From Escherichia coli (GTDB lineage Bacteria > Pseudomonadota > Gammaproteobacteria > Enterobacterales > Enterobacteriaceae): a DNA stretch of 64,000 nt. Location: NCBI RefSeq assembly GCF_044324785.1, contig NZ_CP172127.1, one strand, 5' to 3'. Made by a program: the position numbers and the translations under genes. This document shows positions 1-64,000 of this stretch, one piece after another. How positions within the stretch are numbered: position 1 is the first letter of the stretch; the number at the start of each line of letters is the position of its first letter. Below the pieces are notes generated by a model. It had not been told where the DNA came from. It searched no databases and saw nothing but the letters and a program-made list of their open reading frames with translations.

Positions 1-335
<335 letters not shown>

Positions 336-351
336 TTGATTAGCGGATAAT

Positions 352-387
352 AAAAAACCGGAGCACAGACTCCGGTTTTTTGTTTTG
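352..387. terminator. bidirectional intrinsic terminator between mdh and degS
   Basis: Stem aaaaaccgga / tccggttttt (353-362 with 371-380), 8-nt loop, A-run on one side and T-run on the other. Confidence 0.75.
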
Positions 388-397
388 AGCGCACGAC

Positions 398-1465
398 TTA
401 ATTGGTTGCCGGATATTCCTGAATGGTGACCTGCAGCGTTAACTGCTTATCATCACGCATCACTACAACCGGGATCACCGAGCCAGGGCGAATTTCCGCC
501 ACCTGATCCATCGTCTCCAGAGCAGAGATGGCCGGTTTGTTATCCACCGAAATAATCAAATCGTTGACCTGAATACCCGCATTCGCCGCCGGGCCGTCAG
601 GTGACACTTCATTAACCACGATCCCTTGCAGTTGATCTATACCACCGCCCTGCGCGTGCAGTGGTGCGATCTCACGTCCGCCGATACCAATGTAGCCGCG
701 GATCACGCGACCATCGCGGATCAGCTTATCCATAATTTTGGTTGCTAACTGGAAAGGAATCGCAAAGCCGATACCTTCCGGCGTTTCGCCATCGTTACTC
801 TTATCAAACGACAGCGTGTTAATGCCCATCAGTTCGCCCAGCGAGTTCACCAGCGCGCCGCCAGAGTTACCGTGGTTAATGGAAGCATCGGTTTGCAGGA
901 AATTTTGCCGCCCGGTCGGGTTCAGACCAATTCGACCCGTGGCACTAATAATCCCCTGGGTAATGGTCTGCCCGAGGTTGTACGGGTTACCGATCGCCAG
1001 TACCACGTCACCAATGTGCGGTACGCGACGTGCGTTGATTGGAATGGTAGGTAAACCGCCAGTGGCATTAATTTTAAGTACCGCCAGATCGGTTAGAGAG
1101 TCAGATCCCACCAGCAATGCTTCAAATACACGTCCATCTTGTAAGGCGACGATGATCTGATCGGCGTCGTTGATGACGTGTTTATTGGTGATGATATAAC
1201 CGCGTTGATCCATGATTACACCGGATCCCAGGGTGCGGATCTCAAGCTGGTTGTGAGAGTTTGTGTTCAAACCACGGTTGTAAACGTTAACCACCGCTGG
1301 CGCGGCGCGGCGAACCGCCAGATTATAGCTGGCAGGCGTCTCATCGGTACTGTCAAATTGCGGAGTGGAAAGCGGGTTAAGGCTGCGCAGCGAAGGCATG
1401 GCAACCAGCAGAATAGCGCCGACAATTAATCCAATCGCAACGGAACGTAAGAGCTTCACAAACAT
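398..1465 (-). CDS. degS: periplasmic serine endoprotease DegS (RseA site-1 protease)
   Basis: 355-aa ORF, trypsin-like HtrA protease with one PDZ domain, GNSGGAL active-site motif; synteny with degQ. Confidence 0.95.
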   Translation of the reverse strand: MFVKLLRSVAIGLIVGAILLVAMPSLRSLNPLSTPQFDSTDETPASYNLAVRRAAPAVVNVYNRGLNTNSHNQLEIRTLGSGVIMDQRGYIITNKHVINDADQIIVALQDGRVFEALLVGSDSLTDLAVLKINATGGLPTIPINARRVPHIGDVVLAIGNPYNLGQTITQGIISATGRIGLNPTGRQNFLQTDASINHGNSGGALVNSLGELMGINTLSFDKSNDGETPEGIGFAIPFQLATKIMDKLIRDGRVIRGYIGIGGREIAPLHAQGGGIDQLQGIVVNEVSPDGPAANAGIQVNDLIISVDNKPAISALETMDQVAEIRPGSVIPVVVMRDDKQLTLQVTIQEYPATN

Positions 1466-1554
1466 GATGGAGGCGTCATTAAAAAAGGGAACGGCAGCAG
1501 CATACCACGAGTTAACCGGACATCACACGTCAGCCTGATGCCCGGTTTACGACA

Positions 1555-2922
1555 TTAACGCATCAGCAGATAGATGCTTTCATTGCCGCGTACAATTTGC
1601 AGGGCGATGATGGCCGGTTTTGCCGCCAGCACTTTACGCATTTCAGCAATCGAGTTCACCCGATCGCGGTTGACGCCAATGATCACATCGTCTTTTTGCA
1701 AGCCTGCCTGAGCAGCTGGGCTTCCTTTGACAACCTCATCGATCTTAATACCTTTGCCGCCATCTTTTAGCTGACCATCGCTCAACGTTGCACCTTCAAG
1801 CGCTGGCGTGATCATTTCAGCGCTGGCCGACGAAGAGGTGCTGGTATCGAGCGTCACTTCTACTTCCAGTGGTTTGCCGTTACGCAGCAGGCCAAGCTTC
1901 ACTTTCGTGCCCGGCTCGGTGGTTGCGATACGAGAGCGCAACTCAGCAAAGCTATTCAGCGGTTTGCCGTTGAGACTGGTAATAATATCGCCCGCTTTGA
2001 TGCCCGCTTTTGCCGAGCCAGAACCTGGCAACACTTCGCTGACAAACGCGCCACGCTGCACGTCAAGGTTGAAGGCTTTGGCGATATCGGCACTCATCTC
2101 TGTGCCTTTGATGCCTAACAGACCGCGTTTGATTTCACCAAAGTCGATAAGCTGCTGCGCCAGTGTTCGCGCCATATTACTGGGGATGGCAAATCCAATC
2201 CCGACGCTCCCGCCGCCAGGCGCAAGGATTGCCGTGTTGATGCCAATTAACTCACCGTTAAGGTTTAACAGTGCACCGCCGGAGTTACCGCGGTTAATGG
2301 AAGCATCTGTCTGGATAAAGTTTTCCAGACCTTCAAGATTCAACCCACTGCGGCCTAACGCGGAAACAATGCCAGAGGTGGCGGTTTGCCCAAGGCCAAA
2401 TGGGTTACCGACCGCCACGGCAAAATCACCGACGCGCAATTTATCGGAGTCGGCAATAGCGATTTGCGTTAATTTGCTCGGGTTTTGAATTTGCAACAGG
2501 GCGATATCGCTCTGGTCATCGCTACCAATCAGTTTTGCATCAAACTCGCGCCCATCATTGAGCTGAATACTGATTTTCTGTGCCTGATTAATCACATGGT
2601 TGTTAGTCAGCACATAGCCTTTACTGGCGTTGATGATGACACCGGAGCCTAAACCTTCGAAGGGTTGTGCAGGTTGATCCGGTAAATCATCACCAAAAAA
2701 CTTTTTGAATTCTTCCGGGATTTTCTGTCCCTGACTGGCCGTTCCTTCCACCCGTACGCTCACCACTGCCGGAAGCACTTTTTCCAGCATTGGGGCCAGA
2801 CTGGGGAGAGGGGCCTGATCGGCAACCTGGCCTGGAATCGACGCAACGGCCTGAAAAGACGCCGAGAGAGTTAACCCGACACTTAACGCTAATGCACTCA
2901 ACAGCTGGGTTTGTTTTTTCAT
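1555..2922 (-). CDS. degQ: periplasmic serine endoprotease DegQ
   Basis: ORF 1555..2964; start trimmed to ATG at 2920-2922 (MKKQTQLLSALALSVG signal peptide) giving 455 aa; HtrA-family with two PDZ domains. Confidence 0.93.
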   Translation of the reverse strand: MKKQTQLLSALALSVGLTLSASFQAVASIPGQVADQAPLPSLAPMLEKVLPAVVSVRVEGTASQGQKIPEEFKKFFGDDLPDQPAQPFEGLGSGVIINASKGYVLTNNHVINQAQKISIQLNDGREFDAKLIGSDDQSDIALLQIQNPSKLTQIAIADSDKLRVGDFAVAVGNPFGLGQTATSGIVSALGRSGLNLEGLENFIQTDASINRGNSGGALLNLNGELIGINTAILAPGGGSVGIGFAIPSNMARTLAQQLIDFGEIKRGLLGIKGTEMSADIAKAFNLDVQRGAFVSEVLPGSGSAKAGIKAGDIITSLNGKPLNSFAELRSRIATTEPGTKVKLGLLRNGKPLEVEVTLDTSTSSSASAEMITPALEGATLSDGQLKDGGKGIKIDEVVKGSPAAQAGLQKDDVIIGVNRDRVNSIAEMRKVLAAKPAIIALQIVRGNESIYLLMR

Positions 2923-3075
2923 TATTCCTGCTCTCGTACCTGAATGATAAGAAAAGAGATTCAAAACAGTTTGATGTTATTGAATTTTCAGACGGCTAAC
3001 AATGAGACACCAGATTAAATGATAGTCGGGGAGGGAAAGAAGAGGAGGGCGCAATGGCTGCGCCCGAAAAATAAA

Positions 3076-3474
3076 TTAGTCGCGCTTCGCGCCAGTACGC
3101 AGCAGGCCGGACGCGCCTTCAGAATAGTCGCGAGGCATCTGCACCGGTGCCTGATCGTTGCTGGCTTCAGACTCTGCCAGACGATTACGGAACGGGTTTG
3201 CTTCAGCAGACAGTTCCGGCAGCAGGCTGCTGGAGCTTTTCGCCATGTGTTGATACAGCTGGCGATAGTCGTGCGCCATGGTATCCAGTAATTCCGCGCT
3301 GCGGGCAAAGTGGCTAACCAGCTCTTCGCGATACTCGTCCAGTTCAGCTTTATTCTTTTCCAGTTCGTACTGCAACGCCTGTTGCTGGCGTAGTTTACGA
3401 TTACCAAAACGCATGGCCACAGCACCAATAATGATGCCGACGACTAACCCAATTAGCGCATATTCCCAGGTCAT
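3076..3474 (-). CDS. zapG: inner-membrane DUF1043 protein YhcB/ZapG
   Basis: ORF 3076..3480; N-terminal TM helix WEYALIGLVVGIIIGAV then coiled-coil; start set at MTWEYALIG (132 aa), MFMTWEY also possible. Confidence 0.88.
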   Translation of the reverse strand: MTWEYALIGLVVGIIIGAVAMRFGNRKLRQQQALQYELEKNKAELDEYREELVSHFARSAELLDTMAHDYRQLYQHMAKSSSSLLPELSAEANPFRNRLAESEASNDQAPVQMPRDYSEGASGLLRTGAKRD

Positions 3475-3667
3475 GAACATCTCCCGTTGTCTTTTGTTTC
3501 CGTAGGGTGTTGGCTTCAGGCTCCATGCCTGCGGCTGATTATGCCACTATAACCGTTAATTCCACAGAAGTGGAATCCCGACTGCATATCGCGTAGTGTA
3601 GAACGGCCTTTTTTTCGTCAACCGTGAACAACGGCGCACCGATTATTCAAGGAATAACAATAAGATC

Positions 3668-4795
3668 ATGCAAAGCGTTACCCCAACATCGCAATACCTG
3701 AAGGCGCTCAATGAAGGCAGCCATCAACCCGACGACGTTCAAAAAGAGGCCGTCAGCCGCCTGGAAATTATTTATCAGGAACTCATCAATAGCACGCCTC
3801 CAGCCCCCAGGACGAGTGGGCTAATGGCGCGGGTCGGTAAGCTGTGGGGTAAACGCGAAGACACAAAGCATACGCCAGTGCGTGGCTTATATATGTGGGG
3901 CGGTGTAGGACGTGGGAAAACCTGGCTGATGGACCTTTTCTATCAAAGCCTGCCGGGAGAGCGGAAACAGCGTCTGCACTTTCACCGTTTTATGCTGCGG
4001 GTGCACGAAGAGCTGACCGAATTACAAGGCCAAAGCGATCCGCTGGAAATTATTGCCGATCGCTTTAAAGCCGAAACTGACGTGCTCTGTTTTGACGAAT
4101 TTTTTGTTTCTGATATTACCGACGCCATGCTACTTGGCGGTCTGATGAAAGCCCTGTTCGCCCGCGGTATTACCCTGGTAGCGACGTCAAATATTCCGCC
4201 GGACGAACTTTATCGAAATGGCCTACAACGTGCGCGTTTTTTGCCTGCAATCGATGCCATTAAACAGCATTGTGATGTAATGAACGTGGACGCTGGTGTT
4301 GATTATCGACTGCGTACACTCACTCAGGCGCATCTGTGGCTTTCGCCCCTCAACGATGAAACCCGGGCGCAAATGGATAAACTATGGTTGGCGCTGGCGG
4401 GGGCGAAACGAGAAAATTCACCGACATTAGAAATCAACCATCGGCCATTGGCGACAATGGGCGTCGAGAACCAGACGCTGGCGGTCTCTTTTACTACGCT
4501 GTGCGTCGACGCCCGCAGTCAGCATGACTATATTGCGCTCTCACGCCTCTTTCACACGGTCATGTTGTTTGATGTACCAGTTATGACGCGATTGATGGAG
4601 AGCGAAGCGCGGCGCTTTATTGCGCTGGTGGATGAGTTTTACGAGCGCCATGTCAAATTAGTGGTGAGTGCAGAAGTGCCGCTATATGACATTTATCAGG
4701 GCGAGCGGCTGAAATTTGAGTTCCAGCGTTGCCTGTCACGTCTGCAAGAGATGCAAAGCGAAGAGTATCTGAGGCGCGAGCATTTAGCGGGTTAA
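3668..4795 (+). CDS. zapE: cell-division AAA-family ATPase ZapE (YhcM)
   Basis: 375-aa ORF with Walker A GGVGRGKT; divergent from zapG. Confidence 0.93.
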   Translation: MQSVTPTSQYLKALNEGSHQPDDVQKEAVSRLEIIYQELINSTPPAPRTSGLMARVGKLWGKREDTKHTPVRGLYMWGGVGRGKTWLMDLFYQSLPGERKQRLHFHRFMLRVHEELTELQGQSDPLEIIADRFKAETDVLCFDEFFVSDITDAMLLGGLMKALFARGITLVATSNIPPDELYRNGLQRARFLPAIDAIKQHCDVMNVDAGVDYRLRTLTQAHLWLSPLNDETRAQMDKLWLALAGAKRENSPTLEINHRPLATMGVENQTLAVSFTTLCVDARSQHDYIALSRLFHTVMLFDVPVMTRLMESEARRFIALVDEFYERHVKLVVSAEVPLYDIYQGERLKFEFQRCLSRLQEMQSEEYLRREHLAG

Positions 4796-4926
4796 AACCT
4801 GCCACAAATCACAAAAAGGGGTCGATCTTTGACCCCGACTTCTCTATAATCTTGCGACCCCACGTTACAAGAAAGTTTTTTTCCCAAAACTTTTTGTGTG
4901 CTGGCATAGGCTATTCGAAGGGGTAG

Positions 4927-5442
<516 letters not shown>

Positions 5443-5454
5443 TCGGGATTATAG

Positions 5455-5850
<396 letters not shown>

Positions 5851-5882
5851 TTGGCTTCTGCTCCGGCAGAAAACAATTTGCG

Positions 5883-5909
5883 AAAAAACCCGCTTCGGCG
5901 GGTTTTTTT
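5883..5909 (+). terminator. intrinsic terminator of rplM-rpsI operon
   Basis: aaaaaacccgc-ttcg-gcgggttttttt: GC stem, UUCG tetraloop, T7 run. Confidence 0.85.
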
Positions 5910-6244
5910 ATGGCTAAATTCTGAATCAGCGTAAAAAATGGAAAGTTGCTTTTTGCTGCCGTCTGACAGACAGGCAAAACAAAAAACACATCGCCAATAA
6001 GGGACTAAGTCAACTATTTCAGACTAAAGCGCATCTCTTTTTCCCCATTTCCGGCATCGACTCACCACAAAGGTCGCAAAATCTGGTAAACTATCATCCA
6101 ATTTTCTGCCCAAATGTCGGGTATTGCTCATTTTTTGTTTGATTTTCGAACAAAGAGAGTCGTTCCTTACTGGGTAACACAACTTCTGACTGGCCACCTG
6201 GTGGCTGGTAGCAGTAAAAATTCTGACTATACCTGGAGGTTTTC

Positions 6245-6883
6245 ATGGCTGTCGCTGCCAACAAACGTTCGGTAATGACGCTGTTTTCCGGTCCTACTGA
6301 CATCTATAGCCATCAGGTCCGCATTGTGCTGGCTGAGAAAGGTGTAAGTTTCGAGATCGAACACGTGGAAAAGGACAATCCGCCTCAGGATCTGATTGAC
6401 CTCAACCCGAATCAGAGCGTTCCGACCCTGGTGGATCGTGAGCTGACCCTGTGGGAATCTCGCATCATTATGGAATATCTGGATGAGCGTTTCCCGCATC
6501 CGCCACTGATGCCTGTTTACCCGGTAGCTCGCGGTGAAAGCCGTCTGTACATGCATCGCATCGAAAAAGACTGGTACACGCTGATGAACACCATCATCAA
6601 CGGTTCAGCTTCTGAAGCAGATGCCGCACGTAAGCAACTGCGCGAAGAACTGCTGGCGATTGCGCCGGTCTTCGGTCAGAAGCCGTATTTCCTGAGCGAT
6701 GAGTTCAGCCTGGTCGATTGCTACCTTGCTCCGCTGCTGTGGCGTCTGCCGCAACTGGGTATCGAGTTCAGCGGTCCGGGTGCGAAAGAGCTGAAAGGCT
6801 ATATGACCCGCGTCTTTGAGCGTGACTCTTTCCTTGCTTCTTTAACTGAAGCTGAACGTGAAATGCGTCTGGGCCGGAGTTAA
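6245..6883 (+). CDS. sspA: stringent starvation protein A (GST-like RNAP-associated)
   Basis: 212-aa ORF MAVAANKRSVMTLFSGPTDIYSHQVRIVLAEKGV... Confidence 0.96.
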   Translation: MAVAANKRSVMTLFSGPTDIYSHQVRIVLAEKGVSFEIEHVEKDNPPQDLIDLNPNQSVPTLVDRELTLWESRIIMEYLDERFPHPPLMPVYPVARGESRLYMHRIEKDWYTLMNTIINGSASEADAARKQLREELLAIAPVFGQKPYFLSDEFSLVDCYLAPLLWRLPQLGIEFSGPGAKELKGYMTRVFERDSFLASLTEAEREMRLGRS

Positions 6884-6888
6884 TCTGT

Positions 6889-7386
6889 ATGGATTTGTCA
6901 CAGCTAACACCACGTCGTCCCTATCTGCTGCGTGCATTCTATGAGTGGTTGCTGGATAACCAGCTCACGCCGCACCTGGTGGTGGATGTGACGCTCCCTG
7001 GCGTGCAGGTTCCTATGGAATATGCGCGTGACGGGCAAATCGTACTCAACATTGCGCCGCGAGCTGTCGGCAATCTGGAACTGACGAATGATGAGGTGCG
7101 CTTTAACGCGCGCTTTGGTGGCATTCCGCGTCAGGTTTCTGTGCCGCTGGCTGCCGTGCTGGCTATCTACGCCCGTGAAAATGGCGCAGGCACGATGTTT
7201 GAACCTGAAGCTGCCTACGATGAAGATGCCAGCATCATGAATGATGAAGAGGCATCGGCAGACAACGAAACCGTTATGTCGGTTATTGATGGCGACAAGC
7301 CAGATCACGATGATGACACTCATCCTGACGATGAACCACCGCAGCCACCACGTGGTGGTCGACCAGCATTACGCGTTGTGAAGTAA
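6889..7386 (+). CDS. sspB: ClpXP specificity-enhancing adaptor SspB
   Basis: 165-aa ORF 5 nt after sspA, acidic C-terminal tail ending RGGRPALRVVK. Confidence 0.95.
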   Translation: MDLSQLTPRRPYLLRAFYEWLLDNQLTPHLVVDVTLPGVQVPMEYARDGQIVLNIAPRAVGNLELTNDEVRFNARFGGIPRQVSVPLAAVLAIYARENGAGTMFEPEAAYDEDASIMNDEEASADNETVMSVIDGDKPDHDDDTHPDDEPPQPPRGGRPALRVVK

Positions 7387-7390
7387 TACT

Positions 7391-7425
7391 AAAACAGGCC
7401 CTGGCGGCCTGTTTTGTCTTTTTAA
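7391..7425. terminator. bidirectional terminator between sspB and dcuD (convergent)
   Basis: 10-bp stem aaaacaggcc / ggcctgtttt with 5-nt loop, flanked by A-run and T-run. Confidence 0.8.
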
Positions 7426-7429
7426 TCGC

Positions 7430-8797
7430 TTAATAAAATAGCGTGATAGTGGCAATCATATTCACCACGAAACCGACTGCCATGGGGATCGCTGTCCGCT
7501 TCACCACCGCAAAAGGCGAAACGCCTGCAATTCCTGACGTAACGACCACCACCGCAGTAATCGGCGAAACAGCGCGTGCTAGCGTCGTGGCAAAATGCAT
7601 CGGCATAATCATTACAACCGCTGGTACATGTAGTCCGGCTGCGATATTCGGAATAAGACTGGCAAATGACATAAACGGCGCATTGCCTGAGCCCATCACA
7701 ATGGCACAAATGGCAATGACCAGCGCCATAATAATCATCACGCCAATACCGCCCAGACCAGAATGCTCCGCACCCCTGATAACCGCATCGACAGTGCCAA
7801 TCGTCGTTAAGCCTTTCGCAAATATTTCACCCGCGACCACCAGCGTTACCACGTTGGCAAACTGCGTACCCATGCCGTCAAAAAACGCCTGCACATCGTC
7901 CATTGTTTCGCGCAAGTTATGCTTGCGGAAGAACTCAACAAACATCGTCACCGTCAAACTCAGTAACATTACCACCACCAGATGCAGTTCTGACTGCATC
8001 AGCCCGACGTGGGCAAGGAACAGCGAGCCGAGCATCAGGATTAACGGCATCACAGGTAAAATGGCGTAATAGAGCGGCGGGACATTATCGAGAGCTTTTT
8101 GCTCTGCCTGTTCGTGATTGATATTTTTATCTTTTTTGTCAAAAGCGCGTTGCACGAAAAAGTGGGAGATCGCCACCGAGATAATGACGCAAGAGGCGAC
8201 CGGAAGCTGGTAGTGGAAGAAGTAAGTGGCAATTTTCATTCCCGCTACCTGGGCAGCAAAAATGGAGTTCGTTTCCAGAATCCCCCACTCAATGGACATC
8301 GTGGTTGCGATAACCGCCACCGCAGAGAGGCGACTTACTCCCAGACTCACCAGCGTCGGAAATAAGGTGACCATCAGCAACATACCCAGACCGGAGGCGC
8401 TGGTAATAAACTGCGCCATGATTTGGCCGATGACGTAAGTTGCCGACAGAATAATATACGGCGAGCGAATGAGTTTTAACGGGCGGCTTAACAAGCTCAC
8501 CATCGCGCGACTTGCCCCTATGCGCTCCATATAGCGGGCATAACCGCCCACTGCCATAATCGACAGCCCCAATCCGGCAATGCGGTTGGACAGCATGCGC
8601 AGGATTTCATTATAAATATCGACGATCAAGTAGCCGCTGCTTTTGGCGGGATCGAGCACACCACCGAACCCTAACCAGACACCGCACATCATCAGGAAGA
8701 TACCTGCGGCAGCCAGCACCACCTGAGGTTTGTAGTTTTTCAGGATCAAATAGCCCATCGTAATTAATACGATGACAGATATAATTATGCCGAACAT
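7430..8797 (-). CDS. dcuD: anaerobic C4-dicarboxylate transporter DcuD (DcuC family)
   Basis: ORF 7430..8815 trimmed to ATG 8797 ([17 protein letters not shown]), 455 aa, polytopic membrane protein. Confidence 0.9.
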
Positions 8798-9176
8798 TGT
8801 TGAACTCCGTGTCAAAAGAAAACGGTCAATCCCATAAACGGCAGATTGAAAACAATGATGTTATATTTTTTGCAAGGCTATTTATGGTGCGGATGTCGTG
8901 TTTTTAATTGTAGGCGAGGTGATTTTTCATTAAAAAATATGCGCTTATGATTATTTTGTAAGAACACATTCATAATATTCATAATGCTCGTGAATAGTCT
9001 TATAAATAATTCAATCGGGATGTTTTTATCTGCGTTACATTAATTTTTCGCAATAGTTAATTATTCCGTTAATTATGGTAATGATGAGGCACAAAGAGAA
9101 AACCCTGCCATTTTCCCCTACTTTCAATCCTGTGATAGGATGTCACTGATGATGTTAATCACACTGACCTTACAGA

Positions 9177-9968
9177 ATGGGCCTTATGAACGCATTTGAT
9201 TCGCAAACCGAAGATTCTTCACCTGCAATTGGTCGCAACTTGCGTAGCCGCCCGCTGGCGCGTAAAAAACTCTCCGAAATGGTGGAAGAAGAGCTGGAAC
9301 AGATGATCCGCCGTCGTGAATTTGGCGAAGGTGAACAATTACCGTCTGAACGCGAACTGATGGCGTTCTTTAACGTCGGGCGTCCTTCGGTGCGTGAAGC
9401 GCTGGCAGCGTTAAAACGTAAAGGTCTGGTGCAAATAAACAACGGCGAACGCGCTCGCGTCTCACGTCCTTCTGCGGACACCATCATCGGCGAGCTTTCC
9501 GGCATGGCGAAAGATTTCCTTTCTCATCCTGGCGGGATTGCCCATTTCGAACAATTACGTCTGTTCTTTGAATCCAGCCTGGTGCGCTATGCGGCTGAAC
9601 ACGCCACCGATGAGCAAATCGATTTGCTGGCAAAAGCACTGGAAATCAACAGTCAGTCGCTTGATAACAACGCGGCATTCATTCGTTCAGACGTTGATTT
9701 CCACCGCGTGCTGGCGGAGATCCCCGGTAACCCAATCTTCATGGCGATCCACGTTGCCCTGCTCGACTGGCTGATCGCCGCACGTCCAACCGTGGCTGAT
9801 CAGGCTCTGCACGAACATAACAACGTTAGCTATCAACAGCATATTGCGATCGTTGACGCGATCCGCCGCCACGATCCCGATGAAGCCGATCGCGCGTTGC
9901 AATCGCATCTCAACAGCGTCTCTGCTACCTGGCACGCCTTCGGTCAGACCACCAACAAAAAGAAATAA
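9177..9968 (+). CDS. nanR: GntR/FadR-family repressor of sialic-acid catabolism NanR
   Basis: 263-aa ORF with N-terminal GntR HTH; directly upstream of nanA and its GGTATA operator. Confidence 0.93.
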
Positions 9969-10031
9969 TGCCACTTTAGTGAAGCAGATCGCATTATAAG
10001 CTTTCTGTATGGGGTGTTGCTTAATTGATCT

Positions 10032-10054
10032 GGTATAACAGGTATAAAGGTATA
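10032..10054. promoter_or_regulatory. NanR operator: three GGTATA repeats in nanA promoter
   Basis: GGTATA at 10032-10037, 10041-10046, 10049-10054 (ggtataacaggtataaaggtata), 36-58 nt upstream of nanA ATG. Confidence 0.75.
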
Positions 10055-10089
10055 TCGTTTATCAGACAAGCATCACTTCAGAGGTATTT

Positions 10090-10983
10090 ATGGCAACGAA
10101 TTTACGTGGCGTAATGGCCGCACTCCTGACTCCTTTTGACCAACAACAAGCACTGGATAAAGCGAGTCTGCGCCGCCTGGTTCAGTTCAATATTCAGCAG
10201 GGCATCGACGGCTTATACGTGGGTGGTTCGACCGGCGAAGCCTTTGTACAAAGCCTTTCCGAGCGTGAACAGGTACTGGAAATCGTCGCCGAAGAGGCGA
10301 AAGGCAAGATTAAACTTATCGCTCACGTAGGTTGCGTCAGCACTGCTGAAAGCCAACAACTTGCGGCATCGGCTAAACGTTATGGCTTCGATGCCGTCTC
10401 CGCCGTCACGCCGTTCTACTATCCTTTCAGCTTTGAAGAACACTGCGATCACTATCGGGCAATTATTGATTCGGCGGATGGTTTGCCGATGGTGGTGTAC
10501 AACATTCCTGCCCTGAGCGGGGTAAAACTAACCCTGGATCAGATCAACACACTTGTTACGTTGCCTGGCGTCGGTGCGCTGAAACAGACTTCTGGCGATC
10601 TCTATCAGATGGAACAGATCCGTCGTGAACATCCTGATCTGGTGCTCTATAACGGTTACGACGAAATCTTCGCCTCTGGTCTTCTGGCGGGCGCTGATGG
10701 TGGTATCGGTAGCACCTACAACATCATGGGCTGGCGTTATCAGGGGATTGTGAAGGCGCTGAAAGAAGGCGATATCCAGACCGCGCAGAAGCTGCAAACC
10801 GAATGTAATAAAGTCATTGATTTACTGATCAAAACGGGCGTATTCCGCGGCCTGAAAACTGTTCTGCATTATATGGATGTCGTTTCTGTGCCGCTGTGCC
10901 GCAAACCGTTTGGTCCGGTAGATGAAAAATATCTGCCAGAACTGAAGGCGCTGGCCCAGCAGTTGATGCAAGAGCGCGGGTGA
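10090..10983 (+). CDS. nanA: N-acetylneuraminate lyase
   Basis: 297-aa [23 protein letters not shown]..., DHDPS-family class I aldolase. Confidence 0.96.
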
Positions 10984-11091
10984 GTTTTTTCCCCTCGCTC
11001 GCCCCTACCGGGTGAGGGGAAATAAACGCATCTGTACCCTACAATTTTCATACCAAAGCGTGTGGGCATCGCCCACCGCGGGAGACTCACA

Positions 11092-12582
11092 ATGAGTACT
11101 ACAACCCAGAATATCCCGTGGTATCGCCATCTCAACCGCGCACAATGGCGGGCATTTTCCGCTGCCTGGTTGGGATATCTGCTTGACGGTTTTGATTTCG
11201 TTTTAATCGCCCTGGTACTTACCGAAGTACAAGGTGAATTCGGGCTGACGACGGTGCAGGCGGCAAGTCTGATCTCCGCAGCCTTTATCTCTCGCTGGTT
11301 CGGCGGCCTGATGCTCGGCGCTATGGGTGACCGCTACGGGCGTCGTCTGGCAATGGTCACCAGCATCGTTCTCTTCTCGGCCGGGACGCTGGCCTGCGGC
11401 TTTGCGCCAGGCTACATCACCATGTTTATCGCTCGTCTGGTCATCGGCATGGGGATGGCGGGTGAATACGGTTCCAGCGCCACCTATGTCATTGAAAGCT
11501 GGCCAAAACATCTGCGTAATAAAGCCAGTGGTTTTCTGATTTCCGGCTTCTCTGTGGGGGCCGTCGTTGCCGCTCAGGTCTATAGCCTGGTGGTTCCGGT
11601 CTGGGGCTGGCGTGCGCTGTTCTTTATCGGCATTTTGCCAATCATCTTTGCTCTCTGGCTGCGTAAAAACATCCCGGAAGCGGAAGACTGGAAAGAGAAA
11701 CACGCAGGTAAAGCACCAGTACGCACAATGGTGGATATTCTCTACCGTGGTGAACATCGCATTGCCAATATCGTAATGACACTGGCGGCGGCTACTGCGC
11801 TGTGGTTTTGCTTTGCCGGTAACCTGCAAAATGCCGCGATCGTCGCTGTTCTTGGGCTGTTATGCGCCGCAATCTTTATCAGCTTTATGGTGCAAAGTAC
11901 GGGCAAACGCTGGCCAACGGGCGTAATGCTGATGGTGGTCGTGTTGTTTGCTTTCCTCTACTCATGGCCGATTCAGGCGCTGCTGCCAACGTATCTGAAA
12001 ACCGATCTGGCTTATAACCCGCATACTGTCGCCAATGTGCTGTTCTTTAGTGGCTTTGGCGCGGCGGTGGGATGCTGCGTAGGTGGTTTCCTCGGTGACT
12101 GGCTGGGAACCCGCAAAGCGTACGTTTGTAGCCTGCTGGCCTCGCAGCTGCTGATTATTCCGGTATTTGCGATTGGCGGCGCAAACGTCTGGGTGCTCGG
12201 TCTGTTACTGTTCTTCCAGCAAATGCTTGGACAAGGGATCGCCGGGATCTTACCGAAACTGATTGGCGGTTATTTCGATACCGACCAGCGTGCAGCTGGC
12301 CTGGGCTTTACCTACAACGTCGGCGCATTGGGCGGTGCACTGGCCCCAATCATCGGCGCGTTGATCGCTCAACGTCTGGATCTGGGTACTGCGCTGGCAT
12401 CGCTCTCGTTCAGTCTGACATTTGTGGTGATCCTGCTGATTGGTCTGGATATGCCTTCCCGCGTTCAGCGTTGGCTGCGCCCGGAAGCATTGCGTACTCA
12501 TGACGCTATCGACGGCAAACCATTTAGCGGTGCCGTGCCATTTGGCCGCGCCAAAAACGATTTAGTCAAAACCAAAAGTTAA
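11092..12582 (+). CDS. nanT: sialic acid:H+ symporter NanT (MFS)
   Basis: ORF 11062..12582 trimmed to ATG 11092 ([19 protein letters not shown]), 496 aa MFS transporter. Confidence 0.94.
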
Positions 12583-12629
12583 TCCTGTTGCCCGGTCTCT
12601 GTACCGGGCCTTTCGCTAAGGGAAGATGT

Positions 12630-22631: not shown

Positions 22632-25600
22632 TTACTGCGCCTGCACGCGCAACTCTGCTGCGCTACGACTACGGTGACCCAGCAGTGCTTTTACATCACT
22701 GGACTTCGGTTTAACCAGCGCAAATTTAGTGGCGAAGGTTGACCAGTTCGCCAGAATCTCTTCACCGCGCTGAGAGCCAGTATGCTGAACATGCTCGGTG
22801 ATAAGACCACGCAGATGCTCTTCATGGATTGCCAGATCGTCAACGCTTAAGACCTCGACCAGTTCCGGGTTAACGCGTTTGCGGAAATCGCCGCTTTCAT
22901 CGAGAACGTAAGCGAAGCCACCGGTCATGCCCGCGCCGAAATTCACGCCGGTTTTACCCAGAATACAGACGATACCGCCCGTCATATATTCACAGCCGTT
23001 GTCGCCAATGCCTTCTACCACGGTGATAGCACCGGAGTTCCGCACGCCGAAACGTTCACCCGCGCGGCCTGCGGCATACAGACGACCACCGGTCGCGCCA
23101 TACAGGCAGGTGTTGCCGATAATGCTTGCTTCGTGGCTGCGGAAGGCTGAGCCAACCGGAGGACGAATGGCGATTAAGCCGCCCGCCATGCCTTTACCAA
23201 CATAGTCGTTGGCATCACCGGTCAGGTACAGTTCCACGCCGCCCGCGTTCCACACGCCGAAGCTCTGGCCTGCGGTGCCGTTGAAGTACGCTTTGATCGG
23301 ATCGGCTGCCAGCCCCTGATCGCCGTGCGTCTGGGCGATATAGCCTGAAAGCGATGCGCCGACAGAACGGTCGGTGTTGCGAATATCGAACCAGAAGGTT
23401 TTGCTCTGGCGTTCATCGACAAACGGTTTCGCCTGTTGCAGCAACTGCGCGTTCAGCAGACCGTTATCAAACGGCGGGTTGTTTTCGGTGCAGTAAAGTG
23501 CCTTACCAGCATGCGGCTCGGCAGTCTCCAGCAGCTTCGACAGTGCCAGTTTCTGCTGTTTGGCGGTGAAACCGTCCAGCTCTTTCAGCAGGTCGGTGCG
23601 ACCAATCAGATCCACCAGACGCGTTACCCCCAGCTGTGCCATCAGCTCGCGGGTTTCACGAGCGATAAACTCAAAGTAATTCGTCACCTTGAATGGCAGG
23701 CCGTGATAGTGATTCTTACGCAGTTTGTCATCCTGAGTTGCCACACCCGTTGCGCAGTTGTTCAGGTGGCAAATACGCAGATATTTACAGCCGAGCGCCA
23801 CCATTGGGCCAGTGCCGAAGCCGAAGCTTTCTGCGCCGAGAATCGCCGCTTTGATTATATCAACGCCGGTTTTCAGGCCGCCATCGACCTGCAAACGGAT
23901 TTTATGACGTAAACCGTTGGCAACCAGCGCCTGTTGGGTTTCCACCAGGCCGAGTTCCCACGGGCAGCCTGCATATTTCACTGACGACAGCGGGCTTGCG
24001 CCGGTGCCGCCGTCATAGCCCGCGATGGTGATCAAGTCCGCATAAGCTTTCGCCACGCCAGTCGCGATGGTGCCAACGCCTGGTTCGGACACCAGCTTCA
24101 CGGAGATCATCGCTTTCGGGTTAACCTGCTTGAGGTCGAAAATAAGCTGCGCTAAGTCTTCGATAGAGTAGATATCGTGGTGCGGCGGCGGGGAGATCAG
24201 CGTCACTCCGGGCACCGAATAGCGCAGTTTGGCGATGTAAGGAGTGACTTTGTCGCCCGGCAACTGACCGCCTTCGCCCGGCTTCGCGCCCTGGGCGACT
24301 TTAATCTGAATGACGTCAGCATTGACCAGGTACGCCGGAGTAACGCCGAAGCGACCAGAAGCCACCTGCTTGATGCGCGACACTTTGTTAGTGCCGTAGC
24401 GCGCCGGATCTTCACCACCTTCACCGGAGTTGGAGTTGCCGCCAATGCTGTTCATCGCTTCCGCCAGCGCCTCGTGGGCTTCCGGGCTTAACGCGCCGAT
24501 AGACATTGCGGCGGTATCGAAGCGTTTAAACAGTTCGCTTGCCGGTTCAACATCAGCAATGTTGACTGCGTTTTCACCCGGCGTAATTGCCAGCAGATCG
24601 CGCAGCGTGGTTGCCGGACGCTCATTAACCAGCTTCGCGTATTCCTGATAGTCGCTGTACTCGCCGCTTTGTACCGCCTGTTGCAGTGTGCGCACCACGT
24701 CTGGGTTGTAGGCGTGGTATTCGCCGCCGTGCACATATTTCAGCAGGCCGCCCTGGCTGATGGGCTTACGCGCCAGCCAGGCACGTTTCGACAGATTCAG
24801 CAGATCCTGCTGGAAGTCTTCAAAGCTTGCCCCGCCAATGCGGCTGACCGCGCCCTGGAAGCACAGGCCCACTACATCATCGTGTAGACCGACCGCTTCA
24901 AACAGTTTCGAGCAGCGGTAAGAGGCGATGGTGGAGATGCCCATTTTGGACATGATTTTGTACAAGCCTTTGTTGATGCCGTTACGGTAGTTGAGCATCA
25001 CGGTACGATAATCTTTGGCAATCGCGTGGGTGTCTACCAGGCGGCCCAGCGTTTCATAGGCAAGGTACGGATAAATAGCCGTCGCACCGAAGCCCAGCAA
25101 CACGGCGAAGTGGTGCGGATCGCGGGCGCTGGCGGTTTCGACGATGATGTTGGCATCGCAACGCAGGCTTTGATCGACCAGACGGGTCTGGATCGCGCCA
25201 ACCGCCATCGGGGCTGGAACCGGCAGGCGATCTTTAGCGATATTCCTGTCGGAGAGCACCAGCAGCACAGTGCCGCTACGTACCATTTTTTCAGCTTTGT
25301 CGCACAGCTCTTTGACCGTCGCTTCGAGCGTGGTTTTAGTGACGTCAAAGGTGATATCCAGTGTATCTGCGCGGTAGTGCTCCTCTTTCATCGTCGTGAG
25401 CTGTTTGAAATCGGAGTAGAGCAGAATCGGCGATTTAAAGCTTAAACGGTGCGCCTGGCCCTCTGCTTCGCAAAAGACGTTCATTTCACGACCGATACTG
25501 GTGGCGAGCGACATAACATGCGCTTCACGCAGCGGGTCGATTGGCGGGTTAGTCACCTGGGCAAACTGCTGGCGGAAGTAATCGTAAATAATGCGCGGCT

Positions 25601-27185
25601 GACTGGAGAGCACGGCGAATGGGGTGTCGTCGCCCATCGAACCGACCGCTTCCTGACCGTTTTCGCCCAGTACGCGAATTACGGAGTCCAGCTCTTCCGC
25701 GCTGTAGTTAAACTGTTTCTGGTAGCTGGCAAGTGTGTCGTCGTCCAGTTCGCGGCTACCCACTTCTTCATCGGGCAGATCTTCAAACGGTACCAGTCGG
25801 CGGACGTTTTTCTCCATCCACTCTTTATATGGATGGCGGCTTTTTAGATCGTCATCAGTTTCTGCCGAGTGCAGAATACGCCCACTGCGGGTGTCGATAA
25901 CCATCAGTTCGCCTGGCCCGACGCGGCCTTTTTCGACCACTTCGTCAGGCTGATAATCCCAGATACCGACTTCAGAGGCGCAGGTGATGAGCTTATCTTT
26001 GGTGATGACGTAGCGCGCCGGACGCAGACCGTTACGGTCGAGGTTACAGGCGGCAAAACGACCGTCAGACATCACGATGCCTGCCGGGCCATCCCACGGC
26101 TCCATATGCATGGAGTTAAAGTCAAAGAAGGCGCGCAGTTCCGGGTCCATATCCGGGTTGTTCTGCCAGGCTGGTGGCACTAATAGACGCATGGCACGGA
26201 TGATATCCATCCCGCCTGCCAGCAGGAGTTCCAGCATGTTATCCATCGAACTGGAGTCAGAGCCGGTTTCGTTGACGAACGGCGCGGCGTCGTGCAGGTC
26301 AGGGATAAGCGGCGTCTGGAATTTATAGGTACGCGCACGCGCCCATTGGCGGTTACCGGTGATGGTGTTGATTTCACCGTTATGCGCCAGGTAGCGGAAC
26401 GGCTGCGCCAGCGGCCAGCGCGGTACGGTGTTAGTGGAAAAGCGCTGGTGAAACAGGCAGATGGCCGATTCCAGACGCAGGTCCGCGAGGTCCAGGTAGA
26501 AGCGCGGCAGATCCGCAGGCATACACAGACCTTTATAAATATTGACCAGATTCGACAGGCTACAGACGTAGAAGTCTTTGTCGGCTTCGAGACGCTTTTC
26601 AATGCGGCGGCGGGCGATAAACAGACGGCGCTCCATATCGCGCGGACGCCAGCCTGCCGGGGCGTTCACAAAAATTTGCTCAATGCGTGGCAGAGAGGAG
26701 AGGGCGATTTCACCCAGCACGCCTTCGTTAGTGGGGACATCACGCCAGCCCACAATCGATAAGGTTTCGCGTTGCAGCTCTTCTTCAACGATGCGGCGTG
26801 CGGCAGCGGCGAGTTCAGGATCTTTATTCAGGAATAGCATCCCGACGGCGTAGTTTTTCGCTAAACGCCAGCCGCGCTCCTGCGCAACGATGCGAAAAAA
26901 GCGATCCGGTTTTTGTAACAGCAAGCCGCAACCGTCACCGGTTTTACCATCGGCGAGAATCGCGCCACGGTGCTGCATGCGGGCCAGTGCGTGTATTGCA
27001 GTACGCACTACCTTGTGGCTAGGTTCGCCTTCTATGTGGGCGATCAGGCCGAAACCACAGTTATCCCTCTCAAGGGATTTATCGTACAACATATCGTGAA
27101 CCTCCCCCAGGCTCTGCGGGAACCCCACTTCCGAACCGCTGCGCACGGGCACAGAAAGAGCGTGGCGACGGGGTTTGCGTGTCAT
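22632..27185 (-). CDS. gltB: glutamate synthase (NADPH) large subunit
   Basis: ORF 22632..27254 (1540 aa); start set at ATG 27183-27185 (MTRKPRRHALSV..., 1517 aa) with GAGG 8 nt upstream; catalytic Cys of the amidotransferase domain in ...ERDNCGFGLIAHIEG; the internal ATG at 27092 is an alternative. Confidence 0.93.
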   Translation of the reverse strand: MTRKPRRHALSVPVRSGSEVGFPQSLGEVHDMLYDKSLERDNCGFGLIAHIEGEPSHKVVRTAIHALARMQHRGAILADGKTGDGCGLLLQKPDRFFRIVAQERGWRLAKNYAVGMLFLNKDPELAAAARRIVEEELQRETLSIVGWRDVPTNEGVLGEIALSSLPRIEQIFVNAPAGWRPRDMERRLFIARRRIEKRLEADKDFYVCSLSNLVNIYKGLCMPADLPRFYLDLADLRLESAICLFHQRFSTNTVPRWPLAQPFRYLAHNGEINTITGNRQWARARTYKFQTPLIPDLHDAAPFVNETGSDSSSMDNMLELLLAGGMDIIRAMRLLVPPAWQNNPDMDPELRAFFDFNSMHMEPWDGPAGIVMSDGRFAACNLDRNGLRPARYVITKDKLITCASEVGIWDYQPDEVVEKGRVGPGELMVIDTRSGRILHSAETDDDLKSRHPYKEWMEKNVRRLVPFEDLPDEEVGSRELDDDTLASYQKQFNYSAEELDSVIRVLGENGQEAVGSMGDDTPFAVLSSQPRIIYDYFRQQFAQVTNPPIDPLREAHVMSLATSIGREMNVFCEAEGQAHRLSFKSPILLYSDFKQLTTMKEEHYRADTLDITFDVTKTTLEATVKELCDKAEKMVRSGTVLLVLSDRNIAKDRLPVPAPMAVGAIQTRLVDQSLRCDANIIVETASARDPHHFAVLLGFGATAIYPYLAYETLGRLVDTHAIAKDYRTVMLNYRNGINKGLYKIMSKMGISTIASYRCSKLFEAVGLHDDVVGLCFQGAVSRIGGASFEDFQQDLLNLSKRAWLARKPISQGGLLKYVHGGEYHAYNPDVVRTLQQAVQSGEYSDYQEYAKLVNERPATTLRDLLAITPGENAVNIADVEPASELFKRFDTAAMSIGALSPEAHEALAEAMNSIGGNSNSGEGGEDPARYGTNKVSRIKQVASGRFGVTPAYLVNADVIQIKVAQGAKPGEGGQLPGDKVTPYIAKLRYSVPGVTLISPPPHHDIYSIEDLAQLIFDLKQVNPKAMISVKLVSEPGVGTIATGVAKAYADLITIAGYDGGTGASPLSSVKYAGCPWELGLVETQQALVANGLRHKIRLQVDGGLKTGVDIIKAAILGAESFGFGTGPMVALGCKYLRICHLNNCATGVATQDDKLRKNHYHGLPFKVTNYFEFIARETRELMAQLGVTRLVDLIGRTDLLKELDGFTAKQQKLALSKLLETAEPHAGKALYCTENNPPFDNGLLNAQLLQQAKPFVDERQSKTFWFDIRNTDRSVGASLSGYIAQTHGDQGLAADPIKAYFNGTAGQSFGVWNAGGVELYLTGDANDYVGKGMAGGLIAIRPPVGSAFRSHEASIIGNTCLYGATGGRLYAAGRAGERFGVRNSGAITVVEGIGDNGCEYMTGGIVCILGKTGVNFGAGMTGGFAYVLDESGDFRKRVNPELVEVLSVDDLAIHEEHLRGLITEHVQHTGSQRGEEILANWSTFATKFALVKPKSSDVKALLGHRSRSAAELRVQAQ

Positions 27186-27765
27186 ACGCGCGCCTCGCAT
27201 TCGCCCCCTTGTTGTCCTTTCGCATCGGTTAATACGGTGAAGAGGGGATCTCAATTACTGCATAAATATGATGAGCAGGCTGCTCATCCAGAAAGCTTCC
27301 AGCGGATTTCCAACTTATCGGGAAAGCTGATACAGGTCAAATGGCAAGCTTATTGGTACAGAAATGTGCTTTAGCGCAAAATTCTTTATTAATTAGCTGA
27401 AATTAAAATAGATTTTCTATTTAAGACTAAAAGGGGAGTCGTTAGAGAAACAGCCAATTCCTGACTGTCATAAAGGCGTGTTAACCCTTATCCTGCCTTG
27501 AACTGGCGAGAAAACCAGCATTTTATACTGCCTTAATTGGTAATGACGTTTCATGCTACTGTTTTTGCCTAAAATCCATAAGGCGATAAAAAAATCTGAC
27601 ACAAGATAAGCAAAAATGATTTATGTGATCATGCATGAAATTTCGGTAATTTTGATTGATTATGCAGTTGATAAAAGCGGTCCGGGACGATTGATCCAGG
27701 TCATCGCCGAATTGAGCTAAAAATGGCAGGCTTTGGCCTCTTTTCAAGGCGCGGTCTATCAGATT

Positions 27766-28695
27766 ATGCAGTTACAGAAATTAGTCAATATGTTTGGTGG
27801 TGATCTCACCCGTCGTTATGGGCAAAAGGTGCATAAGCTGACGCTGCACGGCGGTTTTAGCTGCCCTAACCGTGACGGTACCATCGGGCGTGGTGGCTGC
27901 ACATTCTGTAATGTTGCCTCGTTTGCCGATGAAGCGCAGCAGCATCGTTCCATTGCCGAACAACTGGCGCACCAGGCGAATTTAGTTAACCGCGCTAAAC
28001 GCTATCTGGCCTACTTTCAGGCGTATACCAGCACCTTTGCGGAAGTTCAGGTGTTGCGTTCTATGTATCAGCAGGCGGTGAGCCAGGCCAATATTGTCGG
28101 TTTGTGTGTTGGTACCCGCCCGGACTGCGTGCCGGATGCGGTGCTGGATCTGCTTTGTGAATATAAAGACCAGGGCTACGAAGTGTGGCTGGAGCTGGGG
28201 CTGCAAACCGCGCACGACAAAACGCTACATCGCATCAATCGCGGTCATGATTTCGCCTGTTATCAGCGCACGACGCAACTGGCACGCCAGCGCGGGCTGA
28301 AAGTGTGCTCGCATTTAATTGTTGGCCTGCCTGGCGAAGGGCAGACGGAATGTTTGCAAACGCTGGAGCGAGTGGTTGAAACCGGCGTGGACGGCATAAA
28401 GCTGCATCCGCTGCATATTGTGAAAGGCAGTATTATGGCGAAAGCCTGGGAAGCGGGGCGTTTCAACGGTATTGAACTGGAGGATTACACGTTCACTGCC
28501 GGAGAAATGATTCGCCATACGCCACCGGAAGTGATCTACCACCGCATTTCCGCCAGCGCCCGTCGCCCGACGTTGCTTGCTCCGCTGTGGTGCGAAAATC
28601 GATGGACGGGAATGGTCGAGCTGGATCGCTATCTGAATGAACATGGCGTACAGGGATCGGCGCTGGGACGCCCGTGGCTACCTCCAACGGAGTAG
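27766..28695 (+). CDS. yhcC: radical-SAM family protein YhcC
   Basis: ORF 27733..28695 trimmed to ATG 27766 (MQLQKLVNMFGGDL...), 309 aa; CPNRDGTIGRGGCTFC cysteine motif; divergent from gltB. Confidence 0.9.
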   Translation: MQLQKLVNMFGGDLTRRYGQKVHKLTLHGGFSCPNRDGTIGRGGCTFCNVASFADEAQQHRSIAEQLAHQANLVNRAKRYLAYFQAYTSTFAEVQVLRSMYQQAVSQANIVGLCVGTRPDCVPDAVLDLLCEYKDQGYEVWLELGLQTAHDKTLHRINRGHDFACYQRTTQLARQRGLKVCSHLIVGLPGEGQTECLQTLERVVETGVDGIKLHPLHIVKGSIMAKAWEAGRFNGIELEDYTFTAGEMIRHTPPEVIYHRISASARRPTLLAPLWCENRWTGMVELDRYLNEHGVQGSALGRPWLPPTE

Positions 28696-28790
28696 ACCAT
28701 TGAGGGGAATTCCGCATTTCTCACACAATTTATAACGTAACTGTCAGAATTGGGTATTATTGGGGCAGGTTGTCGTGAAGGAATTCCCTA

Positions 28791-31127
28791 ATGAAGCAAA
28801 TTCGTCTGCTGGCGCAGTATTATGTTGACCTGATGATGAAGTTAGGTCTGGTGCGCTTCTCAATGTTGCTGGCGCTGGCCCTCGTCGTTCTTGCCATTGT
28901 GGTACAAATGGCAGTGACCATGGTGCTGCATGGTCAGGTCGAAAGCATTGATGTTATTCGTTCTATCTTCTTTGGTTTGCTGATTACGCCGTGGGCGGTC
29001 TACTTTCTATCGGTGGTTGTCGAGCAACTGGAGGAGTCACGGCAACGTCTGTCACGGCTGGTGCAAAAACTGGAGGAGATGCGCGAGCGCGATTTGAGCC
29101 TCAACGTTCAGTTAAAAGATAATATTGCCCAGCTAAATCAGGAAATCGCCGTTCGTGAAAAAGCGGAAGCAGAACTGCAGGAAACCTTCGGCCAACTGAA
29201 AATTGAAATTAAAGAGCGCGAAGAGACACAAATTCAGCTCGAACAGCAATCCTCATTCTTACGTTCCTTCCTTGATGCTTCACCCGACCTGGTTTTTTAT
29301 CGTAACGAAGATAAAGAGTTTTCCGGCTGTAACCGCGCGATGGAGCTGCTGACCGGAAAAAGCGAAAAACAACTGGTTCACCTGAAACCTGCTGATGTTT
29401 ACTCACCGGAAGCCGCTGCGAAAGTCATTGAAACCGATGAAAAAGTGTTCCGTCATAATGTGTCACTGACCTATGAGCAGTGGCTGGATTATCCCGACGG
29501 ACGCAAAGCCTGCTTTGAAATCCGTAAAGTGCCGTACTACGACCGCGTGGGTAAACGTCACGGTTTGATGGGCTTTGGTCGCGACATTACCGAGCGTAAG
29601 CGGTATCAGGATGCACTTGAACGCGCCAGCCGCGACAAAACGACGTTTATCTCCACCATCAGTCACGAATTGCGTACACCGCTGAACGGTATCGTCGGCC
29701 TGAGCCGCATTCTGCTGGATACCGAACTCACCGCCGAGCAGGAAAAATATCTCAAAACCATCCATGTTTCTGCCGTCACGCTGGGGAATATCTTTAACGA
29801 TATTATCGACATGGATAAGATGGAACGGCGCAAGGTCCAGCTTGATAATCAACCGGTTGATTTCACCAGCTTCCTTGCCGATCTGGAAAATCTCTCCGCA
29901 TTGCAGGCGCAACAAAAAGGATTGCGCTTTAATCTGGAGCCTACGCTGCCATTACCGCATCAGGTCATTACCGACGGGACGCGTTTACGGCAAATCCTGT
30001 GGAACCTCATCAGTAACGCCGTCAAATTCACCCAGCAAGGCCAGGTTACCGTGCGCGTGCGCTACGATGAAGGCGATATGCTGCATTTTGAAGTGGAAGA
30101 CTCTGGTATCGGCATTCCGCAGGATGAGCTGGATAAAATCTTCGCCATGTATTACCAGGTGAAAGACAGTCATGGCGGTAAACCTGCCACCGGCACCGGT
30201 ATTGGTCTGGCCGTTTCTCGTCGTCTGGCGAAAAATATGGGCGGCGATATTACGGTTACCAGCGAACAGGGCAAAGGTTCAACCTTTACGTTGACGATCC
30301 ACGCACCGTCGGTGGCAGAAGAGGTCGATGATGCGTTTGATGAAGACGATATGCCTTTACCGGCGCTGAATGTGCTGCTGGTGGAAGACATTGAACTGAA
30401 CGTGATTGTCGCGCGTTCTGTGCTGGAAAAATTAGGTAACAGCGTTGATGTCGCCATGACCGGCAAGGCGGCGCTGGAGATGTTTAAACCGGGCGAATAC
30501 GACCTGGTATTGCTGGATATTCAGTTGCCAGATATGACCGGGCTGGATATCTCTCGTGAACTGACGAAGCGTTATCCGCGCGAGGATTTACCGCCGCTGG
30601 TGGCCTTAACCGCTAACGTGCTGAAAGACAAACAAGAGTACCTCAATGCTGGAATGGATGATGTGCTGAGTAAGCCGCTTTCTGTTCCGGCGCTAACCGC
30701 GATGATCAAGAAATTCTGGGATACCCAGGATGATGAGGAGAGTACGGTGACGACAGAAGAGAACAGTAAATCAGAAGCATTGCTCGATATTCCCATGCTG
30801 GAACAGTATCTCGAACTTGTAGGACCGAAGCTGATCACCGACGGGTTAGCGGTGTTTGAGAAGATGATGCCGGGCTATGTCAGCGTGCTGGAGTCGAATC
30901 TGACGGCGCAGGATAAAAAAGGCATTGTTGAGGAAGGACATAAAATTAAAGGTGCGGCGGGGTCAGTGGGGTTACGCCATCTGCAACAGCTGGGTCAGCA
31001 AATTCAGTCTCCTGACCTTCCCGCCTGGGAAGATAACGTCGGTGAATGGATTGAAGAGATGAAAGAAGAGTGGCGTCACGACGTAGAAGTGCTGAAAGCG
31101 TGGGTGGCAAAAGCCACTAAAAAATGA
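28791..31127 (+). CDS. arcB: aerobic respiration control sensor kinase ArcB (hybrid histidine kinase)
   Basis: 778-aa ORF: TM region, PAS, HisKA (SHELRTPLN), HATPase, receiver and HPt domains. Confidence 0.97.
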   Translation: MKQIRLLAQYYVDLMMKLGLVRFSMLLALALVVLAIVVQMAVTMVLHGQVESIDVIRSIFFGLLITPWAVYFLSVVVEQLEESRQRLSRLVQKLEEMRERDLSLNVQLKDNIAQLNQEIAVREKAEAELQETFGQLKIEIKEREETQIQLEQQSSFLRSFLDASPDLVFYRNEDKEFSGCNRAMELLTGKSEKQLVHLKPADVYSPEAAAKVIETDEKVFRHNVSLTYEQWLDYPDGRKACFEIRKVPYYDRVGKRHGLMGFGRDITERKRYQDALERASRDKTTFISTISHELRTPLNGIVGLSRILLDTELTAEQEKYLKTIHVSAVTLGNIFNDIIDMDKMERRKVQLDNQPVDFTSFLADLENLSALQAQQKGLRFNLEPTLPLPHQVITDGTRLRQILWNLISNAVKFTQQGQVTVRVRYDEGDMLHFEVEDSGIGIPQDELDKIFAMYYQVKDSHGGKPATGTGIGLAVSRRLAKNMGGDITVTSEQGKGSTFTLTIHAPSVAEEVDDAFDEDDMPLPALNVLLVEDIELNVIVARSVLEKLGNSVDVAMTGKAALEMFKPGEYDLVLLDIQLPDMTGLDISRELTKRYPREDLPPLVALTANVLKDKQEYLNAGMDDVLSKPLSVPALTAMIKKFWDTQDDEESTVTTEENSKSEALLDIPMLEQYLELVGPKLITDGLAVFEKMMPGYVSVLESNLTAQDKKGIVEEGHKIKGAAGSVGLRHLQQLGQQIQSPDLPAWEDNVGEWIEEMKEEWRHDVEVLKAWVAKATKK

Positions 31128-31239
31128 CCCCGGCTAGACCGGGGTGCGCGAATACTGCGCCAACACCAGGGAAATCTTGGCTGCGCCGTAAATTATTATG
31201 ATGAGTTACAAGGGCACAGCACTGTTTTTCAGGCCGCAC
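31119..31239 (-). ncRNA. arcZ: ArcZ sRNA (RyhA/SraH), Hfq-dependent
   Basis: Minus-strand sequence gtgcggcctgaaaaacagtgctgtgccc...ccccggtctagccggggtcatttttt recognised as ArcZ, 121 nt, 3' terminator hairpin; its 3' end overlaps the arcB stop codon on the opposite strand. Confidence 0.85.
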
Positions 31240-31356
31240 GCAGTTAAGATAGCAAAACTTAAATGATTTGTTACATGAATCAGTTAAATGTGTGATGCGT
31301 AGCATTTTTATTAAAAAAATTAATGTGTTTCAGTCAATTGCGAAAGGATGATCACA

Positions 31357-32010
31357 ATGAAGAAAATTGGCGTAATTCTGAGCGGATGCGGCGTCTATGA
31401 CGGTTCTGAAATTCATGAAGCGGTGTTGACGTTGTTAGCTATTTCACGCAGCGGTGCACAGGCGGTCTGCTTTGCACCGGATAAACAGCAGGTTGATGTT
31501 ATCAACCATTTAACTGGCGAAGCGATGACGGAAACGCGCAATGTGCTGATTGAAGCGGCACGAATAACGCGCGGTGAAATCCGTCCTCTGGCCCAGGCTG
31601 ATGCTGCTGAACTGGATGCGTTGATTGTGCCGGGGGGTTTTGGCGCGGCAAAGAATTTAAGCAATTTTGCCAGTCTTGGTAGCGAATGCACCGTTGACCG
31701 TGAATTAAAGGCGCTGGCACAAGCGATGCATCAGGCCGGAAAACCGCTTGGTTTTATGTGTATTGCCCCGGCGATGCTGCCGAAAATTTTCGATTTCCCG
31801 CTGCGTTTGACCATCGGTACTGATATTGATACCGCAGAAGTGCTGGAAGAGATGGGCGCGGAGCATGTGCCGTGTCCTGTCGATGATATCGTGGTTGATG
31901 AAGACAATAAGATTGTCACCACCCCGGCATATATGCTGGCGCAGAACATTGCAGAAGCGGCGAGCGGCATTGATAAGCTGGTTTCCCGCGTGCTGGTCCT
32001 GGCGGAATGA
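31357..32010 (+). CDS. elbB: DJ-1/PfpI-family glyoxalase-like protein ElbB
   Basis: ORF 31348..32010; second ATG at 31357 ([21 protein letters not shown]) has AGGA at proper spacing, 217 aa. Confidence 0.9.
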
Positions 32011-32735
32011 GTAAAAGCCGCTTAACGGTGTTTAGTTTCATTCGCCGTTTTCTTCTGCGGTTAATGGTTGTCCTCGCCGTTTTCTGGGGCGGGGGCATTG
32101 CGTTGTTTAGCGTTGCGCCTGTTCCTTTCTCTGCGGTAATGGTCGAGCGGCAAGTCAGCGCCTGGCTGCATGGCAATTTTCGTTACGTGGCACATTCTGA
32201 CTGGGTCAACATGGATCAAATCTCGCCGTGGATGGGACTGGCGGTGATTGCCGCAGAAGATCAGAAGTTTCCTGAGCACTGGGGCTTTGATGTCGCTTCC
32301 ATTGAGCAAGCCCTGGCGCACAACGAGCGCAATGAAAACCGTATTCGCGGTGCTTCAACGATTTCTCAGCAGACGGCCAAAAATCTCTTTTTATGGGATG
32401 GGCGTAGCTGGGTTCGAAAAGGGCTGGAAGCTGGATTAACGCTGGGGATAGAAACGGTCTGGAGCAAAAAGCGTATCCTGACGGTTTACCTGAATATCGC
32501 CGAATTTGGCGACGGTGTGTTTGGCGTCGAAGCTGCGGCACAACGTTATTTCCACAAACCCGCGAGCAAACTTACCCGCTCGGAAGCTGCATTACTGGCT
32601 GCTGTATTACCTAATCCACTTCGTTTCAAAGTCTCCGCGCCATCGGGCTACGTGCGTAGCCGTCAGGCGTGGATTTTACGGCAGATGTATCAGTTAGGCG
32701 GTGAGTCGTTTATGCAACAGCACCAGCTGGATTAA
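32007..32735 (+). CDS. mtgA: monofunctional peptidoglycan glycosyltransferase
   Basis: 242-aa ORF with N-terminal TM helix and GT51 motifs; ATGA overlap with elbB stop. Confidence 0.93.
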
Positions 32736-33364
32736 GCTTCGCGCGAAGTGAGGGCCAGCGTTTTGCTCTCACGAGGTTGCAGATCTTTCTGCAGGGCAAT
32801 AGCCAGCGCCGGTTGGGCGATAAATCGTTTCCATAACCGCTCTTGCTTACGCAGACAACACCACTTCGACCAGGTCGCCAGTGGAATCAATGTGCTTTCA
32901 CCAATGTTGTCGCAGACGACTGGGATAACCTCTGACTCACTGATGCGGTGACAGAGGATATTCTGCGGCTTCAGCGACATCGTCACGATACGGTTATCCT
33001 GCAAATAACGCTTCAGCTGTTTCAGTAACTGGCGCAGTTGTGCAATGTCTTCTTCGTAACGGCATTGTTCTGCAAATTCGGTCAGCGTAATGGAAGGCTT
33101 GCCGTCGAAATCGGCAATCACATCGTAGACATAACCGGTTCCGCAATCCGTCTCAACGGTACCGTGATAGCGCGGTATTCCACTCCAGTCTTTTAACCGG
33201 CGACCAAGATGCGCGTAGTACTTTAACTCACGGCGGATCTCTTTATCGCCACCATCGCCACGATGGTAGACAATCTTGATACAGCGTTGGGCATCTTCCG
33301 GATGCGCATAACATTTCCGATGTCTTCCGGTGCCCAGGGGACTTTGTTCAGATAAGCGAATCAT
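32732..33364 (-). CDS. yrbL: PhoP-regulated uncharacterised protein YrbL
   Basis: 210-aa [27 protein letters not shown]...; PhoP-box-like direct repeat upstream; convergent 4-nt overlap with mtgA. Confidence 0.88.
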
Positions 33365-33414
33365 GCCATCTCCTGGAAATATTTTCTGACGATCTCCAGT
33401 ATGGTCGATTAACT

Positions 33415-33431
33415 TAAACGAAACCTAAACA
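33415..33431 (-). promoter_or_regulatory. putative PhoP box in yrbL promoter
   Basis: Minus-strand TGTTTA-ggttt-CGTTTA: two hexamers spaced 5 nt, 51-67 nt upstream of the yrbL ATG. Confidence 0.6.
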
Positions 33432-33576
33432 ATGCTTCTTAAGGTTTTCTTAAGGTTCTTCTGAAAGTAAAAAGCGCACGAAATGTACAATTGACGTTGA
33501 TTGAGAACGATTTCAGTACGCGCTTTTCTTATTGCCGGGGGAGCTTGAAGGGATTTGAATGTCAAAGTGATGAAGA

Positions 33577-33849
33577 TTAATCTTCATCAAAACCAGAATT
33601 AAAGAGGGCGATAACGGCGGCCAGTGCTTCCTCTTCCTGTGGACCGGTGGCTTCAACTTCAATCTGCCGTCCTTTGGCAGAATCCAGCATCAGCAGTGCA
33701 ATAACGCTGTTGGCTTCAGCCTCGGTGCCTTCGTCATTACGTAACAGCACTTCAGCGTCAAAACCCTGCATTAATTCAAACAGCTTCATTGCAGGCCGGG
33801 CATGCATGCCCAGCTTGTTTGTGATTTCAACAGTTTGCTTGACGGTCAT
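33577..33849 (-). CDS. ptsO: nitrogen-PTS phosphocarrier protein NPr
   Basis: 90-aa HPr-like [23 protein letters not shown]. Confidence 0.94.
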
Positions 33850-34700
33850 GGTTTACGTTTTTCCAGCGTACGATGGCGTGACTGGACGTTTTTACCGCGT
33901 GAGCGGAAGTAGTCTGCCAGTTGCTCTGCAATATACACCGAACGGTGCTTCCCGCCGGTACAACCAATGGCGACCGTCAGGTAGCTACGGTTGTTGGTTT
34001 CCAGCATAGGTAACCATAGCTCAAGATAGCTTCGCGTCTGGTAGATAAAATTGTGTACTTCTGTGTGGCGGTCGAGGAACGCGGCGACGGGCTTATCAAG
34101 ACCTGTCATTGGACGCAGTTTCGGATCCCAGTGCGGGTTCGGCAAGAAGCGCACGTCAAAGACGTAATCTGCATCGATAGGGATACCGTGTTTGAAGCCG
34201 AAAGACTCAAAGACCATGGTCAGTTCGCGTTCACGTTTACCCAGCAGACGGGTACGCAGCATTTCAGCCAGCTCGTGAACGGACATTTCTGAGGTATCGA
34301 CAATCAGATCCGCTCGCGAACGCAGAGGCTCCAGCAAATCGCTTTCTTTGTCGATAGCACTTTCCAGCGACAGGTTTTTGCTGGAAAGCGGATGCAGTCG
34401 GCGCGTGTCACTGTAACGACGAATTAAGGTATTACGGTCGGCATCCAGGAACAGGAGTTGCGGTGAGAAAGCGTCAGGCAGGTTACTCATCGCCTGTTCG
34501 AATATTTCTGGTGACTCCGGCATATTACGAACATCAATGCTGACGGCGGCAGAAATCTCGCGATCGGCCAGGGTTCGAGCCAGATCGGGTAACAACACTA
34601 CGGGAAGGTTATCCACGCAGTAAAAACCCATATCTTCCAGCGCACGCAGGGCGACAGATTTACCTGAACCTGAACGTCCGCTGACGATCATCAGTACCAT
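33846..34700 (-). CDS. rapZ: RNase adaptor protein RapZ (YhbJ)
   Basis: 284-aa ORF with Walker A GRSGSGKS; 4-nt overlap with npr start. Confidence 0.94.
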
Positions 34701-34745
34701 GTACTGTTTCTCCTCACAACGTCTAAAAGAGACATTACCGAATAA

Positions 34746-35237
34746 CTACGCTTCATCCGGAGTACCTTCGGTATCCGTAATGATTTGATACAGCTCTTCA
34801 TCGCTCTGGGCTGCGCGTAAACGGCGGCAGATGGTTTTGTCCGCCAGACGTTTCGCCACCAGCGACAGAGTATGCAGGTGCGTTTTAGTTTGGTCTGCCG
34901 GCACCAGCAGGGCAAAAAGTAAGTCCACCGGTTGGTTGTCGATGGCATCGAAAGCTATAGGCGTTTCGAGCTGAACGAAAACGCCAACGGCGCGCAGAGT
35001 ATCTTCTTCCAGTTTGCCATGCGGAATGGCAATACCATTGCCGATACCGGTACTGCCCATTTTTTCCCGCGTCAGGATAGCTTCAAAAACCACCTGAGGC
35101 GGCAGGCTAAGTTGTTTCGCCGCCAGCTCGCTGATGATTTCCAGGGCGCGTTTTTTGCTCTGACAGTGGACGCGGCTTCGCGTACATTCCCTGTTAAGAA
35201 CACTGCTAAGCTGTAGAGTTGTATCATTATTTGTCAT
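34746..35237 (-). CDS. ptsN: nitrogen-PTS enzyme IIA(Ntr)
   Basis: ORF 34746..35261 trimmed to ATG 35237 (MTNNDTTLQLSSVLN), 163 aa. Confidence 0.92.
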   Translation of the reverse strand: MTNNDTTLQLSSVLNRECTRSRVHCQSKKRALEIISELAAKQLSLPPQVVFEAILTREKMGSTGIGNGIAIPHGKLEEDTLRAVGVFVQLETPIAFDAIDNQPVDLLFALLVPADQTKTHLHTLSLVAKRLADKTICRRLRAAQSDEELYQIITDTEGTPDEA

Positions 35238-35354
35238 AATTTCACCTAAGAACCTGCCCACTCAAACAGTGGAACAGGCTCGGAGCATTAACCGTACAAA
35301 TGGCCCGTTGTGCCGCACAACAGGCCGCCATGCACATGCTAATTGCCCGGACAA

Positions 35355-35642
35355 TTAGTGTTGTTTCAGTTTATCTTTATGTTTGGTCAACTGGCGTGCC
35401 AGCTTATCAATTAAGCCATCAATGGCAGCGTACATGTCCTGACCTTCCGCGCTGGCATGAATTTCACCACCGTTTACATGCAGTGTTGCATCTGAGGTGT
35501 GGGTGACTTTCTCCACTTTCAGAACAACATAGACCTGGTTGATTCGATCAAAATATTGCTCAAGTTTGGCAAATTTGGCTGTAACAAATTCGCGCAGTGC
35601 CTCGGTGATCTCGACGTTATTTCCGGTAATGTTGAGCTGCAT
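35355..35642 (-). CDS. hpf: ribosome hibernation promoting factor
   Basis: ORF 35355..35726 trimmed to ATG 35642 (MQLNITGNNVEITEALREF), 95 aa. Confidence 0.92.
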   Translation of the reverse strand: MQLNITGNNVEITEALREFVTAKFAKLEQYFDRINQVYVVLKVEKVTHTSDATLHVNGGEIHASAEGQDMYAAIDGLIDKLARQLTKHKDKLKQH

Positions 35643-35664
35643 AGTGTCTTCCTTATCGGTTGGG

Positions 35665-37098
35665 TCAAACGAGCTGTTTACGCTGGTTTGACGGCGGAAT
35701 GGATAAAGACTCTCGGTACTTCGCAACAGTGCGGCGTGCCACCATGATACCTTGTTCCGACAGCAAAGAGGTTAACTTGCTGTCGCTCAACGGTTTCGCT
35801 GGGTTTTCCGCCGCGATTAATTTCTTCACCAGCGCACGAATCGCCGTGGAGGAAGCTTCGCCGCCGCCCTCGGTATTGACGTGACTGGAAAAGAAATACT
35901 TCAGTTCAAAAATGCCTCGTGGACTATGCAGGTATTTTTGCGTGGTCACGCGAGATATCGTCGATTCATGCATTTCGACAGCCTGGGCGATATCGGCCAG
36001 TACCATCGGTTTCATATATTCTTCGCCTTGCTCAAAGAAGGCTTGCTGCTGTTCAACGATACAGCGACTCACGCGCAGTAGCGTATCGTTACGGCTTTCC
36101 AGACTCTTGATCAACCATTTGGCATCCTGCAGATTGCTGCGGATAAACTGGCTGTCACCATCGTTGCGCGCGTTATTGCACATCGAGGCGTAGTGCTGGT
36201 TGATTTGCAGACGCGGAATGCTGTCACTGTTGAGTTCTACCGTCCAGTGACCGTTATGCTTACGCACCAGCACATCTGGAATGACATACTCAGGTTCGCC
36301 AGTCTGGATCGACTGCCCGGGGCGCGGATCGAGCGACTGGATCAGATTGACGGCTTCTTTCAGCACATCTTCTTTCAGACGCGTGACGCGCATTAAAGTG
36401 CGGAAGTCGTGATTGGCTAACAGATCGAGATGATCGCTAATGATCAGTCTGGCCTCTTCCAGCCACGGCGTGGTCTTATCGAATTGGGAGAGTTGGATCA
36501 GCAGACAGTCACGCAGATCTTTTGCCGCCACACCGACCGGATCAAACCGTTGGATCCGCTTAAGGACGGCTTCAACTTCGTCGATGTCGATCTCTTCATC
36601 GCCCATACTTTCGAGAATATCTTCCAGCGGGACAGTCAGATAACCGGTGTCATCAACGGCATCGACGATAGAGGTAGCAATAGCGCGGTCAGTGTCAGAA
36701 AACGGTGTCAACTCGACCTGCCACATCAGGTAATCCTGCAAGGTCTGCGTCGTTTCGCCCTGATAGACCGGCAGCTCGTCGTCAATGTAGTCACCGCTGG
36801 TGCCGGATGGTGTACCAGCGGTGTAAATGGTGTCCCAACTGGCATCGAGCGGCAGCTCTTCCGGCATCTCTTTTTGTTCGAGCGCGTCGGCGGTGTCCAG
36901 CGTTTCACTGTCTTGCGTTTCGCGGGTGTCGATTTCTTCATGAGTGTCGATTTGCTCAAGCAGCGGATTACTCTCCAGCGCCTGCTGTAGCTCCTGCTGA
37001 AGTTCCAGCGTCGACAACTGCAACAGACGAATTGCCTGTTGGAGCTGTGGCGTCATCGCCAGTTGTTGGCTAAGCCTGAGTTGCAAACCTTGCTTCAT
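35665..37098 (-). CDS. rpoN: RNA polymerase sigma-54 factor
   Basis: 477-aa ORF; Gln/Leu-rich region I, RpoN box [10 protein letters not shown]. Confidence 0.97.
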
Positions 37099-37145
37099 GT
37101 TCAGAATCGTACTCTCCTGCTAAAACGTCGCAAACTTCTACCCTA

Positions 37146-37871
37146 TCAGAGTCTGAAGTCTTCCCCAAGGTATACACGCTTAACGTGTTCGTCTTGTAAG
37201 ATTTCTGTAGGCGTGCCGTGGGCGATCAAATGCCCCTGACTGACGATATAAGCGCGTTCACAAACCGCCAGTGTTTCACGCACGTTGTGGTCAGTGATCA
37301 GTACGCCCAGGCCGCTGTCGCGCAGGTGTTCAATGATGCGTTTAATGTCGATAACCGAGATCGGGTCAACCCCGGCAAACGGTTCGTCGAGCAGAATAAA
37401 TTTCGGATTCGCAGCCAGTGCGCGGGCAATTTCTACACGGCGACGTTCACCCCCGGAGAGTGACTGCCCCATGCTGTCACGCAAGTGTTCAATGTGAAAC
37501 TCTTCCATCAGCTCGTTCGCGCGGTCTTCACGTTGTTCAGCAGACAAGTCGTCACGAATTTGCAGTACCGCCATCAGGTTATCGTAAACGCTGAGGCGAC
37601 GGAAAATGGAGGCTTCCTGCGGCAGATAGCCGATACCGCGGCGCGCGCGTGCATGCAGAGGCAGCAGACTGATATCGTCATCATCAATAATGATGTTGCC
37701 CGCATCGCGCGGCACAATGCCTACAACCATGTAGAAAGTGGTGGTCTTACCGGCACCGTTTGGCCCCAGCAGACCGACAATTTCCCCGGAGTTGACGGTC
37801 AGGCTGACGTCTTCTACCACGCGACGGCCTTTATAGGCTTTTGCAAGGTTCTTTGCAGTTAATGTTGCCAT
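37146..37871 (-). CDS. lptB: LPS export ABC transporter ATP-binding protein LptB
   Basis: 241-aa ORF, Walker [13 protein letters not shown] signature LSGGERRR. Confidence 0.96.
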
Positions 37872-37877
37872 AACGAA

Positions 37878-38435
37878 TTAATTACCCTTCTTCTGTGCCG
37901 GGGTCTGGCCTTTGTTGTTTTTGTCCTGCAGCTGCGACGGCACCAGAACGGTGGTTACGCGCTTACCTTTGTCGCTGAAAGCCTGCATTTTCTGCTCTTT
38001 CACCAGGTAAGTGATCTTATCGCCCTTAATGTTGCTATCGACCTGCTGCAGATAAGCATTACCCGTCAGAACGACAAAATCTTTTGCCAGTTCGTAGTGC
38101 ATCTGGGAAGCGTGACCTTCAACGGGTTTACCGTTGTCCTGCATCTGGTAGAACGTTGCCGGTTTACCGTAGCCGTCAATCACTTCTTTACCTTGTTCGC
38201 CGCCTGGACGGGTAACGACCACTTTGTCGGCATTAATTTTGATGGTGCCCTGGGTGACGATGACATTACCGGTAAAGGTAACCACGTTGCCTTGCATATC
38301 AAGAGATTGCTGGTCCGATTCAATGTGGATCGGCTGATCAGTGTCTCCGGTTACGGCAAATGCCGGAATGCTGGCGGCCAGAAGTGAGCTGGCAAGCACA
38401 AGATTAAGGCTGAGTTTGTTTGTTTTGAATTTCAT
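37878..38435 (-). CDS. lptA: periplasmic LPS transport protein LptA
   Basis: ORF 37878..38456 trimmed to ATG 38435 (MKFKTNKLSLNLVLASSLLAASIPAFA), 185 aa. Confidence 0.93.
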   Translation of the reverse strand: MKFKTNKLSLNLVLASSLLAASIPAFAVTGDTDQPIHIESDQQSLDMQGNVVTFTGNVIVTQGTIKINADKVVVTRPGGEQGKEVIDGYGKPATFYQMQDNGKPVEGHASQMHYELAKDFVVLTGNAYLQQVDSNIKGDKITYLVKEQKMQAFSDKGKRVTTVLVPSQLQDKNNKGQTPAQKKGN

Positions 38436-38979
38436 AGGATGTTCTAACCTTTTCAATCAGCTCGGCGTTCTTGCTGCGTAAGTTGCCGCGCATTTTCAGA
38501 CCGCTGGAGTTAAATGTTGTTCCGTATAACGTGACGAGGTCTTCAGAGGTAACATCCTGCGTCACCAGATTGATCTGCGCGTTATCCGTCGTGATTCTGC
38601 GAAGTTGAGAGTCCGGCACGAGTGCGTTGACTTCAACGTGTCCATATAAATAGAGCATCCGGTCATTGGTCAGCTTGGCTTTATCTGCTTTTACGGACCA
38701 TGTCGGGATTTTATCCTTATCAAACGTGGTAAGTACCGGCTGCGTAAACCACGAAACGGCCTGATCGGAATAATATTCAACGTGTTGAGCAATCAATCGA
38801 TAGCTTAGTGCCCCTTCTGGGTTATAGACGAGCGTGTCCGTATGCTCGCTTTTATAGGTGGGATCATTGTTGTTGACGACCACCTGGGCGGTATCGTCTT
38901 TTTCGGCCATATTAATGCCGATCATCACCAGAACCGCCAGTGATAGCACAATGATAACCCAACGTCTGGCTTTACTCAT
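38404..38979 (-). CDS. lptC: LPS export inner-membrane anchor protein LptC
   Basis: 191-aa ORF with N-terminal TM anchor; 3' end overlaps lptA start by 32 nt. Confidence 0.94.
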   Translation of the reverse strand: MSKARRWVIIVLSLAVLVMIGINMAEKDDTAQVVVNNNDPTYKSEHTDTLVYNPEGALSYRLIAQHVEYYSDQAVSWFTQPVLTTFDKDKIPTWSVKADKAKLTNDRMLYLYGHVEVNALVPDSQLRRITTDNAQINLVTQDVTSEDLVTLYGTTFNSSGLKMRGNLRSKNAELIEKVRTSYEIQNKQTQP

Positions 38980-39542
38980 ATCGATTGCCCTTTGGCTTCA
39001 TCCAGTTTTCCCTGCGCCAGGAGTAATAAGTCGCAAACTTCGCGCACTGCGCCACGACCGCCAGCAATGCGCGTCACGTAATCGGCGCGCGGGATCAACA
39101 GTGGATGCGCATCGGCCACGGCGACGCTTAAACCCACTTTTTCCATTACCGGCCAGTCGATGAGATCATCGCCGACATAGGCCACATTTTCCGGGGCAAT
39201 CGCCAGTTTTTCCAGCAGATCGCTAAAGGCGATCAGTTTGTTTGACTGCCCCTGATACAAGTGAGTGATCCCCAATGTGGCACAACGATCTTCTACCAGT
39301 TTAGCCTTTCGCCCGGTAATGATAGCGACTTCAATATCAGAGGTGAGCGCACAACGAATGCCATAACCGTCACGAACATTGAACGCTTTCAGCTCTTCGC
39401 CGTTATTGCCCATATAAATCAGGCCATCTGACAGTACGCCATCGACATCGAGGATCAGCAGACGAATGTTCTCTGCTTTTGCTATAACGTCGGCGCTGAC
39501 AGGGCCGTAACAGGTCGCAAGCGACGCACCTGCTTTGCTCAT
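38976..39542 (-). CDS. kdsC: KDO-8-phosphate phosphatase (HAD family)
   Basis: 188-aa ORF with HAD motif LLILDVDGVLSDG; 4-nt overlap with lptC. Confidence 0.95.
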   Translation of the reverse strand: MSKAGASLATCYGPVSADVIAKAENIRLLILDVDGVLSDGLIYMGNNGEELKAFNVRDGYGIRCALTSDIEVAIITGRKAKLVEDRCATLGITHLYQGQSNKLIAFSDLLEKLAIAPENVAYVGDDLIDWPVMEKVGLSVAVADAHPLLIPRADYVTRIAGGRGAVREVCDLLLLAQGKLDEAKGQSI

Positions 39543-39562
39543 TGTTGTTTATCCTTGAATCT

Positions 39563-40549
39563 TTACACTACGCCTGCACGCAGTAAATCATGCATATGTA
39601 ACACACCGAGTAAATGGTCGCCATCGGCAACCATCACGGAGGTGATATGGCGGGACTGCATTAAGTTCAGTGCCTCAACGGCCAGAATGCCAGGGCGCAC
39701 ACGTATTCCCCCCGGCGTCATCACATCGGCAATACTTAACTGACGAACATCCACGCCCATATCGAAGACACGGCGTAAATCACCGTCGGTAAAGATGCCT
39801 TCAATCATCATATTGTCATCGCAAATGACAGTCATACCAAGATTTTTGCGGGTAACTTCCAGCAATGCGTCACGCAGACTGGCCGTTTTTTTAACATGCG
39901 GGATCTCATCGCCCGTATGCATAATATCGTTTACGCGCAGCAGAAGTTTACGACCCAGTGCGCCGCCTGGGTGTGAGAGCGCAAAATCTTCAGCAGTAAA
40001 GCCGCGTGCTTTTAACAGCGCGACAGCGAGGGCATCGCCCATAACCAGCGTGGCGGTGGTGCTGCTGGTCGGTGCCAGCCCTAACGGACAGGCTTCTTTC
40101 GCTACTTTAACACACAGATGCACATCTGCGGCGCGCGCCATGCTGCTCTCCGGGCGACCGGTGATGCAGATTAACGGTACGTGAAGACGCTTAAGCACTG
40201 GAATTAAGGCCGTGATTTCGCTGGATTCACCTGAGTTAGAGATAGCAATCACCACATCCTGTGGGGTGACCATGCCTAAATCACCATGCGCGGCTTCACC
40301 AGGATGGACGAAAAATGAAGGTGTACCGGTGCTGGCAAACGTTGCGGCCATTTTGCGCCCGATGTGCCCCGATTTCCCCATCCCCATGACGACAACTTTC
40401 CCTTTACACCAGAACATCTTTTCACAGGCAAGCGTGAAATTCTGATTGATGTATTGATCAAGCTCCGCCAGGCATTCACGTTCAATCGCCAGGACTTCTT
40501 TACCTGCTTGCTGAAAGTCAAAACCCGGTTGTAACTCTACGTGCGACAT
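39563..40549 (-). CDS. kdsD: D-arabinose 5-phosphate isomerase (SIS + CBS domains)
   Basis: ORF 39563..40570 trimmed to ATG 40549 (MSHVELQPGFDFQQAGKEVL), 328 aa. Confidence 0.93.
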   Translation of the reverse strand: MSHVELQPGFDFQQAGKEVLAIERECLAELDQYINQNFTLACEKMFWCKGKVVVMGMGKSGHIGRKMAATFASTGTPSFFVHPGEAAHGDLGMVTPQDVVIAISNSGESSEITALIPVLKRLHVPLICITGRPESSMARAADVHLCVKVAKEACPLGLAPTSSTTATLVMGDALAVALLKARGFTAEDFALSHPGGALGRKLLLRVNDIMHTGDEIPHVKKTASLRDALLEVTRKNLGMTVICDDNMMIEGIFTDGDLRRVFDMGVDVRQLSIADVMTPGGIRVRPGILAVEALNLMQSRHITSVMVADGDHLLGVLHMHDLLRAGVV

Positions 40550-40562
40550 AATGCGTTTCCAG

Positions 40563-41540
40563 TTATTCAACGAGTATTGGCGATAACCAGTACAACATCG
40601 CCAGCCATACGATAAATCCGCCAGTTAATAATACCCCTACACCACGGCCCGGTTGCGGGGAGCGCCGCCAGCACAGCAACGCAAAAATAATGCTCACCAG
40701 CAACATCACGCTGTAGTCACGACTGTACGCCAGTGGATCAATCTCTCCTGGCGTTATCAGCGCGGGTAAACCCAACACGATGACAATATTAAAAATGTTT
40801 GCGCCAATGATATTTCCGACAGCAATGTCGTTTTCACCTTTGCGAACCCCCGCTATTGCGGTTGCCAGTTCCGGCAGGCTGGTTCCGATAGCAATTGCCG
40901 TCAAACCCATCGTCAACTCGCTGATGGCAAAGTAATTCGCCAGCACCGTGGCGTTATCAACCACCATCCGCGTGGCCACTGGCATGATGATAAGCGCAAT
41001 GCCGAGCCATAAAAACGCGACGGGCAATCCGCCGTCACGCGGCAGCTCTGCAAGCTGCTCTCTGGTCAGGCTGTCAGTCCCCTGACGTTCAGCCTGACGT
41101 GCAAGTTTAACAATGAACAGCAGCCATAGCACAGCCAGAAAGAGGAGAAAGATACCATCGCTGCGACTAAGTTGTCCGTCATAGAGTACGGAACCGGCCA
41201 CCACGCTGACCAACAACATTAAGGGTAATTCACGGCGCAGAACATCGGAATGGACGGTAAAAGGACGAACCAGCGCAGCCAGACCGAGGATCAGCAATAT
41301 ATTGATAATGTTTGAGCCGAGGGCTGTACCAACGGCTAAATCGCGTTGTTCGTGCAGAGACGCGGCAAGCGAGACGATGATTTCTGGTAACGATGTACCA
41401 ATACTGACCACCGTCATGCCGATGATCAGCGGCGGGATGCCAAAGGTTCGGCAAAGAATAGACGCGGCAAAAACCAGGCGGTCGGCACTGTAAACGACCA
41501 AAAGTAAACCAACAATTAACAGTGCCGTAGCTAAAAGCAT
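40563..41540 (-). CDS. yrbG: CaCA-family cation/Ca2+ exchanger-like membrane protein YrbG
   Basis: 325-aa polytopic membrane ORF with duplicated alpha-repeat motifs (GTSLPE). Confidence 0.92.
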   Translation of the reverse strand: MLLATALLIVGLLLVVYSADRLVFAASILCRTFGIPPLIIGMTVVSIGTSLPEIIVSLAASLHEQRDLAVGTALGSNIINILLILGLAALVRPFTVHSDVLRRELPLMLLVSVVAGSVLYDGQLSRSDGIFLLFLAVLWLLFIVKLARQAERQGTDSLTREQLAELPRDGGLPVAFLWLGIALIIMPVATRMVVDNATVLANYFAISELTMGLTAIAIGTSLPELATAIAGVRKGENDIAVGNIIGANIFNIVIVLGLPALITPGEIDPLAYSRDYSVMLLVSIIFALLCWRRSPQPGRGVGVLLTGGFIVWLAMLYWLSPILVE

Positions 41541-41749
41541 CTAACGTCCTTTCTTCAGGTATACTCGCCGGTCCGCTGAAGATTTTCAGAAAGCCGTAAC
41601 GGATTCTTAATTTTGACTTTATGCGGCTAAAAAGTAAAACAAATGCCAGCTTTCGCTAACCACGGCGGGTAATATTCTGTAAATATGTTGGGTTCAAGGT
41701 TAAATTGAGCGCCATGCTTAGAAAATCAACGCAAGACGAAGGGTGAATT

Positions 41750-43349
<1,600 letters not shown>

Positions 43350-43353
43350 GTTC

Positions 43354-43905
43354 ATGCAAACGAAAAAAAATGAAATTTGGGTGGGTATCTTTTTATTAGC
43401 AGCACTACTGGCGGCGCTGTTTGTTTGCCTGAAGGCGGCGAACGTGACGTCCATACGTACTGAACCGACCTACACGCTTTATGCGACGTTCGATAACATT
43501 GGCGGCCTGAAAGCGCGCTCTCCGGTCAGCATTGGTGGTGTTGTTGTGGGCCGGGTGGCGGATATTACGCTGGACCCGAAAACCTATCTGCCGCGCGTAA
43601 CGCTGGAAATTGAACAACGTTATAACCACATTCCTGATACCAGTTCGCTGAGCATTCGTACTTCCGGCCTGCTGGGGGAACAATATCTGGCATTAAACGT
43701 CGGTTTTGAAGACCCGGAACTGGGGACTGCTATCCTGAAGGATGGCGATACAATTCAGGACACCAAGTCTGCGATGGTGCTGGAAGATCTTATTGGTCAG
43801 TTCCTTTACGGTAGTAAAGGCGATGACAATAAGAATAGTGGCGATGCGCCAGCTGCTGCGCCAGGTAATAATGAAACCACTGAACCTGTGGGTACAACGA
43901 AATAA
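43354..43905 (+). CDS. mlaD: MCE-domain phospholipid-binding protein MlaD
   Basis: ORF 43339..43905 begins at TTG; ATG 43354 (MQTKKNEIWVGIFLL) gives 183 aa. Confidence 0.93.
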   Translation: MQTKKNEIWVGIFLLAALLAALFVCLKAANVTSIRTEPTYTLYATFDNIGGLKARSPVSIGGVVVGRVADITLDPKTYLPRVTLEIEQRYNHIPDTSSLSIRTSGLLGEQYLALNVGFEDPELGTAILKDGDTIQDTKSAMVLEDLIGQFLYGSKGDDNKNSGDAPAAAPGNNETTEPVGTTK

Positions 43906-44558
<653 letters not shown>

Positions 44559-44559
<1 letters not shown>

Positions 44560-44852
44560 TGAGCGAGTCACTGAGCTGGATGCAGACGGGTGACACACTG
44601 GCGTTATCCGGAGAGCTGGATCAGGACGTTCTGCTACCGCTTTGGGAAATGCGTGAGGAAGCGGTGAAGGGGATTACCTGCATCGATCTTAGCCGTGTGT
44701 CCCGCGTGGATACGGGTGGACTGGCACTGCTGCTCCATCTTATCGATCTGGCGAAAAAGCAGGGCAACAACGTGACGCTTCAGGGGGTAAACGACAAAGT
44801 GTATACCCTGGCGAAATTGTATAATTTGCCTGCTGATGTTCTGCCTCGTTAA
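44559..44852 (+). CDS. mlaB: STAS-domain protein MlaB
   Basis: ORF 44463..44852 trimmed to ATG 44559 (MSESLSWMQTGDTLAL), 97 aa; ATG overlaps mlaC TAA (taATGa). Confidence 0.9.
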
Positions 44853-45011
44853 ATTTTTTCAGGCCGGATATGGCGTTAACCGCCTGTCCGGCAATCCTGC
44901 CTGCAAGTCGAGCCTTGTCTGATTTATCAGCGAGGCTTTTTGCTTATTTATGCCAGCGCAACTTTGCTCTAAGATGTTTCGCTGGTTTATTAACTGATGA
45001 TTGAAGATCCC

Positions 45012-45266
45012 ATGGAAAATAATGAAATTCAGAGCGTGTTGATGAACGCTCTCTCCCTCCAGGAAGTCCACGTTTCCGGCGATGGCAGCCACTTTCAGGT
45101 TATTGCCGTGGGTGAGTTGTTTGACGGCATGAGTCGGGTTAAAAAACAGCAGACGGTCTATGGCCCGCTGATGGAATATATTGCGGATAACCGCATTCAT
45201 GCTGTGTCGATCAAAGCGTATACCCCTGCGGAGTGGGCGCGCGATCGCAAACTGAACGGCTTTTGA
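45012..45266 (+). CDS. ibaG: BolA-family acid-stress protein IbaG (YrbA)
   Basis: ORF 44997..45266; start at ATG 45012 ([33 protein letters not shown]), 84 aa. Confidence 0.88.
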
Positions 45267-45320
45267 GCTATGGGCGATTCGCCGGTAGCGGATATGAATT
45301 GTTAACTGAGAACAAACTAA

Positions 45321-46580
<1,260 letters not shown>

Positions 46581-46596
46581 TCGTCTGAGAGCTGGC

Positions 46597-46614
46597 AGCC
46601 CCGTTCGCGGGGCT
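46597..46614. terminator. UUCG-tetraloop hairpin between convergent murA and sfsB
   Basis: agccccg-ttcg-cggggct, 7-bp GC stem; no immediate T-run, so may act as an RNA 3' stabiliser rather than a classical terminator. Confidence 0.45.
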
Positions 46615-46627
46615 ACCGCCAGACCAC

Positions 46628-46906
46628 TCATTTTTTCGGTTTAGTGTAGCTACGCATCAACTGCGTTCTGTCGATAAACTCATGGGTCTGCGGATCATGG
46701 TAGCGTGATGGCCATATAACCCAGGGGTCAGTTCCCAGGGCTTTCGCAATAATCATCTCTCCTTTCGGCCATGGGCGCGATAATGCATTCGCCAGCGTTG
46801 AGGAACTCAAACCATTTCTGCGAGATTCCGCCGCCATTGACGTTCCCTTCTTGCGCAAACCCGCAATGATGTCAGCGGGATGCCAGTCAATGAAATTACT
46901 TTCCAT
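46628..46906 (-). CDS. sfsB: Ner-like DNA-binding transcriptional regulator SfsB (Nlp)
   Basis: 92-aa ORF MESNFIDWHPADIIAGLRKKG... with HTH. Confidence 0.92.
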   Translation of the reverse strand: MESNFIDWHPADIIAGLRKKGTSMAAESRRNGLSSSTLANALSRPWPKGEMIIAKALGTDPWVIWPSRYHDPQTHEFIDRTQLMRSYTKPKK

Positions 46907-47133
46907 CTTTCCTCACTCCTTAAGTTAGTCGCTTTCATTCAGAACACTTCTTCTGTCGGGCATCACTATACTCCTGATGGCGTATTGTTCTAAAAAGTTC
47001 CTGTAAAGAGTGTGAATATTCAGAATATATAAAGATGTACAGCCCTATTTTTCAGGTGTTATAGAGCTGAATAAGTGTTTTTATGGAATTTACTAGAACC
47101 ATCCCGCGCGCTGCGCGGGATGCGGGGAGGGGA

Positions 47134-48105
47134 TTAACGATCGCGTTGAACAGCGATATGCGCGAGGCCGATGAGTGCTTCTCGCCACGGGGTGTCCGGG
47201 AGCACCTGTAACGCTGCGATGGCTTTGTCTGCTTCTTCCTCGGCACGCTGACGCGTCCATTCAAGAGAGCCACAAGCGTTCATTGCTTCCAGAACCGGTT
47301 CCAGAAGATGACGACCGTTACCCTGTTCGATGGCGGTACGAATCATCTGTGCCTGTTCTGGTGTGCCATGATGCATTGCATGCAGCAGCGGCAGCGTCGG
47401 TTTACCTTCGTTCAGATCGTCGCCGACGTTTTTACCTAACTGTTCGCCATCGGCATTGTAATCGAGTAAATCGTCGATCAACTGGAAAGCAGTGCCGAGA
47501 TAGCGCCCATAATCCTGCAGGCCTTTCTCCTCCTCCGGCGTACAGCCAGCCAGAATCCCGGAACACTGCGCGGCAGCCTCAAACAGACGCGCGGTTTTGC
47601 TATAGATAACGCGCATGTAGTTTTCTTCAGTGATGTCCGGATCGTTAACGTTCATCAGTTGCAGAACTTCACCTTCTGCGATGACGTTTACGGCTTCTGA
47701 CATGACTTCCAGCACTTTGAGCGAACCGAGGCTGGTCATCATCTGGAACGCGCGGGTATAAATAAAATCGCCTACCAGCACGCTGGCGGCATTGCCAAAT
47801 GCGGCGTTGGCGGTAGCTTTACCCCTGCGCATATCTGATTCATCCACAACGTCGTCGTGCAGCAGAGTCGCCGTGTGGATAAACTCGATCAGGGCAGCAA
47901 TGGTGACATGCGCATTTCCCTCATAGCCAACAGCTCGTGCAGCCAGTACAGCAATCATCGGACGAATACGTTTACCGCCGCCGCTGACGATGTAATAGCC
48001 TAACTGATTGATCAGTTGGACGTCGGAATTAAGCTGCTCAAGGATTGCCGCATTAACACCCGCCATATCTTGCGCGGTTAACTCATTGATTTTTTCTAAA
48101 TTCAT
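47134..48105 (-). CDS. ispB: octaprenyl diphosphate synthase
   Basis: 323-aa ORF with polyprenyl synthase motifs DDVVD and DDLLD. Confidence 0.96.
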   Translation of the reverse strand: MNLEKINELTAQDMAGVNAAILEQLNSDVQLINQLGYYIVSGGGKRIRPMIAVLAARAVGYEGNAHVTIAALIEFIHTATLLHDDVVDESDMRRGKATANAAFGNAASVLVGDFIYTRAFQMMTSLGSLKVLEVMSEAVNVIAEGEVLQLMNVNDPDITEENYMRVIYSKTARLFEAAAQCSGILAGCTPEEEKGLQDYGRYLGTAFQLIDDLLDYNADGEQLGKNVGDDLNEGKPTLPLLHAMHHGTPEQAQMIRTAIEQGNGRHLLEPVLEAMNACGSLEWTRQRAEEEADKAIAALQVLPDTPWREALIGLAHIAVQRDR

Positions 48106-48327
48106 CGCAAAAGCCGGGCTTTTCGCCCCGATTACCTTACTGTGAACAAAGGCAACTTAGGGTTTATGGTTAGGAATATAGGGTGATTGTACTGAAAAAA
48201 TGGCACAGATAAACGTTACCGTACAAGTTGTGTTTTTTTTCTTCGTGTATTGACTGTAGCACTTGTCAAAGGCGTGCGTTTTGCGTAATATTCGCGCCCT
48301 ATTGTGAATATTTATAGCGCACTCTGA

Positions 48328-48953
<626 letters not shown>

Positions 48954-48980
48954 GTTTTTCGCGTCCCGGTAACGGATGAA

Positions 48981-49008
48981 AGCCCCGCAACACGTTGCGG
49001 GGCTTTTT
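48981..49008 (+). terminator. intrinsic terminator/attenuator after rpmA
   Basis: agccccgcaa-cacg-ttgcggggct stem-loop followed by TTTT. Confidence 0.8.
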
Positions 49009-49079
49009 ACATTCGATAACCGGTAAAAATGCGCATGGTGCGACGTTAATCCGCAAATGCGCTTTGCAGGGAATACGGT

Positions 49080-50045
49080 ATGAAGCAGCAGGCAGGCATT
49101 GGCATTCTTTTGGCGCTCACCACAGCAATTTGCTGGGGGGCGTTGCCAATCGCAATGAAGCAGGTGCTGGAGGTGATGGAACCTCCGACAATCGTGTTTT
49201 ACCGTTTCTTGATGGCGAGTATTGGCCTTGGTGCCATTCTTGCGGTGAAGAAGAGGTTGCCGCCATTACGCGTGTTTCGTAAGCCACGCTGGTTGATTTT
49301 GTTGGCAGTGGCGACCGCCGGGCTGTTTGGGAACTTCATCCTGTTCAGCTCATCCTTGCAATACCTGAGTCCGACCGCTTCGCAGGTGATTGGGCAACTC
49401 TCGCCAGTTGGCATGATGGTTGCCAGCGTATTTATCCTGAAAGAGAAAATGCGCAGCACTCAGGTTGTAGGGGCATTGATGCTCCTGAGCGGGCTGGTGA
49501 TGTTTTTTAACACCAGTCTGGTCGAGATATTTACAAAGCTCACCGATTACACCTGGGGAGTTATCTTTGGGGTCGGTGCGGCGACGGTTTGGGTGAGTTA
49601 TGGCGTGGCGCAAAAGGTTTTATTGCGTCGGCTGGCCTCACCGCAGATCCTGTTTTTACTGTACACTTTATGTACAATTGCGCTCTTCCCTCTGGCAAAG
49701 CCTGGAGTGATAGCGCAGCTTAGCCACTGGCAGCTCGCATGTTTAATTTTTTGCGGACTGAATACCTTGGTAGGATATGGCGCCCTGGCGGAAGCGATGG
49801 CTCGCTGGCAGGCAGCGCAGGTGAGCGCGATCATCACGCTCACCCCACTGTTTACGCTGTTTTTTTCAGATCTTTTATCACTGGCCTGGCCCGATTTCTT
49901 CGCCAGACCGATGTTAAACCTTTTAGGTTATCTCGGTGCGTTTGTCGTGGTTGCGGGCGCGATGTATTCCGCCATTGGTCATCGTATTTGGGGCGGATTA
50001 CGTAAGCATACAACGGTGGTATCGCAACCCCGCGCAGGCGAATGA
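49080..50045 (+). CDS. yhbE: EamA/DMT-family inner-membrane transporter YhbE
   Basis: 321-aa polytopic membrane ORF between rpmA and obgE. Confidence 0.92.
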   Translation: MKQQAGIGILLALTTAICWGALPIAMKQVLEVMEPPTIVFYRFLMASIGLGAILAVKKRLPPLRVFRKPRWLILLAVATAGLFGNFILFSSSLQYLSPTASQVIGQLSPVGMMVASVFILKEKMRSTQVVGALMLLSGLVMFFNTSLVEIFTKLTDYTWGVIFGVGAATVWVSYGVAQKVLLRRLASPQILFLLYTLCTIALFPLAKPGVIAQLSHWQLACLIFCGLNTLVGYGALAEAMARWQAAQVSAIITLTPLFTLFFSDLLSLAWPDFFARPMLNLLGYLGAFVVVAGAMYSAIGHRIWGGLRKHTTVVSQPRAGE

Positions 50046-51233
<1,188 letters not shown>

Positions 51234-51242
51234 TCAGCAAAA

Positions 51243-51270
51243 CCCCGGCCATGTGCCGGGGTTTCTTTTT
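51243..51270. terminator. bidirectional terminator between obgE and dacB
   Basis: ccccggc-catgt-gccgggg stem-loop followed by tttcttttt; dacB stop immediately adjacent on the other strand. Confidence 0.8.
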
Positions 51271-51272
51271 GA

Positions 51273-52706
51273 CTAATTGTTCTGATAAATATCTTTATAC
51301 AAACGGCTTTCAAAACGCACTAACGGAATACGGCGATTACGCTGATCCGCCGGTTCTACTGCATAGCCAGAAAGATATTGCACAAACGCCATTCGTTGCC
51401 CGCTCGCTGTGGTAATGAATCCCGCCAGGTTATATACCCCCTGCAACGAACCGGTTTTCGCTGAGACTTTTCCATCCACGCCCGCCTGATGCAGACCTGC
51501 ACGGTACTGCAAAGAGCCGTCATAGCCCGCCAGCGGCAGCATGGAGATAAAGTTAAGTTCATTGTCGTGTTGGGCAATGTATTGCAGCACCTGCATCATG
51601 GTGGCGGGGGCAATCAGGTTATGCCGCGAAAGCCCTGAACCATCGGCAATAATGGTATTTCCAATATCGACACCGGCTTGCTGGCGCAGGATCTGACGCA
51701 CGGCGTCCGACCCGGCCCGCCATGTTCCAGGCACATTGAAGCGCGCATGGCCTATCATGCGGAAAACCGTATCGGCGATCATGTTGTCTGACTTTTTCAG
51801 CATAATCTTAAGCAGATCGTGCAGCGGGGCCGACTGTTTACTGGCAACTACCGTTCCAGGTTCGTTAACCTGAGTCTGGCGCAGCAGTGTTCCACTCCAG
51901 GTGATACCCGCCTGTTTTAACTCATCTTTCAGAATTGCACCGGCATAGCTGGCTCCATCCTGCACGGCAAAAGCCAACGGGAGCGGCTCAGAACGTTGTG
52001 GCAGGCATCCGGTCAGCGTAAAGCGGTTCAGGTCGCCTGGCACCACATCCAGCTCGCAATATTGCGCTTCGGCAGACCCACGGGGGAGGGTGCGTACCTG
52101 GCTGAACATCGTAACGGGGTAATAAGATGCCACGCGTATAAAAGCCATATCACCAGGTTTTTGGGCACTGTAGAGCGAGACGGAGAAACAGTTGCGGTCA
52201 ACTATGGCGGCGGCAGGCGGAGCGCTAAAGCATTGTGTCATGTCATTCCATGGCCAGCCGGGGGCTTTATCGTGGCTGGCGAAAATGGAGGTATCTATCA
52301 ACACATTGCCATCGATTTGGTTGACGCCAGATTTTTTCAAAGTCGCGACCATATTGCGAATATCCTGACGTTTTAACGTCGGATCGGCACCAAATCGCGC
52401 CACTAAGTCACCCTTAAGTACGCCGTTTTCCACATTGCCTTTGGTTTCAAGCGTCGTGGTAAAACGAAAATCGGGGCCGAGTTGAATCAACGCCGCCAGC
52501 GCAGTAATCACTTTCTGGGTACTGGCGGGCAGCGCCATCTGCTGACTGTGGTAATCAATAGCGGGGGCCGACGCGCCGACTTTTTGCACCATCAGGGCAA
52601 GGTTGGCACCAGCGGGGAGTTGAGTAATGTACTCATCAACATTTGCGGCCTGAACACTGAACGCTATACAGCTGGTCAATCCGATGATAAATCTGGAAAA
52701 TCGCAT
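51273..52706 (-). CDS. dacB: D-alanyl-D-alanine carboxypeptidase/endopeptidase PBP4
   Basis: 477-aa ORF with signal peptide and SxxK motif (STQK). Confidence 0.96.
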   Translation of the reverse strand: MRFSRFIIGLTSCIAFSVQAANVDEYITQLPAGANLALMVQKVGASAPAIDYHSQQMALPASTQKVITALAALIQLGPDFRFTTTLETKGNVENGVLKGDLVARFGADPTLKRQDIRNMVATLKKSGVNQIDGNVLIDTSIFASHDKAPGWPWNDMTQCFSAPPAAAIVDRNCFSVSLYSAQKPGDMAFIRVASYYPVTMFSQVRTLPRGSAEAQYCELDVVPGDLNRFTLTGCLPQRSEPLPLAFAVQDGASYAGAILKDELKQAGITWSGTLLRQTQVNEPGTVVASKQSAPLHDLLKIMLKKSDNMIADTVFRMIGHARFNVPGTWRAGSDAVRQILRQQAGVDIGNTIIADGSGLSRHNLIAPATMMQVLQYIAQHDNELNFISMLPLAGYDGSLQYRAGLHQAGVDGKVSAKTGSLQGVYNLAGFITTASGQRMAFVQYLSGYAVEPADQRNRRIPLVRFESRLYKDIYQNN

Positions 52707-52825
52707 AATCTCGCGCTAACAACCTGGAATCGAGCCGTCATACTACGGCGCAACGCCCTATAAAGTAAACGATGACCCTTCGGGAACTTCAGGGTAAAAT
52801 GACTATCAAAATGTGAATTGTAGCT

Positions 52826-52860
52826 GACCTGGGACTTGTACCCGGGTCGGTATTTTTTTG
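52826..52860 (+). terminator. intrinsic terminator inside greA leader (3' end of GraL leader sRNA)
   Basis: gacctggg-acttgta-cccgggtc stem-loop followed by ggtattttttt, about 95 nt upstream of greA ATG on the greA strand. Confidence 0.65.
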
Positions 52861-52953
52861 CTTCTGGTCCCGGTGAGGAGTTATGCCGGGCAGGCCGAAC
52901 AGCCGGGGTGGGTGAAGACTTGCCCCATCAGGAATATTCAAGAGGTATAACAA

Positions 52954-53430
<477 letters not shown>

Positions 53431-53474
53431 GAATTACCCAATACTCAAGATGTTGATGTATTGTAAAGAAAGGA

Positions 53475-53497
53475 AAAAGGCCGCTATGCGGCCTTTT
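53475..53497. terminator. bidirectional terminator between greA and yhbY
   Basis: aaaaggccg-ctatg-cggcctttt, perfect 9-bp stem with A/T tracts. Confidence 0.8.
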
Positions 53498-53585
53498 ATC
53501 AACGAACAGAGCGTGGCATTTTGCTCTCCTGCCTGCGGAAAACCCCTCGTTTTACACAGCAAATGTGTGTAACTTTAGGATAATC

Positions 53586-53879
53586 TTAGCGTGGCAGCGA
53601 GATTTTACGTTCTTTAGTTGGGCGATAAAGCACCAGCGTTTTACCGATGACCTGTACATTACAGGCGCCGGTTTCGCGCACGATAGCTTCCACGATCAAG
53701 GTTTTAGTTTCGCGATCTTCGGTGGCGATTTTCACCTTGATGAGTTCATGGTGCTCTAACGCTTGTTCAATCTCGGCCAGCACCCCTTCGGTCAAACCAT
53801 TACTGCCAAGCAGAACAACTGGCTTGAGCGGATGTGCCAGACCTTTCAGGTGCTGTTTTTGTTTAGTACTCAGATTCAT
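53586..53879 (-). CDS. yhbY: CRM-domain ribosome assembly RNA-binding protein YhbY
   Basis: 97-aa ORF MNLSTKQKQHLKGLAHPLKPVVLLG... Confidence 0.95.
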   Translation of the reverse strand: MNLSTKQKQHLKGLAHPLKPVVLLGSNGLTEGVLAEIEQALEHHELIKVKIATEDRETKTLIVEAIVRETGACNVQVIGKTLVLYRPTKERKISLPR

Positions 53880-54004
53880 CGTATTTTTTGCTTACGTTGG
53901 GATTGAAAACGGGTCATTCTACCGCCATCTCCCATATATCACCAAATAGGCGCGTAAAAATTTACGCAATTGGTTACGATGAGTTATCCCCATGGGAAAG
54001 TTAA

Positions 54005-54634
54005 ATGACAGGTAAGAAGCGTTCTGCCAGCTCCAGCCGCTGGCTTCAGGAACACTTTAGCGATAAATATGTTCAACAGGCACAGAAAAAGGGGTTACGT
54101 TCCCGTGCCTGGTTTAAACTTGATGAAATACAGCAAAGTGACAAACTCTTTAAACCGGGAATGACGGTTGTCGACCTTGGTGCTGCCCCGGGTGGTTGGT
54201 CACAATATGTGGTCACCCAAATTGGCGGCAAAGGCCGCATCATCGCTTGCGATCTTTTACCTATGGATCCTATCGTTGGTGTGGACTTTCTTCAGGGCGA
54301 TTTTCGTGATGAACTGGTGATGAAAGCACTGCTGGAGCGCGTTGGCGACAGCAAAGTCCAGGTTGTCATGTCCGATATGGCACCAAACATGAGCGGAACA
54401 CCGGCGGTGGATATCCCCCGTGCCATGTATCTGGTGGAACTGGCGCTAGAAATGTGTCGTGATGTATTAGCGCCAGGTGGCAGTTTTGTTGTGAAGGTGT
54501 TCCAGGGCGAAGGTTTCGATGAGTATCTAAGGGAAATTCGCTCCCTGTTTACGAAGGTCAAAGTTCGTAAGCCGGACTCTTCTCGTGCACGTTCGCGGGA
54601 AGTGTATATTGTAGCGACCGGGCGTAAACCCTAA
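54005..54634 (+). CDS. rlmE: 23S rRNA U2552 2'-O-methyltransferase RlmE (FtsJ/RrmJ)
   Basis: 209-aa ORF with SAM-binding [11 protein letters not shown]. Confidence 0.96.
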
Positions 54635-54733
54635 CCGGGAGATTTCAGACGAAAGTTTGAAAGATGCTGGATATAGAGTATCCTGACGCTGTTTTTAACA
54701 CAGTTGTAATAAGAGGTTAATCCCTTGAGTGAC

Positions 54734-56668
54734 ATGGCGAAAAACCTAATACTCTGGCTGGTCATTGCCGTTGTGCTGATGTCAGTATTCCAGAGCTTTG
54801 GGCCCAGCGAGTCTAATGGCCGTAAGGTGGATTACTCTACCTTCCTACAAGAGGTCAATAACGACCAGGTTCGTGAAGCGCGTATCAACGGACGTGAAAT
54901 CAACGTTACCAAGAAAGATAGTAACCGTTATACCACTTACATTCCGGTTCAGGATCCGAAATTACTGGATAACCTGTTGACCAAGAACGTCAAGGTTGTC
55001 GGTGAACCGCCTGAAGAACCAAGCCTGCTGGCTTCTATCTTCATCTCCTGGTTCCCGATGCTGTTGCTGATTGGTGTCTGGATCTTCTTCATGCGTCAAA
55101 TGCAAGGCGGCGGTGGCAAAGGTGCCATGTCGTTTGGTAAGAGCAAAGCGCGCATGCTGACGGAAGATCAGATCAAAACGACCTTTGCTGACGTTGCGGG
55201 CTGCGACGAAGCAAAAGAAGAAGTTGCTGAACTGGTAGAGTATCTGCGCGAGCCGAGCCGCTTCCAGAAACTCGGCGGTAAGATCCCGAAAGGCGTCCTG
55301 ATGGTCGGTCCTCCGGGTACCGGTAAAACGCTGCTGGCGAAAGCGATTGCAGGCGAAGCAAAAGTTCCGTTCTTTACTATCTCCGGTTCTGACTTCGTAG
55401 AAATGTTCGTCGGTGTGGGTGCATCCCGTGTTCGTGACATGTTCGAACAGGCGAAGAAAGCGGCACCGTGCATCATCTTTATCGATGAAATCGACGCCGT
55501 AGGCCGCCAGCGTGGCGCAGGTCTGGGCGGTGGTCACGATGAACGTGAACAGACTCTGAACCAGATGCTGGTTGAGATGGATGGCTTCGAAGGTAACGAA
55601 GGTATCATCGTTATCGCCGCAACTAACCGTCCGGACGTTCTCGACCCGGCCCTGCTGCGTCCTGGCCGTTTCGACCGTCAGGTTGTGGTTGGCTTGCCAG
55701 ATGTTCGCGGTCGTGAGCAGATCCTGAAAGTTCACATGCGTCGCGTACCATTGGCACCCGATATCGACGCGGCAATCATTGCCCGTGGTACTCCTGGTTT
55801 CTCCGGTGCTGACCTGGCGAACCTGGTGAACGAAGCTGCACTGTTCGCTGCTCGTGGCAACAAACGCGTTGTGTCGATGGTTGAGTTCGAGAAAGCGAAA
55901 GACAAAATCATGATGGGTGCGGAACGTCGCTCCATGGTGATGACGGAAGCGCAGAAAGAATCGACGGCTTACCACGAAGCGGGTCATGCGATTATCGGTC
56001 GCCTGGTGCCGGAACACGATCCGGTGCACAAAGTGACGATTATCCCACGCGGTCGTGCGCTGGGTGTGACTTTCTTCTTGCCTGAGGGCGACGCAATCAG
56101 CGCCAGCCGTCAGAAACTGGAAAGCCAGATTTCTACGCTGTACGGTGGTCGTCTGGCAGAAGAGATCATCTACGGGCCGGAACATGTTTCTACCGGTGCG
56201 TCCAACGATATTAAAGTTGCGACCAACCTGGCACGTAACATGGTGACTCAGTGGGGCTTCTCTGAGAAATTGGGTCCACTGCTGTACGCGGAAGAAGAAG
56301 GTGAAGTGTTCCTCGGCCGTAGCGTAGCGAAAGCGAAACATATGTCTGATGAAACTGCACGTATCATCGACCAGGAAGTGAAAGCACTGATTGAGCGTAA
56401 CTATAATCGTGCGCGTCAGCTTCTGACCGACAATATGGATATTCTGCATGCGATGAAAGATGCTCTCATGAAATATGAGACTATCGACGCACCGCAGATT
56501 GATGACCTGATGGCACGTCGCGATGTACGTCCGCCAGCGGGCTGGGAAGAACCAGGCGCTTCTAACAATTCTGGCGACAATGGTAGTCCAAAGGCTCCAC
56601 GTCCGGTTGATGAACCGCGTACGCCGAACCCGGGTAACACCATGTCAGAGCAGTTAGGCGACAAGTAA
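54734..56668 (+). CDS. ftsH: ATP-dependent zinc metalloprotease FtsH (HflB)
   Basis: ORF 54725..56668 begins at TTG; ATG 54734 ([15 protein letters not shown]) gives 644 aa; Walker A GPPGTGKT, zinc motif HEAGH. Confidence 0.96.
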
Positions 56669-56700
56669 GTTCCCGCATCAGATGACTGTATTTGTACCGA

Positions 56701-56730
56701 AAACCCCGGGGCGTGCTCCGGGGTTTTTTC
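56701..56730 (+). terminator. intrinsic terminator/attenuator after ftsH
   Basis: aaaccccgg...ccggggttttttc GC stem-loop and T-run. Confidence 0.8.
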
Positions 56731-56757
56731 TTATCAATTCATACCAGGGATAACATC

Positions 56758-57606
56758 ATGAAACTCTTTGCCCAGGGTACTTCACTGGACCTTAGCCATC
56801 CTCACGTAATGGGGATCCTCAACGTCACGCCTGATTCCTTTTCGGATGGCGGCACGCATAACTCGCTGATAGATGCCGTGAAACATGCGAATCTGATGAT
56901 CAACGCTGGCGCGACGATCATTGACGTTGGTGGCGAGTCCACGCGCCCAGGAGCGGCGGAAGTTAGCGTTGAAGAAGAGTTGCAACGTGTTATTCCTGTG
57001 GTTGAGGCAATTGCTCAACGCTTCGAAGTCTGGATCTCGGTCGATACATCCAAACCAGAAGTCATCCGTGAGTCAGCGAAAGTTGGCGCTCACATTATTA
57101 ACGATATCCGCTCCCTTTCCGAACCAGGGGCTCTGGAGGCAGCTGCAGAAACCGGTTTACCGGTTTGTCTGATGCATATGCAGGGAAATCCAAAGACCAT
57201 GCAGGAAGCCCCGAAGTATGACGATGTCTTTGCAGAAGTGAATCGCTATTTTATTGAGCAAATAGCACGTTGCGAGCAGGCGGGTATCGCAAAAGAGAAA
57301 TTGTTGCTCGACCCCGGATTCGGTTTCGGTAAAAATCTCTCCCATAACTATTCATTACTGGCGCGCCTGGCTGAATTTCACCATTTCAACCTGCCGCTGT
57401 TGGTGGGTATGTCACGAAAATCGATGATTGGGCAGCTGCTGAACGTGGGGCCGTCCGAGCGTCTGAGCGGTAGTCTGGCTTGTGCGGTCATTGCCGCTAT
57501 GCAAGGCGCGCATATCATTCGTGTTCATGACGTCAAAGAAACCGTAGAAGCGATGCGGGTGGTGGAAGCCACTCTGTCTGCAAAGGAAAACAAACGCTAT
57601 GAGTAA
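56758..57606 (+). CDS. folP: dihydropteroate synthase
   Basis: ORF 56692..57606 trimmed to ATG 56758 ([32 protein letters not shown]), 282 aa. Confidence 0.95.
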
Positions 57607-58936
57607 TCGTAAATATTTCGGTACCGATGGGATTCGTGGTCGTGTAGGGGATGCGCCGATCACCCCTGATTTTGTGCTTAAGCTGGGTTGGGCCGCGGGT
57701 AAAGTGCTGGCGCGCCACGGCTCCCGTAAGATCATTATTGGTAAAGACACGCGTATTTCTGGCTATATGCTGGAGTCAGCACTGGAAGCGGGTCTGGCGG
57801 CTGCGGGCCTTTCCGCACTCTTCACTGGTCCGATGCCAACACCGGCCGTGGCTTATCTGACGCGTACCTTCCGCGCAGAGGCCGGAATTGTGATATCTGC
57901 ATCGCATAACCCGTTCTACGATAATGGCATTAAATTTTTCTCTATCGACGGCACCAAACTACCGGATGCAGTAGAAGAGGCCATCGAAGCGGAAATGGAA
58001 AAAGAGATCAGCTGTGTTGATTCGGCAGAACTGGGTAAAGCCAGCCGTATCGTTGATGCTGCGGGTCGCTATATCGAGTTTTGCAAAGCCACGTTCCCGA
58101 ACGAACTTAGCCTCAGTGAACTGAAGATTGTGGTGGATTGTGCAAATGGTGCGACTTATCACATCGCGCCGAACGTGCTGCGCGAACTGGGGGCGAATGT
58201 TATCGCTATCGGTTGTGAGCCGAACGGTGTGAACATCAATGCCGAAGTGGGGGCTACCGACGTTCGCGCGCTCCAGGCTCGTGTGCTGGCTGAAAAAGCG
58301 GATCTCGGTATTGCCTTCGACGGCGACGGCGATCGCGTGATTATGGTTGACCATGAAGGCAATAAAGTCGATGGCGATCAGATCATGTATATCATCGCGC
58401 GTGAAGGTCTTCGTCAGGGCCAGCTGCGTGGTGGCGCTGTGGGTACATTGATGAGCAACATGGGGCTTGAACTGGCGCTGAAACAGTTAGGAATTCCATT
58501 TGCGCGCGCGAAAGTGGGTGACCGCTACGTACTGGAAAAAATGCAGGAGAAAGGCTGGCGTATCGGTGCAGAGAATTCCGGTCATGTGATCCTGCTGGAT
58601 AAAACCACTACCGGTGACGGCATCGTTGCTGGCTTGCAGGTGCTGGCGGCGATGGCACGTAACCATATGAGCCTGCACGATCTTTGCAGCGGCATGAAAA
58701 TGTTCCCGCAGATTCTGGTTAACGTGCGTTACACCGCAGGTAGCGGCGATCCGCTGGAGCATGAATCAGTCAAAGCTGTGACCGCAGAAGTTGAAGCGGC
58801 GCTGGGTAGCCGTGGACGTGTGCTGTTGCGTAAATCCGGCACCGAACCGTTAATTCGCGTGATGGTGGAAGGCGAAGACGAAGCGCAGGTGACTGAATTT
58901 GCACACCGTATCGCCGATGCAGTAAAAGCCGTTTAA
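57599..58936 (+). CDS. glmM: phosphoglucosamine mutase
   Basis: 445-aa ORF with active-site SASHNP; 8-nt overlap with folP. Confidence 0.97.
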
Positions 58937-58954
58937 AGCGTTAGATAACTGGCT

Positions 58955-58983
58955 AAAAAGGCGGCGATTGTCGCCTTTTTTCT
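58955..58983 (+). terminator. intrinsic terminator after glmM
   Basis: aaaaaggcg-gcgattgt-cgccttttt stem-loop and T-run. Confidence 0.8.
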
Positions 58984-59163
58984 CAGCGAACACATCAGTT
59001 TTGCTGTTTTTTTCCGCAGTTGATACAATGCAATAAAATTGCCCTTGCGAAGGTCATTCGCTTTGGTTAGTATTCACACCCGCTTCAGTGGGAAAGATTA
59101 AAAACTCCCGCTTTATTGGTTGAAGCATTGGTACGCGGCAACTCCGCAAGGAACAGGTTGATT

Positions 59164-59496
59164 ATGTACGAAGCTCTTTTAGTAGTTTTCCTTATTGTGG
59201 CAATTGGCCTTGTTGGTCTGATCATGCTGCAGCAAGGTAAAGGCGCTGATATGGGAGCCTCCTTCGGAGCAGGCGCTTCCGCTACGCTGTTTGGTTCAAG
59301 TGGTTCTGGTAACTTCATGACCCGCATGACGGCGCTGCTGGCAACGTTATTCTTCATCATCAGTCTGGTGCTGGGTAACATCAATAGCAATAAAACCAAT
59401 AAAGGTAGCGAATGGGAAAACCTGAGTGCGCCGGCGAAAACCGAACAAACTCAGCCAGCTGCTCCGGCTAAGCCGACCAGCGATATCCCGAACTAA
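59164..59496 (+). CDS. secG: protein translocase subunit SecG
   Basis: ORF 59116..59496 trimmed to ATG 59164 (MYEALLVVFLIVAIGLVGLIMLQQGKGADMGASFG), 110 aa. Confidence 0.95.
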   Translation: MYEALLVVFLIVAIGLVGLIMLQQGKGADMGASFGAGASATLFGSSGSGNFMTRMTALLATLFFIISLVLGNINSNKTNKGSEWENLSAPAKTEQTQPAAPAKPTSDIPN

Positions 59497-59510
59497 AAAG
59501 TAGTATCCGT

Positions 59511-59597
59511 GCCGAGGTGGTGGAATTGGTAGACACGCTACCTTGAGGTGGTAGTGCCCAATAGGGCTTACGGGTTCAAGTCCCGTCCTCGGTACCA
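59511..59597 (+). tRNA. leuU: tRNA-Leu (anticodon GAG)
   Basis: 87-nt sequence gccgaggtgg...ccttGAGgtgg...gggttcaagtcccgtcctcggtacca with long variable arm and acceptor-stem complementarity; 14 nt after secG. Confidence 0.93.
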
Positions 59598-59604
59598 AAT
59601 TCCA

Positions 59605-59640
59605 GAAAAGAGACGCTGAAAAGCTTCTCTTTTCGTTTTG
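59605..59640 (+). terminator. intrinsic terminator after leuU
   Basis: gaaaagaga (59605-59613) pairs with tctcttttc (59626-59634), followed by gttttg. Confidence 0.65.
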
Positions 59641-60055
59641 GTCCTGGTCTGAGGAATGGTTGTCAGATATCTGTATCTCGTCCAGTTGCTTTACTCGTAG
59701 CTGGTACCTTGAAACGATGGTGCCGGTACGCCTTAGTTATAAACTTTTCCCTTCTGCTGACATAATTGGCACTTTATTGTGTCAACTCCAGTTCCGGTAC
59801 GAATACGGATATGTTTACTTCTCGATAAACCATCCTGCTCCTGTCAGTATAACTACTGATGGCTACGTTCTGCGTAATGTTTAGAGACGCATTGATAATG
59901 TTATTTAATTACTGAGAACGCAATGGCCGCATCATTTAAAAAGAAAAAACTAACAGTGTTTCGTTCTGATATGGATCAGAGTTGAAAAACATGTCTGATA
60001 TAAAATTGAACATTGTTGATAATTGTTTATATTGGTTGTGAACTTGGATTTCTGG

Positions 60056-61681
60056 ATGACAGTATTCAACAAATTTGTTAGAAGTTTTAAATCTCATTGG
60101 TTGTTGTATCTTTGTGTTATTGTTTTTGGTATTACGAACTTAGTCGCCTCTTCCGGAGCGCATATGGTTCAGCGATTGCTGTTCTTCGTCCTGACCATCC
60201 TGGTTGTTAAACGTATATCATCCCTTCCGCTTCGCCTGCTTGTTGCCGCACCATTTGTGTTACTGACTGCGGCAGACATGAGTATTAGCCTCTATTCATG
60301 GTGTACCTTTGGTACAACTTTCAATGATGGATTTGCGATTAGTGTGCTCCAGAGTGATCCGGATGAAGTTGTCAAAATGCTGGGGATGTATATCCCTTAT
60401 CTATGTGCTTTTGCCTTTTTATCCCTTCTTTTTTTGGCAGTAATAATAAAATATGATGTTTCCTTGCCGACGAAAAAAGTGACAGGAATATTATTGCTGA
60501 TTGTCATTTCGGGCAGTTTATTTTCCGCTTGTCAATTTGCTTATAAAGATGCAAAAAATAAAAAAGCGTTCAGTCCATATATACTAGCGTCGCGATTTGC
60601 TACCTATACACCGTTTTTCAATCTCAATTATTTTGCTTTAGCAGCGAAAGAGCATCAAAGATTACTCTCAATTGCAAACACGGTGCCGTATTTTCAATTA
60701 TCAGTCAGGGATACAGGTATTGATACCTACGTGTTGATTGTGGGGGAGTCTGTACGTGTCGACAATATGTCTTTGTATGGATATACACGCTCTACGACAC
60801 CGCAAGTCGAAGCACAAAGAAAACAGATCAAACTGTTTAATCAAGCAATAAGCGGTGCACCTTACACTGCGCTGTCGGTTCCCCTTTCTTTAACTGCTGA
60901 TTCCGTTTTGAGTCATGACATTCATAATTACCCCGACAACATTATTAATATGGCTAATCAAGCAGGATTTCAGACTTTCTGGCTAAGCTCGCAATCCGCT
61001 TTTCGGCAGAATGGTACAGCAGTTACCAGTATCGCCATGCGCGCCATGGAAACAGTCTATGTCAGAGGATTTGATGAATTGTTGTTGCCGCATTTATCGC
61101 AAGCGTTACAGCAAAAGACGCAGCAAAAGAAACTGATTGTTCTTCATTTAAATGGAAGCCATGAACCGGCTTGTAGCGCCTATCCGCAATCCAGCGCCGT
61201 GTTTCAACCGCAGGACGATCAGGATGCCTGCTATGACAACTCCATTCATTACACAGATAGTTTGCTAGGTCAGGTTTTTGAATTATTAAAAGATCGCCGC
61301 GCCTCGGTCATGTATTTTGCCGACCACGGCCTGGAACGCGACCCTACGAAGAAGAACGTCTATTTTCATGGAGGCAGGGAGGCCAGCCAGCAGGCATATC
61401 ATGTCCCGATGTTTATCTGGTATAGCCCCGTTCTTGGGGATGGCGTGGATCGCACAACGGAAAACGATATCTTTTCCACTGCGTACAATAATTACCTTAT
61501 TAATGCGTGGATGGGGGTAACAAAGCCGGAACAGCCGCAAACGCTGGAGGAAGTGATTGCACACTATAAAGGAGACTCACGGGTTGTAGATGCAAACCAT
61601 GATGTTTTCGATTTTGTGATGCTAAGAAAGGAGTTTACTGAGGATAAGCAAGGTAACCCCACCCCTGAAGGGCAGGGTTGA
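60056..61681 (+). CDS. yhbX: phosphoethanolamine-transferase-family (EptA/EptB-like) inner-membrane sulfatase-fold protein YhbX
   Basis: ORF 60023..61681 begins at TTG; first ATG 60056 (MTVFNKFVRSFKSHW) gives 541 aa; N-terminal TM helices then sulfatase-like domain. Confidence 0.88.
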   Translation: MTVFNKFVRSFKSHWLLYLCVIVFGITNLVASSGAHMVQRLLFFVLTILVVKRISSLPLRLLVAAPFVLLTAADMSISLYSWCTFGTTFNDGFAISVLQSDPDEVVKMLGMYIPYLCAFAFLSLLFLAVIIKYDVSLPTKKVTGILLLIVISGSLFSACQFAYKDAKNKKAFSPYILASRFATYTPFFNLNYFALAAKEHQRLLSIANTVPYFQLSVRDTGIDTYVLIVGESVRVDNMSLYGYTRSTTPQVEAQRKQIKLFNQAISGAPYTALSVPLSLTADSVLSHDIHNYPDNIINMANQAGFQTFWLSSQSAFRQNGTAVTSIAMRAMETVYVRGFDELLLPHLSQALQQKTQQKKLIVLHLNGSHEPACSAYPQSSAVFQPQDDQDACYDNSIHYTDSLLGQVFELLKDRRASVMYFADHGLERDPTKKNVYFHGGREASQQAYHVPMFIWYSPVLGDGVDRTTENDIFSTAYNNYLINAWMGVTKPEQPQTLEEVIAHYKGDSRVVDANHDVFDFVMLRKEFTEDKQGNPTPEGQG

Positions 61682-61688
61682 TGTCGAA

Positions 61689-63047
<1,359 letters not shown>

Positions 63048-63079
63048 TTAATTAACTGATGATGAGCCTGGATTTCCGC

Positions 63080-63240
63080 TCTCACTGAATTTTTATGCAA
63101 AATAAATGAGTTTTCATTTAATCATCTTTTATCGGAGACAGGAAGAGTTTAGTGTGTTTTTTGTAAAATAATGCGCTTAAGGGGGATCAGGAGAAGGCAA
63201 AAGTATTCAACAAATGAAAGTGAACTGGATATTCATTCAC
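63080..63240 (-). promoter_or_regulatory. argG promoter/operator region with ARG-box-like palindromes
   Basis: AT-rich near-palindromes resembling the ArgR box (TGAAT-N4-ATTCA), e.g. ctgaatttttatgcaa near 63084 and tggatattcattca near 63226; positions approximate. Confidence 0.4.
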
Positions 63241-63256
63241 GTGATTAGCAATAAAC

Positions 63257-63286
63257 GTTGACAAAATGTGGCGTGGATCACTATAA
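63257..63286 (+). promoter_or_regulatory. sigma70 promoter of the metY-rimP-nusA-infB operon
   Basis: Consensus -35 TTGACA (63257-63262) and -10 TATAAT (63281-63286) with 18-nt spacer, about 95 nt upstream of metY. Confidence 0.75.

Positions 63287-64000: not shown

Follow-up and report, generated by a model that had tools for sequence, protein, structure and literature searches.

The 23-bp segment at positions 10032-10054 of the 64,000-nucleotide stretch analysed here (hereafter the window) is a non-random cluster of three GGTATA direct repeats, and is almost certainly the operator at which NanR binds to control the nanATEK-yhcH (nanQ) operon. Published work already covers this operator together with its binding stoichiometry, the effector of NanR and the regulon, and nothing about the site is biologically new. 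What the analysis offers is confirmation that a scan of raw sequence can recover a real operator known from experiment, with only small comparative increments, namely the invariance of the control region in a diverged Escherichia lineage and the invariance of the 23-mer in Enterobacter.

The repeat array and the nan locus

A pattern search of the plus strand located GGTATA at 10032-10037, 10041-10046 and 10049-10054, together GGTATAACAGGTATAAAGGTATA, exactly where the original prediction had placed three copies within 23 bp; positions 10030-10057 read ctGGTATAacaGGTATAaaGGTATAtcg. The spacers are ACA and AA, giving start-to-start distances of 9 and 8 bp. NanR operators are defined as GGTATA direct repeats (PMC3658417; PMC8012715), at least two and canonically three, with spacers of 2-3 nt, and all three copies here are perfect. 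Because the lone hexamer occurs 23 times on the two strands of the window against 15.5 expected, single copies are uninformative. First-order Markov simulation of the window, by comparison, never produced a same-strand triple within 30 bp in 300 runs; the analytic expectation for such a triple is ~5e-5 per window and ~0.004 per 4.6-Mb genome. The 23-mer is unique in the 64-kb window even with three mismatches allowed (0 of 100 shuffles matched), and a three-hexamer scan tolerating up to three mismatches in total returned 10032-10054 alone, with no further NanR site in the window.

Six plus-strand open reading frames around the array exceed the NCBIfam curated cut-offs for NanR, NanA, NanT, NanE, NanK and NanQ/YhcH, with gene boundaries taken from RefSeq E. 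coli counterparts and then checked within the window (Table 1). The predicted location of nanR directly upstream was borne out by its family match. The operator lies within the 121-bp nanR-nanA intergenic region, the promoter region of the nan operon, beginning 63 bp past the nanR stop and finishing 35 bp short of the nanA ATG; its description as immediately upstream of nanA was therefore imprecise, since it covers the putative -10 region of the promoter and does not adjoin the coding sequence. The accompanying claim of an operon packed with overlapping start and stop codons holds for two of the four junctions, nanE/nanK and nanK/nanQ (both -4, ATGA), but not for nanA/nanT and nanT/nanE, which are separated by 108 and 47 bp. 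A promoter and terminator scan of 8800-11200 found no plus-strand terminator in either the nanR-nanA or the nanA-nanT gap, and a search at Rfam gathering thresholds gave no match in the nan region. The gene scores, the RefSeq boundaries and the identity of the 121-bp intergenic region to K-12 uphold the assignment of 10032-10054 to NanR.

Table 1. Features of the window, with positions counted from its first letter
Feature	Position	Strand	Basis or remark
nanR, NanR regulator	9177-9968	+	NCBIfam NF003011, 408.9 bits (cut-off 260); ATG start, TAA stop, no internal stops
CRP-like site AGTGAAGCAGATCGCA	9978-9993		8 of 10 specified bases of TGTGA-N6-TCACA; centre 9985.5
Dam site GATC	10027-10030		1 nt 5' of repeat 1; second GATC at 9987-9990, inside the CRP-like site
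Extended -10-like element TGGTATAAC (TGnTATAAc)	10031-10039	+	T10031, repeat 1 and its spacer; putative choice of hexamer
NanR operator GGTATAACAGGTATAAAGGTATA	10032-10054	+	K-12 identity; Enterobacter identity; PMC8012715; PMC3658417
nanA transcription start, predicted	10046-10047	+	placed only by spacing after TATAAC; between repeats 2 and 3
nanA, N-acetylneuraminate lyase, 297 aa	10090-10983	+	TIGR00683, 571.5 bits (cut-off 382)
nanT, sialate:H+ symporter, 496 aa	11092-12582	+	NF003024, 947.8 bits; start from RefSeq counterpart
nanE, ManNAc-6-P 2-epimerase, 229 aa	12630-13319	+	NF002231
nanK, ManNAc kinase, 291 aa	13316-14191	+	NF047821, 510.3 bits; nanE junction GCTATGACC
nanQ/yhcH, N-acetylneuraminate anomerase, 154 aa	14188-14652	+	NF040884, 233.1 bits; nanK junction TTATGATG
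Fimbrial subunit-like ORFs	15488-16153, 16150-16722, 20008-20790	-	NCBIfam
Fimbrial usher	16735-19176	-	NCBIfam
Fimbrial chaperone	19188-19889	-	NCBIfam
ArcZ sRNA	31132-31239	-	Rfam gathering threshold
greA leader	52737-52858	+	Rfam gathering threshold
Two tRNAs	59511-59594, 63380-63453	+	Rfam gathering threshold
rimP leader	63545-63645	+	Rfam gathering threshold

Identity with K-12 and conservation in other genomes

The 180 bp from 9939 to 10118, which include 30 bp of each flanking gene, are 100% identical to E. coli K-12, so that the site shows no difference from the characterised K-12 operator. A 181-bp query (9940-10120) aligned along 179 bp with laboratory strains of K-12 at 100% identity; of the 5409 E. 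coli genomes that it matched, 5233 reached 99% identity or more. The 5.8-kb nan region as a whole was matched in 5,413 of 5,426 complete E. coli genomes. The exact 23-mer was found in no paper by a literature text search, and the supplements of Horne et al. (2021; PMC8012715) write the operator as '(GGTATA)3' without the oligonucleotide sequence; because the 23-mer is not printed in the text searched, the link to the published site rests on K-12 sequence identity together with verbal descriptions. Compared with the K-12 nanA operator (Kalivoda et al., 2003, 2013; Horne et al., 2021, PMC8012715), the 23-bp sequence, the intergenic region and the gene order nanR-nanATEK-yhcH are the same here, whereas the surrounding genes are ~2-3% diverged, NanR carries the substitution T206A and the DNA past yhcH is unrelated to K-12 yhcG.

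Direct alignment with one K-12 locus gave 25 nucleotide differences over 792 in nanR, 30 over 894 in nanA and 44 over 876 in nanK, against none over the 121 intergenic positions. At the local rate of 2.8%, the probability of seeing zero differences is ~0.03 for the 121-bp intergenic region and ~0.006 for the 9939-10118 run, the latter being a post hoc value. This pattern would fit purifying selection acting on the whole nanR-nanA control region, and recent recombination could alternatively account for the identity of 9939-10118. Nucleotide identity to K-12 is uneven along the locus (nanK 95.0%, nanQ 96.1%, nanA 96.6%, nanR 96.8%, nanT 98.2% and nanE 98.7%), which suggests a mosaic with a history of recombination.

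To examine the array beyond E. coli, species genomes (100,044 in all) were scanned for GGTATA-N2-3-GGTATA-N2-3-GGTATA, yielding at least 120 loci; E. coli is absent among the matches listed, and a NanR homologue is adjacent at four of the loci listed. In two Enterobacter genomes (L012 and L106), whose NanR and NanA share ~83% and ~90% protein identity with those of the window, the 23-mer is identical. Alignment of the intergenic regions leaves an invariant block, tctGGTATAACAGGTATAAAGGTATAtcgtt, comprising the 23-mer and flanking tct and tcgtt, while positions between it and the CRP-like site, and those downstream, vary; the block is a clean phylogenetic footprint of the operator.

The same operator recurs within the published three-operon sialoregulon (PMC8012715; PMC3658417), with which the K-12 operator set agrees. 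Upstream of K-12 nanX (yjhB) stands the identical 23-mer and upstream of nanC a near-copy, GGTATAACAGGTATAAAGGTGCA, with a degenerate third repeat. These operators, of nanXY (yjhBC) and nanCMS, belong to loci outside the window and lie ~410-420 bp before their start codons, as against 35 bp at nanA. All three K-12 operators share the tGATCt junction (tGATCtGGTATA) and a similar ~30 bp upstream.

This shared junction bears on a reading in which NanR is secondary and the element is mainly an epigenetic switch set by Dam methylation, or serves a different regulator, NagC for instance. Repeat 1 has a GATC 1 nt to its 5' side here, as it has at the other two K-12 operators. One study reports NanR binding no more than 5 bp from the GATC sites at nanA, nanC and yjhB, changing methylation at these GATCs, and lower nanC and nanR expression in a dam mutant at 72 h (PMC5155068). 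However, that study itself calls the effect of methylation on NanR binding experimentally undemonstrated, binding of NanR to the repeats has been demonstrated directly (PMC8012715), and Enterobacter sp. Bisph1 lacks the GATC (ttgctctGG) with its 23-mer intact. Since the GATC is lost there while the repeats persist, methylation could at most modulate the NanR operator, and we consider a primarily Dam-driven or NagC-type element highly improbable.

Two further matches with an adjacent regulator come from distant lineages. In a Sphingomonadales MAG (L065, 1040-1062, minus strand), GGTATAGTGGTATAACAGGTATA lies ~250 bp from a divergently oriented NanR homologue of at most 236 aa (53% identity), and in a Synergistales genome (L024, 8520-8541, minus strand), GGTATACTGGTATACTGGTATA is flanked on one side by an FCD-GntR regulator of at most 240 aa (35% identity) and on the other by divergent genes for alcohol dehydrogenase and TRAP DctP. 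Both triples are perfect and both regulators retain R59, R69 and R73; because of an in-frame stop upstream, neither regulator can encode most of the N-terminal extension, 32 residues long, that NanR has. No nan genes were detected near either triple at E below 1e-10.

A broader reading of the 180-bp K-12-identical run, set as it is in genes diverged by ~3%, would invoke further elements under constraint in the nan control region, in addition to the CRP site and the NanR repeats, for example a Dam-methylation switch at the GATC abutting repeat 1 or a 5' leader element at 10055-10089, or else recent recombination. It would add that, since the two distant regulators lack most of an extension reported to be necessary for cooperativity among three dimers, the triple-repeat architecture may have a greater age, or a more flexible mechanism, than the E. 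coli model implies. We regard this combination as rather unlikely.

Many of the other loci listed (L050, L051, L017, L062, L079, L002, L011 and others, from Bacteroidota and other MAGs) are long tandem arrays with 8-bp or 27-bp periods that contain GGTATA, such as L051, where the pattern occurs five times in succession at 6-123, and L002 (Pseudoalteromonas), with matches 27 bp apart. Arrays of 8-bp period made up the bulk of the matches listed. These long arrays were set aside as irrelevant to NanR, as no NanR homologue lies nearby.

NanR binding and promoter geometry

NanR binding to the repeats, its stoichiometry, its cooperativity and its effector are known from published work on E. coli NanR. 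Three NanR dimers bind (GGTATA)3 cooperatively, with a Kd of 20-39 nM and a Hill coefficient of ~2 (PMC8012715). Oligonucleotides with two or three repeats are bound, those with one repeat or lengthened spacers poorly or not at all, and higher-order complexes are lost when residues 1-32 are removed (PMC8012715). Neu5Ac, on binding to NanR, makes its hold on DNA 28-fold weaker, and cryo-EM structures of NanR on the operator are available as 6WFQ and 6WG7 (PMC8012715).

The NanR encoded in the window is identical at 262 of 263 residues to the protein in PDB 6ON4, 6WFQ and 6WG7: the 25 nucleotide differences in nanR produce one amino-acid change, T206A, located in the effector domain, and residues 1-205 are identical. 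Nothing is altered in the N-terminal extension or at the residues proposed to contact DNA (S33, E58, R59, G68, R69, S71, R73, N89 and E91), and binding and Neu5Ac release in this T206A lineage would be expected to follow those of E. coli NanR. FadR and other FadR-subfamily GntR regulators (FadR-DNA, PDB 1HW2) have in common with NanR a winged-helix domain and major-groove recognition by helix alpha3, and the N-terminal domain of NanR can be superimposed on FadR-DNA to 0.98 Å (PMC8012715). FadR-type proteins, however, place one dimer on a palindromic site, whereas NanR places three dimers on direct repeats and makes them cooperate through an N-terminal extension, a mode of binding unique among the GntR regulators described (PMC8012715).

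The repeats also carry promoter-like sequence. TATAAC (10034-10039) and TATAAA (10043-10048) each match the -10 consensus at five of six positions, and the first of these forms part of the extended -10-like element in Table 1. The nanA promoter has no good -35 and was for that reason missed by a consensus promoter scan of 8800-11200. From sequence we infer which -10 hexamer is used, where transcription starts and where CRP sits. The CRP-like site is the best-scoring match within 9900-10090 and is conserved in both Enterobacter intergenic regions (L012 and L106); counted only from the predicted start at 10046/10047, it would be centred at -60.5 or -61.5, a plausible class I position (CRP sites of that class are centred near -61.5, -71.5, -82.5 or -92.5). 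The nan genes are reported to be controlled by both CRP and NanR (PMC10334811), and we infer that this CRP control is exerted at 9978-9993.

The -10 matches invite a reading in which the array is nothing other than stacked, overlapping -10-like TATA(A) hexamers in AT-rich intergenic DNA, with the GG incidental and no role for a repressor. Three observations argue against it: the full GGTATA, GG included, occurs three times at a fixed distance of 8-9 bp, and Enterobacter keeps it unchanged while adjacent AT-rich positions drift; two further K-12 operons under NanR control carry the 23-mer, near-identically in the case of nanC; and NanR binding needs two or three repeats and spacers that have not been lengthened (PMC8012715). 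An array without repressor function is accordingly an explanation to which we give very little credence, less than to the Dam-based one. The promoter and operator roles of 10032-10054 coexist and do not compete. One review states that the three-repeat sequence overlaps the -10 element and that repression is by steric occlusion (PMC8786299), although the operator geometry is worded differently in PMC8012715; through a -10 within repeat 1, bound NanR would plausibly occlude RNA polymerase.

With 10032-10054 taken as the NanR operator, the following sequence of events can be proposed. NanR, the product of the gene just upstream, would bind as three dimers, each centred on one GGTATA. N-acetylneuraminate entering the cell would bind NanR and lock it in a conformation of much weaker DNA affinity, and the promoter would then be freed, probably aided by cAMP-CRP bound ~60 bp upstream. 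An RNA-structure reading of 10020-10095 was rejected, as a hairpin spanning the repeats was no better than in shuffled sequences (z = -1.2; 25 of 200 shuffles as good). Least probable of all, and in our judgement negligible, is a slippage-prone short tandem repeat (a chance duplication or phase-variation tract with no sequence-specific function), which would suit the array reported by Tandem Repeats Finder at 10032-10054 (period 8, 2.7 copies, score 39) but not the lack of copy-number variation among the E. coli genomes matched by the 181-bp query, the identical array in another genus (Enterobacter) or the conservation of unequal spacers (3 and 2 nt) that slippage would not preserve.

Other features of the window

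Among the 5,426 complete E. coli genomes, even the best match shares only ~98% identity with core genes of the window (nan, gltBD, arcB, rpoN and others), and almost none reaches 99% (regions 8900-14700 and 14650-39000 tested). The DNA therefore comes from an Escherichia lineage beyond the phylogroups that are well sampled, or from a near relative that is not classed as E. coli.

Downstream of nanQ/yhcH, positions 14653-15460 give no alignment with K-12 yhcG and are 91-97% identical to a region that other E. coli strains have annotated as a transposase and a DUF1016 N-terminal fragment; the segment marks a variable junction where the nan operon ends. On the minus strand at 15460-20790, where K-12 has yhcADEF/gltF, NCBIfam matches identify a chaperone-usher fimbrial cluster. 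When 14660-18650 was compared by sensitive blastn with every complete E. coli genome, only the first ~800 bp gave a match, and with essentially no nucleotide match in those genomes the 15.5-20.8 kb segment is therefore a divergent fimbrial allele or a replacement. ArcZ, the greA and rimP leaders and the two tRNAs (Table 1) are all expected in this chromosomal neighbourhood.

Follow-up and report, generated by a model that had tools for sequence, protein, structure and literature searches.

The arcZ small RNA gene and its convergent 3' overlap with arcB in an Escherichia coli genome

Genomic context and identity of arcZ

The window, which is the whole stretch of 64,000 nucleotides of E. coli DNA that was analysed, contains the following genes in the region described here.

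28791..31127, + strand: arcB, encoding the sensor histidine kinase ArcB of 778 aa (open reading frame list, Pfam, RefSeq annotation of a near-identical locus).
31119..31239, − strand: arcZ, encoding the primary 121-nt ArcZ (SraH/RyhA) small RNA, with its start at 31239 and its 3' end at 31119 (identity to K-12, Rfam).
31357..32010, + strand: elbB, 654 nt encoding 217 aa, the next gene downstream of arcB (RefSeq annotation of matching loci, open reading frame list).

The product of arcB was found to possess the full set of Pfam domains of ArcB (HKR_ArcB_TM, PAS, HisKA, HATPase_c, Response_reg and Hpt), with the last codons reading A-T-K-K-stop and the TGA stop lying at 31125-31127, where the first-pass annotation of this DNA had placed it. 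The same annotation had assigned the convergent transcript on the opposite strand to ArcZ, and this assignment agrees with the curated sequence, as all 121 of the 121 positions of 31119-31239 (−) match the K-12 arcZ ncRNA (b4450, NC_000913.3 3350577..3350697). The Rfam model RF00081 (ArcZ; gathering score of 66) was matched at 31239..31132 (−) over its full extent (1-106) with 120.8 bits (E = 4e-27), and the RNA has a minimum free energy of −42.3 kcal/mol (z = −2.71 against shuffled sequences). It is thus almost certain that the region represents arcZ of an E. coli strain, running on the − strand from 31239 to a Rho-independent terminator with a U-tail that ends at 31119.

The locus closely follows that of K-12 (b4450, RF00081). 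The RNA is identical, the neighbours are alike with arcB convergent and elbB on the other side, and the 9-nt overlap with arcB, the RNase E site, the seed and the terminator are common to both. Over the 601 positions of 30900-31500 there are 4 differences from K-12, all of them in the flanks and none in the RNA itself; one of these, 31302, lies in the region upstream of the promoter and in codon 2 of a spurious open reading frame that is treated below. The arcZ locus was found in 5416 of 5426 complete E. coli genomes. The annotation of arcZ is confirmed here, and it should be noted that genomes annotated by PGAP, such as NZ_AP022261, carry no feature between arcB and elbB.

Terminator and overlap with arcB

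Two features at the 3' end of ArcZ define its relationship with arcB.

31127..31145, − strand: Rho-independent terminator hairpin of ArcZ, A-CCCCGG-U CUA G-CCGGGG-U (terminator scan, single-sequence fold).
31119..31127, − strand: 3' tail of ArcZ, UCAUUUUUU, forming the 9-nt overlap with arcB as the reverse complement of AAA AAA TGA (read directly).

A terminator scan of 30800-31500 returned a single site, on the − strand at 31145..31127, with eight pairs (six of them G-C) followed by CATTTTTT; shuffled sequences gave 0.6 ± 0.6 terminator-like sites. The core stem CCCCGG/CCGGGG (31144-31139 / 31133-31128) lies wholly 3' of the arcB stop, in the arcB 3' UTR. The part of ArcZ inside arcB consists of the tail CAUUUUUU (31126-31119) and one base of the extended stem, its closing U at 31127, which is complementary to the A of TGA, so it is the U-tract and not the stem that covers the last arcB codons. 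It had been claimed that both the terminator stem and the U-tract extend over these codons and the stop. This holds for the U-tract but not for the stem, of which the core (31144-31128) is beyond the stop and the closing U alone is inside, and the geometry is corrected here to a coding sequence overlapped by the U-tract rather than by the stem. With TGA placed directly 3' of the stem on the ArcZ strand, the tail becomes the reverse complement of the Lys-Lys-stop of arcB. The overlap (31119-31127) of two Lys codons and the stop is 9 nt in length, equal to that of K-12 (3350689-3350697).

Predicted processing of ArcZ

Four features were assigned within the RNA.

31119..31174, − strand: mature processed 56-nt 3' ArcZ, the active, seed-bearing form (published motif and product length; cleavage predicted here).
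31143..31171, − strand: conserved seed region with internal hairpin, CCCUGGUGUUGGCGCA ... GCGCACC (capital-letter consensus of the Rfam alignment).
31160-31157 / 31149-31146, − strand: predicted GCGC/GCGC stem in the seed region (consensus fold).
31180..31220, − strand: stem-loop in the 5' part of the precursor, GCUGUGCC ... GGCGCAGC (Rfam structure line).

The RNase E cleavage motif GA|UUU (Chao et al. 2017, PMC5222698) falls between nt 65 (31175) and nt 66 (31174), and the sequence from UUUCCC to the 3' end amounts to exactly the 56 nt of the published mature form (PMC5222698, PMC11331407). The processed 3' fragment, to which the first-pass annotation had pointed as a mark of ArcZ, is thus present. 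In the form GA|UUUCCCUGGUGUUGGCGCA, the seed follows directly on the putative RNase E site (R-N|W-U-U), where cleavage would leave a mature form of approximately 56 nt, and UUUCCC (GUUCCC in a few cases) precedes the seed in essentially all of at least 120 related loci.

The 26-nt core of the seed has exact matches in at least 120 genomes of about 40 genera; as it is invariant by the design of the search, it says nothing about covariation or codon-position patterns. The GCGC/GCGC stem is likewise invariant and hence gives no covariation evidence for the stem. The 5' half of ArcZ varies in both sequence and length, with indels and substitutions between the genera of a 31-genus alignment.

Expression of ArcZ, its binding to Hfq and its processing by RNase E are established for K-12 and Salmonella (PMC11331407, PMC5222698), and transcription, the 3' end, processing and Hfq binding at the present locus are taken over from that work on identical or near-identical sequence. 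By this analogy, the 121-nt precursor, identical to that of K-12, would bind Hfq, and RNase E would cut at GA|UUU (31175|31174) and free the seed-bearing 3' fragment of 56 nt. As in K-12, the expected partners of this fragment for pairing in trans would be the mRNAs of rpoS, flhDC, tpx, sdaC and mutS, among many others.

Promoter prediction

A scan for the sigma-70 consensus upstream of 31239 gave no promoter, with the extended −10 falling below threshold. Phylogenetic footprinting instead pointed to a promoter that consists of an extended −10 and a weak −35.

31246..31254, − strand: putative extended −10, TG (31254-31253) c TATCTT (31251-31246), at −15 to −7 relative to the start at 31239 (placed by its distance from the curated 5' end).
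31269..31274, − strand: putative −35-like hexamer GTAACA with a 17-nt spacer (4/6 match to TTGACA).
31277..31295, − strand: conserved upstream block TCACAcATTTaAcTGAtTC, a candidate operator (phylogenetic footprint; TCACA invariant in 31/31 genera).

The −10 region was found to be kept as TTTGCTAT(C/G)TT across 31 genera, in which TGTAACA is also nearly invariant. Scanning 31225-31350 for ArcA boxes, either as TGTTA-N6-TGTTA or as the 15-mer GTTAATTAAATGTTA, gave weak matches with 3/10 and 5-6/15 mismatches respectively, and so no ArcA site is named. According to a review ArcA-P binds the arcZ promoter (PMC11331407); an ArcA ChIP-seq study detected no binding upstream of this gene (PMC3798270).

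Conservation of the overlap in the Enterobacterales

The locus was compared with others collected by exact matches to the 26-nt seed, giving at least 120 loci and leaving out taxa in which the seed differs by one base; the proportions of genera given below describe a sample of listed loci and not a census. Among the matches listed, the C-terminus of ArcB was on the opposite strand in 119 of 121 loci examined, the window being counted. The arcB stop abuts the ArcZ terminator stem in 98 of the 119 loci listed, which come from about 40 genera of four families, and the overlap is then 9-11 nt. These 98 stops comprise 64 TGA and 34 TAA. Every tabulated ArcB tail of this class ends in KK*, an end that is unavoidable where the ArcZ strand has six or more U after the stop. 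Following the stem, U(C/U)A and then 5-8 U were present in all 119 loci listed, including those with the arcB stop elsewhere.

Reduction or loss of the overlap was seen in 19 of the 119 loci listed, mainly in Pantoea, Chimaeribacter, Mixta, Morganella and Pluralibacter. Ten cases with the arcB stop 4-78 nt short of the ArcZ 3' end belong to Pantoea (seven), Chimaeribacter (two) and Mixta (one), with ArcZ fully kept. The overlap is also described as reduced or lost in Pectobacterium, where ArcZ is retained (PMC11331407).

The terminator itself shows covariation. A consensus fold of 38 unique sequences gave eight pairs with compensatory GC/AU/GU changes at three inner pairs, the A-U closing pair being invariant in 38/38, and the mean hairpin free energy over the 119 loci listed was −12.9 kcal/mol. 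In comparison with ArcZ of Salmonella, Yersinia, Photorhabdus/Xenorhabdus, Erwinia, Proteus and others, the invariant 3' seed, the terminator hairpin, the U(C/U)A with U-tract, the convergent arcB and the conserved promoter blocks are held in common. The differences lie in the sequence and length of the 5' half, in compensatory stem substitutions such as CCCCAAC/GUUGGGG in the Morganellaceae, and in the stop, which in many genera is TAA where arcB of the window has TGA.

Four single loci deviate from this pattern, which could reflect frameshifts, assembly errors or real variants. In a Pantoea locus (L013) the arcB stop is within the hairpin loop, and in Serratia sp. M24T3 (L118) the arcB frame reads through; a further locus (L068) has a G-to-A change at the last stem base. 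In a Kluyvera locus (L080) the ArcB alignment stops at residue 122 of the 160-residue query. One short-arcB case in Kluyvera is probably an alignment artefact.

Discussion

The arrangement of ArcZ and arcB is already known and of textbook standing. An overlap of approximately ten bases and a Rho-independent terminator have been described in a review (PMC11331407; see also PMC10948607), to whose statement that the overlap is usual the present survey only adds numbers. The view of the first-pass annotation, that this is a known arrangement tying the small RNA to the gene of its own regulator, is borne out by that review, the overlap being as in K-12. ArcZ and arcB mRNA repress each other and ArcA-P represses arcZ (PMC11331407; PMC10948607), and the target of ArcZ in arcB is given as the 3' UTR together with 6 nt of coding sequence (PMC4281340). 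Since no T-run follows the hairpin on the arcB strand, arcB transcripts probably run on through arcZ. The 3' UTR of such transcripts would be fully complementary to ArcZ, a complementarity that has been proposed in the literature to underlie the mutual repression of the two RNAs. With ArcA-P also repressing the transcription of arcZ, the Arc two-component system and the neighbouring small RNA would then be joined in a feedback loop.

Whether the overlap as such contributes to this loop is a separate matter. It is quite possible, if a shade short of probable, that the 9-nt coding overlap plays no regulatory role and is mere compact packing, any coupling in cis being effected by read-through from arcB. 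Such a reading is in keeping with Pantoea, Chimaeribacter and Mixta, where arcB ends short and the ArcZ seed, hairpin and U(C/U)A-U-tract are fully retained, and Pectobacterium is alike according to the review, which also calls the antisense mechanism speculative (PMC11331407). On the other hand, the abutment of stop and stem in most of the loci listed, in four families and with both TGA and TAA, is more persistent than neutrality suggests, although shared ancestry could account for much of this.

A more specific proposal is that U(C/U)A is set by ArcZ, for termination or for Hfq, and was taken by arcB as its stop, thereby fixing the Lys-Lys end, and also that the upstream block serves as operator for some regulator that acts in place of ArcA or together with it. 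A constraint from the ArcZ side is hinted at by the retention of U(C/U)A in every locus listed even where the arcB stop is elsewhere. Another regulator at 31277-31295 was considered because of the poor fit to the ArcA consensus and the lack of a site in the ChIP-seq study (PMC3798270). That both parts of this proposal are correct is, however, unlikely.

It is also unlikely that the hairpin (31127-31145) terminates transcription in both directions and so ends arcB as well as arcZ, in which case the two RNAs would share few complementary bases and no long antisense 3' UTR would be formed. The hairpin is strong, at about −13 kcal/mol, and on the + strand it is preceded by an A-run, AAAAAA (31119-31124). 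Such a run before the hairpin is common in bidirectional terminators between convergent genes. However, the stem is followed on the + strand by TGCGCGAATACTGCGCC, with no T-run, and this sequence is the complement of the invariant ArcZ seed in all loci listed, so that a U-tract at this place is impossible in any genus sampled. No terminator-like site was found on the + strand within 30800-31500, and the secondary literature has ArcZ acting on an arcB 3' UTR (PMC4281340). A bidirectional intrinsic terminator was accordingly considered unlikely, the U-tract being on the − strand alone and the + strand stem running into TGCGCGAATACTG. Read-through of arcB into arcZ, as set out above, is the preferred reading.

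One further feature of the locus is an open reading frame which had already been suspected to be false, a view supported here by six independent lines.

31117..31305, − strand: spurious 62-codon open reading frame (ATG) across the arcZ promoter and the entire ArcZ (mechanical open reading frame list).

That this frame is a real small-protein gene, or that ArcZ is a dual-function RNA encoding a peptide, has next to no likelihood. The frame is open for 62 codons from an ATG and is also open in another E. coli genome (L078). Against this, the ATG (31305) falls within the conserved promoter, 66 nt before the ArcZ start. The bases ahead of it read AAUAAAA and contain no Shine-Dalgarno sequence. The stop (31119-31117) extends past the ArcZ 3' end, so that ArcZ holds neither a start nor a complete stop. 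The frame is also not conserved, with ATG changed to ACG in E. albertii, E. whittamii and one divergent genome labelled E. coli, and with in-frame stops in Salmonella, Citrobacter, Klebsiella and Pseudescherichia. Of 108 loci listed, 14 have an open reading frame of at least 50 aa over the seed in this frame, with boundaries that are not homologous; for the other two sense frames the numbers are 37 and 29. No match to Pfam was obtained at E ≤ 1, the exact 62-aa sequence was not found in a collection of about 15 billion proteins, and the RefSeq annotation of matching loci has no CDS at this position. A peptide-coding ArcZ is rejected on these grounds, namely the start and stop outside the RNA, the missing Shine-Dalgarno sequence, the unconserved frame and the lack of a homologue. 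The 62-codon frame is a chance open frame and not a gene, and is removed from the annotation.

ArcZ and arcB resemble 3'-overlapping cis-antisense pairs such as GadY-gadX, in which a small RNA is likewise convergent with the gene of a regulator and complementary to its 3' region, and mutual effects at the RNA level have been reported for ArcZ and arcB (PMC11331407, PMC4281340, PMC10948607). The two pairs differ in that GadY stabilises gadX mRNA whereas ArcZ lowers arcB mRNA (literature cited in PMC4281340). Unlike the GadY-gadX type, ArcZ is chiefly a trans-acting, Hfq-dependent small RNA with hundreds of targets, and its link to arcB in cis is a side feature. ArcZ and ArcB remain an established case of a small RNA linked by feedback to the two-component system by which it is controlled, a picture that is unchanged by the present analysis, and this wiring ties the sensing of oxygen to RpoS, motility and virulence.

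Identity and predicted processing of ArcZ

The placement of ArcZ at 31119-31239 by the first-pass annotation was borne out by database comparison. On the - strand, this stretch and the curated K-12 MG1655 arcZ ncRNA (b4450, NC_000913.3 3350577..3350697) agreed at 121/121 positions. An Rfam scan of the whole window gave a single match to RF00081 (ArcZ) at 31239..31132 (-), which covers the whole model and scores 120.8 bits, above the gathering threshold of 66 (E = 4e-27); the model itself ends inside the ArcZ terminator. A minimum free energy of -42.3 kcal/mol (z = -2.7) was obtained for the 121-nt RNA. Of 5426 complete E. coli genomes, 5416 carry the 601 bases around arcZ at no less than 95% identity; in the window these bases differ from K-12 at four positions, none of them within arcZ. 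Every sequence-level feature that defines ArcZ was looked for and found, and the locus is ArcZ itself, not a relative. It should also be noted that arcZ is annotated in K-12, yet lacks annotation in NZ_AP022261.1, where the E. coli locus L002, near-identical to window 29400-33000, shows no feature between arcB and elbB in the PGAP RefSeq record.

[quoted passage not shown] The cut falls in GA/UUU (slash at the cut), directly 5' of the conserved CCCUGGUGUUGGCGCA, and leaves a 56-nt mature form (PMC5222698; PMC11331407). This motif occupies nt 64-68 of ArcZ in the window, and ArcZ from U66 (31174) onwards is exactly 56 nt long. The processed 3' fragment proposed as a check in the earlier reading is thus predicted here at its expected length, with all of its sequence requirements present.

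Overlap of arcZ with arcB

The following features define the overlap:
28791..31127, + strand, arcB, a 778-aa ORF with the complete ArcB domain set
31144-31139 / 31133-31128, - strand, core stem of the ArcZ terminator, lying wholly past the stop of arcB, in its presumed 3' UTR
31145..31127, - strand, extended ArcZ terminator stem of 8 pairs (terminator scan), adding a U-G pair and a closing A-U pair
31126-31119, - strand, remaining ArcZ tail CAUUUUUU, complement of TG and the Lys codons AAA AAA

The ArcB product contains the ArcB transmembrane domain, PAS, HisKA, HATPase_c, receiver and Hpt domains, and ends in A-T-K-K-TGA with the stop at 31125-31127. As arcZ spans 31119-31239, the two genes share nine bases (31119-31127), the same overlap as in the K-12 annotation (arcB starts 3350689, arcZ ends 3350697). 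The ArcZ strand ends in GCGCA-CCCCGG-UCUAG-CCGGGG-UCAUUUUUU, with the closing U of the stem (31127) being the complement of the A in the arcB TGA. This was the one terminator-like site in 700 bases, compared with 0.6 +/- 0.6 in shuffled sequence. The terminator does therefore overlap the arcB stop codon, as had been claimed. The accompanying statement that the last codons of arcB are covered by both stem and U-tract holds for the U-tract and was slightly overstated for the stem, which contributes a single base.

Position of the arcB stop across Enterobacterales

An exact search with a 26-nt seed piece, using one genome per species, returned at least 120 loci. The matches listed include Enterobacteriaceae, Erwiniaceae, Yersiniaceae and Morganellaceae under approximately 40 genus-level labels. 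Each locus was turned to ArcZ sense, the ArcB C-terminus was found on the opposite strand by tblastn and extended to its stop, and the terminator was folded.

Table. Position of the arcB stop among the matches listed (n=119, 118 genome loci and the window)
Directly after the stem: 98/119 (64 TGA, 34 TAA)
Inside the U-tract: 8/119 (Morganella x3, Pluralibacter x2, Mixta, Pantoea, one Enterobacteriaceae isolate)
No overlap: 11/119 (Pantoea x7, Chimaeribacter x2, Mixta x1, a Kluyvera case)
Anomalous: 2/119 (L013, Pantoea, stop in the hairpin loop; L118, Serratia sp. M24T3, frame reads through)

Among the matches listed, the overlap in the 98 stem-adjoining loci was 9 nt (14 loci), 10 nt (38) or 11 nt (46). 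All tabulated ArcB tails of this class end in Lys-Lys, a necessary outcome where at least six U follow the stop on the ArcZ strand, and the ends in the other classes differ. The Kluyvera locus probably reflects a faulty alignment. A U(C/U)A followed by 5-8 U was present after the stem in all loci among the matches listed, including those with the arcB stop elsewhere. When 38 unique mature-ArcZ sequences were folded to a consensus, compensatory changes (GC, AU, GU) were seen at the three inner stem pairs of the terminator, and the A-U closing pair was invariant.

Ten loci of Pantoea, Mixta and Chimaeribacter (L016, L033, L037, L045, L051, L052, L058, L075, L091 and L109) have the ArcZ tail GGGG-UCA-U7-8 although arcB stops before it reaches the ArcZ 3' end, so that the complement of the former stop codon is kept with no arcB role left. 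Common descent could account for this, as could a constraint imposed by ArcZ.

The arcZ promoter

Three elements were recognized 5' of arcZ:
31254-31246, - strand, extended -10 TG-c-TATCTT, conserved across the order
31274-31269, - strand, -35 GTAACA, near-invariant and conserved across the order
31295-31277, - strand, upstream block TCACAcATTTaAcTGAtTC, 5' of the -35, conserved in 31 Enterobacterales genera with TCACA invariant

The sequence of the -10 region is TG-C-TATCTT-AA, with C at -13 of the extended -10, and 31246-31254 resembles a sigma-S-preferred -10 context. A -10 of this kind would fit the peak of ArcZ in stationary phase. The block at 31277-31295 gave weak matches to ArcA-box consensus patterns. 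An ArcA ChIP-seq study found no site for ArcA in the region 5' of arcZ (PMC3798270); a 2024 review, in conflict with this, describes the promoter as bound by ArcA-P (PMC11331407), and repression of arcZ by ArcA-P has been reported (PMC11331407; PMC10948607).

The ORF drawn across ArcZ

A mechanical ORF list contains one entry over the sRNA:
31117..31305, - strand, 62-codon ORF with an ATG start

Its ATG precedes the 5' end of ArcZ by 66 nt and lies within the conserved promoter, and its stop (31119-31117) runs beyond the 3' end, so that ArcZ contains neither the start nor the complete stop. No Shine-Dalgarno sequence was found before the ATG, where AAUAAAA stands instead. No Pfam match was obtained even at E <= 1, no CDS occurs at this position in K-12 or in a PGAP-annotated near-identical genome, and the exact product was absent among approximately 15 billion predicted proteins. 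Nor is the frame kept: ACG stands in place of the ATG in E. albertii, E. whittamii and one divergent genome labelled E. coli, and stops interrupt the frame in Salmonella, Citrobacter, Klebsiella and Pseudescherichia. A seed-covering ORF of at least 50 aa was present in this frame at 14 of 108 loci, versus 37 and 29 in the other sense frames, and the boundaries of such ORFs over the 108 loci were unrelated. The earlier call of a false ORF is well supported.

Remaining window compared with K-12

Apart from 14654-21198, the window and K-12 are collinear, with approximately 98-99% identity. A yhcG remnant of 274 nt (15162-15435) is followed by a chaperone-usher operon at 15436-21198, in place of K-12 gltF-yhcA-yhcD-yhcE::IS5-yhcF and in the same gene order:
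15436-21198, - strand, ORFs of 260 aa (DUF1120), 233 aa (PapD chaperone), 813 aa (usher), 190 aa and 221 aa (DUF1120)

Amino-acid identity to the K-12 counterparts is 22-39%, and G+C is 0.42 versus 0.52-0.54 in the flanks. A nucleotide match was found in 0 of 5426 complete E. coli RefSeq genomes, sensitive blastn included; E. coli draft assemblies do carry the chaperone and the 190-aa protein. This pattern suggests that a rare lineage has had a fimbrial operon replaced by a xenologous one. At 51236-51243, approximately 152 bp of the K-12 dacB-obgE intergenic region (3330427-3330578) are missing with 6 nt in place, possibly a repetitive extragenic element polymorphism. The four other Rfam matches in the window are as expected, being placed at the collinear K-12 positions of greA, rimP, leuU and metY:
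52737-52858, greA leader
63545-63645, rimP leader
59511-59594, tRNA (leuU)
63380-63453, tRNA (metY)

Probable transcription of arcB over arcZ

ArcZ and arcB mRNA are reported to lower each other's levels (PMC11331407; PMC10948607), and the arcB 3' UTR including six coding bases has been described as the site of ArcZ action (PMC4281340). Read in the arcB direction, the hairpin leads into TGCGCGAAUACUG and lacks a U-run behind it. By sequence it does not qualify as a bidirectional terminator, and the terminator scan found no + strand terminator-like site up to elbB. Given the missing U-run and the lack of such a site as far as elbB, arcB transcription probably continues over arcZ, judging from the sequence, and would then provide the complementary 3' UTR required by an antisense model. 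The nine shared coding bases may or may not matter in their own right; ArcZ is intact in the loci with no arcB overlap among the matches listed. The arrangement of arcZ and arcB is already known, and the locus survey adds only figures to the published account, in which the overlap is the usual state (PMC11331407).

Follow-up and report, generated by a model that had tools for sequence, protein, structure and literature searches.

The 17-bp direct repeat TGTTTA-GGTTT-CGTTTA in front of yrbL is, with high confidence, the PhoP box of this gene's promoter, which by published work on its orthologues is activated by PhoP and which has, at an adjacent site, a reported repressing input from PmrA/BasR. 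The repeat lies in a 64-kb stretch of Escherichia coli DNA, here called the window, and it was first proposed from a reading of the raw sequence. The yrbL PhoP box is already documented, and there is nothing new in the site itself. The case serves as a positive control for the scan, since a genuine transcription-factor site was recognised from the letters alone, with the right strand, spacing and mechanism. The additions made here are modest and consist of the frequencies by which two alleles of the PhoP box occur in E. coli, and of a further deeply conserved element in the same promoter.

The PhoP box and the promoter it serves

Read on the yrbL strand, the box has a distal half-site TGTTTA (33431-33426), a spacer GGTTT (33425-33421) and a proximal half-site CGTTTA (33420-33415), repeated in direct orientation relative to yrbL and placed 51 nt 5' of the yrbL ATG. 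The original prediction of a TGTTTA-N5-CGTTTA pair at 33415-33431 was exact in coordinates, strand and spacing. Its claim of a match to the PhoP box holds for the two hexamers and their separation by 5 nt, but in the second hexamer the C falls outside the strict (T/G)GTTTA consensus, which means that the strict form KGTTTA-N5-KGTTTA is matched with one mismatch, in position 1 of that hexamer. The box is followed by a gap of 11 nt (33414-33404) and then by CATACT, and it covers the position where a -35 hexamer would be expected. That it is placed to take over the role of a -35 element, as had also been proposed, agrees with the Salmonella yrbL promoter, where the same 11 nt precede CATACT. The prediction was right about the PhoP box but overlooked the PmrA/BasR-type repeat next to it. 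All features are collected in Table 1.

Table 1. Features of the yrbL promoter region and its flanking genes, in window coordinates.
Feature	Position	Strand	Basis or placement
PhoP box TGTTTA-GGTTT-CGTTTA	33415..33431	-	Direct reading, matrix score, conservation, orthology
-10 hexamer CATACT	33398..33403	-	Direct reading; same as in Salmonella yrbL; invariant in 18/18 promoters
Putative 5' leader, about 31 nt	33365..33395	-	Homology to the Salmonella S1 map
PmrA/BasR-type box CTTAAG-GTTTT-CTTAAG, perfect direct repeat	33438..33454	+	6 nt 5' of the PhoP box
Invariant block TTGTACATTTnGTGCnCTTT	33471..33490	-	87-68 nt 5' of the -10 hexamer, beyond the PmrA-type repeat
Haplotype-specific long imperfect hairpin and U-run past npr	33469..33528	-	RNA folding
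yrbL coding sequence, 210 aa	32732..33364	-	NCBIfam NF007671, E = 5e-120; RefSeq annotation of identical loci
npr (ptsO), last gene of the rpoN operon, upstream of yrbL	33577..33849	-	NCBIfam NF008146, E = 9e-57

The box in the window corresponds in sequence, strand, spacing and -10 position to the yrbL PhoP box of related bacteria, for which experimental data have been published. In Salmonella, the yrbL box TCGTTTAGGTTTTGTTTAA has been footprinted with DNase in direct orientation, 11 nt from the -10 hexamer CATACT (Zwir 2012, PMC3335776). The Salmonella gene has one start mapped by S1, which depends on PhoP and on low Mg2+, and its promoter has been assigned to architecture I, the Class II type, with the box overlapping the predicted -35 (PMC3335776). 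Its gap of 11 nt is the sole 11 among architecture I promoters with 12 nt (PMC3335776). In Shigella flexneri 301, the box tTGTTTAggtttTGTTTAa is carried by a fragment that is shifted by phosphorylated PhoP (PhoP-P) in EMSA (Lin et al. 2018, PMC5775216), and deletion of phoPQ reduces the yrbL mRNA to 0.02 times its level, a 50-fold drop, with beta-galactosidase assays reported as well (PMC5775216). For E. coli itself, the yrbL PhoP box is credited to Minagawa et al. 2003 and Zwir et al. 2005 by later papers that cite them. The predicted dependence of yrbL expression on PhoPQ and low Mg2+ is supported, by analogy, by these data on the orthologous promoters of Salmonella and Shigella.

To express the quality of the site as a number, a log-odds matrix was constructed from the 25 DNase-footprinted Salmonella activation boxes that Zwir et al. 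2012 list in their Table 1 (Mol Microbiol 84:463, PMC3335776), with yrbL excluded. The window box scores 20.7 bits, and the maximum for the training boxes (n = 25) is 18.6 bits. Among approximately 128,000 positions in the window it ranks first, 4.8 bits above the next. The core pattern GTTTA-N6-GTTTA occurs once in the 64-kb window, where 0.04 occurrences are expected. The matches that follow in rank are found at 41504-41522 (-), with 15.9 bits, and at 20927-20945 (+), with 15.7 bits. Both were rejected as PhoP promoters, the former lying within the first codons of a 325-aa open reading frame (40563-41540) and the latter on the wrong strand between two open reading frames of the - strand, and for both the simplest explanation is chance.

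The region upstream of yrbL was aligned with that of other E. coli, E. whittamii, E. albertii, cryptic Escherichia, four Citrobacter and S. arizonae, and also with that of a metagenomic enterobacterium (YrbL identity 81%), Siccibacter, Superficieibacter, Pluralibacter, Cedecea, an Erwinia sp. and an E. hormaechei copy. When 18 promoters from at least seven genera are aligned without gaps and anchored on CATACT, the cores TT.A and TTTA are invariant, and so is CATACT. The cores, the -10 hexamer and the 11-nt gap are all kept in Escherichia, Citrobacter, Salmonella, Siccibacter, Superficieibacter and the Erwinia sp. Even where the YrbL identity is down to 64%, a box of 15-22 bits stands at the exact distance of 11 nt from CATACT, and among the syntenic genera compared such boxes are present in all except Pluralibacter and Cedecea. 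In the hexamers, position 1 varies freely between T, C and G, and position 2 is G or A.

A scan of 33250-33700 with the sigma-70 consensus gave no -35/-10 pair, as would be expected of a promoter that depends on an activator. The hexamer found at 18-bp spacing is TAGGTT, listed with four mismatches in Table 2 of Zwir 2012 (PMC3335776). In Salmonella, the +1 lies 2 nt past the -10 and the leader has 32 nt (PMC3335776); this +1 is unusually near the assigned -10, which leaves some uncertainty either in the assignment of the -10 or in the exact start. By analogy, transcription of yrbL in the window would start at about 33395, a few nt past CATACT. The short leader that would result, GTCAGAAAATATTTCCAGGAG, shows strong conservation. 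A GATC stands at the putative start (33394-33391), and the leader further includes the conserved GTCAGAAAATATTTCC and a Dcm site, CCAGG (33376-33372), which overlaps the Shine-Dalgarno sequence AGGAG (33374-33370). In one study, yrbL was among the five genes most significantly up-regulated by deletion of dcm (PMC11741368). In E. coli strain 720632 (NZ_CP025842.1, locus L004), the sequence diverges right past CATAC of the yrbL -10, at about locus positions 1704-1734, and a transposase gene of the IS66 family is annotated about 30 nt beyond the point of divergence; in this strain the yrbL promoter has been disrupted naturally.

The mechanism that these elements suggest follows the literature on the orthologues. 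Low Mg2+, antimicrobial peptides or acid pH would be sensed by PhoQ, which leads to phosphorylation of PhoP, and a dimer of PhoP-P would bind the two half-sites head to tail. The box covers the -35 position and stands roughly one turn of the helix from the -10, and from there PhoP is predicted to substitute for recognition of a -35 element, in the manner of a Class II-type activator. This prediction is made because the box overlaps the -35; Class II action of PhoP has been shown in vitro for mgtA only (Zwir 2012, PMC3335776). The outcome would be a single PhoP-dependent start a few nt past CATACT and a leader of about 31 nt. PmrA, when activated either through PhoP and PmrD, which is the Salmonella route, or by Fe3+ through BasS, would in turn damp yrbL expression. 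Activation by PhoP together with repression by PmrA would make a 'bi-fan' at yrbL, as at pmrD.

The gene that is served by this promoter matches, over its full length, the equivalog NF007671, 'PhoP regulatory network protein YrbL'. The order of genes at the locus is rpoN-hpf-ptsN-rapZ-npr, followed by yrbL on the - strand, the convergent mtgA, and then elbB and arcB. Proteins of the YrbL family (PF10707) with approximately 50% identity also occur outside the npr-yrbL-mtgA context, on two contigs from gut or other metagenomes (L050 and L051), and upstream of such non-syntenic paralogues no PhoP box was found. There the genes lie directly past a gene for the alpha subunit of DNA polymerase III (dnaE-type Pfam domains) and adjoin LPS-related genes (Kdo-family kinase, glycosyltransferase), and in L050 two of them stand side by side and convergent. 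The LPS-gene neighbours may hint at an envelope or LPS-related role for this family of kinase-like proteins. A contig of 420 bp deposited under 'Tannerella forsythia ATCC 43037' (NZ_JUET01000135.1, L017) encodes the first 129 residues of YrbL with 99% identity to E. coli, and is almost certainly E. coli contamination of that assembly. In other work, the 'consensus elemental pause' carried by yrbL serves as the model sequence for studies, both single-molecule and structural, of how RNA polymerase pauses (PMC11260103), and an E. coli mutant that had been selected to resist the TAT-RasGAP peptide acquired the substitution V149L in yrbL (PMC9241736).

Elements upstream of the PhoP box

The PmrA/BasR-type repeat is unique in the window, where 0.11 occurrences are expected when one mismatch is allowed. 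The PmrA box has been published in the form CTTAAG-N5-xTTAAT (PMC3973317), which the repeat fits, with xTTAA(T/G) taken as the second half-site, in its direct half-sites and their 5-bp separation, and the repeat is kept across genera. In the Erwinia sp. (L047) and in Cedecea (L049), its direction is reversed relative to yrbL. According to Zwir 2005, as cited in PMC3335776 and PMC2681069, the E. coli yrbL promoter is bound and repressed by PmrA, and the distance given there between the PmrA box and the PhoP box, about 24 bp, fits the coordinates in the window. In E. coli B adapted to iron, yrbL is among the most down-regulated genes and basR, eptA and arn are up-regulated, a transcriptome pattern consistent with repression of yrbL by PmrA. 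Judged from its sequence, the CTTAAG-N5-CTTAAG repeat is the PmrA/BasR site of the reported repression, and as such it is known biology.

Further upstream lies a 20-bp block, TTGTACATTTnGTGCnCTTT, which is invariant in 13 of 13 sequences from Escherichia, Citrobacter and Salmonella, with divergence in both flanks. In 16 of the 18 promoters its distance to the PmrA-type repeat, the PhoP box and the -10 hexamer is constant. The block is kept in this register in Escherichia, Citrobacter, Salmonella and Superficieibacter, and a reduced core (TACATTTTGTGCG or TGTAC-N5-GTGC) is found in Siccibacter, Pluralibacter and the E. hormaechei copy. There is one copy of the block per E. coli genome, and the rest of the 64-kb window holds no other copy at up to three mismatches. 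That the block should be a dispersed motif was rejected on its single copy per genome and on the 17 metagenome matches outside yrbL being at chance level. An Rfam search of 33300-33700 returned nothing near any gathering score, and when the literature was searched for the letters of the block, all matches were irrelevant, either eukaryotic or to primers. Compared by eye with the RstA box, the OmpR half-site, the MlrA half-site, the marbox, sigma-54 sites and the extended -10, the block presumably fits each of them in part only.

The iron regulator Fur enters the picture since yrbL has been reported as a member of the direct Fur regulon in MG1655 and in CFT073, with a ChIP-seq peak, and as 5.7-fold de-repressed in a fur deletion. 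The centre of the CFT073 peak, at 3,781,815, corresponds to about 33493 in the window (position 316 of locus L018), which is 3 nt 5' of the block. When the spacer between npr and yrbL is compared with the canonical 19-bp Fur box (GATAATGATAATCATTATC), the best match is 10-11 of 19 in every species, with a median of 11 for shuffled sequences, and this best match falls elsewhere than the block. The block is most likely a conserved site that acts at the level of DNA, for a non-canonical or unidentified binder. That it constitutes a third cis-regulatory input to yrbL, either for a regulator with an asymmetric site or as a non-canonical Fur-dependent site, is a tentative suggestion with the balance of probability somewhat against it. 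If it were true, the yrbL promoter would integrate three signals: Mg2+, Fe3+ through PmrA, and iron through Fur or something else.

The block also takes part in an RNA structure, of which it forms the 3' arm in the window haplotype. The hairpin past npr has here a folding energy of -18 to -22 kcal/mol, with z about -2. In the K-12 allele, base changes in both arms leave a weak fold of -9.2 kcal/mol, with z = +0.2. From the folding, hairpin and U-run together are likely the terminator of npr and the rpoN operon in the window allele, and termination past npr, and hence read-through into yrbL, may differ between lineages of E. coli. Among the genera compared, a structure of the intrinsic-terminator type at the block is confined to the window haplotype and is not conserved. 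In several genera the block lies downstream of clean npr terminators, separate structures placed 5' of it in C. amalonaticus, locus L019, Siccibacter and Pluralibacter. A general role for the block as an arm of the npr terminator was rejected on the weak hairpin of K-12 and on these separate terminators upstream.

Allelic variation and alternative readings

The first base of the proximal half-site, at 33420, is polymorphic in E. coli. Its alleles were counted in 5,426 complete E. coli genomes with queries of 42 nt, for which a 28-mer seed was forced across the variable base. The TGTTTA allele of K-12 was found in 3,352 of the 5,426 genomes (approximately 62%), and the CGTTTA allele of the window in 2,041 (approximately 38%), including O157:H7 and CFT073. 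An exact match to the query occurs in 847 of the genomes with C, O157:H7 included, and approximately 1,200 have one further mismatch within the 42 nt, which in the two alleles read, R2 and CFT073, is a change of the spacer from GGTTT to GATTT. The C allele belongs to an intergenic haplotype of its own, in which further changes are linked to it and which over 261 nt is only about 95% identical to K-12.

Whether the C matters for PhoP can be judged from other boxes. It occurs in the proximal half-site of footprinted activation boxes, as CGTTTA in virK and as CGTTGA in ompX and pagD (PMC3335776), and the (C/T/G)GTTTA subclass of Zwir 2012 (PMC3335776) takes in C at position 1. At Shigella yoaE, a TGTTTA-N5-CGTTTA pair has been DNase-footprinted by PhoP-P (PMC5775216). 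Because C is found in footprinted boxes, and because the yoaE pair is identical to that of the window, we infer that the PhoP box still works with the CGTTTA variant and that any loss of affinity is modest. The opposite reading is that the change is functionally significant, so that in the 38% or so of E. coli that carry it, O157:H7 and B2 strains like CFT073 among them, the PhoP response of yrbL is measurably weaker or differently tuned than in K-12. The C does lie outside the strict consensus and lowers the matrix score by 1.2 bits, and it comes with a haplotype in which other bases have changed as well, and in about 1,200 genomes with one more mismatch in the query. Yet the score with C still exceeds that of every footprinted box in the training set, functional boxes have C in the same place, the same pair of half-sites is footprinted at yoaE, and between genera position 1 of the hexamers is free to vary in a way that the (G/A)TTTA cores are not. 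A functional effect of the C is on these grounds unlikely. Another alternative is that the repeat is a chance product of AT-rich DNA that regulates nothing, or that it is bound by a different member of the OmpR family, a family in which half-sites can look alike. However, not one of 300 first-order Markov simulations of the window reached the matrix score of the box, their maximum being 18.8 bits; the cores, the spacing and the -10 are maintained across genera; PhoP footprints or shifts the orthologous sites, and expression from them is PhoP-dependent; and the half-site of the separate PmrA-type repeat, CTTAAG, is very different. A chance or non-PhoP reading has next to no probability left and is effectively refuted.

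One may also ask if the box, being genuine, is of secondary importance, with yrbL driven mainly by read-through from npr or from a start near the invariant block, where TACATT (33487-33482) could serve as -10. This hexamer has the key -10 positions A2 and T6 and is invariant, and the Fur-dependent expression of yrbL and its reported ChIP-seq peak are compatible with a start in this region. The K-12 allele, with its weak terminator-like hairpin past npr, would be open to read-through, and in one recent study, where PyrbL was used as a PhoP-responsive reporter in E. coli, optogenetic titration of PhoP found yrbL to be the least PhoP-sensitive among the reporters tracked in single cells (PMC13215669), from which follows that other inputs matter. 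In Salmonella, however, the one mapped start is dependent on PhoP, and in Shigella the phoPQ mutant loses yrbL expression 50-fold. Neither a conserved -35 nor an activator site is seen 5' of the block, where the promoter scan was also without match, and in the window haplotype the hairpin and U-run past npr are fairly stable. Main control of yrbL from upstream of the PhoP box is therefore very improbable, and activation by PhoP at the 17-bp repeat remains the preferred reading. The polymorphism of this PhoP box is of practical concern when PyrbL reporters derived from K-12 are used to read out PhoP activity in other E. coli.

Comparison with known PhoP-controlled promoters

The yrbL promoter of Salmonella enterica is alike in gene orthology and synteny, in its single direct box with a GGTTT spacer 11 nt from CATACT, in the lack of a usable -35 and in the short leader. 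Its PmrA-type repeat lies about 24 bp 5' of the PhoP box, as in the window. The two differ in that Salmonella has its C in the distal half-site (CGTTTA-GGTTT-TGTTTA), whereas the C of the window is in the proximal one, and in that their leaders differ by 1 nt in length and also in sequence. In S. arizonae the proximal half-site is TATTTA, in place of the CGTTTA of the window. K-12 and Shigella flexneri share locus and architecture and differ from the window in two bases between the PmrA-type repeat and the ATG. Their box TGTTTA-GGTTT-TGTTTA is the full consensus, whereas the window, with CGTTTA as its proximal half-site, has the minority allele.

With the promoters of mgtA and phoP, yrbL shares the single direct (T/G)GTTTA-N5-(T/G)GTTTA box that lies over the -35, about one helical turn from the -10. 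From box to -10 there are 12 nt in mgtA and phoP and 11 nt in yrbL, and from box to +1 there are 33 nt in the former and 27 nt in the latter. Unlike yrbL, these two promoters have no reported PmrA site next to the box. The pmrD promoter is similar to that of yrbL in this last respect, since it combines an architecture I PhoP box with an upstream PmrA box that gives negative feedback. The distance between PmrA box and PhoP box is, however, approximately 38 bp in pmrD and approximately 24 bp in yrbL (PMC2681069), and the PhoP boxes of the two promoters belong to different submotifs, S2 in pmrD against S1 in yrbL.

Follow-up and report, generated by a model that had tools for sequence, protein, structure and literature searches.

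A GC-rich hairpin without a U-tract at the murA/sfsB convergent junction of Escherichia coli as a probable protective 3'-end stem-loop

Introduction

Transcripts of E. coli that are terminated by Rho have been found to carry precise steady-state 3' ends just past stable stem-loops that lack U-rich tails, and these ends arise when PNPase and RNase II cut longer primary transcripts back (Dar & Sorek 2018, PMC6061677). According to the same work, rut sites, with C in excess of G, lie just downstream of the protective stem-loops, and terminators could have switched type in evolution by the gain or loss of uridines (PMC6061677).

Hairpins also take part in other kinds of 3' ends. Those capped by UUCG or GAAA have long been known from Rho-independent terminators (Tuerk et al. 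1988; d'Aubenton Carafa et al. 1990; both cited in PMC3972237). Between convergent genes, overlapping bidirectional terminators have been described (Ju, Li & Liu 2019; Wang et al. 2022 preprint), a class reported as Rho-independent.

Here we have analysed a hairpin that lies between the convergent genes murA and sfsB in a stretch of E. coli DNA of 64,000 nucleotides, which we call the window. We have combined its predicted folding with published 3'-end and bicyclomycin data from K-12 and with the sequences of other E. coli strains and of related genera.

Results

The murA/sfsB junction and its position in K-12

The murA/sfsB stretch was found, annotated with murA and sfsB, in 5425 of the 5426 complete E. 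coli genomes, and the 401 bases 46400-46800 are 100% identical to those of strain N3. The gene murA is essential and is the target of fosfomycin; sfsB is a poorly understood regulator gene, the homologues of which carry the name SfsB and the Pfam domain PF13693. The junction consists of the following features.

45321..46580, plus strand: coding sequence of murA (419 aa), which closes the ibaG-murA unit (ORF list; RefSeq annotation of E. coli records that match exactly or nearly so)
46628..46906, minus strand: coding sequence of sfsB (nlp), 92 aa, in convergent orientation to murA (ORF list; RefSeq annotation)
46581-46627: convergent spacer between murA and sfsB, 47 nt

In K-12 MG1655, sfsB lies at 3334909-3335187 (+) and murA at 3335235-3336494 (-), and around the junction a window position equals 3381815 minus the MG1655 coordinate. 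This mapping was verified on the 61-mers printed in a published 3'-end table (PMC7815308 supp. 1), where the thrL entry confirms that each 61-mer has its reported 3' end at position 51. The offset between K-12 and the window shifts by ~1.8 kb between the end of rpsI (~5900) and that of murA (~46500), and K-12 therefore has ~1.8 kb extra somewhere between ~5900 and 46500.

At the other end of the unit, SMRT-Cappable-seq places the start of ibaG-murA at MG1655 3336832, that is, window 44983. Before it, a REP-like palindrome, GCCGGATATGGCGTTAACCGCCTGTCCGGC, lies within 44860-44941 and gives a weak naRNA4 match in Rfam (21.5 bits, below threshold); past this palindrome, a hairpin with a T5 tract forms a terminator after mlaB, with a Term-seq end at MG1655 3336874/3 (window 44941/2).

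Structure of the hairpin

Folding of the spacer and its borders gives three nested structures.

46597-46614, both strands: inner hairpin, AGCCCCG-TTCG-CGGGGCT, 7 perfect pairs including 6 G-C, -12.8 kcal/mol on either strand
46592..46622, both strands: extended hairpin, by RNA folding
46586..46630, plus strand: predicted compound structure with a weak outer helix, UGAG 46586-89 / CUCA 46627-30

The loop of the inner hairpin is UUCG on the murA-sense RNA and CGAA on the sfsB-sense RNA. On the murA-sense strand, CUGGC (46592-96) pairs with GCCAG (46618-22) around an ACC bulge (46615-17), which brings the extended hairpin to 12 bp in total and to -20.5 kcal/mol (z -4.3), and the outer helix brings the compound stem to 16 bp, interrupted by the bulge and by an internal loop. 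The two strands are asymmetric across 46592-46622: the A.C mismatch that belongs to the ACC bulge of the murA RNA becomes a U.G wobble on the sfsB RNA, so that the sfsB-sense stem is continuous, with 10 bp, GGUAGCCCCG/CGGGGCUGCC, one U.G pair and -21.6 kcal/mol. When folded in context, the sfsB-sense structure (-31.7 kcal/mol, z -4.6) is also stronger than the murA-sense one (-25.0 kcal/mol, z -2.7).

An Rfam search of 44000-49000 at E<=10 returned over the hairpin only a chance-level match to the F6 sRNA (20.4 bits vs a gathering score of 46, E 4.1), and a known RNA family was rejected for it on this basis.

Between ispB and sfsB, another GC-rich hairpin that lacks a U-tract, CATCCCGCGC-GCT-GCGCGGGATG, with 10 bp of which 8 are G-C, is seen at 47100-47122, 12 nt past the ispB stop on the minus strand. 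The tables of Adams et al. list no ispB 3' end; this hairpin is probably a protective stem-loop of the same class as the one proposed below for murA.

The UUCG loop

The original prediction had paired the murA/sfsB hairpin with the terminator of rpsI, as two GC stems that are both capped by UUCG, and the sequences at 46597-46614 and 5883-5909 agree with it.

5883..5909, plus strand: rpsI intrinsic terminator, A6-CCCGC-UUCG-GCGGG-U7, with a canonical C(UUCG)G tetraloop

The SMRT-Cappable termination site of rpsI, MG1655 3377755, was matched to a known terminator in that study. Against 200 dinucleotide-preserving shuffles of the 64-kb window, perfect hairpins of at least 7 bp with a 4-nt loop are seen 8 times vs 3.5 +/- 1.9, and those with a TTCG loop 2 times vs 0.035 expected (TTCG or CGAA loop), a number that none of the 200 shuffles reached. 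The paired observation is real and non-random.

The extra stability of a UUCG loop reportedly depends on a C-G closing pair. The rpsI loop has this pair, whereas the murA loop is closed by G-C, i.e., G(UUCG)C. ViennaRNA gives identical energies for the UUCG, UACG, and CGAA versions of the murA hairpin, with no special-loop bonus applied. The loop is likewise not conserved among relatives, since there are E. coli alleles with UACG and the loops of other genera differ (see below). Because the closing pair is non-canonical and the loop is polymorphic in E. coli and unconserved across genera, the UUCG aspect is not essential; it is incidental, a compact UNCG-type cap, and the mechanism discussed below does not require UUCG.

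At rpsI itself, another UNCG loop is seen in a mini-hairpin, C(UCCG)G, formed by CUGC-UCCG-GCAG at 5858-5869, between the stop codon (5848-50) and the canonical terminator. The dominant Term-seq end of rpsI in LB at OD 0.4 (MG1655 3377788) corresponds to window 5877, 8 nt past the mini-hairpin and upstream of the terminator, while SMRT-Cappable-seq puts the end of the rpsI unit at the U-tract instead, ~5910. This suggests that the rpsI 3' end is processed.

Absence of a U-tract

Another point of the original prediction, that no U-tract adjoins the murA/sfsB hairpin, holds on both strands. The tail on the murA-sense strand reads ACCGCCAGACC; that on the sfsB-sense strand, counted from the end of the extended stem, reads CUCUCAGACGA. 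A consensus terminator scan of both strands finds no terminator at the hairpin. Of the features of an intrinsic terminator, the GC-rich stem-loop is present (-12.8 kcal/mol for the 7 bp, -20.5 kcal/mol for the 12 bp that include the bulge), and a U-tract of ~7-8 nt starting 0-2 nt past the stem is absent from both strands. A stable stem-loop without a U-rich tail is the arrangement of the class of Dar & Sorek. Only one U-run is found near the hairpin.

46631..46636, plus strand: T6 run, complement of the C-terminal Lys-Lys codons of sfsB

This run is separated by 16 nt from the inner stem and by 8 nt from the extended one, and it directly abuts the weak outer helix.

Mapped 3' ends of the murA transcript

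Published tables place the end of the murA transcript just past the hairpin.

46619..46621, plus strand: steady-state 3' ends of the ibaG-murA mRNA, MG1655 3335196 and 3335194 (-) (PMC7815308 supp. 1, PMC6131387 supp. 3)

Adams et al. 2021 (eLife, PMC7815308 supp. 1) list a 'primary' murA end at 3335196(-) in LB at OD 0.4, with a mean count of 40640, and one at 3335194(-) in M63, with a count of 23548; in LB at OD 2.0 their table has no murA 3' end. By SMRT-Cappable-seq, Yan et al. 2018 (PMC6131387 supp. 3) report a unit from 3336832 to 3335194, b3190|b3189 (ibaG-murA), which is labelled 'novelTTS'. The murA ends at 46619 and 46621 are 5-7 nt past the inner stem, within the 3' arm of the extended stem and in the U-free tail ACCGCCA. 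Term-seq had been named in advance as the check for murA, and the outcome that had been named as refuting, transcripts that end well past the hairpin, is not seen in the published data. The precise 3' end that marks the class of Dar & Sorek is found for murA in two datasets. Neither PMC7815308 supp. 1 nor PMC6131387 supp. 3 has an end in the U6 run or a sfsB-strand end near the hairpin, and the murA/sfsB locus is absent from the TERMITe supplements.

Rho-dependent termination downstream of the hairpin

Treatment with bicyclomycin (BCM) has been used by Adams et al. 2021 (PMC7815308 supp. 2) to define Rho termination regions, and these are seen past the hairpin on both strands.

46445, minus strand (sfsB-sense): peak of a Rho region, MG1655 3335370 (+), antisense inside murA, ~150 nt past the hairpin (PMC7815308 supp. 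2)
46999, plus strand (murA-sense): peak of a Rho region, MG1655 3334816 (-), 'orphan', ~380 nt past the hairpin and beyond sfsB (PMC7815308 supp. 2)

The counts are 800-nt upstream/downstream values, the ratio is downstream/upstream, and each reported position is only the most significant point within +/-800 nt. At 46445, the counts are 119/12 untreated vs 161/127 with BCM (Rho score 7.8, p 9e-14), and the ratio rises from 0.10 to 0.79. At 46999, they are 105/25 untreated vs 119/142 with BCM (Rho score 5.0, p 1.8e-11), and the ratio rises from 0.24 to 1.19. Both scores, 7.8 and 5.0, have been reproduced from the printed counts by the formula in the Methods of PMC7815308. That is, when Rho is active the signal ends a few hundred nt past the hairpin on each strand, and when Rho is inhibited it continues near upstream levels, so read-through on both strands is bicyclomycin-sensitive. 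The Rho dependence that characterises the class of Dar & Sorek is seen on both strands, in reads that would be those of the murA and sfsB transcripts.

Since the bicyclomycin data place the Rho regions downstream of the hairpin on both strands, termination proper seems to occur further on than the hairpin, though these data do not measure release at the hairpin itself. In the 150 nt just past the hairpin, the sfsB-sense strand has a C/G ratio of 1.6-2.1 and is rut-like. The murA-sense strand has 0.65-1.3 for the first ~200 nt, which is not rut-like, and reaches 2-3 only at 46806-46955.

As a further observation, transcription in the murA sense crosses the whole of sfsB as antisense, and transcription in the sfsB sense likewise enters the 3' end of murA; mutual antisense or interference effects between the converging units are possible.

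Variation of the hairpin within E. coli

The 60 nt at 46581-46640 are identical in ~4334 of 5425 genomes, and the remainder differ at 1-3 positions. The BL21-type allele combines a UACG loop, which is still UNCG, with G46589A, and is matched exactly in ~690 of 5425 genomes (~13%). G46589A costs the outer helix one G-C pair; this helix, UGAG/CUCA, is unconserved and is also altered in E. albertii. Two strains carry other single changes: in 2015C-3107, A46615G gives both strands an uninterrupted stem of 10 bp, and in 28Eco12, C46629T turns the sfsB stop from TGA into TAA. Overall, the stem is unchanged in every intact E. coli allele retrieved, and every E. coli allele sampled has either UUCG or UACG as its loop.

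The exception to an intact hairpin is strain E20 (NZ_CP121147.1), where an IS150 sits exactly in the tetraloop (window 46604-46607) with TTCG duplicated at both junctions, which are positions 295-304 and 1741-1750 of the retrieved E20 sequence. This strain can be taken as a natural knock-out of the murA/sfsB hairpin. It is viable, and the intact hairpin is therefore not essential.

The same position in other genera

For the relatives, murA-downstream regions were taken from a genome scan and murA/sfsB spacers were obtained via SfsB homologues, and all of them were folded. The ispB-sfsB><murA synteny is kept across Enterobacteriaceae, and a strong GC hairpin follows murA in every genus examined, with differing sequence and loop. 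It starts ~10-25 nt past the murA stop in ten aligned short-spacer sequences (seven genera, with extra E. coli and Citrobacter alleles), and further out in longer spacers. Mean column identity in the alignment of spacers across genera is 54%. Because the hairpins are too divergent for a trustworthy alignment and a choice by their own stems would be circular, we have used per-spacer shuffle z-scores instead of covariation; the z-scores of spacer minimum free energy are mostly -3 to -5.7.

Salmonella has the hairpin AACAACCCCCGCG...UGCGGGGGUUGUU followed by UUAC, and Citrobacter has UAACCCCC...GGGGGUUG/A; in these two genera, short U-rich tails come directly after the hairpins. The corresponding hairpins are AAGCGCCC...GGGCGCUU in Kluyvera and CGCCUCUUGCGCG...CGCGAGAGGCG in Pseudocitrobacter. 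Superficieibacter carries a version without UUCG, GCCCCGCGGGGC, in a layout like that of E. coli, with T6 from the sfsB Lys codons ~9 nt after the hairpin. Loops other than UUCG are found in Salmonella, Citrobacter, Kluyvera, Raoultella, Enterobacter, and Superficieibacter. The tails are U-poor in Escherichia, Raoultella, and Pseudocitrobacter. Canonical U-tract terminators, on the other hand, are found in Mangrovibacter (A6-CCGGGGAAUUCCCCGG-U7), Atlantibacter, Kosakonia, Cronobacter, Klebsiella sp. BIGb0407, Pantoea, and an Enterobacter sp.; several of the U-tract terminators in relatives also have an upstream A-tract, and those are therefore bidirectional.

Judged from these sequences, what is conserved is a strong hairpin at that position, not the UUCG loop or the primary sequence; a U-tract is present in some genera and missing from others. 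The series resembles the switch between terminator types by gain or loss of uridines that Dar & Sorek proposed. It is a clean example of terminator-type turnover at one position, from bidirectional U-tract terminators to U-free hairpins.

Discussion

A protective stem-loop as the preferred reading

The hairpin should probably be read as a protective stem-loop that defines the 3' end of the ibaG-murA mRNA, and probably that of the sfsB mRNA too, with Rho doing most of the terminating. We favour this reading because every testable feature of the class of Dar & Sorek is present here, i.e., the structure, the lack of a U-tract, the mapped end, and the Rho-sensitive regions beyond. It is also somewhat more probable than the opposite that the hairpin does not terminate efficiently by itself. 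The original prediction was that the hairpin, instead of terminating, may determine the stability or processing of the 3' end, and for murA this is supported by the ends at 46619 and 46621 and by the Rho regions downstream.

In the mechanism that we propose, RNA polymerase would pass through the hairpin, possibly pausing, and Rho would then terminate it in the next ~400 nt for murA-sense transcription, which is antisense to sfsB, and in the next ~150-200 nt for sfsB-sense transcription, which is antisense to murA. PNPase and RNase II would trim the unstructured tails in the 3'-to-5' direction until blocked by the 7-bp GC stem, which would leave the murA mRNA with an end 5-7 nt past the stem. 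The murA end would thus be made by trimming and not by direct release, and the sfsB mRNA would use the complementary hairpin likewise.

Alternative explanations

Several points stand against this reading. The distance of 5-7 nt between stem and end is also expected for hairpin-driven release, the murA-sense C/G ratio is not rut-like for the first ~200 nt, the two 3'-end tables give no sfsB end at the hairpin, and the downstream reads raised by BCM could partly be other antisense transcripts suppressed by Rho. It is conceivable that the hairpin is a non-canonical Rho-independent terminator, where either the GC hairpin releases the polymerase 5-7 nt on, or the compound hairpin with the U6 run terminates at ~46637-40 and the weak outer helices are trimmed afterwards. 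The typical stem-to-end distance of the murA end would fit, as would the predicted compound structure, which ends exactly at U6CGGUUU, and the relatives offer parallels: Superficieibacter repeats the layout with T6 ~9 nt after its hairpin, Salmonella and Citrobacter have their short U-rich tails directly past the hairpins, and those with longer spacers have canonical terminators at the same position. However, the RNA:DNA hybrid at the mapped end, ACCGCCA, is G/C-rich and unfavourable for release (PMC6061677), and no end in the U6 run appears in the PMC7815308 tables. G46589A disrupts the outer helix of the compound form in ~690 of 5425 E. coli genomes, and E. albertii has a changed version of this helix; the consensus terminator scan is negative, and the read-through downstream on the murA-sense strand is bicyclomycin-sensitive. 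We therefore regard this explanation as rather unlikely, although a partial contribution of intrinsic release is possible, as Dar & Sorek 2018 (PMC6061677) discuss for intermediate cases.

The convergent arrangement itself could point to an overlapping bidirectional terminator of the collision type, where the hairpin pauses polymerases from both genes, and head-on and trailing collisions release them without a U-tract or Rho. The genes are convergent, the single hairpin is readable on both strands and has no U-tract, and the murA end lies just past it, as predicted for a polymerase that has crossed the overlap. The class is described as Rho-independent, yet both strands are bicyclomycin-sensitive downstream, which argues weakly against it; moreover, there is no sfsB end in the two 3'-end tables to show an overlap, and the Wang et al. 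2022 preprint does not mention murA/sfsB. We consider such an origin quite unlikely. Still less credit, to the point of being highly improbable, goes to an end made by an endonuclease, with the hairpin as a processing site for RNase III, which would cleave the long imperfect hairpin or a sense-antisense duplex of murA and sfsB, or for RNase E. The spacer is transcribed on both strands, so a duplex could form, and the mapped ends are inside the 3' arm of the extended stem, but the compound stem, with its 16 bp, is short and has a bulge and an internal loop as interruptions, and the simpler model of an exonuclease barrier explains the same position.

Implications

The protective stem-loop may be extended to a more elaborate form, in which one hairpin is a shared, strand-asymmetric 3' module for the converging mRNAs, each gene has its Rho terminator inside or beyond the other gene, and the UNCG loop is kept by selection for exonuclease resistance or polymerase pausing. 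We find this very doubtful; if it were true, sfsB and murA transcription would interfere via collisions or antisense RNA.

As for murA, a 3' stabiliser could influence the dosage of MurA. The junction would follow the rule published for E. coli, by which an mRNA lacking an intrinsic terminator nevertheless ends at a protective stem-loop. Reading of the raw sequence can correctly tell a hairpin-only 3' end from a canonical terminator, and otherwise the case has little importance beyond bookkeeping.

Comparison with known systems

In searches for terminators of sfsB/murA or ibaG/murA, we have found no study devoted to the murA/sfsB hairpin. This reflects the ordinariness of the hairpin and not a gap, as the class is already known: protective stem-loops without a U-tract are established (PMC6061677), and the murA end already stands in two published tables.

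A comparison with extragenic REP/BIME 3' stabilisers shows the likeness of a GC-rich palindrome at a 3' end that is able to block exonucleases. Membership in these repeats was rejected, with a single copy (a median of 1 place per genome) and no REP consensus. The canonical C(UUCG)G intrinsic terminator, e.g., that of rpsI, shares with the murA hairpin a UUCG-capped GC stem that ends a transcription unit; unlike it, the murA hairpin has no U-tract or immediate upstream A-tract, its closing pair is G-C, and its end falls in ACCGCCA. With the bidirectional terminators of Ju et al., it shares a convergent gene pair, a short spacer, and a single hairpin with no resemblance to an intrinsic terminator, and it differs from them in the Rho-sensitive regions downstream on both strands.

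Overall, the closest likeness is to the protective stem-loops of Dar & Sorek 2018, a hypothesis of Peters et al. 2012: a stable GC stem-loop without a U-rich tail, an end just downstream, bicyclomycin-sensitive transcription beyond, an excess of C over G just downstream (on the sfsB-sense strand), and relatives with U-tract versions. What sets the junction apart from that class is that one murA/sfsB hairpin may serve two converging mRNAs, with each Rho region lying inside or beyond the other gene.

Follow-up and report, generated by a model that had tools for sequence, protein, structure and literature searches.

GreA acts globally on transcription, as a fidelity and anti-backtracking factor, and its level must stay within bounds. 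The DNA analysed here is a stretch of 64,000 nucleotides (the window; positions are counted from its first letter) in which greA is transcribed divergently from dacB, and a preliminary description of it, made from the letters alone, placed an intrinsic terminator on the greA strand inside the 5' leader of greA itself. The locus raises three questions: whether the hairpin is an intrinsic terminator, whether it is the one that generates the small RNA GraL, and what a terminator in this position means for the expression of the gene behind it.

The dacB-greA locus

The window is E. coli chromosome, and the gene order is obgE (+), dacB (-) and greA (+), followed by yhbY, rlmE and ftsH. The genes closest to the site are:

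50061-51233, + strand: obgE (open reading frame list and annotation)
51273-52706, - strand: dacB, divergent from greA (open reading frame list and MG1655 annotation)
52954-53430, + strand: greA coding sequence, 158 amino acids (open reading frame list; 5425 E. coli genomes and MG1655 carry the annotation greA here)

The intergenic region between dacB and greA occupies 52707-52953 (247 bp). The preliminary description gave this span for its terminator; the terminator does lie within it, but the span equals the whole of the intergenic region and not the terminator itself.

With 501 bp around the site as the query, 5425 of 5426 complete E. coli genomes gave a match, always at greA and dacB, and in 5414 of the 5425 matching genomes the identity is at least 99%. 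Sequence comparison shows 100% identity to MG1655 from the promoters to the end of the terminator; the intergenic region differs from that of MG1655 only at 52875 (G for A) and 52926 (C for T), and both positions are downstream of the terminator, in the read-through leader. The RefSeq annotation of MG1655 has no graL feature at this locus, where it lists protein-coding genes only.

Hairpins are also present at the gene borders nearby. Between greA and yhbY, which are convergent, there is a perfect 10-bp palindrome (53475-53497; AAAAGGCCGC-TAT-GCGGCCTTTT) bordered by runs of A and of T, with weak sub-threshold matches to RF02082 on both strands; it is likely to be a bidirectional terminator. 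On the - strand, positions 51231-51312 gave a sub-threshold match to the Pseudomonas rnk leader (25.1 bits, versus 55), which is driven solely by a GC-rich hairpin in the gap where obgE and dacB converge (AACCCCGGCC...GGCCGGGGTT). The same hairpin was found at 51241-51263 in the strict terminator scan of the window described below, and an rnk leader at 51231-51312 was rejected in favour of an ordinary 3' terminator between obgE and dacB.

An intrinsic terminator within the leader of greA

Two adjoining elements make up the site on the greA strand:

52823-52851, + strand: GraL intrinsic terminator hairpin (sequence, consensus scan, folding, covariation and the RF01769 helix)
52852-52863, + strand: AU7GCUU tract, the zone of imprecise termination with the GraL 3' ends (sequence and published GraL lengths)

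The hairpin reads GCTGACCTGGG-ACTTGTA-CCCGGGTCGGT, with a stem of 11 pairs (52823-52833 with 52841-52851; seven G-C, one A-T and three G-T) and a 7-nt loop. The stem is followed by A52852, a T7 run at 52853-52859 that starts 1 nt after the stem, and GCTT at 52860-52863. From the last T of the run (52859) to the A of the greA ATG (52954) the distance is 95 nt, so the GC-rich hairpin with a T7 run that had been described about 95 nt upstream of the start codon is correctly placed. A consensus scan independently picks the same hairpin and T-run. The hairpin alone folds at -18.6 kcal/mol; the RNA beginning at the P1 start folds at -21.4 kcal/mol (z = -4.17), with none of 200 shuffles as stable, and that beginning at the P2 start at -19.6 kcal/mol (z = -4.10). 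The arrangement—a stable, GC-rich hairpin with a U-tract directly after it—is that of an intrinsic terminator.

Loose terminator-like matches are common (7 found in 2.5 kb, against 2.9 expected), a point in favour of a hairpin that arose by chance or that terminates a neighbouring gene at its 3' end. A strict scan of the 64-kb window, set to accept no fewer than 9 uninterrupted pairs, 5 G-C pairs and 6 T in 8, recovered 8 distinct sites (16 nested matches) versus approximately 0.4 matches per dinucleotide shuffle, an excess of about 40-fold that argues against chance. All of the other strict sites are at gene 3' ends, and the greA-leader site is the only one in the window that lies 5' of a gene between divergent genes. 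As dacB is divergent, there is no co-directional gene upstream that the hairpin could terminate at its 3' end, and that candidate was rejected. The stem also covaries (see below), and experimental proof has been published for the identical sequence (PMC2836576), which leaves an accidental or borrowed hairpin with practically no probability. We are highly confident that in E. coli the hairpin and T-run constitute the greA leader's intrinsic (Rho-independent) terminator, releasing GraL.

Promoters and transcription start

E. coli greA is reported to have two strong overlapping promoters, P1 (sigma70) and P2 (sigmaE), with P2 located 11 bp downstream (PMC2836576). The corresponding features of the window are:

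52772-52800, + strand: greA P1 sigma70 promoter, with predicted -35 ATGACC (52772-52777), 17-bp spacer and -10 TAAAAT (52795-52800) (consensus scan)
52783-52810, + strand: greA P2 sigmaE promoter, GGAACTT-N16-TCAAA, with its start at A52816 or A52817 (pattern search and conservation)
52805-52822, + strand: +1 to +18 of GraL/greA mRNA from P1, an unstructured, A-rich segment (published AUG at +150; folding)

The greA AUG is at +150 relative to P1 (PMC6829880), and since the ATG is at 52954, the P1 +1 must be A52805 and the stem must start at +19, position 52823; A52805 as the +1 also fits the ApU primer of the published in vitro work. The dacB AUG has been placed at -98 from P1 (PMC6829880) versus -99 here (A52706, with +1 at 52805), a one-base difference in numbering that is inconsequential. 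ATGACC and TAAAAT, which match the consensus at 9 of 12 positions in the scan, are the probable P1 hexamers, and their positions fit a +1 of 52805 as derived from the AUG at +150; across 23 Enterobacterales TAAAAT hardly varies. The P2 element GGAACTT-N16-TCAAA is a perfect sigmaE consensus, unique in the window and with no matches in 100 shuffles, and about 19 Enterobacterales loci, across genera, keep the pattern in the corresponding place. At the sequence level, both of the overlapping promoters are present.

Correspondence with published GraL

In MG1655 the terminator consists of an 11-bp stem and then (U)AU7GCU2, and GraL is found in vitro and in vivo as chains of 50-60 nt and 40-50 nt (PMC2836576); the length from P1 has been given as 49-59 nt (PMC6829880). 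Overall, the short chains published as released from this sequence in vivo and in vitro measure 37-59 nt. Counted from 52805, chains of 49-59 nt have their 3' ends at 52853-52863, which is the U7GCUU tract, and the published 3' ends, which spread over approximately 10 nt, are placed within UAU7GCU2 to +/-2 nt (PMC2836576). The preliminary description had expected a short transcript ending at 52860; that position is within 52853-52863, but termination is imprecise over about 10 nt and does not occur at a single site.

The proposed match to the GraL leader is sustained, as the sequence is identical to that of MG1655 and the published anatomy is the same (PMC2836576, PMC6829880); likewise, in the comparison with published GraL coordinates that had been suggested, the AUG at +150, the GraL length of 49-59 nt and the +1 to +18 segment all map exactly onto the window. 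The promoters, the 11-bp stem, the UAU7GCU2 tract and the position relative to greA and dacB are all identical to those of the K-12 GraL/greA leader, from which the window differs by two bases only, downstream of the terminator; this is the same element in another strain. The greA leader terminator is thus a known and published element, with nothing new about the terminator itself, and what this analysis adds by its own means is the presence of the terminator here, its identity to MG1655, its stability, and the evolutionary support for its stem.

Conservation of the leader and the structure of RF01769

The Rfam family RF01769 (Enterobacteria greA leader) matches 52737-52858 over its full length (model positions 1-124 of 124), and scores 127.5 bits, where the gathering score is 60 (E = 3.9e-24). 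For comparison, 80 greA loci were fetched from other gammaproteobacteria, and RF01769 precedes greA in 22 other Enterobacterales genera, all with the same dacB/greA synteny. These 22 loci were aligned together with the window, and the resulting 23 sequences were scored against the Rfam structure. Compensatory changes, affecting both sides of a pair, are present at 10 of the 11 pairs of the terminator helix, with 86.9% of cells paired, and the covariation of this helix exceeds that of all 500 shuffles and of every slid control. When folded individually, the window and 21 of the 22 other loci form a hairpin with a T-run 81-132 nt before the ATG; the remaining locus, L018, yielded none at the thresholds used.

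RF01769 also models four helices upstream of the terminator, at 52737-52807. The source of the family (Naville & Gautheret 2010) defined leaders from the upstream gene boundary, without transcription start site data, and stated that a clear antiterminator can be drawn for the greA leader. Both the modelled helices and the reported antiterminator speak for a classical attenuator or riboswitch, in which the upstream helices would serve as antiterminator or sensor in competition with the terminator, as Naville & Gautheret (2010) proposed. However, model positions 1-68 correspond to 52737-52804, which precede the P1 +1 (52805), so this segment is absent from the P1 and P2 transcripts. None of the 15 upstream pairs has a compensatory change in the 23 Enterobacterales, as against 10 of 11 in the terminator, and the variation that is present breaks them; for instance, one pair is left open in 10 of 23 sequences and another in 13 of 23. 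The upstream helices were rejected as RNA structure on account of this absence of covariation support in the 23 Enterobacterales. The blocks that are invariant in the alignment coincide with promoter elements: AAAGTAAACGATGA (the -35 and the proximal upstream sequence), GAACT (sigmaE -35), TAAAAT (sigma70 -10), and TCAAA (sigmaE -10).

An antiterminator within the transcript was also rejected, as only 18 nt precede the stem and folding of +1 to +36 gave no structure; these nascent 36 nt, made ahead of the 3' arm, reach only -0.2 kcal/mol, and every one of 200 shuffles folds more stably. With no competing structure in the transcript, the leader is not an attenuator of the alternative-structure type, and previous authors have likewise argued against its being an attenuator or a riboswitch (PMC6829880). 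An attenuator or sensor built from the upstream helices is, in our estimate, very unlikely. The greA leader here is a full-length match to RF01769, whereas the model reaches 68 nt upstream of the mapped start, and we conclude from the alignment that only the terminator helix of the family is likely to behave as RNA structure.

A putative dacB promoter

Two of the invariant blocks in the alignment, CATACTAC at 52740-52747 and AAAGTAAACGATGA at 52762-52775, can also be read on the opposite strand. The minus strand of the CATACTAC block contains TAGTAT, the complement of 52742-52747, with TTTACT, in the AAAGTAAACGATGA block, 18 bp upstream, and in all genera CATACTAC keeps a constant distance to the dacB ATG, of about 31 nt. 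It is plausible that TTTACT (-35) and TAGTAT (-10) constitute the dacB promoter, which would be interleaved with the greA P1 -35 and its upstream region. Interleaving of the dacB and greA promoters would possibly couple the two genes.

Termination, GraL and autoregulation by GreA

Termination at this site is approximately 66% in vivo and 60% in vitro, with release from RNA polymerase, and its efficiency is constant throughout growth (PMC2836576); this constancy indicates a set-point or feedback device and not a condition-responsive switch. Deletion of greA derepresses a leader-lacZ fusion about 3-fold, and the autorepression requires catalytically active GreA (D41) (PMC6829880). It is independent of the promoter and depends on GraL sequence in cis, comprising both +1 to +18 and the hairpin arms, and it is weakened when +1 to +18 are scrambled (PMC6829880). 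The GreA level correlates positively with GraL and negatively with read-through, and Nus factors, sigmaE and Hfq are all dispensable for the autoregulation (PMC6829880). GraL supplied in trans has no effect on greA fusions, and it has other targets, of which nudE is a proposed one (PMC6829880). The implication drawn in the preliminary description, that read-through controls greA expression, agrees with these published results: about 66% of the transcripts end early, GreA shifts the balance from read-through towards GraL, and GraL is needed in cis.

GreA is without effect on termination in a purified in vitro system (PMC2836576, PMC6829880), and a cofactor or an indirect route is therefore assumed. 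As to how GreA raises termination, the assumption is that GreA enhances it together with an additional factor.

Placed on the window, the course of events would be as follows. Transcripts from P1 (+1 at 52805) and P2 (about 52816) would reach the terminator after 18 or 7 nt, and the hairpin at 52823-52851, with AU7GCUU, would release about two thirds of them as GraL; the remaining third would pass through the 90-nt downstream leader to give greA mRNA. GreA competent for RNA cleavage would raise termination and so repress its own gene, with GraL needed in cis, and GraL may additionally act in trans, with nudE as its proposed target.

The element could also be viewed as mainly an sRNA gene, that of GraL, residing in the greA 5' UTR, the effect of read-through on greA being a by-product. 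GraL overexpression alters more than 100 genes and improves fitness, with nudE proposed among the targets (PMC2836576, PMC6829880), the authors themselves ask why a terminator follows two strong promoters (PMC2836576), and the +1 to +18 segment upstream of the stem is conserved across genera. Part of that conserved segment overlaps the sigmaE -10, however, so its conservation need not mean an sRNA seed, and Hfq is dispensable for the autoregulation (PMC6829880). Moreover, an sRNA gene leaves the role in cis standing, as autorepression depends on GraL in cis while GraL in trans is inert on greA fusions. We regard a primarily sRNA-encoding element as less likely than not.

A published analogy is with dual-function leader RNAs such as the Listeria SreA riboswitch, which also gives a prematurely terminated 5' UTR transcript with action in cis and in trans (PMC6829880). 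It differs in that the GraL leader is without a ligand-binding aptamer or an alternative structure, and in that the effector of GraL (GreA and a further factor) would increase termination instead of relieving it.

The read-through leader and a CAGGA motif

Transcripts that pass the terminator enter the remaining part of the leader, which contains:

52864-52953, + strand: the part of the greA 5' UTR that is reached by read-through, which is GC-rich and shows little conservation (sequence and alignment)
52929-52933, + strand: CAGGA motif, some 25 nt ahead of the ATG of greA, conserved in most Enterobacterales
52940-52945, + strand: ribosome-binding site AAGAGG, a conserved part of the read-through leader

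This 90-nt segment has no unusual fold (z = -0.96) and gave no evidence of a conserved one. Genera outside the E. coli group have a second, TCAGGATGA-like motif at approximately -43 to -56 from the greA ATG (loci L010, L012, L016-L021, L023, L024 and L034). Both motifs resemble the CsrB repeat, or CsrA binding site, CAGGA(U/A/C)G; the frequency of CAGGA in the window is about 1 per kb, and among the papers listed by a full-text literature search with greA as a whole word no link between CsrA and greA was found. The CAGGA and TCAGGATGA motifs could represent a candidate CsrA site, and CsrA a candidate for the additional factor in greA control. Taken as one proposal—that the 5' two thirds of RF01769 are conserved divergent dacB/greA promoter DNA and that CAGGA is a CsrA site and points to a candidate greA factor—this is speculative, and we consider it unlikely to hold in full.

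greA leaders beyond the Enterobacterales

The divergent arrangement of dacB and greA is kept in Enterobacterales and in Pasteurellaceae, and in the latter the greA leader carries RF02904, AaHKsRNA69 (Aggregatibacter sRNA 69), on the greA strand. Matches to RF02904 were found in the following loci, numbered so that the greA ATG is at 1501:

L026, 1335-1416: RF02904
L029, 1331-1412: RF02904
L031, 1337-1419: RF02904
L033, 1344-1426: RF02904

These leaders resemble that of GraL in being on the same strand, directly upstream of greA and between divergent dacB and greA genes, and in ending in a hairpin with a T-run. They differ in that the sequence is unrelated and has no RF01769 match, and in that the terminator is 22-35 nt from the ATG rather than about 100 nt as in Enterobacterales. 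Judging by position and architecture, RF02904 appears to be a sequence-unrelated functional counterpart of GraL.

Similar hairpins are seen in Aeromonas and in some Shewanella greA loci. Together with those of the Pasteurellaceae, they agree with the published view that greA/rnk genes are frequently preceded by terminators (Naville & Gautheret 2010).

Significance

The leader terminator of greA is a published device that sets the level of GreA and produces the GraL sRNA. That it was found again from raw sequence illustrates that real regulatory anatomy is recognisable in this way, and it brings no new biology with it. The additions made here are modest ones: a point of curation for RF01769, the upstream helices of which are probably promoter DNA, and two leads, the counterpart of the GraL leader that appears to be present in Pasteurellaceae and a possible CsrA motif ahead of greA.
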